IMG/VR virus record: IMGVR_UViG_3300037634_001606
Location: 1 to 34,338 of that record
Length of the DNA: 34,338 bases
From: a virus
Taxonomy: Duplodnaviria; Caudoviricetes
Reading direction: 5' to 3' (one strand)
Part shown: one piece after another, positions 1 through 34,338 of the stretch
Layout: each line of letters starts with the position of its first letter
Numbering within the stretch: position 1 is the first letter of the stretch
Program-made: the position numbers and the translations under genes
Notes under the pieces: model-generated
Seen by the model: the letters and a program-made list of their open reading frames with translations, nothing else
Databases searched by the model: none
Told to the model about the DNA's origin: nothing

Positions 1-31
1 GGGATTCAGGGTGTCCCCATGACCCTGTTTT

Positions 32-64
32 CCCGCCCCACTTATTATAACTAACTAGGGCGCG
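32..64 (+). repeat. Copy 1 of a dispersed intergenic element (CCCGCCCCACTTATTATAACTAACTAGGGCGCG)
   Basis: 27/33 ungapped identity to 26319-26351, with CGCCC...GGGCG inverted arms. It lies immediately upstream of the ATG at 66. Confidence 0.8.
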
Positions 65-65
65 T

Positions 66-173
66 ATGATAAATCTATTAGCCAAAGCAACTTACTATGC
101 AGTCGTAGGTCTAACCACGGCCTTTATCTTACTGGGTATCTTTGGTAATATATTTCCAACGCTAGGTATATAG
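66..173 (+). CDS. Small hydrophobic 35-aa peptide, putative single-pass membrane protein
   Basis: Hand translation gives MINLLAKATYYAVVGLTTAFILLGIFGNIFPTLGI*. It fills the gap and stops 3 nt before the ATG at 177. It is below the ORF-track cutoff. Confidence 0.5.
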   Translation: MINLLAKATYYAVVGLTTAFILLGIFGNIFPTLGI

Positions 174-176
174 AAT

Positions 177-1523
177 ATGAAAACAACAGAACTAGAGAAC
201 ATTGAAGTATCTGAATCGCGTCAGCGCAAGACGTTTAACAAGAGGCGAATGGAGGAGTTAAGCAAGAGCATAGTGTCTAATGGGTTGTTTCATCCTATCG
301 TAGTCGAGCCTCTCGATGATGGCGGAACGGGGACTGTCACCCTAATCGCCGGAGAGAGGCGGCTGCGTGTGGTGAAGGAACTTATTGAGAAGAAGACACC
401 CTTTCGTCATGACGGACAGGAGGTTCCGCTTGGTACAATACCGACTGTCTTTGTAGATGAACTCGACGAGGTTACAAGACTTGAGATTGAGATTGAGGAG
501 AACGTAACTCGCGAGGACTTCACTGTTCAGGAGAAAGCTGCGGCCTATGCACAGCTACATGAGCTACGGATAAAACAAAAGGGAGAGTATGACAAGGGTG
601 AGAGTCAACGAACAGGTGACACTGTAGGCCAGACTCTCCTTGCTACAGCGCAAGAGATACACGGGGACGACGCCGGGGACAGTAAGGTGAAAGACCTGTC
701 TGACCTGCTTGTCATTGCCGAGCATCTTGATGACCCTGAGGTCGCCGCGGCCAAGACAAAGTCCGAGGCACTCAAAGCGATTAAGGACACCAAACGCGCG
801 AAGGTACGGAAAGAACTCGCAGAACAATTCGACCTAACGGAAGCACCGCATGTGTTATTCCATGCTGATAGCTATAACCTTGAAGCTGTCTCCGGTGCCC
901 CGTTCGATGTCATCCTTGCTGACCCACCGTACGGTCGTGAGATGCACAAAGAAAAGAACGCTGGGACGAGGAAACATAACTATGATGATTCAGAAGAAGC
1001 CTTCCAACAAATGCTTGCAGAGCTACCCGGACTTTGTGATAGACTTACGAAACCACAAGCCCACGGATATATCTTTTGTGATATTCGCAGATGGAGCGAA
1101 CTCTTCGTGGCTTTCGAACTATCCAGTTTTCAATGCTGGCCCCGACCTCTTATCTGGGATAAAGGTAATACTGGTTCCTTCGGAGACATGGAGTACGGTT
1201 TTCGCCAAACATACGAAGCAATCTTATTTATTAATAAGGGCAGACGAACAATGGCTAAGCCCCATACTGAAGTCTTCCGATGCCAAAATCCTACAAGCGG
1301 TAACCACGCAGCTGGAAAGCCGCCAGAACTCCTCATCGAACTTCTGAGCTGTAGTGTTCTGCCAACCAATACAATCCTTGACCCGTACTGCGGTGAGGGT
1401 AATATCTTTCCTGCGGCCACTGAACTCAAGTGTACAGCAACGGGAATAGAAAAAGAAGAATCAACCTATCACATGGCTGTTGCCACACTGGAGGCTCTAA
1501 CCAATAATGAAAGCAAAGAATGA
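177..1523 (+). CDS. ParB/Srx-like N-terminal domain fused to an N6-adenine/N4-cytosine DNA methyltransferase
   Basis: The ParB part has GLFHPIVV, LIAGERRLR and EIEENVTREDF. The C-terminal part has catalytic DPPY before the SAM-binding LDPYCGEG (beta-class order), plus the HAAGKP motif. Confidence 0.88.
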   Translation: MKTTELENIEVSESRQRKTFNKRRMEELSKSIVSNGLFHPIVVEPLDDGGTGTVTLIAGERRLRVVKELIEKKTPFRHDGQEVPLGTIPTVFVDELDEVTRLEIEIEENVTREDFTVQEKAAAYAQLHELRIKQKGEYDKGESQRTGDTVGQTLLATAQEIHGDDAGDSKVKDLSDLLVIAEHLDDPEVAAAKTKSEALKAIKDTKRAKVRKELAEQFDLTEAPHVLFHADSYNLEAVSGAPFDVILADPPYGREMHKEKNAGTRKHNYDDSEEAFQQMLAELPGLCDRLTKPQAHGYIFCDIRRWSELFVAFELSSFQCWPRPLIWDKGNTGSFGDMEYGFRQTYEAILFINKGRRTMAKPHTEVFRCQNPTSGNHAAGKPPELLIELLSCSVLPTNTILDPYCGEGNIFPAATELKCTATGIEKEESTYHMAVATLEALTNNESKE

Positions 1524-3447
1524 ACTGCCACACTTTATTCATATATCACGATATGCTCGATGGAATGACGACGAACAGAGACGGGAGACCTGGGGAGAAA
1601 CGATAGACAGGTACGCTGACTTCTGGATGAAGAAGTATCCTGAACACGACCAAGCTATCAGTAACTTCTGCACAGAAATCCATACAGTCAAGGTCATGCC
1701 GTCTATGCGACAACTGATGACGGCTGGGCCAGCACTTGAGAAAGACCATGTAGCTGGATACAACTGTGCCTTCTTAGCTATCGACCAGATATTTAAATTT
1801 GCTGAGGTCATGTACACACTTATGTGTGGCACAGGCGTCGGCTTCTCTGTCGAGCGTCAGTATGTAAACTACCTCCCTGAGTTACCGAGCCACTTCTACG
1901 AGTCCAACACTACGGTGAAGGTAGCAGACAGTAAGCTTGGTTGGGCCATGGCCTTTCGGGAGATACTAAGTTTACTCTCTGTCGGACAGATACCTAAGTG
2001 GGACATATCCGCCGTGCGCCCCGCTGGTGCAAGACTGCGTACCTTCGGCGGACGGGCATCTGGCCCCGGACCTTTGGAAGAACTCTTCCGATACGCGGTA
2101 AGAATCTTTAAACAAGCTGAGGGGCGGAGGCTAACTTCCCTCGAGTGCCACGATCTTGTATGCAAGACTGGACAGGTTGTTGTCTCCGGAGGCGTCCGTC
2201 GCTCAGCGCTTATATCCCTATCAAACCCATCAGACGAGAGGATGAGAAATGCAAAAGTCGGAGAGTGGTACAGACCAGACCAATCACCGTGGCGTAGTTT
2301 GGCTAACAACTCTGCCGCATATACTGAACGGCCCGATATGGAAATCTTTATGCAAGAATGGACTTCGCTCCTCAAATCCAAGTCGGGTGAGAGAGGTATT
2401 TACAATGTGGCTGCAGCACAAAAACAAGCGGCTCGTAACGGACGTAGAGATTCAAGCCACCACTTTGGCACCAATCCTTGCAGTGAGATTATACTTCGAG
2501 ATAGAGAATTCTGTAACCTTACAACGACAATCGTACGTGCTGATAATACACTCGATGAACTTAAAGCAAAAGTCCGCACTGCTACGATTATTGGAACGTT
2601 TCAGTCAACTCTTACAGATTTCCATTTCCTCTCCGACACCTGGAAAAAGAACTGCGAGGAGGAACGTCTGCTTGGGGTCAGCCTTACAGGAATAATGGAT
2701 CACCCCGTGCTGAATGGGAGACTGAAGCATACCCCAGACTGGTTCATGTCTACAGACAACGGGGCACATACGTTACCCGATGTCCTTCGTGAACTCAAAC
2801 AAGTAGCTATCGACACCAACCTTGAGTGGTCGCAGAAGCTAGGGATTAACCAAGCCACCGCCATTACCTGTGTTAAACCAGAGGGAACGGTGAGTCAACT
2901 CTGTGACACAGCCAGCGGTATCCATGCACGACATGCGAAGTACTACATTCGTCGTATACAATTGGACAAGAAAGACCCAGTCTTTTCCCTTCTCAAAGAA
3001 TGCGAGGTTCCTCATGAAGACCTATATACAAGTCCGCAACACGTCGCAGTGTTTTCGTTTCCACAAATGGCACCTAAGGGAGCTGTTACTCGCTCGCAAG
3101 TCACTGCCCTCGATCAGCTTAATCTTTGGCTCACATACCAAATCCACTGGTGTGAGCATAAACCTTCCCAGACAATATACATACGTGACCATGAGTGGAT
3201 GGAAGTTGGAGCTTGGGTCTATAAGCATTTTGACTTACTCTCGGGGATATCATTTCTGCCATATAATGAAGATGACACCGTATATACCCAGGCTCCATAT
3301 GAAGAGATTGACGAAGCTGCGTATAATGAGATGTCCGAAAACTTTCCAATGATTCATTGGGATAGGTTATCAATATTTGAAACAGAAGACACGACAGACA
3401 TGATGAACGAGATGGCGTGTACTGGTGATAAGTGTGAGGTATTGTGA
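1507..3447 (+). CDS. nrdJ: Class II (adenosylcobalamin-dependent, monomeric RTPR-type) ribonucleotide reductase
   Basis: Motifs YNCAF, GTGVGF, GGVRRSA, TNPCSEI (thiyl Cys) and TCVKPEGTVS, and a C-terminal CTGDKC redox pair. No nrdB gene is adjacent. Confidence 0.94.
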   Translation: MKAKNELPHFIHISRYARWNDDEQRRETWGETIDRYADFWMKKYPEHDQAISNFCTEIHTVKVMPSMRQLMTAGPALEKDHVAGYNCAFLAIDQIFKFAEVMYTLMCGTGVGFSVERQYVNYLPELPSHFYESNTTVKVADSKLGWAMAFREILSLLSVGQIPKWDISAVRPAGARLRTFGGRASGPGPLEELFRYAVRIFKQAEGRRLTSLECHDLVCKTGQVVVSGGVRRSALISLSNPSDERMRNAKVGEWYRPDQSPWRSLANNSAAYTERPDMEIFMQEWTSLLKSKSGERGIYNVAAAQKQAARNGRRDSSHHFGTNPCSEIILRDREFCNLTTTIVRADNTLDELKAKVRTATIIGTFQSTLTDFHFLSDTWKKNCEEERLLGVSLTGIMDHPVLNGRLKHTPDWFMSTDNGAHTLPDVLRELKQVAIDTNLEWSQKLGINQATAITCVKPEGTVSQLCDTASGIHARHAKYYIRRIQLDKKDPVFSLLKECEVPHEDLYTSPQHVAVFSFPQMAPKGAVTRSQVTALDQLNLWLTYQIHWCEHKPSQTIYIRDHEWMEVGAWVYKHFDLLSGISFLPYNEDDTVYTQAPYEEIDEAAYNEMSENFPMIHWDRLSIFETEDTTDMMNEMACTGDKCEVL

Positions 3448-3459
3448 GGAGGTGAAGGG

Positions 3460-3549
3460 ATGAGTGATTTATTACCGTGTCCTTTTTGTGGTGGTGAGGC
3501 TGAACTGTACAAAGGCGCATCACAAGAAGCGGGAGAGAAGAATGCCTGA
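3460..3549 (+). pseudogene. Truncated Lar-family (restriction alleviation) zinc-finger peptide, 29 aa
   Basis: MSDLLPCPFCGGEAELYKGASQEAGEKNA* follows a strong SD (GAGGAGGTGA). LxPCPFCGGEA is the typical Lar N-terminus, but the second CxxC is missing. Confidence 0.55.
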
Positions 3550-5251
3550 AGTCCACGGATACGGCAACCCCACCGCTGACATAATGATAGTTGGCGAAGC
3601 CCCCGGCAAGACTGAGGAGGAGCAGGGTCGTCCGTTCGTCGGCTCATCCGGATACGAGATGAACAACATGTTAGCAGAGGCAGGGATATCTCGCGACGAA
3701 TGTTTCGTAACAAACGTCTCTCGCCTCCGCCCACCATATAATAAGATTGAAAACTTCTTCATGACTAAGACAGAAGCGAAGAAGCGTGGCGGAATAGAGT
3801 GGCACGGTAAGTACCCAGACAAGCCTATACTCCAGGGTCTCCCTGCGTTGCAAAAAGAAATCGAGGCTGTCGACCCGAATGTAATCATCGCCTACGGTGC
3901 CACGTCTTTATGGGCACTGACAGGTTTAACTGGTAAGACAAACAAACCAGCCCCGACTGGAATCATGACCTGGAGAGGGAGTCAGTTAGAAACCCTCCCC
4001 GAGTTTGGTTCTCGCAAGGTAGTCCCATGCGTCCATCCTGCCGCCATTCTTCGTCAGTGGGCAAACCGACATATAGGTATCTATGACCTTCGTCGCGTAG
4101 CCGAAGCGAAGAACACTAAGACCTGGGACTATCCTAAGTATGACTTCCACATTAGACCTAGCTTCACAGATGTGATGTTGTATTTTGATTCGATACAAGA
4201 AGCATTTGCAGAAGGCTACCATGTAAAGCTAGCTTGCGATATTGAAACCCGGCTCAGACATATTGCTTGTCTTGGTCTTGCTAACTCTGCTCGTAGTGCT
4301 CTATGCATTCCCTTTATGTCGACAGATAATCCGTCGGGGTACTGGTCTACTACCGAAGAGTCTGAGATAGTCTGGTCGTTAAAGGATATCTTAACCCACC
4401 CACAAACTATTCTCATCGGACAGAACTTCGACTATGACATTCAGTACATGTCTAGAGAGTGGGGATTCGCCCCGCTTCCCGCGCGGGACACAATGATATA
4501 CCAACACACTTTATTCCCCGGCCTTCAAAAAGGACTCGACTATCTGTCCTCAGTATACTGTGAGTTCCACCAGTACTGGAAAGACGAGGGGAAGGAATGG
4601 GACCCAAAGCTCCATGATGAAGAACGACTATGGACATATAACTGCAAAGACTGCGTAGTTACTTATGAAGCCGACGAGGTGTTGCAAAAACTTATCGAGA
4701 TGTATAAACTCGAAGAGCAGGTAGACTTTCAGATGTCTCTCATTCGCCCCGTCCTGCGGGCTGAGCTTAGGGGAACCCTCATGGATAACGAGGCTAAGCG
4801 CCAGGCCAAGTCAGACATGATGGAATATATGTTCGATGCTACTGCGTTCTTTGAATACATCCTCCCTGAGAATATCTATAGACGAAAGAAGACTCCGTGG
4901 TATGATAGCCCCACCCAAACCGCTGAGGTTCTTTACGACGTTCTTATGCTCCCTGAGCAATTCGCTCAACGTGGTAAGGGTAAGAAAACTCGCACAGCTA
5001 ATGACGATGCGCTTGAAGCATTAGGTATAATAGAACCTTTGATAAAGCCAGTCACAGACAGACTACGAGACTATCGCTCAGCTAAGAGTCTTATGTCAAA
5101 CTTCCTCAACGCCCCTGTGGAATGGGACAACCGGATGCGTAGCTCTATTAACATATGCGGAACTGAGACGTTTCGTAAATCCTCCAGCCGAGATGTATTT
5201 GGCTATGGAGGCAACCAGCAAAACTTAACCAGTGGGAGTAAAGAATCATGA
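3542..5251 (+). CDS. DNA polymerase A, N-terminal subunit: family-4-like uracil-DNA glycosylase + 3'-5' exonuclease + thumb/start of palm
   Basis: UDG motifs IMIVGEAPG, GRPFVGSSG and HPAAILR. Exo I/II/III motifs DIET, GQNFDYD and YNCKD. It ends TETFRKSSS...NQQNL, equivalent to TxTGRLSS..NLQN. Likely start is ATG 3542 after GGGAG; the ORF track starts at 3464. Confidence 0.9.
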   Translation: MPEVHGYGNPTADIMIVGEAPGKTEEEQGRPFVGSSGYEMNNMLAEAGISRDECFVTNVSRLRPPYNKIENFFMTKTEAKKRGGIEWHGKYPDKPILQGLPALQKEIEAVDPNVIIAYGATSLWALTGLTGKTNKPAPTGIMTWRGSQLETLPEFGSRKVVPCVHPAAILRQWANRHIGIYDLRRVAEAKNTKTWDYPKYDFHIRPSFTDVMLYFDSIQEAFAEGYHVKLACDIETRLRHIACLGLANSARSALCIPFMSTDNPSGYWSTTEESEIVWSLKDILTHPQTILIGQNFDYDIQYMSREWGFAPLPARDTMIYQHTLFPGLQKGLDYLSSVYCEFHQYWKDEGKEWDPKLHDEERLWTYNCKDCVVTYEADEVLQKLIEMYKLEEQVDFQMSLIRPVLRAELRGTLMDNEAKRQAKSDMMEYMFDATAFFEYILPENIYRRKKTPWYDSPTQTAEVLYDVLMLPEQFAQRGKGKKTRTANDDALEALGIIEPLIKPVTDRLRDYRSAKSLMSNFLNAPVEWDNRMRSSINICGTETFRKSSSRDVFGYGGNQQNLTSGSKES

Positions 5252-5520
5252 GCAACAAAGACAATGACCCTGACACATACCGAGATGTTACACCGCCTGA
5301 AGGATGGGTAGCGCAAATAATGGCTGACATGGACGACGCCAATAGCGAATCGGGAGTCCGTAGACGTACCGAAGCCATGCTCGAGGAGATTGATAAACGC
5401 TTTTCAAGAATAGAACATCTGCAAGAATTACATATGCAGGCTTTCGACCAGGTTGAAAAGTCCCTAACCGTAGTCAAAGAAACTCTGGAGCTTATCTGTG
5501 AAAGTTCCAAATCTCCGTAA
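5248..5520 (+). CDS. Hypothetical 90-aa acidic, helical protein inserted between the two polymerase halves
   Basis: ATGA overlap with the upstream stop, SD GGGAG, and a 23-nt overlap with the downstream gene. No HNH, LAGLIDADG, GIY-YIG or intein motif. Confidence 0.7.
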   Translation: MSNKDNDPDTYRDVTPPEGWVAQIMADMDDANSESGVRRRTEAMLEEIDKRFSRIEHLQELHMQAFDQVEKSLTVVKETLELICESSKSP

Positions 5521-6241
5521 AGTTCTTATCCCCGACCCAGGGTATCTCATATGCGAGTCTGACTTAGCTCAGGCTGACGCACAAGTTGTTGCGTGGGAAG
5601 CAGATGACCAAGCTCTTATGGACTTCTTCATAGCAGCTCGGACAGACCTTTCCCTTGACTTACATACGACAAATGCAGAAGCCCTGGGTCTTACTGGCCC
5701 GGCTGGTCGGCAACTAGCCAAGGCCGGAGTCCACGCAACAAACTACGGAGCAAGTGTCCCAAGACTAGCAAAGGTCCTTGGCATTACAAAAACCATGGCC
5801 CAACTATTCGTCAACAAATGGTTCGCGGCTCATCCAGCTATACCTCGCTGGCACGAGAGAACTCAAGATTCTCTTAACGCTTCCCGATCAGTAACTAATA
5901 AGTTTGGCTACACTCGTCGCTACTTTGAGAGACCAGACAGTTTGCTTCCTGAGGCTTTGGCTTGGGTTCCCCAGTCAACGGTAGCTCTAGTAATCGACAA
6001 GGGCTGGGCAAACATTGACCGAGAACTCTACTCTCATGTAGAAGTTCTTTTACAAGTTCATGACTCATTGGTGTATCAGATAAAGAAAAGAAACTATACT
6101 CAATCTCTGCTCGAACATCTTCACCAATGTTTACACATTGAAATACCGTACGATAATCTACTAACTATCCCTGTCGGCATCTCCATCAGCGAGAAGTCTT
6201 GGGGTCATTGCGAGGAGACAACATGGAAAATAGCAGCGTAG
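5498..6241 (+). CDS. DNA polymerase A, C-terminal catalytic subunit (motifs A, B, C)
   Basis: Motif A in LRKVLIPDPGY..ESDLAQADAQ, motif B RQLAKAGVHATNYG, PQST, and motif C LQVHDSLV. GTG start lies 7 nt after GGAG. Confidence 0.92.
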   Translation: MKVPNLRKVLIPDPGYLICESDLAQADAQVVAWEADDQALMDFFIAARTDLSLDLHTTNAEALGLTGPAGRQLAKAGVHATNYGASVPRLAKVLGITKTMAQLFVNKWFAAHPAIPRWHERTQDSLNASRSVTNKFGYTRRYFERPDSLLPEALAWVPQSTVALVIDKGWANIDRELYSHVEVLLQVHDSLVYQIKKRNYTQSLLEHLHQCLHIEIPYDNLLTIPVGISISEKSWGHCEETTWKIAA

Positions 6242-6462
6242 AAGAAAAGAAGCCTCTAACTAAAGAAGACTACCACAAGACATTCGTCTGTAATGGATGT
6301 GGAAAGAAGTCCTGCGAGGAAACTTACATAGGCGGAGTTCACATAATCCAATGTGTAGGCTGTGGGGGTATGTATAACTACGACATATACTTCAAGCTAC
6401 GAATCATAGCCACTCCCGATGATGACCCTGAGGAGGAGAACGCCCAGTGTTCGTTTACTTAG
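6223..6462 (+). CDS. Small zinc-ribbon protein
   Basis: CNGC...CVGC pair. ATG 6223 follows the SD GAGGAG; the track start is 6199. Confidence 0.65.
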   Translation: MENSSVEEKKPLTKEDYHKTFVCNGCGKKSCEETYIGGVHIIQCVGCGGMYNYDIYFKLRIIATPDDDPEEENAQCSFT

Positions 6463-6833
6463 CCAATCCCTATAGCGGCACAGGAGCTAAAGAGCACGAG
6501 AGATACGAGCAGATAGTTGAGGTATGCGCGACTGCGCTTAAGGCAAACTGCCCAATCTTCAGCCCGATAAACCACTGGCATCCAATCAGCCGTACCTATG
6601 GGGTTGAAGGAAGCTTTGGTATGTTTCGTATCCAGTGTGAAGCGCTCCTTCCACATGCCAGTTGTCTGGTAGTCATTACCCTACCTGGCTGGAAACATAG
6701 TGTAGGCGTCAGTCACGAATGGTGTATGGCAGAGGAACTAAGTATCCCCTCCTTCCATGTTACTTTGGCTGAAGCTCTATCACTTTCTTATTGGGAGAAA
6801 CTCAGAGATCGCTATTCAACGGAACTACCCTGA
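6447..6833 (+). CDS. DUF1937-like protein (nucleoside 2-deoxyribosyltransferase/nucleotide N-glycosidase-like fold)
   Basis: VYLANPYS, FSPINHWH and LPGWKHSVGVSHE pattern. SD GAGGAGGAG precedes the GTG. Confidence 0.75.
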   Translation: MFVYLANPYSGTGAKEHERYEQIVEVCATALKANCPIFSPINHWHPISRTYGVEGSFGMFRIQCEALLPHASCLVVITLPGWKHSVGVSHEWCMAEELSIPSFHVTLAEALSLSYWEKLRDRYSTELP

Positions 6834-8157
6834 TTGGATACGGGCCTATTTAGAATATACTCGTGTACTGGAAGCCCCGGATACCTGTCACTTCTGGTCA
6901 GCGGTTGCGGCTATTGCCGGAGCCCTGCGTGGTAAGTGCTGGTTCGATATGGGCTTCTTCAAATGGAAGCCAAACTTCTTTATTATTCTTGTCGGCCCTC
7001 CCGGAATAATTAACAAGAGCACCACGATAGAGCAAGGCTATGCCCTTCTCCGTGAAGTGCCGGGGATTCACTTCGGCCCTGACTCAGTAACTTGGCAAGG
7101 ACTCACTGATGCCTTTGCAGAAGCTAGTGAAGAATACACCCTCGCAGATAACTTAGGTGTCTTATCGTCCAGCTCTATTACCATCGCCGCTAGTGAGTTG
7201 GGAACCTTCCTTGACCCACGGAACAGGGAGATGATAGACGTCTTGGTAGACCTCTGGGATGGACGCCCCGTTCCGTGGAAGCGTAGAACCAAAGGCGAAG
7301 GTCAATCCGAAATAGCCAATCCTTGGTTTAACTTCGTCGGCTGTACTACACCTGGGTGGATGCACGAGAACTTCCCTGAGTACGCAATTCAGGGTGGGTT
7401 CACATCTCGGACGGTGTTCGTGTATGGAGAGCACAAGAGATTTTTCAACGCCTATCCTCATCGGTCAATAGTTCCTAAAGAAAGAATGGAAATGAAAAGC
7501 AAGCTGGTCGAAGACTTGAAGCTCATAGCTAAAATCTCTGGCCCCTTCGACCTTACTGAAGATGCCTATGCTTGGGGAGAGAAGTGGTATGGTGAACACT
7601 GGCAACGCCCCCCGAATGAAACAGATAGTTTAGCTGGTTACAAGGCCCGCAAACAGACTCACATACACAAGCTTGCCATGGTACTATCCGCCGCCAAGAG
7701 TGATGATAGAGTCATTCAACTCGAAGACATAAAGACCGCCAACACCTTCATAAGCACCCTTGAGTCCACCATGCCTAGCGTGTTCTCAGCTGTGACAGAG
7801 AACCGAGACACGAAGTTTGCGGCTATGGTAGTCAAGCAAGTCAAGCATCATCCGAAGATAACCAAGACAGAAGTATGGCGCAAGCTGTTCAATGTAATGT
7901 CTATCAATGAATTCAACCTCGCACTCCAGGCCGCGGTAATTGCTGGCTATGTAAAGGAAACCAACAACGGTACAGACCTTGTACTCAGCTACGTTGGGCC
8001 TCGGGAAAAAGCTCCTCAATCTCAAGAAAGTCCCGACGAAACCCTTTCTCATTCGGCAGACCACGCTCCCGTAGAAGTGCCCGACGACGACGCTGCTTCA
8101 AGCTCTCCTTTAGTATCCTCGGAGTTATCCGAAGGCCAGGAGGTGCGTTCTGATTAA
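6757..8157 (+). CDS. DUF3987-like AAA+ ATPase, putative replicative helicase
   Basis: Variant Walker A ILVGPPGIINKST, Walker B-like TIAASELG, DLWDG, GCTTP and GGFTSR (Arg-finger-like). It follows the polymerase. The start codon is uncertain. Confidence 0.72.
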   Translation: MLLWLKLYHFLIGRNSEIAIQRNYPDWIRAYLEYTRVLEAPDTCHFWSAVAAIAGALRGKCWFDMGFFKWKPNFFIILVGPPGIINKSTTIEQGYALLREVPGIHFGPDSVTWQGLTDAFAEASEEYTLADNLGVLSSSSITIAASELGTFLDPRNREMIDVLVDLWDGRPVPWKRRTKGEGQSEIANPWFNFVGCTTPGWMHENFPEYAIQGGFTSRTVFVYGEHKRFFNAYPHRSIVPKERMEMKSKLVEDLKLIAKISGPFDLTEDAYAWGEKWYGEHWQRPPNETDSLAGYKARKQTHIHKLAMVLSAAKSDDRVIQLEDIKTANTFISTLESTMPSVFSAVTENRDTKFAAMVVKQVKHHPKITKTEVWRKLFNVMSINEFNLALQAAVIAGYVKETNNGTDLVLSYVGPREKAPQSQESPDETLSHSADHAPVEVPDDDAASSSPLVSSELSEGQEVRSD

Positions 8158-11100
8158 ATTGTTTAACTGCTTTCCGTACGTCTGCTATGCCTTCCCGGTG
8201 GCCCTCACCTTGGGCATATGCGTACTTCTCGAGGAGGAGACTTCTTCTCATCAGGACATACCTACGGAAGTCCTCTTTAATTCCGCGCAGCTCGTACGTA
8301 GTAGAAAGTCTACTTGGAGCGAATCCCAATGATTGAGCAATCAACTCTGCTTGTGCTTGACTGTCATGCGGATCAAACTCAACTACTTGTCCGCCCCCAC
8401 GGAATGTCTCTTCGCCTCTCGTGTGAAGACGCGCTGCTTTTGAAAGAGACTTCAACGCTATGGGCATACCCCTCTCCCATTTCTTCCATACATCAGGATC
8501 TGAGGACTCTGCTACTTTCCATAAGTTGTAAGGAATCCCTATCACTGGGCCAAGAATATCAACCACTGTCCGTCCGAATTTTGCCTCCGGATTCCTTTCA
8601 TTCGATAGTATCTCACCTACACCGGGAAGGAACCTACCCATGGTTAACGATCCCGTTATGTCTACATTGGGGACTGGCACTCCGAGAGCTTCAACTGCGT
8701 GTAACGGACCGAGACCCCAGTATCTTCCAGCACCGTGCATTATCAGATCTGGGCGGTCAGTAATTCCAGTCATCAGCTCACGGATATCATTCCGCAATTC
8801 CGTGTGCGGGTCTTTCATTCCCGTTAAGGTCTTAATCTTCGTCGTGCTCTTGTTCAAGATATCTAGTATATTCTCAGCAAACGGGATACCCTGTAGTCCA
8901 GCCAACAACCCAAGCATAAGCATGAACCGAATAGCTGTACCGCCGCCAGCCCCGCCCAAGGCAAGGAAGCTAGCGCCCTGCATCCACATCCAGAAGAGGA
9001 AGATAACGCTCTTCTTTCCTCGCATAAACTGAGGCCGGTTCCACTTAGCATACTCAAACATGGCAGTCTGAACAGCATCCTTTCCAACCTGATATATCTC
9101 TTCCGGGTCAGTGATTCCACTCTTCTCTGCCAACCGTGTAGCAGAGATAAAACTCACAAGCCTTGTATACTTCTCAGCATTCCTGAACATCCACGCACCG
9201 TAGTAGCTAGTATTACTCATCAGCCGCCCGGTCGCAGTACTCGGCACCATCCTTTCCAACACATTACTATCACTGAACCCAGCAAGCTCAGTTGCAATAC
9301 TCTCATCTAAGAACCCATCTTTTCTTGCTCTGTCAATCATGTCATTCAGAGCATTACTTATCTTAGGACTCTTACCTCCAAACACCCGAGCCGCGTCGAT
9401 AGTTGCATTAGCAATTTCCTTAGTCGTCTTGACATCTCCGAATTTACTCGACAAGTACGGATACAGCACCATCGGCACCTGCGTCATGTTCACAGCTGCT
9501 GACTTCGCATTGAATCCCAGGTACCACAGAAAGGCCATGGCCCTCAGCTTACTCCAGTCATCCTCTGGGTTCATGATATAATTATAATGGTCTCGGAAGT
9601 AATCACCCAACATAGCCGCACTGGTGGAATCTCCTATCTCCTGATCCACCCGTGTACGTAGCTGGTCAAACCCCTTCAGCGCTGCGTCCATGTCAATGAA
9701 GTGCTCAACCCGAGCAATGTGATTTGCCGCACTCAACATGTAGGAACTATATACCCTTAGCGCATCTTCGCTGAACCCGGCCACACCTTTACGATTCAAA
9801 AGGTGCTTAAGGAAAGCCCGTCCAGGAGACAGCCTTATTGTTATCTCCTTCATCCGTTCCTGTTGCTGAGGTGTTAATCCTAGCTCATTCTTAAAGCTAT
9901 CGATTAACGTTGGCGGCAGTCCGAGGAATTGGAATTCTTTATCCGTCAACTTACTCATGGTAATCTTCGCAGAGCCAAGCTGACTCAACTTATGCAGCTC
10001 TTCATTCCGAAGTAACTGGGCCTTCCGTGTCTCATGTGTCTCGAACAACACAGTGTCCCCAGCCTCATACGAACGCCCAGCGAATTTCATTGCCTTCTGT
10101 GCTTTCACAGTAACGGTGTACTGCCCAAACCGTTGGCGTGGAAAATAGTTTCTGTTCTTCAGCTCACTGAAATCCTTCTCGATCTTATTCAGCCTTGGAA
10201 TCAGCAGGAACTTCTCACTCCCTTTGTCTGCCAGAGCCGCTTGTAACATCTGCTTCCGGGTATCCTTATCCGTAGTCCTCCAGGCTTGTAGAAACTCCAC
10301 CGCCGCCGCCTGCGACCCGAGGCTTTCCAGCGCTGCATTATACTCCAGCCCCGGTTGCAACCTGTCCAAAATCGTACGGAAGCTCTCATCAATCTCGGTA
10401 AACAGCGCCTGCCCTGCCTCATCCAGTTTATTCTTCTGCATGATCCTAGCCACTTCCTCTGGAGTCAACCTCCGAGCAAGCTCGTCACTCGTAGTACTGA
10501 CCTCAAAGATAGTCTTACTCAGAGCCTCACTCCTTGTATTACTCGTGCTCCACCGTCCAGCAATGTCAGACGCCAGTTCCATTATCTCTGTCTTAGTGTT
10601 CCACCACCTCTGCACCACCTCGAGGTAATTCTTACTAGGACTTACATTAAACACCCGAGCCATTTGCAATGGAGTCAACACACCACCGGCACCTTTCACT
10701 CTCCAGACCTGGGTAAACTTCTTCAAATTTTCCTTAATAAGTTTCAAGTCCATATCCAAGTTTGCTTCAAGATTCGCGGCATGAGCCTCAGTCTTACTTG
10801 CAAAGACTTTAACAGGCGTCTCAGCTTGCGCAACATCACCAGGTATTTCCCACCATGAGAAGCCAAACTTATCTTTCACAATCTTCCCATCAAATTCCTT
10901 ATAAATCTTCGGTAGTTCCTTCTCATACATCTTGAAGATTCCTTCCCATCTGTTTAGATTAAGCGCAACATCCGGTGGTACATTTGGCTTGAAGCTTATA
11001 AGTGCATTTTTGTGATATTTACCTGCAACGATAGCCGCTGTCCTGCCTGTAGGAAACCTAATAGGCTTTCCAGGAAACATAATAGCATTCCTGCGTATAT

Positions 11101-14100
11101 ACTCACGTACCGTTTGATTCAACAGCGTAGTTCTCTGTGGAAAATCAACTGTATCAAACTGCCTATTCTGAGCTACATCACTTTGAACTTCCACCACATG
11201 AGTAACATCTTCCTTATCAACAAACCCACGAGTATGTGATAAATAATTATTCGAGTCTTTAAAATGTTCTGATGCCCTAGACAGTTCTCTCCCAACCTCA
11301 TCGATAGGTCGTTGAGTTTGCGTTGGCCCTTCCCAAACTAATGCCGAAGCTTGAACTCCATCCAATGTCTTGTCTAACCCTTGTTGTCCAACAAGCAATT
11401 GATACTCCGTTGCTATCGCTTCACTATTAGCTTGCTTAACAGCGTCCATTAACAGGCCAGCCTTTGCTCCTGCATCACCAAGTCCTTGGTATATCTCATC
11501 ATTAAAGAATTCCTCAAAGCTGTCAGTACCAGAGTTTAATCTAGCCCTTAAGTCTTTTAGTATTTTATCTGGCTGCCTTATCTTAGTTGCATCTAAACGA
11601 AAGTGTGCGTCCCTGTACATCCACGCACCCAAACGAAAGTGTGCGTCTGCCAAAGCCTTTCTATCTTTCTGGACTAACGCTAACAACTCCGCATCGAAGT
11701 TATCCAATATAGCCTGGTCTTCTCTACCAATATTCTGGAAGCCCACATTTGATAACTCAGGAGCATGCCAACTCTTTGCATTCAACGGGAGTATTCTTTG
11801 CATTACTTCGTGAATCAAAGTCTCCCTCTGGAACCTCCTCCCTATATGATGCAGTGCAAGTACTTCCCTGAATATCTCTACCTCACCTTTCTTAGCCTTC
11901 GCAGCTTTCAGCGCCTGCACCACATGCCCGGCGTTCAACCACTGTTTCTTCGGGAGTGCATCCAACACCCTTGTAGTATACTTAGGAATCTCTTTCAAGT
12001 CCACCATTCTGCGCAAATAGTTCTCTGTACGGAATTTCCCGCCCAAGTTAGTCGTATTAATTGGGGCGGATAAATAACGTCGGATATCACTCAGCATTAC
12101 CCTCAGTTCTGTGTCAGATAACTTAAGGTTTGGTAGGAACTCACGAAGGAATCTCCTCAGCGCAGCAACAACCCGAGTAAGGACTGGGGCACGAGGATTA
12201 CTTTCTGCCAGATGTGCAATCTTTTCCTCAGCAAGTTCCCTTTTATGTACAGGATTTGATAAGTCTAGTCCATACAAGTTAGCGAGTCCAGAAAGGTCAA
12301 AGGACTGGGCCACTTGGTCTAATAGTGCATTAAGTTCCTTGGGAAGAAGCACAGCCCTCAACCCATGGTGAGCCAGGGTTTCATGAAAATATGCCTGTAC
12401 AACAGCTTCAGGGGACTTGAGTCTATCTGCTATCAAGAACATTGTTTGTGAGTCAACATAGTACACAGCGCGAGTGCCCCGTGCTTGAGCCGCGCGCTTA
12501 ACATCTGGATGAACTATATCCTCGTGGCTCTTGACAATTGAAATCTGCGGGCCAAGTGGAAGTGCGATAGCCTCCACAGTTTCTTTCACCTGTTCCACCG
12601 AAATACCTGGTACTTGTGCAGTTGGAGCTACCTTTCGACTTTCGAATATCCCTTTCCTCAGCTCCACATTTTCTTTCTTAGTAGCAGTCCTACGCTCTAC
12701 TATCTCTCCCTCTGCCTTTGATCGCAAGGCATCCAAGATTTCGAATTCTTTGTCTGTGAGTCCCTCTTCGATTTCTTTTTCCAGCAGTTTATCAAGACGC
12801 TTCTGCTCTCCCTTAGTAAGTCTTTCGACACTTTCAGGACGAAGGGGACTGGTTTCAATCTCTTCTGGTGTAACTTGCAAGGACTCGTCATGTGTGACTA
12901 CCTCCTCAGTTTCTGTATTCACGTCTGGAAACGAAATAGCATCCTGTTCTCTACGAGAAGAAACAGTCTGGTGCTGAGGAATAGTTATTGGTCTAACCTT
13001 ACCGCCAATATCTAACGTTCCGACCTGCACTCTCGGTTCTCTTGTAGTAACCTTGAGTCCTTTACCCTCATCGATTCTATCTTCTACAATCGGTACCAAG
13101 GACTTATCCCGGGCAATAGGACTATGTGGTATTGGAAGCCCAAATGTCTGTTCCTGTACAGAAAAAGCATCAGCGGAGACTAATCCACTCTCATTCACAG
13201 CAGTAAAAACCGGAATAGGTGTACGCTCCGTTTGCTCAACCTGGTCTCGACTATCGGGGATTTGCTGAAGGGGAGCGCCTAGCTGCTGGGTGAGGAAAGC
13301 AATCTCTTTATTAATAACCACATCACCTCTTTCACCAAGGTCAATGGAGCTATAATCAGGCACCGGTGCCACTGTTTCTTCCTGCAACAACCCTTCATTT
13401 GGAAGAGTTGTGCTAGGCTTATTAACTTCCTCTGTTACCTGAGCATCGAAGTCTTCGAGTATTTCCTTCTCTGTCCGGTGACTTCTAGGACGGGAGAATG
13501 CGCCAACTGCACCACCAAACATGAGACCAGCAGCAGCCCCAACAGCCGCCGCGTCTCGAAGTCTCTTTCGACCTTCAGCCCCCAAGAAATCGTAGTTCTC
13601 ATCCACAATCTCCCGCGCGGCACTGGCTATTACCTCCTGACCAAACTCAGTAGCGGCTTCTAGTCCTGATATAACTGTACCACCAGCAGCGATACGCTTG
13701 AGTATATTCGGACTCCCCATGATCTTATCAATCAATTTGCTCTGTAGCTGTGGCCCTACTCCGAGCATACGCCCAAGCTGAAAGATAGGAAGTATCTCCA
13801 AACTACCTGCTAAAGCACCGCCAGCAACAGCAATTCCCGGCCTGATTTCACCTATAGATTCGTGCTGTTCCTGAGCAATACCACCAGTTTCCAGTGTACT
13901 TGCACCGCCGAATACACCAGCTGTTTGGCCCCTAGTAATGGTCTTTTTCAAGGCTTCTTCTGTCAGTTCTTTCTTAAACTTATCAGCAGCAAGTTTCTTA
14001 CCTACACCAGCTATAATTCCACCAACACCACCAGTTGCCACAATACTCGCAATGATAGGTAATTGTCTTCCTGCAACACCCTGCATGAAGTCTACAAAAG

Positions 14101-14437
14101 ACCCAACATCTTCAATCTTGTCGATGTTATCTACCAGTCCAGCAGTCAGCCGATGAGCCTCGTCAAACCGCTTTCCAGCAGCCTCGAAGCTTTCCGTCGC
14201 CGCGTTCTCAAACCCTAAGAGTTCTTGCCCTGTACCCACAGCTGCGCGAGTAAGACCTATGGTCTCCTCTACACCAGCTTTGAGGTTAGGAATGAAGTCC
14301 CCTGGTTCGTCAGTTTCCCGAGGCTGACCAGCAACGGCTTGGTCAAACCCTTCGAGGGCTGACTCAAAACCGTGCTTTTGTTTCGCCTTTTCTGTATCTT
14401 CGTCGAAAGCCGCTAGGGCATCATTGAAGTCTACCAT
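7985..14437 (-). CDS. Large internal virion/ejection protein, polyvalent type (2150 aa) with zincin-like and PLxRFG-like domains
   Basis: Last and largest gene of a podovirus late operon. It has Gly/Ala-rich hydrophobic N-terminal helices, FHETLAHHG..LAEE and NYFPRQRFGQY. Confidence 0.75.
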   Translation of the reverse strand: MVDFNDALAAFDEDTEKAKQKHGFESALEGFDQAVAGQPRETDEPGDFIPNLKAGVEETIGLTRAAVGTGQELLGFENAATESFEAAGKRFDEAHRLTAGLVDNIDKIEDVGSFVDFMQGVAGRQLPIIASIVATGGVGGIIAGVGKKLAADKFKKELTEEALKKTITRGQTAGVFGGASTLETGGIAQEQHESIGEIRPGIAVAGGALAGSLEILPIFQLGRMLGVGPQLQSKLIDKIMGSPNILKRIAAGGTVISGLEAATEFGQEVIASAAREIVDENYDFLGAEGRKRLRDAAAVGAAAGLMFGGAVGAFSRPRSHRTEKEILEDFDAQVTEEVNKPSTTLPNEGLLQEETVAPVPDYSSIDLGERGDVVINKEIAFLTQQLGAPLQQIPDSRDQVEQTERTPIPVFTAVNESGLVSADAFSVQEQTFGLPIPHSPIARDKSLVPIVEDRIDEGKGLKVTTREPRVQVGTLDIGGKVRPITIPQHQTVSSRREQDAISFPDVNTETEEVVTHDESLQVTPEEIETSPLRPESVERLTKGEQKRLDKLLEKEIEEGLTDKEFEILDALRSKAEGEIVERRTATKKENVELRKGIFESRKVAPTAQVPGISVEQVKETVEAIALPLGPQISIVKSHEDIVHPDVKRAAQARGTRAVYYVDSQTMFLIADRLKSPEAVVQAYFHETLAHHGLRAVLLPKELNALLDQVAQSFDLSGLANLYGLDLSNPVHKRELAEEKIAHLAESNPRAPVLTRVVAALRRFLREFLPNLKLSDTELRVMLSDIRRYLSAPINTTNLGGKFRTENYLRRMVDLKEIPKYTTRVLDALPKKQWLNAGHVVQALKAAKAKKGEVEIFREVLALHHIGRRFQRETLIHEVMQRILPLNAKSWHAPELSNVGFQNIGREDQAILDNFDAELLALVQKDRKALADAHFRLGAWMYRDAHFRLDATKIRQPDKILKDLRARLNSGTDSFEEFFNDEIYQGLGDAGAKAGLLMDAVKQANSEAIATEYQLLVGQQGLDKTLDGVQASALVWEGPTQTQRPIDEVGRELSRASEHFKDSNNYLSHTRGFVDKEDVTHVVEVQSDVAQNRQFDTVDFPQRTTLLNQTVREYIRRNAIMFPGKPIRFPTGRTAAIVAGKYHKNALISFKPNVPPDVALNLNRWEGIFKMYEKELPKIYKEFDGKIVKDKFGFSWWEIPGDVAQAETPVKVFASKTEAHAANLEANLDMDLKLIKENLKKFTQVWRVKGAGGVLTPLQMARVFNVSPSKNYLEVVQRWWNTKTEIMELASDIAGRWSTSNTRSEALSKTIFEVSTTSDELARRLTPEEVARIMQKNKLDEAGQALFTEIDESFRTILDRLQPGLEYNAALESLGSQAAAVEFLQAWRTTDKDTRKQMLQAALADKGSEKFLLIPRLNKIEKDFSELKNRNYFPRQRFGQYTVTVKAQKAMKFAGRSYEAGDTVLFETHETRKAQLLRNEELHKLSQLGSAKITMSKLTDKEFQFLGLPPTLIDSFKNELGLTPQQQERMKEITIRLSPGRAFLKHLLNRKGVAGFSEDALRVYSSYMLSAANHIARVEHFIDMDAALKGFDQLRTRVDQEIGDSTSAAMLGDYFRDHYNYIMNPEDDWSKLRAMAFLWYLGFNAKSAAVNMTQVPMVLYPYLSSKFGDVKTTKEIANATIDAARVFGGKSPKISNALNDMIDRARKDGFLDESIATELAGFSDSNVLERMVPSTATGRLMSNTSYYGAWMFRNAEKYTRLVSFISATRLAEKSGITDPEEIYQVGKDAVQTAMFEYAKWNRPQFMRGKKSVIFLFWMWMQGASFLALGGAGGGTAIRFMLMLGLLAGLQGIPFAENILDILNKSTTKIKTLTGMKDPHTELRNDIRELMTGITDRPDLIMHGAGRYWGLGPLHAVEALGVPVPNVDITGSLTMGRFLPGVGEILSNERNPEAKFGRTVVDILGPVIGIPYNLWKVAESSDPDVWKKWERGMPIALKSLSKAARLHTRGEETFRGGGQVVEFDPHDSQAQAELIAQSLGFAPSRLSTTYELRGIKEDFRRYVLMRRSLLLEKYAYAQGEGHREGIADVRKAVKQFNQNAPPGLRITPRILKESLKQRRRRALLRERGLPNEKGFRRDFLEIEELFPEAQRS
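11595..11647. repeat. 17-bp exact direct repeat (AAACGAAAGTGTGCGTC) with 36-bp period
   Basis: Copies at 11595-11611 and 11631-11647 encode DAHFRL twice in the large protein. Confidence 0.9.
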
Positions 14438-15399
14438 TATAGTGGCCTTGGTTGTGGAGATGCCGCAAGTGACAGTAATGCCGCAGCCGATGCTTCCTTC
14501 TCCGCTTTTTCTCTCCGTAAGCGTTCGATTAACTGTTCCAGACCTTCAGACTTCTGCTTGGCAGCGTCTTCTTGCTCGACTGACATAACCTTCATTACCT
14601 CAGCGACCAATGCGTCTGGGTCAATCCCCCTCTGCTCTGCTATGAACCGGATACCAGCTTCAACATCCTGCCCATCCTGAGCAAACAAGCGAGCCTGTTG
14701 TACCGCAGCACTTATAGTGACCGGGTTCGGAGCTTCAGGTAGAATCGGCTCAAGTCCCTCATTGCCAGCGGCCTGAGAATTGTAATAGTCCATCACGAAT
14801 TTTCTATAAGCCGGTGGTTGCTTACCCTCCAACTGGGACAGTTCCGCCACACTAAGATAGTTAGCATTCGCATCATCGAGAATCTTCCTGTTCAAGTCAG
14901 CTTGCTGGAGATTAAAGTCCTTCAGATTTTGATCCGTCAGGGCCTTGATTTTTTCTCTTGCTACCTTTGCCTTCTCTTCTTCAATCCCTTCCCTACTAGC
15001 AACCTCTGCCTCGTTCGACCTGGCTGTCTCGGCCTGAGATTCACGGGTCAGACCAATCCTTTCCTGCTCTCTACCCTCAGCCCGGTCACTGGACTCAAAC
15101 TCTCTCAAGTTCTTATTGAAGTTTCCAGTGAACTCAGCCCCGGCCAATGCCGCATCCGTGACGCGTGCACCAAAGCTGTTGTTCTCAAATGGGCTACGAT
15201 TCGCCTGGAGTTCCCTTGCCATTACCAAGGCACTCACCTGTCCCTGTGGAGTGGAAAAGAAATTGCCAAGTTCCTGTATCATAGGGAGGAATCCTTTCTT
15301 TCTCCGGTCTATCTCAGTCGGATCACTGGTCGGATTCACGGTTAATTTGGGAGGATTTGTACCTCCCCCTGCAACTGCTTGTCCTAACGGGTCTATCAC
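14437..15399 (-). CDS. Putative internal virion (ejection) protein
   Basis: Helical/coiled-coil protein directly upstream of the giant gene, coupled to it by TAATG. Confidence 0.55.
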   Translation of the reverse strand: MIDPLGQAVAGGGTNPPKLTVNPTSDPTEIDRRKKGFLPMIQELGNFFSTPQGQVSALVMARELQANRSPFENNSFGARVTDAALAGAEFTGNFNKNLREFESSDRAEGREQERIGLTRESQAETARSNEAEVASREGIEEEKAKVAREKIKALTDQNLKDFNLQQADLNRKILDDANANYLSVAELSQLEGKQPPAYRKFVMDYYNSQAAGNEGLEPILPEAPNPVTISAAVQQARLFAQDGQDVEAGIRFIAEQRGIDPDALVAEVMKVMSVEQEDAAKQKSEGLEQLIERLRREKAEKEASAAALLSLAASPQPRPL

Positions 15400-15932
15400 G
15401 CTAAACCTCCTCGGGCCAAGATTGTGCCCAAATCTTCAGTATCTTTTCCACGAGCTCCAACCAAAAAGTCCTGGAGACTCAGCCCACCACGGATACCCGA
15501 GAAATTTCCCTGAGGAATAGCAGGGCTACCAGGCTGTGGAATTGGAATATTCAACGGGTCTTTCTTAGGAATAGCTCCTCCAATACTTGCAAGGATATTC
15601 CCAAGGTCCGGTTCAGCAGCGACCACCGGAGGAGCTGTACCTGTTGACCCAGGAAAGTCATGCTCCCCCGGAAGTATACCAGCGGATGCAGTCTGTATCT
15701 GTGACGCAAGGTCTGGAAGCCCCAATTGCATAGCCCCAGCCATATTTGTGGGGTCAACTGCCTGGGCCAGCGTAGGTTGTGGGGCCGTCTCCAGCGCCGC
15801 CAACTCATCCGAATCATGTTGCTGAGCCAGCATCGTGGCGAACATATCTTGCCCATCTGCGGTCTGTAACAGCTGAAAGATTGCCTGAGGGTCTAGCCCC
15901 AGAGCACTTACACTACCTAATATACCTGTCAT
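15396..15932 (-). CDS. Hypothetical protein, probable internal virion protein
   Basis: SD AGGAG, Ala/Gly/Pro-rich sequence, located in the ejection cluster. Confidence 0.5.
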   Translation of the reverse strand: MTGILGSVSALGLDPQAIFQLLQTADGQDMFATMLAQQHDSDELAALETAPQPTLAQAVDPTNMAGAMQLGLPDLASQIQTASAGILPGEHDFPGSTGTAPPVVAAEPDLGNILASIGGAIPKKDPLNIPIPQPGSPAIPQGNFSGIRGGLSLQDFLVGARGKDTEDLGTILARGGLA

Positions 15933-15941
15933 TGTTATCTC

Positions 15942-16829
15942 CTACCCAAAAATAATGTCAAATAACGCGCCACCTGCGGCACCGATACCAGCACCCATTG
16001 GCCCACCAATTTCAGCCCCAATGCCGGCTCCACCTAAAGCACTACCTAAGAGCCTAGAAGCTCTACCCGGCCCCTGAGGTCCTGGCCCTGTAGCCACCGA
16101 ACTGGAACCTGCCGCTGGATGCCCAAAAGCAATTGCGGCCGCGTCTGCAATCCTCCGCTGTTCCTCGGTCTGCTCAAACAAACTCCTCTGCAGATTCGAA
16201 TCAAGCAATTGCTGACGCTTATCTTCCCTCTGTTGTCCAACCGCACTACTCGCGATGGACGGGGCAAGCCCAAGGTTAAATGCCTGCGGTGTCAGTGCAA
16301 GAGCTTTGATACTGGTATCCTGAGCCGTGTCAAATGCGCGGTTCCCCATGATGCTAGCAATATCAAATGCTTGTCCTGTAGCACCTTTAATAGCCCCCGC
16401 CTGTGCAATACCATGGCGAGAACTACCGACACCTCCTGCGTTGACCGCCCCAGCATCTATACCTGGAAGAATATTTTCCTGTAGATTCGTAAACACAGGG
16501 TTAATCGCCGCCTCAATAGCACCTTTGAGGAATGGATTCTGTTCAATATCCTGAGCTGCATTGATACCGAAGTTGGTTCCGCTAATTGCGTTTCCAATAA
16601 GATTATTAGCCTCATCTCCACCAGAAAACGCTAGAGCTTGTTGCTGACCTTTAATCGTGTTTCGATTATTAGGAGCAACTAGTTGGTCAGGTAAAGTGAC
16701 TGGAGAACCAAATGCACCTTCTATCTTTGGGAAGATACCTGCCAAGACATCTTTTTGTAACGGATCAAGCTCGATTTTATTCGTAACTTCGCTAGTTGTG
16801 TTTGCCGGTTGACGGCTACCTTTGCCCAT
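15942..16829 (-). CDS. Putative DNA-ejection/pilot protein
   Basis: N-terminal MGKGS..TTS, AGGVGSSRHGIA, and a Gly-zipper C-terminus (GGAGIGAEIGGPMGAGIGAAGG), typical of podovirus ejection proteins. Confidence 0.62.
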   Translation of the reverse strand: MGKGSRQPANTTSEVTNKIELDPLQKDVLAGIFPKIEGAFGSPVTLPDQLVAPNNRNTIKGQQQALAFSGGDEANNLIGNAISGTNFGINAAQDIEQNPFLKGAIEAAINPVFTNLQENILPGIDAGAVNAGGVGSSRHGIAQAGAIKGATGQAFDIASIMGNRAFDTAQDTSIKALALTPQAFNLGLAPSIASSAVGQQREDKRQQLLDSNLQRSLFEQTEEQRRIADAAAIAFGHPAAGSSSVATGPGPQGPGRASRLLGSALGGAGIGAEIGGPMGAGIGAAGGALFDIIFG

Positions 16830-17329
16830 TAGTTAAACTCCTGCAAATTAAGTCTCTTCACTACGGTACTGCTAACATCGTGATATCCGTAGTCCATTAA
16901 AGCGCGGACCCAACCACGCCGACCTGTAAGTTCTACAAGATCACAACCCTCGTCCTTGGCCCATTCTTCGATAGTTTTACTTATCGGAAGAAAGTTTCGC
17001 AATCCAGTGCCCCCGAGAACGACGCCCCGGCAAACCTTGATCCTGTAGTCAATAACATTCTCTGTGACCGCAGCAGCTTTCAAATCTTTCTCATCATACG
17101 CGAGCCAGAGCTGCATCCGGTCTTCTTTTATAGCCCAATAAATATCCCGCAAGGTAATCCCATTGTAGGTATATTCCAATGCTTTCCCCAATAAGGGAGC
17201 CGCCGCAGACCAAGCAAAGTCCACGTCGGGAGACATTATAATCTGAGACTGTAGCTCAGAGTTTTGTCCAACTTCCGCTGATTCTAGCATATATTCCTGC
17301 TCCACTTCCAGGGTTCCAATTAGTTCCAT
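16829..17329 (-). CDS. GNAT-like (acetyltransferase-fold) tail-region protein
   Basis: WAKDEGCDLVELTGRRGWVR pattern, common after podovirus tail genes. The true start may be ATG 17290 or 17236. Confidence 0.6.
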   Translation of the reverse strand: MELIGTLEVEQEYMLESAEVGQNSELQSQIIMSPDVDFAWSAAAPLLGKALEYTYNGITLRDIYWAIKEDRMQLWLAYDEKDLKAAAVTENVIDYRIKVCRGVVLGGTGLRNFLPISKTIEEWAKDEGCDLVELTGRRGWVRALMDYGYHDVSSTVVKRLNLQEFN

Positions 17330-17498
17330 CAGCCCACACTACTTGACCATCCCGAGGGCGCTCAGGTTCAGCATTTAATTCATTCATGTCGATTGTCTCA
17401 AAAGCTTTTAACAGCCCGCCAAGCCGACGAAACTCTCGCTCGACATATTCCGAGAGAGCCTGTAGTTCTGTTGGCGCTGGTTCTGGAACAAAGTCCAT
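17256..17498 (-). CDS. Small virion/tail-associated protein
   Basis: TGATG coupling to the tail gene, and the PRDGQVVWADGTNWNPGSGAGIY motif. Confidence 0.6.
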   Translation of the reverse strand: MDFVPEPAPTELQALSEYVEREFRRLGGLLKAFETIDMNELNAEPERPRDGQVVWADGTNWNPGSGAGIYARISGSWTKL

Positions 17499-19072
17499 CA
17501 GAACTTTCCTAACAATTCAATGTCAAGAGAATACCCTTCAATAGTCCAGCTAGAATTATCTGTGGACTCGAAGTGTATTGCGATAGATACACCACTCTTA
17601 ATAAAGTCAACTTTATCGTCTGTGCCGGGAGTAAAAGTTCTTTCCGTTTGCCATGTTACTGCCCCGCCCCGTACCTGCTGTGTCCCGAGTTTTACTTTAA
17701 AAGGACTACCTGTAGCCCGTATCCATACAGCCCGGAACATTTTCCGGATAGCATAGTCAACCTTTATGTTTCCTTCCCTATCCTGCCCCGCGATACCCAA
17801 ATCAGTTCGCTCAACAAACGCAGTCATGTTAGTCCCATTAAACTGCTCTGTTTCGTCTGCTCGTAACAGCTTTGTATTCACCGTATCGGCTAGTAGAACA
17901 TCCCGAGTTAAACCCTCAAAGGCTCGGTCATCCCATATGGTAACGTCATCGTCCCAAGCCTCGTTATCCGCATCCCAAGTCTCGTCCGCTGCTTCATCAA
18001 CAAGACCTATGTTGGCATGAAAGGTTCCGGGCAGGTCACGATAAGAGAACGTCCCATCAATGTAATGCCATATCAAAGCCTTATCGCACCAGGTTGCCGC
18101 ACCTGAAGGGTAACAGAACCATACTTCCTTCTGCGCATAGTTTGGTACTACATGAGCAGCAATAATCTGTGAAACATCCAGTTCATTAAAGACATTGCGC
18201 TTCACTTGCTTGTCAATAATACTTTCCGCGGATGACAGATTATGTACAATAATATCGTCATTGGTGACAACAAAGTGCCGACCCTTAGGAAGCGCACACA
18301 TACACCGATGGGTTAACATGCCAACTTCCTGAATCGCTTTCCATATCCTAAAAATGAATTGCCCACCAATATGCTGGCAACCAAAGATAGCGTCTTCCTT
18401 GTAGATAACTAAGTTGTTCCCCAGCGGTAGCGCATCAAGAACATACCCAGGAGTATCCGCTAACTTCGGACTATCGCCTGCGTCTTTTGTTGCATCCGTC
18501 TCATCCCAACTTGTCGGCACCGCGCCGGGGTCTGCCAAATGGCTCCACTTCGTGAGGTATGGATACCTAACTCCACTTATCGTAACATCAAATGCCATGA
18601 GATAGTTTTCAAACGGTCGCATTATTCGACAAGCATCTGCGCGAGCCGCGAACCCTGTGAGGTCAACCAGGTTATTACCTGCCCCGCCTGGGTTCCACAT
18701 CATTGGAGTATCAATACCATTATTCAATATCATCACACCATTGAACATGCCACCTGTCCACGGGATAGTATTAACCGCGTTCACTCCACTAGCGTGCGTC
18801 ATATCGTCATGAGTAGAACCTGTGACATTATATACAGCACTTAGGCCACAGTATATCCAATAGAATACACTATTCTGCGGCGCAGGGAACAAGGCATACG
18901 GAGCCACCGATGGAGGGTCAAAAACTGCGCTCTGCCCCGGCATCTTCTTAACCTTCCCATCCTGGAAGCGTACATTATTCCCGTCACTCCATACTTCCGG
19001 AGGCAACTCGAACGCATCTATATCAGAAACAATTCCGAATCGACCTACACCATTAACGTCTACCATTGGCAT
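17498..19072 (-). CDS. Tail nozzle / packaged-DNA stabilisation protein (tail tubular B-like)
   Basis: 524 aa, beta-rich, with N-terminal LPPEVWSDGNNVRF. Its position before the ejection genes fits this role. Confidence 0.68.
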   Translation of the reverse strand: MPMVDVNGVGRFGIVSDIDAFELPPEVWSDGNNVRFQDGKVKKMPGQSAVFDPPSVAPYALFPAPQNSVFYWIYCGLSAVYNVTGSTHDDMTHASGVNAVNTIPWTGGMFNGVMILNNGIDTPMMWNPGGAGNNLVDLTGFAARADACRIMRPFENYLMAFDVTISGVRYPYLTKWSHLADPGAVPTSWDETDATKDAGDSPKLADTPGYVLDALPLGNNLVIYKEDAIFGCQHIGGQFIFRIWKAIQEVGMLTHRCMCALPKGRHFVVTNDDIIVHNLSSAESIIDKQVKRNVFNELDVSQIIAAHVVPNYAQKEVWFCYPSGAATWCDKALIWHYIDGTFSYRDLPGTFHANIGLVDEAADETWDADNEAWDDDVTIWDDRAFEGLTRDVLLADTVNTKLLRADETEQFNGTNMTAFVERTDLGIAGQDREGNIKVDYAIRKMFRAVWIRATGSPFKVKLGTQQVRGGAVTWQTERTFTPGTDDKVDFIKSGVSIAIHFESTDNSSWTIEGYSLDIELLGKF

Positions 19073-19365
19073 TATTCTTGTTCCTCACAGAAAGCTTCTA
19101 CTTTACGATTAAATCCAACCATCTTCCGCTTTAACTCCAGCGGAGTGGCCTCCTTCTCTTCCTGAGATAACTTCCACTTCTCCTGCTCAAGCCACAACGG
19201 ACATTTATATACAACAACACTATCTTTCAACTGGTGTTGGATATAAGCGACCACACCACTCAGCGCAGTATTGACTATTGTCAGCGTCTGTGTGCTACAG
19301 CTCGTTGTCGATATCAGACTCAGACATAGTAGTAAGGTCGATATCAATCTGTTCAGCTTCTTCAA
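19072..19365 (-). CDS. Lipoprotein, putative o-spanin
   Basis: Signal peptide MKKLNRLISTLLLCLSLISTTS-C with a lipobox-like Cys and further Cys residues. It overlaps the upstream TM gene in another frame. Confidence 0.6.
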   Translation of the reverse strand: MKKLNRLISTLLLCLSLISTTSCSTQTLTIVNTALSGVVAYIQHQLKDSVVVYKCPLWLEQEKWKLSQEEKEATPLELKRKMVGFNRKVEAFCEEQE

Positions 19366-19489
19366 GTTGCTTCCTCGCTATTTCGAGACTTTCATCCTCA
19401 ATCTTCTTAAGGACCATCCGACGATAGAGCTTCAGGCCTCCCCATATAAGGAGACCCAAAACACCAATACCAGCGATAACTTCAAACAT
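19295..19489 (-). CDS. Putative i-spanin (N-terminal TM helix plus short coiled coil)
   Basis: MFEVIAGIGVLGLLIWGGLKLYRR..., located between the holin and the lipoprotein. Confidence 0.55.
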   Translation of the reverse strand: MFEVIAGIGVLGLLIWGGLKLYRRMVLKKIEDESLEIARKQLEEAEQIDIDLTTMSESDIDNEL

Positions 19490-19658
19490 CGGCCCCTTTG
19501 TCCTTCGTAAAGCCTGCAATCAGACCTTGAAGTGCAAGACCGCCAGCAACAATTGCTGCTACCTGGTCAGGACTGAGCGTTACACCGAGAGCTGTTATCA
19601 GCCCCACAAGTCCCCGCCATGTTGAAGCCTCACCAAGACGAGCTAATACATAGTCCAT
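19482..19658 (-). CDS. Putative holin (58 aa, 2 TM)
   Basis: MDYVLARLGEASTWRGLVGLITALGV... with SD GGGAGG, immediately after the endolysin. Confidence 0.72.
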   Translation of the reverse strand: MDYVLARLGEASTWRGLVGLITALGVTLSPDQVAAIVAGGLALQGLIAGFTKDKGADV

Positions 19659-19659
19659 A

Positions 19660-19998
19660 TTATTTCCTCCCATTGTGGGCAAGTGAAAAATGATTACCAT
19701 CACGACGTTTGAAGCGACCGCCCCAAGCACCGCCCAGCGTCTCCCAGTATTCACCAAGAGGCGTTAAGTCTTCTGTCTGCTTTAGCCAGACACCATCCTT
19801 AAATACATTAAGGTCAATAGCGAGCCGACTACAATGCAAAGAATTAACGATACCAACTCCAGCTTTCGAGTTGAGCTTTGCCTGAGCAGGCGTTCGATAT
19901 GCCTCTGCAAACGTGAACTCATAACCATTCTCCTTGCCCCATGCCAGCAGGCCCATGACCATCCAAACAAACTTCGACTGTTTTTTGCGTAGACTCAT
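19660..19998 (-). CDS. Endolysin, M15-family Zn peptidase (L-Ala-D-Glu type)
   Basis: YRT..Q, SLHCSRLAIDL, WGGRF and DGNHFS motifs. Confidence 0.88.
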   Translation of the reverse strand: MSLRKKQSKFVWMVMGLLAWGKENGYEFTFAEAYRTPAQAKLNSKAGVGIVNSLHCSRLAIDLNVFKDGVWLKQTEDLTPLGEYWETLGGAWGGRFKRRDGNHFSLAHNGRK

Positions 19999-20002
19999 TT
20001 AC

Positions 20003-20404
20003 TTATCCTCCGTCTCTTTCCAAATCCCGTATTGCTTGAAGAATGATGTTCTTGTTCTCATCCATCTTCTGCTCCAAATCATCCACCTCATCCGTGAAAT
20101 GGTCTTTAACATGCTGGATTTCTTGCCGAATATTCTTATGCTCGCCTTCATCCCAGATACGTTCTGCTTCGAGTTTATCTTCAACCCAAACAACATCTGA
20201 CTTCTCTGCCTCTAGCTCGCCAATATCCTCAGCATTAATTTCAATATTCTGCAGACCGACATAGACTGCACCAATCGCTGGTAACAGTGGCCATAGCCAT
20301 TTAGCAAAGTCAATCCGCCTGCCTTCTTTCATTGAGCCTTCCGCTCTTTCTCTCTGCGCCAATTTCTCAGCCAACCCTTCGACTATTTTTGTTTCTGAGC
20401 CCAT
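20003..20404 (-). CDS. Hypothetical membrane-anchored coiled-coil protein in the lysis region
   Basis: One hydrophobic segment (WLWPLLPAIGAVYVGL) followed by an acidic heptad region. SD AAGGAG. Confidence 0.6.
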   Translation of the reverse strand: MGSETKIVEGLAEKLAQRERAEGSMKEGRRIDFAKWLWPLLPAIGAVYVGLQNIEINAEDIGELEAEKSDVVWVEDKLEAERIWDEGEHKNIRQEIQHVKDHFTDEVDDLEQKMDENKNIILQAIRDLERDGG

Positions 20405-20406
20405 AA

Positions 20407-20775
20407 CTACTCCTTAGGTATATTCACCTTTACCTGTTTAATGTGGTTGAAATACACCCCTATACCTTCAAGAATCTTGTCATCAAGTGTAACTCCGCCG
20501 CTTCCTTCTATGGAATCGTACAGAAGTTCTAGTTGCTCTCGGATAGTTCCGTAGCCTCCAGATGCCATCTCTTTCATGCGCCGGTCTTTCCATCCTTCTT
20601 TAGGTGGTTGATACTTCTCAATCACACCCCCAGCATCTAAGAAAGGTTGTACATATCGTTTCCACTGCCGGCCCTTTGGCATTATAACCTGATTATAGTT
20701 AACGCCGTCGACAGCAATAACAACATTACCGTCTTCCTGATACATAGCTTTAAGTTTCGAGATATCTACTGACAT
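20407..20775 (-). CDS. Putative tail-fibre assembly/chaperone protein
   Basis: Coupled downstream of the fibre gene, with the R...YGTIREQLELLY...IKQVK..PK pattern. Confidence 0.55.
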   Translation of the reverse strand: MSVDISKLKAMYQEDGNVVIAVDGVNYNQVIMPKGRQWKRYVQPFLDAGGVIEKYQPPKEGWKDRRMKEMASGGYGTIREQLELLYDSIEGSGGVTLDDKILEGIGVYFNHIKQVKVNIPKE

Positions 20776-22277
20776 TATATTAACTCCGCGTCCATTTCAA
20801 TGTAACCACCGGTGCCGCTTTCGAGATATGCTATACCTCCGTCCCCGTCACCAGCAGTGGTTGTTGTAACATTAAACCGGATACTATCTTTACTACCCCC
20901 AGAGGTAGCTAGATTAGAACCTGTCTCTGTTGCTGCCGATACTACCGTAACATCATTCACACTTCTCCAACCTGGGGAAGGTATCTGACACATCTGAACC
21001 GGGAACTGGAAGAACAACGCGAAGTTTGTCGTGGTCGTATAGTTACCATTCCCGAAGTATGTAGTGGAACTCTGCTCTTCAATCCTAAAGTAATACCTCA
21101 AGCATCGAATCAGCTCGTCCTGGAACAAAGGCATCTTGGGAGGCCTAGCATAACTTCCCTTGTGAAGATTAAATCCCCAGAACATGATATTGTTAGCAGT
21201 ATTGTCGCAACCATCCACCTGGTCTTCCGACCCAGTTATAATTGTTGTCACAGTCTCCCAACTGCCATCTGCTGGAGAATCCTCACTTGTACCTACAAGG
21301 AAAGCAAAGGTAATCCTCAGTCCTTTCTCTCCCTCTTCCATAACCCACGTACCGGTTGTGTCTGCTGGAACAACAATAGAAGCAAACTCCCAGGTATTGG
21401 TCACGCTCTGGGTATAGTTCGCGGCATAGACCCGGTCATTATCGTCATTTTCAAATGCAATACTCCATGTGCCAGTCTTCGTGTGCTTATGCCAGAAACT
21501 CAGAACATAAGCTCCCTGATGCAAGGACTGGTAATCTGGCCCTTCTACAGCATAGGTCATACCTACAGCATCCGAAGCCCCAATCGATACTGTCTGCGTA
21601 GTAACATCGAACTTCATACTGTTGCCACCCACAATCGCATTACCAGCGCCCCACACAGCCTCTTGCTCGGTTCTGCTTGGAATATCCGTCTCAAGCGAAA
21701 ATGTTACTTCCGCATCTGGAGTACTACGCTCAGCAAAAGAGAATCTATCACACAGATATACCCCATCATCTCCATTACCAAGACCAGTTCGAGTTTCACT
21801 GGCCCGTTGGTCGATAAGCCCAAATCCGTTGATAATCACATTCTCATGGTGAGCCGATACTTCCAACGATGGGTTAAGAAGAATAAACTGCGTACCGTCG
21901 TAGATTAAACAGTACACCCCACCGCTGATTATCATATTACTCCACAACTCAGTTCCCAGCACAGAGTAGATATTTTTAGCGCCCAGGGCATTAACGTTCA
22001 AGTCCGCGGCTCCGGCGGCATTAGTGAAGCTCGCCTTCATGAATATCATCATACCCTCAGTATACGCACTTGGAGCCTCGTCCAATGTCACCGTATATGT
22101 TGGGTCGCTTCCAGCGCTTTCCTTATAACCCCAAGGATAATCATGCCCAGGAAAGGAGTTCTTGACAACCTTCTTAATCAACTGAAGATGGTTATCTCCC
22201 TGATGCTTCTTGTCCGTTCCGCCAACTGGATTTGTGTCAACCAAGTCAGTGATGAAATCGCCAGTTTCTAAACCCAT
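20775..22277 (-). CDS. Tail fibre / receptor-binding protein
   Basis: N-terminal anchor MGLETGDFITDL..NP..QGDNHLQLIK, and a carbohydrate-binding-like module NVIING..DQR..DRF..ELIRCLRYY. Confidence 0.75.
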   Translation of the reverse strand: MGLETGDFITDLVDTNPVGGTDKKHQGDNHLQLIKKVVKNSFPGHDYPWGYKESAGSDPTYTVTLDEAPSAYTEGMMIFMKASFTNAAGAADLNVNALGAKNIYSVLGTELWSNMIISGGVYCLIYDGTQFILLNPSLEVSAHHENVIINGFGLIDQRASETRTGLGNGDDGVYLCDRFSFAERSTPDAEVTFSLETDIPSRTEQEAVWGAGNAIVGGNSMKFDVTTQTVSIGASDAVGMTYAVEGPDYQSLHQGAYVLSFWHKHTKTGTWSIAFENDDNDRVYAANYTQSVTNTWEFASIVVPADTTGTWVMEEGEKGLRITFAFLVGTSEDSPADGSWETVTTIITGSEDQVDGCDNTANNIMFWGFNLHKGSYARPPKMPLFQDELIRCLRYYFRIEEQSSTTYFGNGNYTTTTNFALFFQFPVQMCQIPSPGWRSVNDVTVVSAATETGSNLATSGGSKDSIRFNVTTTTAGDGDGGIAYLESGTGGYIEMDAELI

Positions 22278-22924
22278 TAGTCTTCTCCGCCCATTATGTA
22301 ATTCTGATTCTCATGTTTCCGAGCCTCAGTAGCGTTTGTTAAAGCTAAAATGCCTTCGTTGCGCATATCTTCAAAGTACTCCATTGCGCCTTTGTCTCGA
22401 AAGGCCAAGGCCATGCGCCGCCCGGCTTCGCCTTGTAGTACCTCTGGAGCATACTTTAGCCAGTCATTCTCAATATTGCTATTCAATACAGTATCCTTTG
22501 CATAGTAAAGCATCTTAATAGGATACACAGCATCTGGAGTAGGTTTCAATCTGAAGTAATCTCCAATCAACGCATAGTACAGTGGCTTGTCCGTGCTTGA
22601 TCCATACGTCTTGACCAGCTCGTCGTAATCGCTCTTAGGAAGATTAATCCACTGGTCTTCCTCATCTGCACTGGAATCAAACCTCCACAACGTCCCATCA
22701 TCATGCTCGCGTAGGAAATCACTTGGCACCGCCAGTCGCTCTTCATCTGCAGTGGTTTCTGATGTAACAATCTCGCTTATCAGAAACCACGGAAGCTCTG
22801 GCAAGGAACCTGTCTCATACTTCTCTTGCGCCCGCTTCAATGCATTCTCAATCTCAGTCGCCTTGATATCAAGCCAACCAAGCTCAATCTGAATGTCACT
22901 AACTATTGTATCTCTATCGCTCAC
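22277..22924 (-). CDS. Head-tail adaptor (tail tubular A-like) protein
   Basis: VPSDFL, P..YALIG..FRLKPTPD..Y and NDWL..AP pattern of phage adaptors. GTG 22924 lies just after the upstream stop; the track start is 22936. Confidence 0.7.
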   Translation of the reverse strand: MSDRDTIVSDIQIELGWLDIKATEIENALKRAQEKYETGSLPELPWFLISEIVTSETTADEERLAVPSDFLREHDDGTLWRFDSSADEEDQWINLPKSDYDELVKTYGSSTDKPLYYALIGDYFRLKPTPDAVYPIKMLYYAKDTVLNSNIENDWLKYAPEVLQGEAGRRMALAFRDKGAMEYFEDMRNEGILALTNATEARKHENQNYIMGGED

Positions 22925-22926
22925 TA

Positions 22927-24579
22927 TTAGCTCCAAGAATTTGTCTTACCGCTTTCCGCGTCCCAGGTTCCAGCACCTAACGCACCTTCGCTAGAAAACC
23001 CATCACTTACAGATGTATCTCCTGACCAGTCCTCTGTTTCAGCACTACCCGGAACCCATTGATTTGAAGAAAGATTCACTTCCTTTCCAGTAAAGGTAAA
23101 GCTTCCAGCCCCAAGAGACATAAGCCTACCATATTCCAAGTTTGCATCCGTCCCGGTTACAACAAAACTTCCACTCCCTGCGGCCAGCGGGTGATTACTG
23201 GATAAATCTACAGCTGTTCCAGTGACCGAATAACTCACAGTATCTACATCCAACGCATAACCTTTCAGCAACGATGCCATTTGTCCGCTAATACTGTAGC
23301 TACCAGAATCAACTGCTAACCCCTGTACATATAGCAGAGTTGCAGCTTTCCCTGTGTAGGTAAAACTCCCGCTCTCCGCTTCTATGTCATACGCCTGTTC
23401 CAGTGTAACCGATTGTCCAGTTACTACATAGTTTCCGCTATCAACTGTCAGCTCATAGTCAAAGCTAAAATCAATCGGGAAGCCAGTTACTTTAAGCTTC
23501 TCTTCCTTCTGATTTTCCAAGTACCTAGCAGTAAGTAAGGTAACTTCTTGTCCAGTAACATCAAAGCTTCCACTGTCAAGAGCAATTCCCTTTCCTTTCC
23601 CATAGATAAGCTCAGCCGCACCTCCAGTAATTACATAACTTCCAACCGCCGGGTCAACTTCATACCCATACTCCAGATTAGCATTAGTTCCGGTATGCGT
23701 AAAAGTTCCAGAACCGGCATCAATTTCCCAGGTCTTCCTCAGCGTTACGGCTGTGCCAGTATGGACGAAACTACCACTTTCAACATCCAGTCCTCGTCCA
23801 GCAAATAGCCCAGCCGCTGTGCCAGTCTCCGTGTAACTACCAGAACCAGCAGTTAATGTATAATTAGTGCCACCAGCGACTGGAACAGGGAACTGCAATA
23901 TCTGCGCTGATGGATAGATAACCCTGTGGTGAGGGGACGGAGCCGCATTATTTACTGTACTTAAATCTGCGCCTTGGTCTACATCTACTCGCCTCCTTAC
24001 CAAAGGCCAATAAGCAACCCTGCCACGCATTATATTTGCTGGTGTTCCTGCTTTTGCTATTGCCATCATCTCACTGGCGGTTAAAATCCGGTCATAGAAA
24101 GCTGCTTCCGCAACTGTGCCATCAAAGTCCTGTCCATTGTTCATATTTTCACCGAAGCGTACAGTGTCAGATGTAGTTGTAATACTCCCTGTAGGAGGAT
24201 TGGTATTAGTTACAGCAACAGCACTACCATCTATATAAAATATAGGGTCATTACTGGCGGATGTGCCGTCATGAGTAATTCCCCAACAATAAAGAGTATC
24301 AAAGGCAAGGTCATCATCGGCATCCCACCTTCCGTTGTTCCCACTAAAACGCGCCAAACATCTTGGTCGCCATCCTGCGCTCACTGGTGGTTCCGTCAGA
24401 AATTGGAAGTTATGTGCGCCGCTACCATACGCTGAACCTGTCCCCCATAAAACGTCACGGTTGCTAATGCTCGCCACTGATACAACTGAAACCAATGAGT
24501 ATTGGTCAACATTCAACCCAGAAACGCCATTTTCTACAGACTTTAAAGTGTCAGAAACACCATCAAAAATATAAGCCAT
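22927..24579 (-). CDS. Fibre-like virion protein: N-terminal LamG/concanavalin-A-like domain plus 12 x ~22-aa beta repeats
   Basis: LamG signature FYIDG..FDGTVAEAAFYDRILTASE and repeated L.v.SGSf..TG..a.L units. Confidence 0.72.
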   Translation of the reverse strand: MAYIFDGVSDTLKSVENGVSGLNVDQYSLVSVVSVASISNRDVLWGTGSAYGSGAHNFQFLTEPPVSAGWRPRCLARFSGNNGRWDADDDLAFDTLYCWGITHDGTSASNDPIFYIDGSAVAVTNTNPPTGSITTTSDTVRFGENMNNGQDFDGTVAEAAFYDRILTASEMMAIAKAGTPANIMRGRVAYWPLVRRRVDVDQGADLSTVNNAAPSPHHRVIYPSAQILQFPVPVAGGTNYTLTAGSGSYTETGTAAGLFAGRGLDVESGSFVHTGTAVTLRKTWEIDAGSGTFTHTGTNANLEYGYEVDPAVGSYVITGGAAELIYGKGKGIALDSGSFDVTGQEVTLLTARYLENQKEEKLKVTGFPIDFSFDYELTVDSGNYVVTGQSVTLEQAYDIEAESGSFTYTGKAATLLYVQGLAVDSGSYSISGQMASLLKGYALDVDTVSYSVTGTAVDLSSNHPLAAGSGSFVVTGTDANLEYGRLMSLGAGSFTFTGKEVNLSSNQWVPGSAETEDWSGDTSVSDGFSSEGALGAGTWDAESGKTNSWS

Positions 24580-25100
24580 TATGTCTCCTTAACATGGACG
24601 GCATGTAAGCTGGCATCACCAGTCACGTCTGTACCACTTGAAGGTGTTGGGTCGCGGGTAATTCGCAGTATGAAATACTCTCCTGCCGCAACTGAGTCCA
24701 TATCAGCGCCATCAGTGAAGGTAATGTCATCATACGCCACTTCACCTACAACACTTGGTGCCGTTGCCACAACGGCGTTATAGGTATACGTGTGCGCGGT
24801 AGTGTCCAAATCCTCTGCATCATCTGCTATACGTCTAAGTGCCGCTTGCCACTCGACGACATCAGGTGCCGCTTCTGCTGCTGACCACACTAATGTTAAC
24901 GTCAACCCACCGCCGTCATAATGCTCAGGAAGCATACAATAGAAGTCAGCATATTCTTGCGTTGTGTCATCGAAATCAAGAACAGGTATTACTTCCGCAG
25001 GAGTACTGGTGCCATCTATCGTGTCAAACGTGGCATAGCTTGACGCAGGAGGCCCGTTATTCTGTGCGCCTAATATTAAAAGAGAGTCGCCAGAAGCCAT
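24579..25100 (-). CDS. Putative virion structural protein
   Basis: Acidic beta-rich sequence, TAATG-coupled within the structural operon. Confidence 0.55.
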   Translation of the reverse strand: MASGDSLLILGAQNNGPPASSYATFDTIDGTSTPAEVIPVLDFDDTTQEYADFYCMLPEHYDGGGLTLTLVWSAAEAAPDVVEWQAALRRIADDAEDLDTTAHTYTYNAVVATAPSVVGEVAYDDITFTDGADMDSVAAGEYFILRITRDPTPSSGTDVTGDASLHAVHVKET

Positions 25101-25597
25101 TACGTTGTTACCTCCAAAATATCAGGAACAGTAATGACTGAGGAAGGCGCGTTGTTACTAAAATCTAACGACACGGCTTCAATATCTGCCACAGTAGTTG
25201 CGGCCTTTACTATAGCCCTGCGAGTCATGTAATCGGTTATTAATGTGGCCTCCCATACCAATACAGTATCAATCAATGCGGCCCTGTCCGGTAGCGCCGC
25301 CATCCGCAGTATTTTAAGTCTCATCTCCGTCTGCGGAGAATAGTACTGCTCCCCAAAAGCCTCAACACTGACAGCCAACTGCTCCAGCTTTTCTTCCCTA
25401 TAGTCCTCTATCTGAGCATCAACTTCCTGTACAGTAGCAAGGCGTACCAAATCCCCTTCGATAACCCATTTACGCTTATCTGCTTCTCCCTCGACGCTGG
25501 ATAAATCAGGATTACGAATCCAATCCTGTGTCGAATACTCAGGGGTATTGACACTCATAAAGAGCTTCTTAGTAACTCGATTAAGAACGTTGGACAT
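25100..25597 (-). CDS. Hypothetical protein, possible fibre chaperone
   Basis: C-terminal helical region ending AATTVADIEAV, like tail-fibre-assembly proteins. ATG 25597 follows the upstream TAA. Confidence 0.5.
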   Translation of the reverse strand: MSNVLNRVTKKLFMSVNTPEYSTQDWIRNPDLSSVEGEADKRKWVIEGDLVRLATVQEVDAQIEDYREEKLEQLAVSVEAFGEQYYSPQTEMRLKILRMAALPDRAALIDTVLVWEATLITDYMTRRAIVKAATTVADIEAVSLDFSNNAPSSVITVPDILEVTT

Positions 25598-25598
25598 A

Positions 25599-26018
25599 TT
25601 ACGCAATCGTCAGTATACTAGCACCAAAGTCGGTGGTGAACGTCTCGCCGTCATTCAGTGTAATACTGCTCCCATAATCCCACCACCCAATGAGCGGGTC
25701 GGCCGGACTAACTGGCGTATCATTGTACAAGACGACGTATCGGAATGAACCGATAGTACCTCCCGACGCTGTCCACACAATGTCTGTCCCGGCCAATGTC
25801 CCGGTTCCGCTGGTCTCGCTCCACACGCCTGTAGCGTCTTCACCTCCCGCAGTATACCCGTTCCCAGCACTTATATCTGCAAGGTCAAGTAGCACTGAGT
25901 CTGCGCTCGCGCTTGGGGTTGCATTTGACAGATAACACTTCAGTGTATCCGCATCCAAGTCATGTACCTTGTTACCAAGGTCACCGACAAAGGTCTCAAA
26001 CTTATTGAAAGCTACCAT
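25599..26018 (-). CDS. Virion structural protein (fibre-associated beta-sandwich)
   Basis: HDLDADTLK, GNGYTAGG, FRYVVLYNDT and LIGWWDYG..ITL.DGETFT motifs typical of phage structural proteins. Confidence 0.65.
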   Translation of the reverse strand: MVAFNKFETFVGDLGNKVHDLDADTLKCYLSNATPSASADSVLLDLADISAGNGYTAGGEDATGVWSETSGTGTLAGTDIVWTASGGTIGSFRYVVLYNDTPVSPADPLIGWWDYGSSITLNDGETFTTDFGASILTIA

Positions 26019-26260
26019 TATTTATCCTCCGCCATGGATTCAAATTCATTGTCTCCGTCGATGGTGACGCTTGTCATCTCAACGCGCATGTTTGCAGGCA
26101 TCCCTTCCCACACAATCTTCTTTCCTTCCTTCTCCGGAGGAGTGCTTGCGCTGGCTTCCTTCACCTTACCCTTGACTGTCACAGTGATTTCCTCTCCAAT
26201 AGAGATACCCTTCAACTGACCATCAGTCAAATCGACAGTCATAGTTCTCTTATTACTCAT
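26018..26260 (-). CDS. Hypothetical small beta-barrel-like protein
   Basis: ATG 26260 follows SD GGAGGT (track start 26293). TAATG-coupled to the next gene. Confidence 0.6.
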   Translation of the reverse strand: MSNKRTMTVDLTDGQLKGISIGEEITVTVKGKVKEASASTPPEKEGKKIVWEGMPANMRVEMTSVTIDGDNEFESMAEDK

Positions 26261-26312
26261 GCCTCTACCTCCGGTTGCGATTAATGCTCTCATAAAACGA
26301 TTATTCTCGTCA

Positions 26313-26351
26313 GTAAAACCCGCCCTAGATATTATGAATAACTAGGGCGAG
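26313..26351 (-). terminator. Hairpin downstream of the capsid genes: possible intrinsic terminator, also copy 2 of the dispersed element
   Basis: The minus strand reads CGCCCTAG-13 nt-CTAGGGCG GG TTTTAC. The loop is long and the U-tract short for a terminator. Confidence 0.5.
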
Positions 26352-26371
26352 AATAGACCTAAGACTACTCC

Positions 26372-26812
26372 TTACGCCTCAGCAGCCCAGATGCCAGTAG
26401 AGTGAACAACAGTCCACTCGTTGGCCTCGAAGCATACCAGGGTTGCGGAATCGCCCTTGATTGCGGTTGCCTTAGTGTTGATAAGGTCTTTATTATCCAC
26501 ACCTCCCAGGTCAACTACACTTGCCGCCAGGGTGATAGTACCCCAAATACCGTCAGTTGCCGCAGGGGAAACAGTAATGATGTTGTTTCCATCCGCGCCG
26601 ATGTTGGTAAAAGAGAACGTCATCCCGACAACAGCTGTGGGCAGGGTGATGGTCTTGGCATCCGTACCGATACCAAAGTGTTTCCCAGCATCTGCCGCTG
26701 TCAGCGTTGTGTCGTCGTCCAGGATTTCGACTACCTTGCCAGTGGAGAAGTGTCCACCACGGGCTTCGCAATCGTGAAGGTCAGCGTACTGCATTTTAGT
26801 CTGTTGACTCAT
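26372..26812 (-). CDS. Putative capsid decoration/head-fibre protein
   Basis: Directly follows the major capsid gene with SD GGGAGG. It has the TLTAADAGK..TITLP..VGMTFSF motif. Confidence 0.6.
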   Translation of the reverse strand: MSQQTKMQYADLHDCEARGGHFSTGKVVEILDDDTTLTAADAGKHFGIGTDAKTITLPTAVVGMTFSFTNIGADGNNIITVSPAATDGIWGTITLAASVVDLGGVDNKDLINTKATAIKGDSATLVCFEANEWTVVHSTGIWAAEA

Positions 26813-26825
26813 GACTTAGCCTCCC

Positions 26826-28046
26826 TTAGGTTGAGCTCAGATTGCCAATGTAGCCACAGGTCAATCCAGCGTACCGGATTTCCAAGCCAGCTTCAGTAAT
26901 CCACTGGCCTTTTTCTGTGTCTTCATCGTTGCCCTGGATATTACTCTGGGACTTGGTGTCCATGAAGTGTCTCCAGATAAGAGCTGTGGGGTCAATGATA
27001 AAGGCGCTGTTGGTATACAGCGTGTTTCTGTTCATCAACGGGTGTGTACGCAGAAACAGCGTACCCTGAGGGAGAACGTACTTGCGTAAGTTCATGCCGT
27101 ACATCTTGACCGTTTCGGTGAAGTTGATTGTACCGGCCGCTGCAGCAATCTTGTTGATTTCATTCAAGAAACCATTGCCGCAGAAGACAATACGCTCGTC
27201 ACCGGCTTCCGTGTCAAAGTCAAAGACCTTGTACGTTGCGTCCAGGAAAGTGGACGTGGTCGCTGCCACGGAAAACACCGTCTGGTTTGCCGCAGGGATG
27301 AAAGACCGAAGGCCATTCATGGTACGAAGCGGCTTGCCATTAGTGCCAGTCGTTTCACTTCGCACACCAAACATCAGTGCGTGCTCAATGTCACGGCTGT
27401 GGTCGAACATTTTCCGCTTCTTGTCGTTCTTCAGCGGATCACCGGTGCGTGTACGGGTGCCTTTCGCTGTCCGGGTCAGTTCATACGATGTCTTGAAAAT
27501 CTGACAATAGTTGAAGAACTTCGTCGGGTTGCGTGAGGCTGCATCGGGGGACGGAGTACCTTCCGCAAACGCTGAGCCAATCTTCAGCAAGAAGCTGTTG
27601 TCGGCAAGCGTTGCGGCAGTCGTTCCAGCAAACCCTCGTGTTACAGAGAAGGTTGTGGAATTGACAACGTCGGTCACAATAACCAGTTCGTTGTCATAGG
27701 TTGCGGTCTCCGTTTTCTCGACCAAAAGAATGTCACCAGGAACCAGATGAGTTGCTAAGCCCCAGACATTACCAGGCGTAGAGGCACTCGGGTCGCTTGA
27801 GTCCACAACAACCGAAGTTGCTGCGGCGGTCAGCGCGCCGTTTACCCGCAGTCGGATAATATCATTGGCTTCGTCCCACCAGCTAAATTCAGGGTCATCC
27901 GTCGAATCACTCGAGGTTTTCCCCATAAGGGCTGTCATGGGAGCAGACCCATTCGGGTTCCGGAACAATATGAATTCGCGGAAGTTCTTGGGACGCTCGT
28001 CGGTCGCCCAATCACCTGTTCCGCGTAAACCTGCTACTGCTGTCAT
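26826..28046 (-). CDS. Major capsid protein (HK97 fold, SU10/DUF5309-like)
   Basis: 406 aa after the scaffold gene, with FSWWDE, NYCQIFK, DIEHALMFG, RTMNGL and KGQWITEAGLE. Confidence 0.88.
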   Translation of the reverse strand: MTAVAGLRGTGDWATDERPKNFREFILFRNPNGSAPMTALMGKTSSDSTDDPEFSWWDEANDIIRLRVNGALTAAATSVVVDSSDPSASTPGNVWGLATHLVPGDILLVEKTETATYDNELVIVTDVVNSTTFSVTRGFAGTTAATLADNSFLLKIGSAFAEGTPSPDAASRNPTKFFNYCQIFKTSYELTRTAKGTRTRTGDPLKNDKKRKMFDHSRDIEHALMFGVRSETTGTNGKPLRTMNGLRSFIPAANQTVFSVAATTSTFLDATYKVFDFDTEAGDERIVFCGNGFLNEINKIAAAAGTINFTETVKMYGMNLRKYVLPQGTLFLRTHPLMNRNTLYTNSAFIIDPTALIWRHFMDTKSQSNIQGNDEDTEKGQWITEAGLEIRYAGLTCGYIGNLSST

Positions 28047-28067
28047 AATGTTTTCTCCAGAATAAGT

Positions 28068-29027
28068 TTATGCGTCTTCTTCAGCTAAGCGCTCGAACTC
28101 ATTCGTGGATTGGGTTTGTACTGGTTTCCCGGCAGAACTCTTACTTGCAGCAGACTGACGAGGCTTTTCTTCACTCGGTGCCTCTTCAGCAAACGAGGCC
28201 GGCAGCTCAATCTTATGAGCTATCATAGCAGCAAGACCTACTTCGTTAATAACGGTCTGTTCATCCGCGCCCGGATTCGCCTGTCGATACAGCAAGGCCA
28301 ATCTTGTCGCAGTTGCCTGATACTCCGGCTTCTTGTTCAACTTAGGCCAGGTATTATAGAAATCCTTCCGAGCCTTCGCCGCTGTGTCCTGTGCAGTAGT
28401 TACATTCTGCAACATGGACGGTAAGTTTCTAGCCAGACCAGACAACACCCCTTCCAGAATGTTGACGTGCATCTTAGCCATACGTTGTGGTATATGCTTC
28501 TCAGGATTAGCCACAAGCTCCTGACCCTCTTCTTCAGACATGCCGTATGTTTCGGCGAGCTGAGTAACGGCGGTCTCTCTATCCTTTACTCTCTGCTCCT
28601 GAAGTTCCTCAGCACTTAGCTGTGGTGTTTCTTCTTCGGTCGGAAGTTCTTCGGGTGTCTCTTCCGATTCGTCGGTTTCAGTTGGCTTCTCGACTTCGTC
28701 TTTCTTCTCCGGCTCTTCCGTTTCTTCCTCCACTTTCCTGGATTCCTCATCCGTACTCGCTTCAGCTTCTTCTTCCGAACCTTCGGGAATAACTTCGTCT
28801 TCTTCCTCACTGGCTACCTGGACTTCCTCTGATGCGTCAACGTCGTCGAGCAAACCTTCGTTTGCCACAAAGTCTTCGCTGTCGTCGGTCATCTCTGAAA
28901 TGGTCGATTCTTCCTGACCATCAGTGGATACTTCACCCTCCGATGAGGTCGTCGATATCGTCGAGGTCTCCTCCGAGCCCTCTGAAGTCAACTCCTCCAG
29001 AACCTTGTGCTTCAATATCGTTCTCAT
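28068..29027 (-). CDS. Capsid scaffolding protein
   Basis: Very acidic low-complexity N-half and helical C-half, between portal and capsid. SD AAGGAG. Confidence 0.75.
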   Translation of the reverse strand: MRTILKHKVLEELTSEGSEETSTISTTSSEGEVSTDGQEESTISEMTDDSEDFVANEGLLDDVDASEEVQVASEEEDEVIPEGSEEEAEASTDEESRKVEEETEEPEKKDEVEKPTETDESEETPEELPTEEETPQLSAEELQEQRVKDRETAVTQLAETYGMSEEEGQELVANPEKHIPQRMAKMHVNILEGVLSGLARNLPSMLQNVTTAQDTAAKARKDFYNTWPKLNKKPEYQATATRLALLYRQANPGADEQTVINEVGLAAMIAHKIELPASFAEEAPSEEKPRQSAASKSSAGKPVQTQSTNEFERLAEEDA

Positions 29028-29346
29028 GGTTTTCTTTCTCCTTCGCTATATCTTCAAGTAAAAGTTTGATTCTCGTCTCCAACTCTTCCAAAGTATCCTC
29101 CGGAATATGTAGGAATAAAAGAATCCCGTTTGCCTGGTTCGCGTCTGAGCATTTAACAAAAGCATCGTCAACGCCCGTCCAGTCACCTGCAACAATTTCA
29201 TTCTGCCTTCGCTGAATCTGCTCCTTGGCAATACTAACTAACCGGACCCACCCCGGCGATTTCAGTAGGTCTCGGAGATCCTTCTGAGTTGCCCGAGCCG
29301 CCGCCAACGCTTGGGATGATGTTACTTCCTCCTGTTCCTCCAGCAT
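28933..29346 (-). CDS. Small helical protein between portal and scaffold
   Basis: ATG 29346 follows a perfect SD (AGGAGGT). It has an LLKSPGW motif and overlaps both neighbours. Confidence 0.7.
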   Translation of the reverse strand: MLEEQEEVTSSQALAAARATQKDLRDLLKSPGWVRLVSIAKEQIQRRQNEIVAGDWTGVDDAFVKCSDANQANGILLFLHIPEDTLEELETRIKLLLEDIAKEKENHENDIEAQGSGGVDFRGLGGDLDDIDDLIGG

Positions 29347-31210
29347 TTCCACCTCCTAACGCAACTACGTTGCCCGCACGAGCCTCGGCCTCAAGTACAC
29401 TATCTGGACGAACATTGATTTTGAAGCGGTTGATATTCTTCATCCCCGCCAACTGTGCTACCCATCCAAACATATCTACCCAGTCGTAAGCCCCTGCAAG
29501 CGTCTCGCTTTGCATTGCTTCGCGCATTAGGTCTCTCCATAGATTCGCCTGCGCAAACCGATCAACCGGTAGTGTTCCGTCCACCGGCACAAAGTCGAAG
29601 AAACCCTGGATTGCTTCAGGATTCACTTCTACAAACGGATGAGCCTGACCACGAACCTGGTCTCCAGCTATCCGGAACTGCCTTTCAAGTGACATGTACT
29701 GCTGGGTGTTCTGAGCCATTTGAGAACCGAGCGGCTCGAAGCCCATAGCAGACATATACTCAGTCGTTGTCTTCTGCCTTCCTGCACCAGCCCCGCCCGC
29801 TGTCCGAACCTCAGTAGCGGTCTTCCTTCCTCTCGGGTCAAGGACACCCATGATGTTATCACTGACACCCGATACCCGCTGGGCAAAGTCAATGACCACT
29901 AATACATCCCGCAGGTGCTGTTGCGTCACATCTGTAACCTGGAATTGCTGGGCTACAGACTTCAAATCTGTACCATAGGCACTAGGCTTCAGGCGAATTA
30001 GTTTCCCTGCAGCCGGGTCAAGCATATCTTTCATGACCACTTTACTTGGGTCAACAAGGAACATATCGTTCAAACACTTCCGAACATTATAGAAGTGACT
30101 GTTAAACAGCCAGCTAATAACATTGTTCAGCGGACGAATAACTTCCATCATGCTCCGATTGAACAGTGCATATCCGTCAATCTCGTACTCAATCAGCTCA
30201 AACGGGAACTTGTTATGGTAGCTGCCCATAGGACGAGCCCCGATTACAATCTTCTCGTTCGCTATCGTGAAGGCCCATTTCTCAGGAAACTCTGTGTTAC
30301 CCAGTCCCCAGTCCTTTGGCCTTAGCTCGATATAGCACTCGTCAATCTGGAACGTTTTTAGGTCCAGCATCTTCAACAGGTCTTCCTGGCCTTCAGAAGG
30401 TTGTTCTATCTTCGTCGCCCCTTCCTGGTTTCTCAGCGCACTCAAGCGTTCCTTCTCGAGTTGCTTAATGTTAAAGTACTCCTCCGCCTGTTCCCGCTCC
30501 CGAACGTCATTCCAGCTCAGCTCGGTTTCAATGATAACAAACTCACCATTTTGAAACTTAGCAAGGGTCTGTCTTGGGTCAGGAAAGAACTTCTGCGGCT
30601 TGACGTTGTATAGGTTATTCCCTTCATAACCACGAATACGGTCAACTACCTTCTTTCTCTTAAACTTTCCTTCCACTGGCAGACCCATAAAGGTCTCCTG
30701 AACATTCTCATACCGCGATACAACTTCGCTTTCTTCCTTCCAATCCACACCCAGGATACCAACACCGTACTTTCCCGCGTCCAGCAACCAGACATACAGC
30801 GGAACCATCATCTTGCCCATCAACCGCTGGTAGTCCATAACAGCTTCCAGTGCCTTAACCTGGTCATCTGCTTCACCGTGCCGACCAGCATATTGGAATA
30901 CTGGGTCACGTGACAGAAACACTGTCGACCAATAGCTTACTGCACTCATCAGAGTAGCGTATGCGTACGGAAGTTCAATGGTAGTATACTCCGGTTTCCC
31001 AGATTCTCTACTCGCCCTCCGCGCCGCGTCAACATCCCGCTCAGGCATGTACGCAATGAAGGATTCCTCGTCCTTCTTCCAGGTCGCGTAGCGTGTCTCC
31101 ATCTTATCCTTAGACAGTTTCTTACGCCTTTTGCACGCTTCGATAATATTATCGTGCAACGAACCTTTTCGCGTGTCGTGCGGAATTTTAAATGCTACTC
31201 TATTCGTCAT
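29234..31210 (-). CDS. Portal protein
   Basis: 658 aa after the terminase, with DAGKYGVGI, FFPDP, RVSGVSDNIMG..RKTATEV and a Gly-rich tail. Confidence 0.88.
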   Translation of the reverse strand: MTNRVAFKIPHDTRKGSLHDNIIEACKRRKKLSKDKMETRYATWKKDEESFIAYMPERDVDAARRASRESGKPEYTTIELPYAYATLMSAVSYWSTVFLSRDPVFQYAGRHGEADDQVKALEAVMDYQRLMGKMMVPLYVWLLDAGKYGVGILGVDWKEESEVVSRYENVQETFMGLPVEGKFKRKKVVDRIRGYEGNNLYNVKPQKFFPDPRQTLAKFQNGEFVIIETELSWNDVREREQAEEYFNIKQLEKERLSALRNQEGATKIEQPSEGQEDLLKMLDLKTFQIDECYIELRPKDWGLGNTEFPEKWAFTIANEKIVIGARPMGSYHNKFPFELIEYEIDGYALFNRSMMEVIRPLNNVISWLFNSHFYNVRKCLNDMFLVDPSKVVMKDMLDPAAGKLIRLKPSAYGTDLKSVAQQFQVTDVTQQHLRDVLVVIDFAQRVSGVSDNIMGVLDPRGRKTATEVRTAGGAGAGRQKTTTEYMSAMGFEPLGSQMAQNTQQYMSLERQFRIAGDQVRGQAHPFVEVNPEAIQGFFDFVPVDGTLPVDRFAQANLWRDLMREAMQSETLAGAYDWVDMFGWVAQLAGMKNINRFKINVRPDSVLEAEARAGNVVALGGGNAGGTGGSNIIPSVGGGSGNSEGSPRPTEIAGVGPVS

Positions 31211-32715
31211 TATGGTGCATTCCTAAAGTCGCCTAGAGGAGGAATCTCTTCTTCTTCTTGAAGAAATCCATCCATGTTGTAAATATCGCCAATTTCCCGC
31301 AGCTTTTTCATCGCTATAGCTACGGCGTTCACTACGTCGTCATGTGTCACATTCGGGTAGTCTTCAAACTGCTCTATAAACTCCGTGTGACCTGGACGAC
31401 AAAAGAAGTTCCGTTCCGTTGCAATCTCCGAGAAGCTCTGATTAATCAGTTGGTACTTCTTAACCTTGTCGTCAAAGCCCTCTACTCGGTAGTACTGTCC
31501 AGCCTGTTGCATGGCCTCTTCCATTAACCACTTCAAGGTAGCTTGATAGTTAGTCGTCTCAACTACTACCCTCTCCGGCGGATACTGCTGGGCCATGTTG
31601 AAGAAATTTGTTATCGTCCACTTCGGATTATGTCCTCTGTTCATAACATAGCCGAGTAGGTAGAATCTCTTCTGCCACCGCCGCACCGCCACGATGACCT
31701 CAAAGTCCTTTTTCTGGAGCCCACGCTGAACTTCAATATCCGTGGGCGGAGGGACCGGGTCAATCGCAATTACCGTAGTCCCTTCATCTGGCTGAATGTC
31801 ATAATATCTCAACCAATTCACTTTAAACAAACTTGTCTCGGGTGAGGTCAGTTTCGCCTCCTTTTCCCGAAGCCAGACATAGAGCTGATTCCGTCGAATA
31901 TATCCCTGTTTCGCTTTCAGCAGTTCTTCCGTTGTCCAGCGCTCTGGCCACTGACTCTCACTTTCCTTAGTAAACACCGATATTTTCATCGAATGCCACT
32001 CAGGGTCCAGATGACACATGTTTATCAAATCTTCCTTGTGGAGTCCAGTCTGCAACAATACCATCATTGCACTAGGATTTTCACTCGTAGGCACTAAGCA
32101 GTTATTAATTGCTCCAAAGAAAAGTTCACTAATCTTCTTTCTCTGGTCTGCCGTCGCCGTATTCTCCTCGTCGCACGGGTCATCGACAATTATCAAATCT
32201 GGACGATAGTCATCAATATTTACTCCACGTACCTGCCCAGTTAGCCCGTACGCAACTACGTTGATTACTATCGGGTTACCGTACTCGTCCTTAAACCCGT
32301 GATGTTTTATCTCTATCCATTCATCAGTCCACTTAGTTCCCTTCTCTAGATGGAAGGCTTTAGTCCATTTACTGTTAAATTCAATCTGCTTCTTCAACCA
32401 CCTAATAGTCTTAACGGCATGGTCTTGCCCCTTCCCGACTATCATTATAGTTCTACTTATCCCATACGCTATCCGCTTAGATGCAAAGACCCGCAGCTTA
32501 GTTGTCTTCGCCCCGTCGCGGAAAACCTCCGCCGCAAAATACCTATGCCCCGACTCCAAACCCTCATCCAAATGGAAGTGGAACTCAGGAGTCTTAGTTT
32601 TCATCGGAGCCGGGAAAAAGTTCCGAGCATAAAACTCCATGTCGTCTGCCGCTAGGTTACATATTTCACCAATCGACAGCTCAGTTGTATCTTGCGCTAC
32701 GGCCTCCATATCCAC
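31210..32715 (-). CDS. terL: Terminase large subunit
   Basis: Walker A-like FRDGAKTT, Walker B RPDLIIVDD, and RNase H-like nuclease motifs IAIDP and HDDVVNA. The start may be ATG 32709. Confidence 0.92.
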   Translation of the reverse strand: MDMEAVAQDTTELSIGEICNLAADDMEFYARNFFPAPMKTKTPEFHFHLDEGLESGHRYFAAEVFRDGAKTTKLRVFASKRIAYGISRTIMIVGKGQDHAVKTIRWLKKQIEFNSKWTKAFHLEKGTKWTDEWIEIKHHGFKDEYGNPIVINVVAYGLTGQVRGVNIDDYRPDLIIVDDPCDEENTATADQRKKISELFFGAINNCLVPTSENPSAMMVLLQTGLHKEDLINMCHLDPEWHSMKISVFTKESESQWPERWTTEELLKAKQGYIRRNQLYVWLREKEAKLTSPETSLFKVNWLRYYDIQPDEGTTVIAIDPVPPPTDIEVQRGLQKKDFEVIVAVRRWQKRFYLLGYVMNRGHNPKWTITNFFNMAQQYPPERVVVETTNYQATLKWLMEEAMQQAGQYYRVEGFDDKVKKYQLINQSFSEIATERNFFCRPGHTEFIEQFEDYPNVTHDDVVNAVAIAMKKLREIGDIYNMDGFLQEEEEIPPLGDFRNAP

Positions 32716-33188
32716 ACTCCAAATTCATTCGGCCGCGATATGTCAATCTTCTTACACAAGTTCGGTGGTTTCGAGCATACCGTACTTGGGTCGTACCATT
32801 TAACAACCTCCACCGTAGAAAAAGCCCAAAGGCTTTCCGGAGTATGGAATAACCGGGACACTACAGGCAGGTACAGATTGAACAGCTGATTCCACGCTGC
32901 GTTGGTGTGGTTGTACTTCACTTCCACTATCGTGATGATGCCCCGTTTGAGCTGGAATAACAACCCGTCTGGCTGGCACCAACGAACTTTCCAATCGTCT
33001 TCGAAAACTATCCAGGGACTTGGCAAGTATTCCTCTTGGTATCTCTCTTGCAATTCCAACTGAGCCTTCTGCTCGTACACCACCCCACGGCGTTTTGCCC
33101 CGCGCACCTGCTTCCGGTTCGAGGCAAACTGTGGTTCGTTGGTGAACTTGGCCCATTTTACTTCACCCGTGACTTGGCGTTTGCTCAA
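32697..33188 (-). CDS. PD-(D/E)xK-family nuclease
   Basis: YEQK...QPDGL...IVEVKY...QL..LY restriction-endonuclease-like motif. Confidence 0.7.
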   Translation of the reverse strand: MSKRQVTGEVKWAKFTNEPQFASNRKQVRGAKRRGVVYEQKAQLELQERYQEEYLPSPWIVFEDDWKVRWCQPDGLLFQLKRGIITIVEVKYNHTNAAWNQLFNLYLPVVSRLFHTPESLWAFSTVEVVKWYDPSTVCSKPPNLCKKIDISRPNEFGVWIWRP

Positions 33189-33732
33189 GTTGTTTAGTCT
33201 CCGATTCTTGAACGACAGTTACCCCTCGTGCTCTCTTCTGCACTCTGTCGCGAGCTTCACTTAATACTTCTGTTGGACATTCGAAGAAGTTATTCACTAC
33301 AACCCCACTACCGGCGTCCCCGCTTGCTCCAGGAAGGGCTGGCCGGGAAGGAGCGTACCCCAACCTAGCCAGCGATTTGTCCGCAAGGTCCACCAGTAAT
33401 CTTGGGTCTAGAGTTTCATCTTCGTCATCCTCCTCTAACAAATCATCAATTTTGTCCAAAGTTTTCTCGGCAACATTCATTGTCTTTTGAACGATACGTC
33501 CGGCCTGCTCAGTATTAACAGCATCACGCCGTCTCTGATACTCAGCCTTAAACATATCCGAGTTAATCACCGTGCTCAGATAGCTTCTACTATACCCAAT
33601 TTGCTCGGCAAGCTCTCCCAGGTTCTTCCCAGTATAGTGTGTCAGCATCCAGTCAATCATCTTGTGGTGCTGTTCGCCGAGCTTATCAATCGGTATAATC
33701 TCGTTCTCAGATTTTTGTGTGCCTTCTTTCAT
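33163..33732 (-). CDS. terS: Putative terminase small subunit (HTH)
   Basis: N-terminal HTH (LGELAEQIGYSRSYLSTVI), helical oligomerisation region and LARLGY. It is the first gene of the late operon. Confidence 0.65.
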   Translation of the reverse strand: MKEGTQKSENEIIPIDKLGEQHHKMIDWMLTHYTGKNLGELAEQIGYSRSYLSTVINSDMFKAEYQRRRDAVNTEQAGRIVQKTMNVAEKTLDKIDDLLEEDDEDETLDPRLLVDLADKSLARLGYAPSRPALPGASGDAGSGVVVNNFFECPTEVLSEARDRVQKRARGVTVVQESETKQLEQTPSHG

Positions 33733-33740
33733 CCCTTGTA

Positions 33741-33769
33741 ATCATATATTATCTTGATATCAATCGCAA
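33741..33769 (-). promoter_or_regulatory. Sigma70-like leftward promoter
   Basis: The minus strand reads TTGCGA-17 nt-TATGAT, 8 nt before the terS ATG. The spacer contains the palindrome TTGATATCAA. Confidence 0.5.
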
Positions 33770-33794
33770 GGATTTATGTGGGTTAATTCTGGGG

Positions 33795-33821
33795 CAAGAT
33801 AGTCATTTTATCTAGGGCGGG
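33795..33821 (-). repeat. Copy 3 of the dispersed element (CCCGCCCTAGATAAAATGACTATCTTG)
   Basis: 22/27 identity to 26319-26345, with the first 13 nt exact. Confidence 0.75.
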
Positions 33822-33957
33822 CTAGTAAAATCGCCACAGCGCCCCCGGCGGGTACACCGATGGTCTACCTACCCTGGATCATCCTACGCCCCGTGGTGGG
33901 CGACTCAGGCCGGATTTCGGGCGGTTTAAGGGGGCATTCTGCGTAGCAGGCGATATT

Positions 33958-33982
33958 CCCGCCCTAGTAATTCAGCCCAACT
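33958..33982 (+). repeat. Copy 4 (partial) of the dispersed element (CCCGCCCTAGTAATTCA...)
   Basis: Exact 10-nt core, and a 15/17 match to the reverse complement of 26335-26351. Confidence 0.65.
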
Positions 33983-34071
33983 CTGCGCGCCGAGAGAAGT
34001 GGTCACAGTGATGGACGTATAGGGCCACGGACGGGGGTGATGGGCCGGGTATGGTGGTGCAATGCAATAAC

Positions 34072-34100
34072 TTGACAGGGGATCGGGAATTTGTTAGCAT
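34072..34100 (+). promoter_or_regulatory. Strong sigma70-like rightward (probably early) promoter
   Basis: TTGACA-17 nt-TAGCAT with an extended -10 TGn. Confidence 0.75.
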
Positions 34101-34204
34101 GTAGTTATTGGAAGTTGTACCACATGGAAAGCGTATCCCGCTATCAATCGCGGGCTGACAGATACCGAAGTGATTCCCATTAACTATGATAAGGAGATAT
34201 TATC

Positions 34205-34338
34205 ATGCCTAAGAAAGAAAGTGGTGTCCTTGGTTTTTCCCCTGTACTTCAGTACCTTGCCAAAGAAGTTGGTAAGCTGGTTCGAGTAGATATGAACCAG
34301 ACAAAAGGAAAGGGAAAGGAAAGGGAAATTGTAGCTTT
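34205..34338 (+). CDS. Hypothetical protein, 5' part (runs off the window)
   Basis: SD AAGGAG at 34191-34196. MPKKESGVLGFSPVLQYLAKEVGKLVRVDM... stays open to the window end. Confidence 0.7.
   Translation, partial: MPKKESGVLGFSPVLQYLAKEVGKLVRVDMNQTKGKGKEREIVA

What the first reader, a model, noticed from the sequence alone, without database searches (positions are those of the whole stretch)
3542..6241. Family-A DNA polymerase split inside its palm into two genes by an unrelated ORF
Seen: the UDG-exo-thumb gene stops right after TETFRKSSS..NQQNL. Motifs A, B and C are on a separate 247-aa gene in the same frame 246 nt later. Several in-frame stops and a 90-aa ORF lie in between. Both halves have intact motifs, and the second half has its own GGAG-7 nt-GTG. 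The insert shows no homing-endonuclease, intein or obvious group I intron signature. Known: in PolA these motifs are contiguous (NLQNIP..IR..F..ADYSQ). A precedent for fragments assembling into one enzyme is phage Aeh1 nrdA, split by mobE. Inference: a heterodimeric or heterotrimeric PolA whose active site is built from two chains, with the 90-aa protein possibly an accessory subunit.
Basis: partly seen in the sequence, partly recalled or inferred. Interest (0 to 1): 0.82.

Follow-up and report, generated by a model that had tools for sequence, protein, structure and literature searches.

The report
Recurrently split phage family-A DNA polymerase
This marine phage encodes its DNA-copying enzyme as two separate genes cut in a loop of the catalytic palm, as do about half of the relatives sampled, with anything from nothing to eight unrelated genes in the gap, so the two proteins likely clip together into one enzyme and the small gene between them is likely just a passenger.

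Summary
A 569-aa UDG-exonuclease-thumb gene (3542-5251) and a 247-aa palm/fingers gene (5498-6241) flank a coupled 90-aa orphan ORF. Contigs from two other studies bridge the gap unchanged.

The split is a family trait: 69 of 136 non-redundant relatives, including the cultured Vibrio phage VS-ABTNL-3, are cut in the same variable loop. Gaps run from -4 to 2,289 nt with no frame bias. 12 have gaps of 2 nt or less and 18 have no ORF. The rest carry dUTPase, Lon-domain, HNH, helicase or orphan genes.

Catalytic residues are invariant, and pN/pS matches unsplit genes. Split genes do not form one clade (AU p=1.5e-33). This argues against an intron, intein, artefact or decay, and against the 90-aa protein being a subunit.

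Best reading: a non-covalent two-chain PolA, predicted but not shown.

Precedent: OM43 phages MEP401/402 (PolA cut about 15 residues away, untested), exo/pol-split T7-like cyanophage PolA, and active split gp43. This scan also noted pre-motif-A PolA splits on other DNA.

New here: repeated fission or re-fusion, abutting halves, loop codons doubling as a ribosome-binding site, two further seams, and an invariant His at the 762 position.

The parts
3531..3535 (+). Shine-Dalgarno-like GGGAG upstream of the N-gene ATG
   Evidence: sequence
3542..5251 (+). PolA N gene, 569 aa: family-4-type UDG domain, 3'-5' exonuclease (D233, E235, D299, Y366, D370), thumb and first palm strands
   Evidence: Pfam/PHROG; alignment invariants; PDB profile hits to family-4 UDG and Pol I; AF2 model mean pLDDT 91.7
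3554..4066 (+). UDG domain with GEAPG and HPAAILR motifs
   Evidence: Pfam PF03167 E=5e-27; motif counts
5162..5227 (+). Palm motif TETFR...NQQNL (R545, N558, Q560 conserved; K546 and Q559 found in no other of 102 aligned rows)
5228..5251 (+). Truncated variable loop: codons for S-G-S contain GGAG (5235-5238), then the ATGA stop-start overlap
5248..5520 (+). 90-aa orphan ORF in the gap, predicted mostly helical; likely a passenger gene
   Evidence: codon usage; no credible homologue
5487..5490 (+). GGAG 7 nt upstream of the C-gene GTG
5498..6241 (+). PolA C gene, 247 aa: motif A (D22, 5561-5563), motif B (R71, K75, H79 at the 762 position, Y83), motif C (H188-D189, 6059-6064)
   Evidence: Pfam PF00476 E=2e-21; alignment; alignment to Bacillus Pol I
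6757..8157 (+). DUF3987 / PHROG 14296 'primase' gene, conserved downstream neighbour of the polymerase
   Evidence: found downstream in 53 of 53 split and 51 of 52 contiguous loci with at least 1.5 kb of flank

Best explanation
The phage's family-A polymerase is encoded by two genes cut in a variable palm loop between the NxQN motif and motif A, and the two separately translated chains likely reassemble non-covalently into one working enzyme, while the 90-aa ORF is likely a passenger in what has become an ordinary intergenic slot. Shown: the gene structure, its recurrence in relatives, intact catalytic residues and purifying selection in split relatives. Predicted: the loop is the least confident stretch of the single-chain model, and the halves dock over about 140 contacts, with the new N-terminus of the C chain packing on the N chain. 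Inferred: translational coupling (ATGA or overlap plus SD) keeps the chains roughly matched; the loop's K/S-G-D/E codons often already read GGAG, so a nearby stop-start is enough to make a viable two-gene form; genes are gained and lost in the gap afterwards. Activity has not been tested.
For: (1) One search examined 178 loci: 83 split, 79 contiguous, 14 without the N-half end in the fetched flank, 2 with no match. After merging at >=95% identity, 69 of 136 are split. Every N chain ends 9-15 residues from the start of the NxQN motif; the loop in contiguous relatives is 2-27 aa long (64 of 66 measured). (2) Gaps are -4 to 2,289 nt, mod 3 = 21/22/25 (68 starts called). 12 of 69 are <=2 nt and 18 of 69 hold no ORF >=35 aa. 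(3) Inserts are unrelated ordinary genes: 32 of 106 have a Pfam hit, including dUTPase (6), Lon_C or its homologue (10), HNH (3, plus 1 by PHROG), methyltransferase (2) and helicase (1). (4) Motif A Asp, motif B Lys/His, motif C His-Asp and the exo Asp/Glu/Asp/Tyr/Asp are present in 53 of 53 split rows; the window departs at 1 of 55 and 1 of 58 conserved columns, the median value. pN/pS medians: split 0.28 (N) and 0.28 (C), 11 pairs; contiguous 0.30 and 0.25, 12 pairs. (5) The only PolA matches in the 34-kb record (76% complete) are these two genes. (6) Complex score 0.90, best of 3 controls 0.02. The mark was reached by 116 of 157 solved complexes and 2 of 215 mismatched pairs; the runs agree in >=95% of contacts; partner pLDDT >=91. 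Halves of a split gene tend to pass by likeness to solved single-chain PolA, so this shows fit, not binding. (7) In the AF2 model of contiguous L093, the loop block 521-530 has the lowest pLDDT (72). (8) Coupling: the first insert ORF starts within -30..+5 nt of the N stop in 41 of 50 loci, and the C start lies within -35..+5 nt of the last ORF stop in 44 of 50. An SD-like word sits at the loop Gly codon in 45 of 62 split versus 19 of 55 contiguous loci (Fisher p=4e-5; rows are not independent). (9) L079 and L087/L088 are 87-90% identical in DNA and share the same cut, with and without an HNH gene.
Against: No expression or activity data. The window has no close non-identical relative, so selection on this copy rests on motif conservation alone. 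It carries K546 and Q559 where almost all relatives have hydrophobic residues; this is unexplained. Split N halves have somewhat fewer 90%-conserved columns (50 versus 65; deviation test p=0.065), and N-versus-C identity correlates less among split rows (Spearman 0.45 versus 0.59), although nearest neighbours agree more often (31 of 53 versus 16 of 49). The loci were found with a profile built from stand-alone C chains, so 'half' overstates or at best does not measure the true frequency. The record is incomplete, so a second polymerase elsewhere is not excluded.
Confidence: 0.86

Rival explanations
1. The halves are rejoined at the RNA or ribosome level (an unrecognised intron, or translational bypassing as in T4 gene 60), giving one chain.
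For: In the window the halves are in frame. The codon before the N stop (TCA) and the codon before the C start (TCT) both encode Ser. The OM43-phage authors suggested an intron for their similar split (PMC10580990, passages). 4 inserts are HNH genes.
Against: No Rfam match, no excess structure (z=+0.71) and no inverted repeats. 12 of 69 relatives have gaps of 2 nt or less with stop-start overlaps, leaving no room for an intron, and gap length shows no frame preference. C chains have their own starts and SD-like sites, many beginning MVA.
Confidence: 0.05
2. The 90-aa protein is a third, accessory subunit that bridges or stimulates the two halves.
For: It is coupled to both halves, has phage-like codon usage, and is predicted helical (Atlas model pTM 0.40). 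An accessory subunit is shown for the split family-B PhiKZ polymerase (PMC13648687, abstract).
Against: No homologue among 5.8 billion proteins. Among 1.84 billion representatives there is only itself and one weak repeat-like hit (E=2.5e-4). It is found in no fetched locus except identical copies and shows no likeness to the MEP401 insert. 18 of 69 split relatives have no ORF in the gap.
Confidence: 0.04
3. The split gene is decaying or only partly functional, and host polymerases replicate the phage.
For: Two odd substitutions in the window's palm motif, and slightly lower N-half column conservation among split rows.
Against: Catalytic residues invariant in 53 of 53 split rows; pN/pS at most 0.44 in all 11 split pairs and similar to contiguous pairs. 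Splits persist across deep branches and in a cultured phage.
Confidence: 0.04
4. Assembly or sequencing artefact.
For: The window is a metagenomic contig.
Against: Contigs from two other studies bridge the gap with no differences. The same cut is annotated in the cultured phage genome MF497422.
Confidence: 0.01

Closest known systems
Split PolA of OM43 phages MEP401/MEP402 (PMC10580990; passages read, records fetched)
   Same: Family-A polymerase in two ORFs, cut between NLQN and motif A, with one small unknown ORF (77 aa) between; reported in most group I relatives.
   Different: A different lineage (Zobellviridae-like, no UDG). The cut lies about 15 residues further on, just before the motif A strand (aligned by eye). 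The insert is unrelated. The authors left an intron open and tested nothing.
Vibrio phage vB_VspS_VS-ABTNL-3 (MF497422, cultured)
   Same: Same family and same cut; GenBank annotates two polymerase genes; falls in the window's all-split clade of 8 rows (97*).
   Different: An unrelated 184-aa insert. No paper naming it was found in the library.
Bicistronic gp43A/gp43B of Aeromonas/Acinetobacter T4-like phages (via PMC2988022 and PMC3061061, passages; the Petrov papers were not read)
   Same: Two separately made polymerase chains, intercistronic gaps of 2 bp to 3 kb with varied content, occasional endonuclease invasion. Co-purification and activity are reported there.
   Different: Family B, cut in the finger tip. 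Here: family A, cut in a palm loop.
Exo/pol-split PolA of T7-like cyanophages S-SBP1 and S-TIP37 (PMC10201439, PMC12695635; passages)
   Same: Natural fission of a phage PolA, with stop and restart and a predicted complex.
   Different: Cut at the domain border between exonuclease and polymerase, not inside the polymerase domain.
Aeh1 nrdA-a/mobE/nrdA-b (PMC3045599, abstract)
   Same: An essential enzyme assembled from two gene products without splicing.
   Different: Created by a homing-endonuclease insertion and dependent on insertion-derived tails. Here no tails are added (N chains end 9-15 aa from NxQN) and HNH genes are in only 4 of 69 gaps.
Single-chain UDG-PolA (SPO1, N4-like cluster 17; PMC10201439, passages)
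   Same: Domain order UDG-exo-pol.
   Different: Those are single chains. This family has His at position B3 (762) in 102 of 102 rows, whereas the passages read list Phe, Tyr or Leu.

Membership tests
Family A DNA polymerase | Motifs A, B and C with catalytic aspartates; Klenow fold | tested here: met
   a contiguous relative's model matches Pol I at E=2e-31, TM 0.80 by target
Family A DNA polymerase | Template-directed DNA synthesis | not testable with these tools
   needs an assay
UDG-PolA | [quoted passage not shown] | tested here: met
   GEAPG and HP motifs intact in the window
N4-like PolA (cluster 17) | Phe at B3 and degenerate UDG catalytic residues | tested here: not met
   His at B3 and UDG motifs intact; definition from PMC10201439 passages
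Group I/II intron-interrupted polymerase gene | Ribozyme core between the exons | tested here: not met
   abutting relatives
Group I/II intron-interrupted polymerase gene | Spliced mRNA | not testable with these tools
   needs RNA reads or RT-PCR
Split-intein fractured gene | Intein N and C fragments at the new ends (HN followed by C/S/T) | tested here: not met
   0 of 69 C frames carry HN[CST] upstream; N tails are only 9-15 aa; no intein Pfam hit
Homing-endonuclease-fractured gene (nrdA/mobE type) | Endonuclease gene in the gap | tested here: not met
   the window's insert has no nuclease match; HNH in 4 of 69 relatives
Naturally split (bicistronic) polymerases, gp43A/B type | Two separately initiated ORFs, complementary and complete, under purifying selection, with variable intercistronic DNA | tested here: met
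Naturally split (bicistronic) polymerases, gp43A/B type | Chains co-purify and are active | not testable with these tools
   only a prediction by likeness
Programmed translational bypass (T4 gene 60 type) | Matched take-off and landing codons, a stem-loop at the stop, and a short fixed gap (criteria recalled) | tested here: inconclusive
   synonymous Ser codons flank the gap in the window, but there is no excess structure and no frame conservation across relatives

The most novel reading that the evidence does not exclude
This UDG-PolA family is a naturally modular polymerase that toggles between one, two and three chains. The palm loop's own K-G-D/E codons double as a ribosome-binding site, so fission is one small mutation away and has happened, and probably been reversed by re-fusion, many times. 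Two more seams (inside the exonuclease active site, and at the UDG/exo border) are used in relatives, and the whole family carries a histidine at the dideoxy-discriminating 762 position.
Probability: 0.4. Interest if true: 0.65.

Novelty: new variant of a known kind. Interest (0 to 1): 0.5.

Why it matters
It extends the working two-chain design from family B to the polymerase domain of family A. The comparative data (abutting halves, selection, recurrence) also weigh against the intron guess left open for the OM43 phages. The family gives a natural series of fused, abutting and insert-separated forms, with a cultured member, so gene fission and re-fusion of an essential enzyme can be tested directly. 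Practically, it marks tolerated cut points for split-polymerase engineering. It also warns that stand-alone ~250-aa PolA proteins in virome surveys are often real genes, not fragments.

Tried and rejected
- RNA runs: no RNA holder was listed, which says nothing on expression.
- Rfam, RNA folding, inverted repeats, tRNA scan and promoter/terminator scan found nothing in or at the gap. A 15-nt imperfect direct repeat (5152/5548) covers Ile-Cys codons in both halves and was treated as chance.
- Homologue searches for the 90-aa ORF were blank or below the tools' bars: Pfam SesA under cut-off; Atlas feature scores <=0.86 and structure rows under the naming bar.
- A single origin of the split was rejected (AU p=1.5e-33). 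Rooting with 6 distant outgroups left the base unresolved, so fission and re-fusion could not be polarised.
- The complex was run once, with residues 225-569 of the N chain (no alignment) and the C chain. The 90-aa protein was not tested in a complex.
- Dropped rows: 14 loci lacking the N-half end and L007/L008 from the counts; L006 from the ingroup trees; 34 of 136 rows lacking enough N or C coverage from the 102-row analyses; 19 rows without a located motif from the SD count.
Full report
OBSERVATION. The window is a 34.3-kb virus record, 76% complete, with portal, major capsid and terminase genes on the minus strand and a replication module on the plus strand. The N gene (3542-5251, 569 aa) has UDG, 3'-5' exonuclease and the first third of the DNA_pol_A profile. 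The C gene (5498-6241, 247 aa) has the rest. PHROG 17 coverage ends at profile position 989 and restarts at 996. The 246 nt between are in frame but hold 5 stops. A 90-aa ORF fills the gap, overlapping the N stop (ATGA) and the C start (23 nt). All three genes have SD-like words. The ORF's codon usage is like the phage's own (0 of 2000 shuffles as high). Of 4 runs laid, two from different studies give single contigs across the gap with no difference or joint; the other two cover it only in part. The runs flagged as possible sources were not used. The holders are labelled marine metagenome.

RELATIVES. tblastn against GenBank phages gave the cultured Vibrio phage VS-ABTNL-3, cut at the same place around an unrelated 184-aa ORF. 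It also gave single-chain relatives (MW202489, Mel-JY34) and Caulobacter phage Kuura, cut elsewhere. A protein search with the C chain found 2,083 relatives of 135-433 aa; many of the best 120 are stand-alone ~250-aa proteins on contigs up to 47 kb. A profile of 53 of them fetched 80 viral, 80 metagenome and 9 genome loci. Of 178 loci examined, 83 were split, 79 contiguous, 14 lacked the N-half end and 2 had no match. After merging near-copies, 69 of 136 are split. Because the profile came from stand-alone C chains and only the best 80 per collection were kept, this is not a frequency estimate.

THE CUT AND THE GAP. All 69 N chains end 9-15 residues from the start of NxQN, and the C chains start just before (L)PN. 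In contiguous relatives that loop is 2-27 aa long. In the AF2 model of contiguous L093 (mean pLDDT 92.9) it is coil and the lowest-confidence block (72). Gaps range from -4 to 2,289 nt with no frame preference. 12 of 69 are 2 nt or less and 18 hold no ORF; the rest hold 1-8 ORFs. Of 106 insert ORFs, 32 have a Pfam hit: dUTPase, Lon protease domain, HNH, methyltransferase, helicase, exonuclease and others. PHROGs adds an HNH, a pyrophosphatase and a Mom-like gene among 13 proteins scanned. L079 and L087/L088 are 87-90% identical in DNA and differ by an HNH gene sitting exactly at the stop-start. The gap therefore behaves as an ordinary intergenic slot. The window's ORF has no credible homologue.

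SELECTION. In 102 rows with enough coverage (53 split, 49 contiguous), the catalytic residues of the exonuclease and of motifs A, B and C are invariant in the split rows. Departures at conserved columns do not differ (p=0.065 for N, 0.57 for C), and the window sits at the median. pN/pS in independent close pairs is 0.28/0.28 (11 split pairs) versus 0.30/0.25 (12 contiguous pairs); synonymous sites are near saturation in many pairs. Against this reading: the window alone has K546 and Q559 at normally hydrophobic positions, and N-versus-C identities correlate less among split rows.

HISTORY. A tree of exo+thumb+palm needs 13 state changes, at least 8 of them forced by starred branches (shuffled mean 34). 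With 6 outgroups it needs 11, at least 6 forced. One split clade is rejected (p-AU 1.5e-33). L082 (gap -1) nests among 19 contiguous rows, which points to an independent fission without insert. The window falls in an all-split clade of 8 rows with VS-ABTNL-3 (97*; unresolved). The base is unresolved, and C chains starting MVA occur in several clades, so old splits with re-fusion, or swapping of halves, may contribute. These are quick trees with SH-aLRT support only. An SD-like word at the loop Gly codon occurs in 45 of 62 split and 19 of 55 contiguous loci. I infer that the K-G-D/E codons pre-adapt the site to fission; the rows are related, so the p-value is overstated. An HNH-first origin followed by loss cannot be excluded for some lineages.

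MECHANISM. Best reading (0.86): two coupled genes give two chains that assemble non-covalently. The predicted complex of N(225-569) with C scored 0.90 against a best control of 0.02. That mark was reached by 116 of 157 solved complexes and 2 of 215 mismatched pairs; the runs agree in at least 95% of contacts, and partner pLDDT is at least 91. The interface includes C residues 1-13 against N residues 410-422. Halves of a split gene tend to pass by likeness to solved PolA, so this shows that they fit, not that they bind. Both catalytic aspartates and the fingers are on the C chain. The N chain brings the thumb, proofreading, the UDG and the TxR/NxQN strands, which by recalled Pol I knowledge contact the primer-template. 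Rivals: RNA-level or ribosomal rejoining 0.05, accessory 90-aa subunit 0.04, decay 0.04, artefact 0.01.

FURTHER SEAMS. Eight non-redundant loci, including Kuura, are cut inside the exonuclease before the YNxxD motif with the palm intact. Two (L032, L095) are in three pieces, with an extra cut at the UDG/exo border. The exonuclease seam maps to the second-lowest pLDDT block of the L093 model (321-330, 73). His occupies position B3 (E. coli 762; numbering recalled) in 102 of 102 rows.

LITERATURE. [quoted passage not shown] The last two report split gp43 with 2 bp-3 kb gaps and activity; the Petrov papers themselves were not read. Read as abstract only: PMC13648687 and PMC3045599. No supplements were opened; those of PMC10580990 and PMC10201439 may list further split PolAs. 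Nine searches (listings only) showed no paper on this UDG-PolA family's split or on His762, but the library lacks most subscription papers. Earlier notes of this scan describe PolA cut before motif A in other genomes; none matched this protein by sequence or lay in this genome.

VERDICT. A real feature and a new variant of a known kind; interest 0.5. The recurrence, the abutting forms and the cultured test case are the added value.

Noticed in passing
window 5732-5734 (H79 of the C gene) and all aligned relatives: Histidine at motif B position B3 (E. coli 762) in 102 of 102 rows; the passages read list only Phe, Tyr or Leu, and a paper search for His762 was blank.
   Followed up: partly
L006, L038, L066, L085, L114, L135, L146, L172: A second recurrent cut inside the 3'-5' exonuclease, before the YNxxD motif, with the palm intact; gaps from overlap to about 600 nt. 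MW202554 (L182) is cut a little later, at the exo/thumb border.
   Followed up: partly
L032, L095: Three-piece polymerases: UDG | exo-thumb | palm-fingers.
   Followed up: partly
L040, L060, L102, L115, L119, L122, L125, L138, L151, L174 (gap ORFs): One clade stably keeps a stand-alone Lon protease domain gene between the halves; another clade keeps a dUTPase there (L025, L044, L059, L067, L080, L131).
   Followed up: no
window 5177-5179 and 5216-5218: K546 and Q559 replace normally hydrophobic residues in the palm motif; unique among 102 rows, possibly a compensating pair.
   Followed up: no
window 3460-3549: 29-codon ORF resembling the start of a Lar-like restriction-alleviation protein (PHROG 599, E=1e-4), overlapping the polymerase start; probably a remnant.
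   Followed up: no
window 177-1523: ParB-N domain fused to an N6/N4 DNA methyltransferase, upstream of a ribonucleotide reductase with B12-dependent (class II) domain hits.
   Followed up: no
window 7985-14437 (-): 2,150-aa protein with a DarB-like antirestriction match in its C-terminal third.
   Followed up: no
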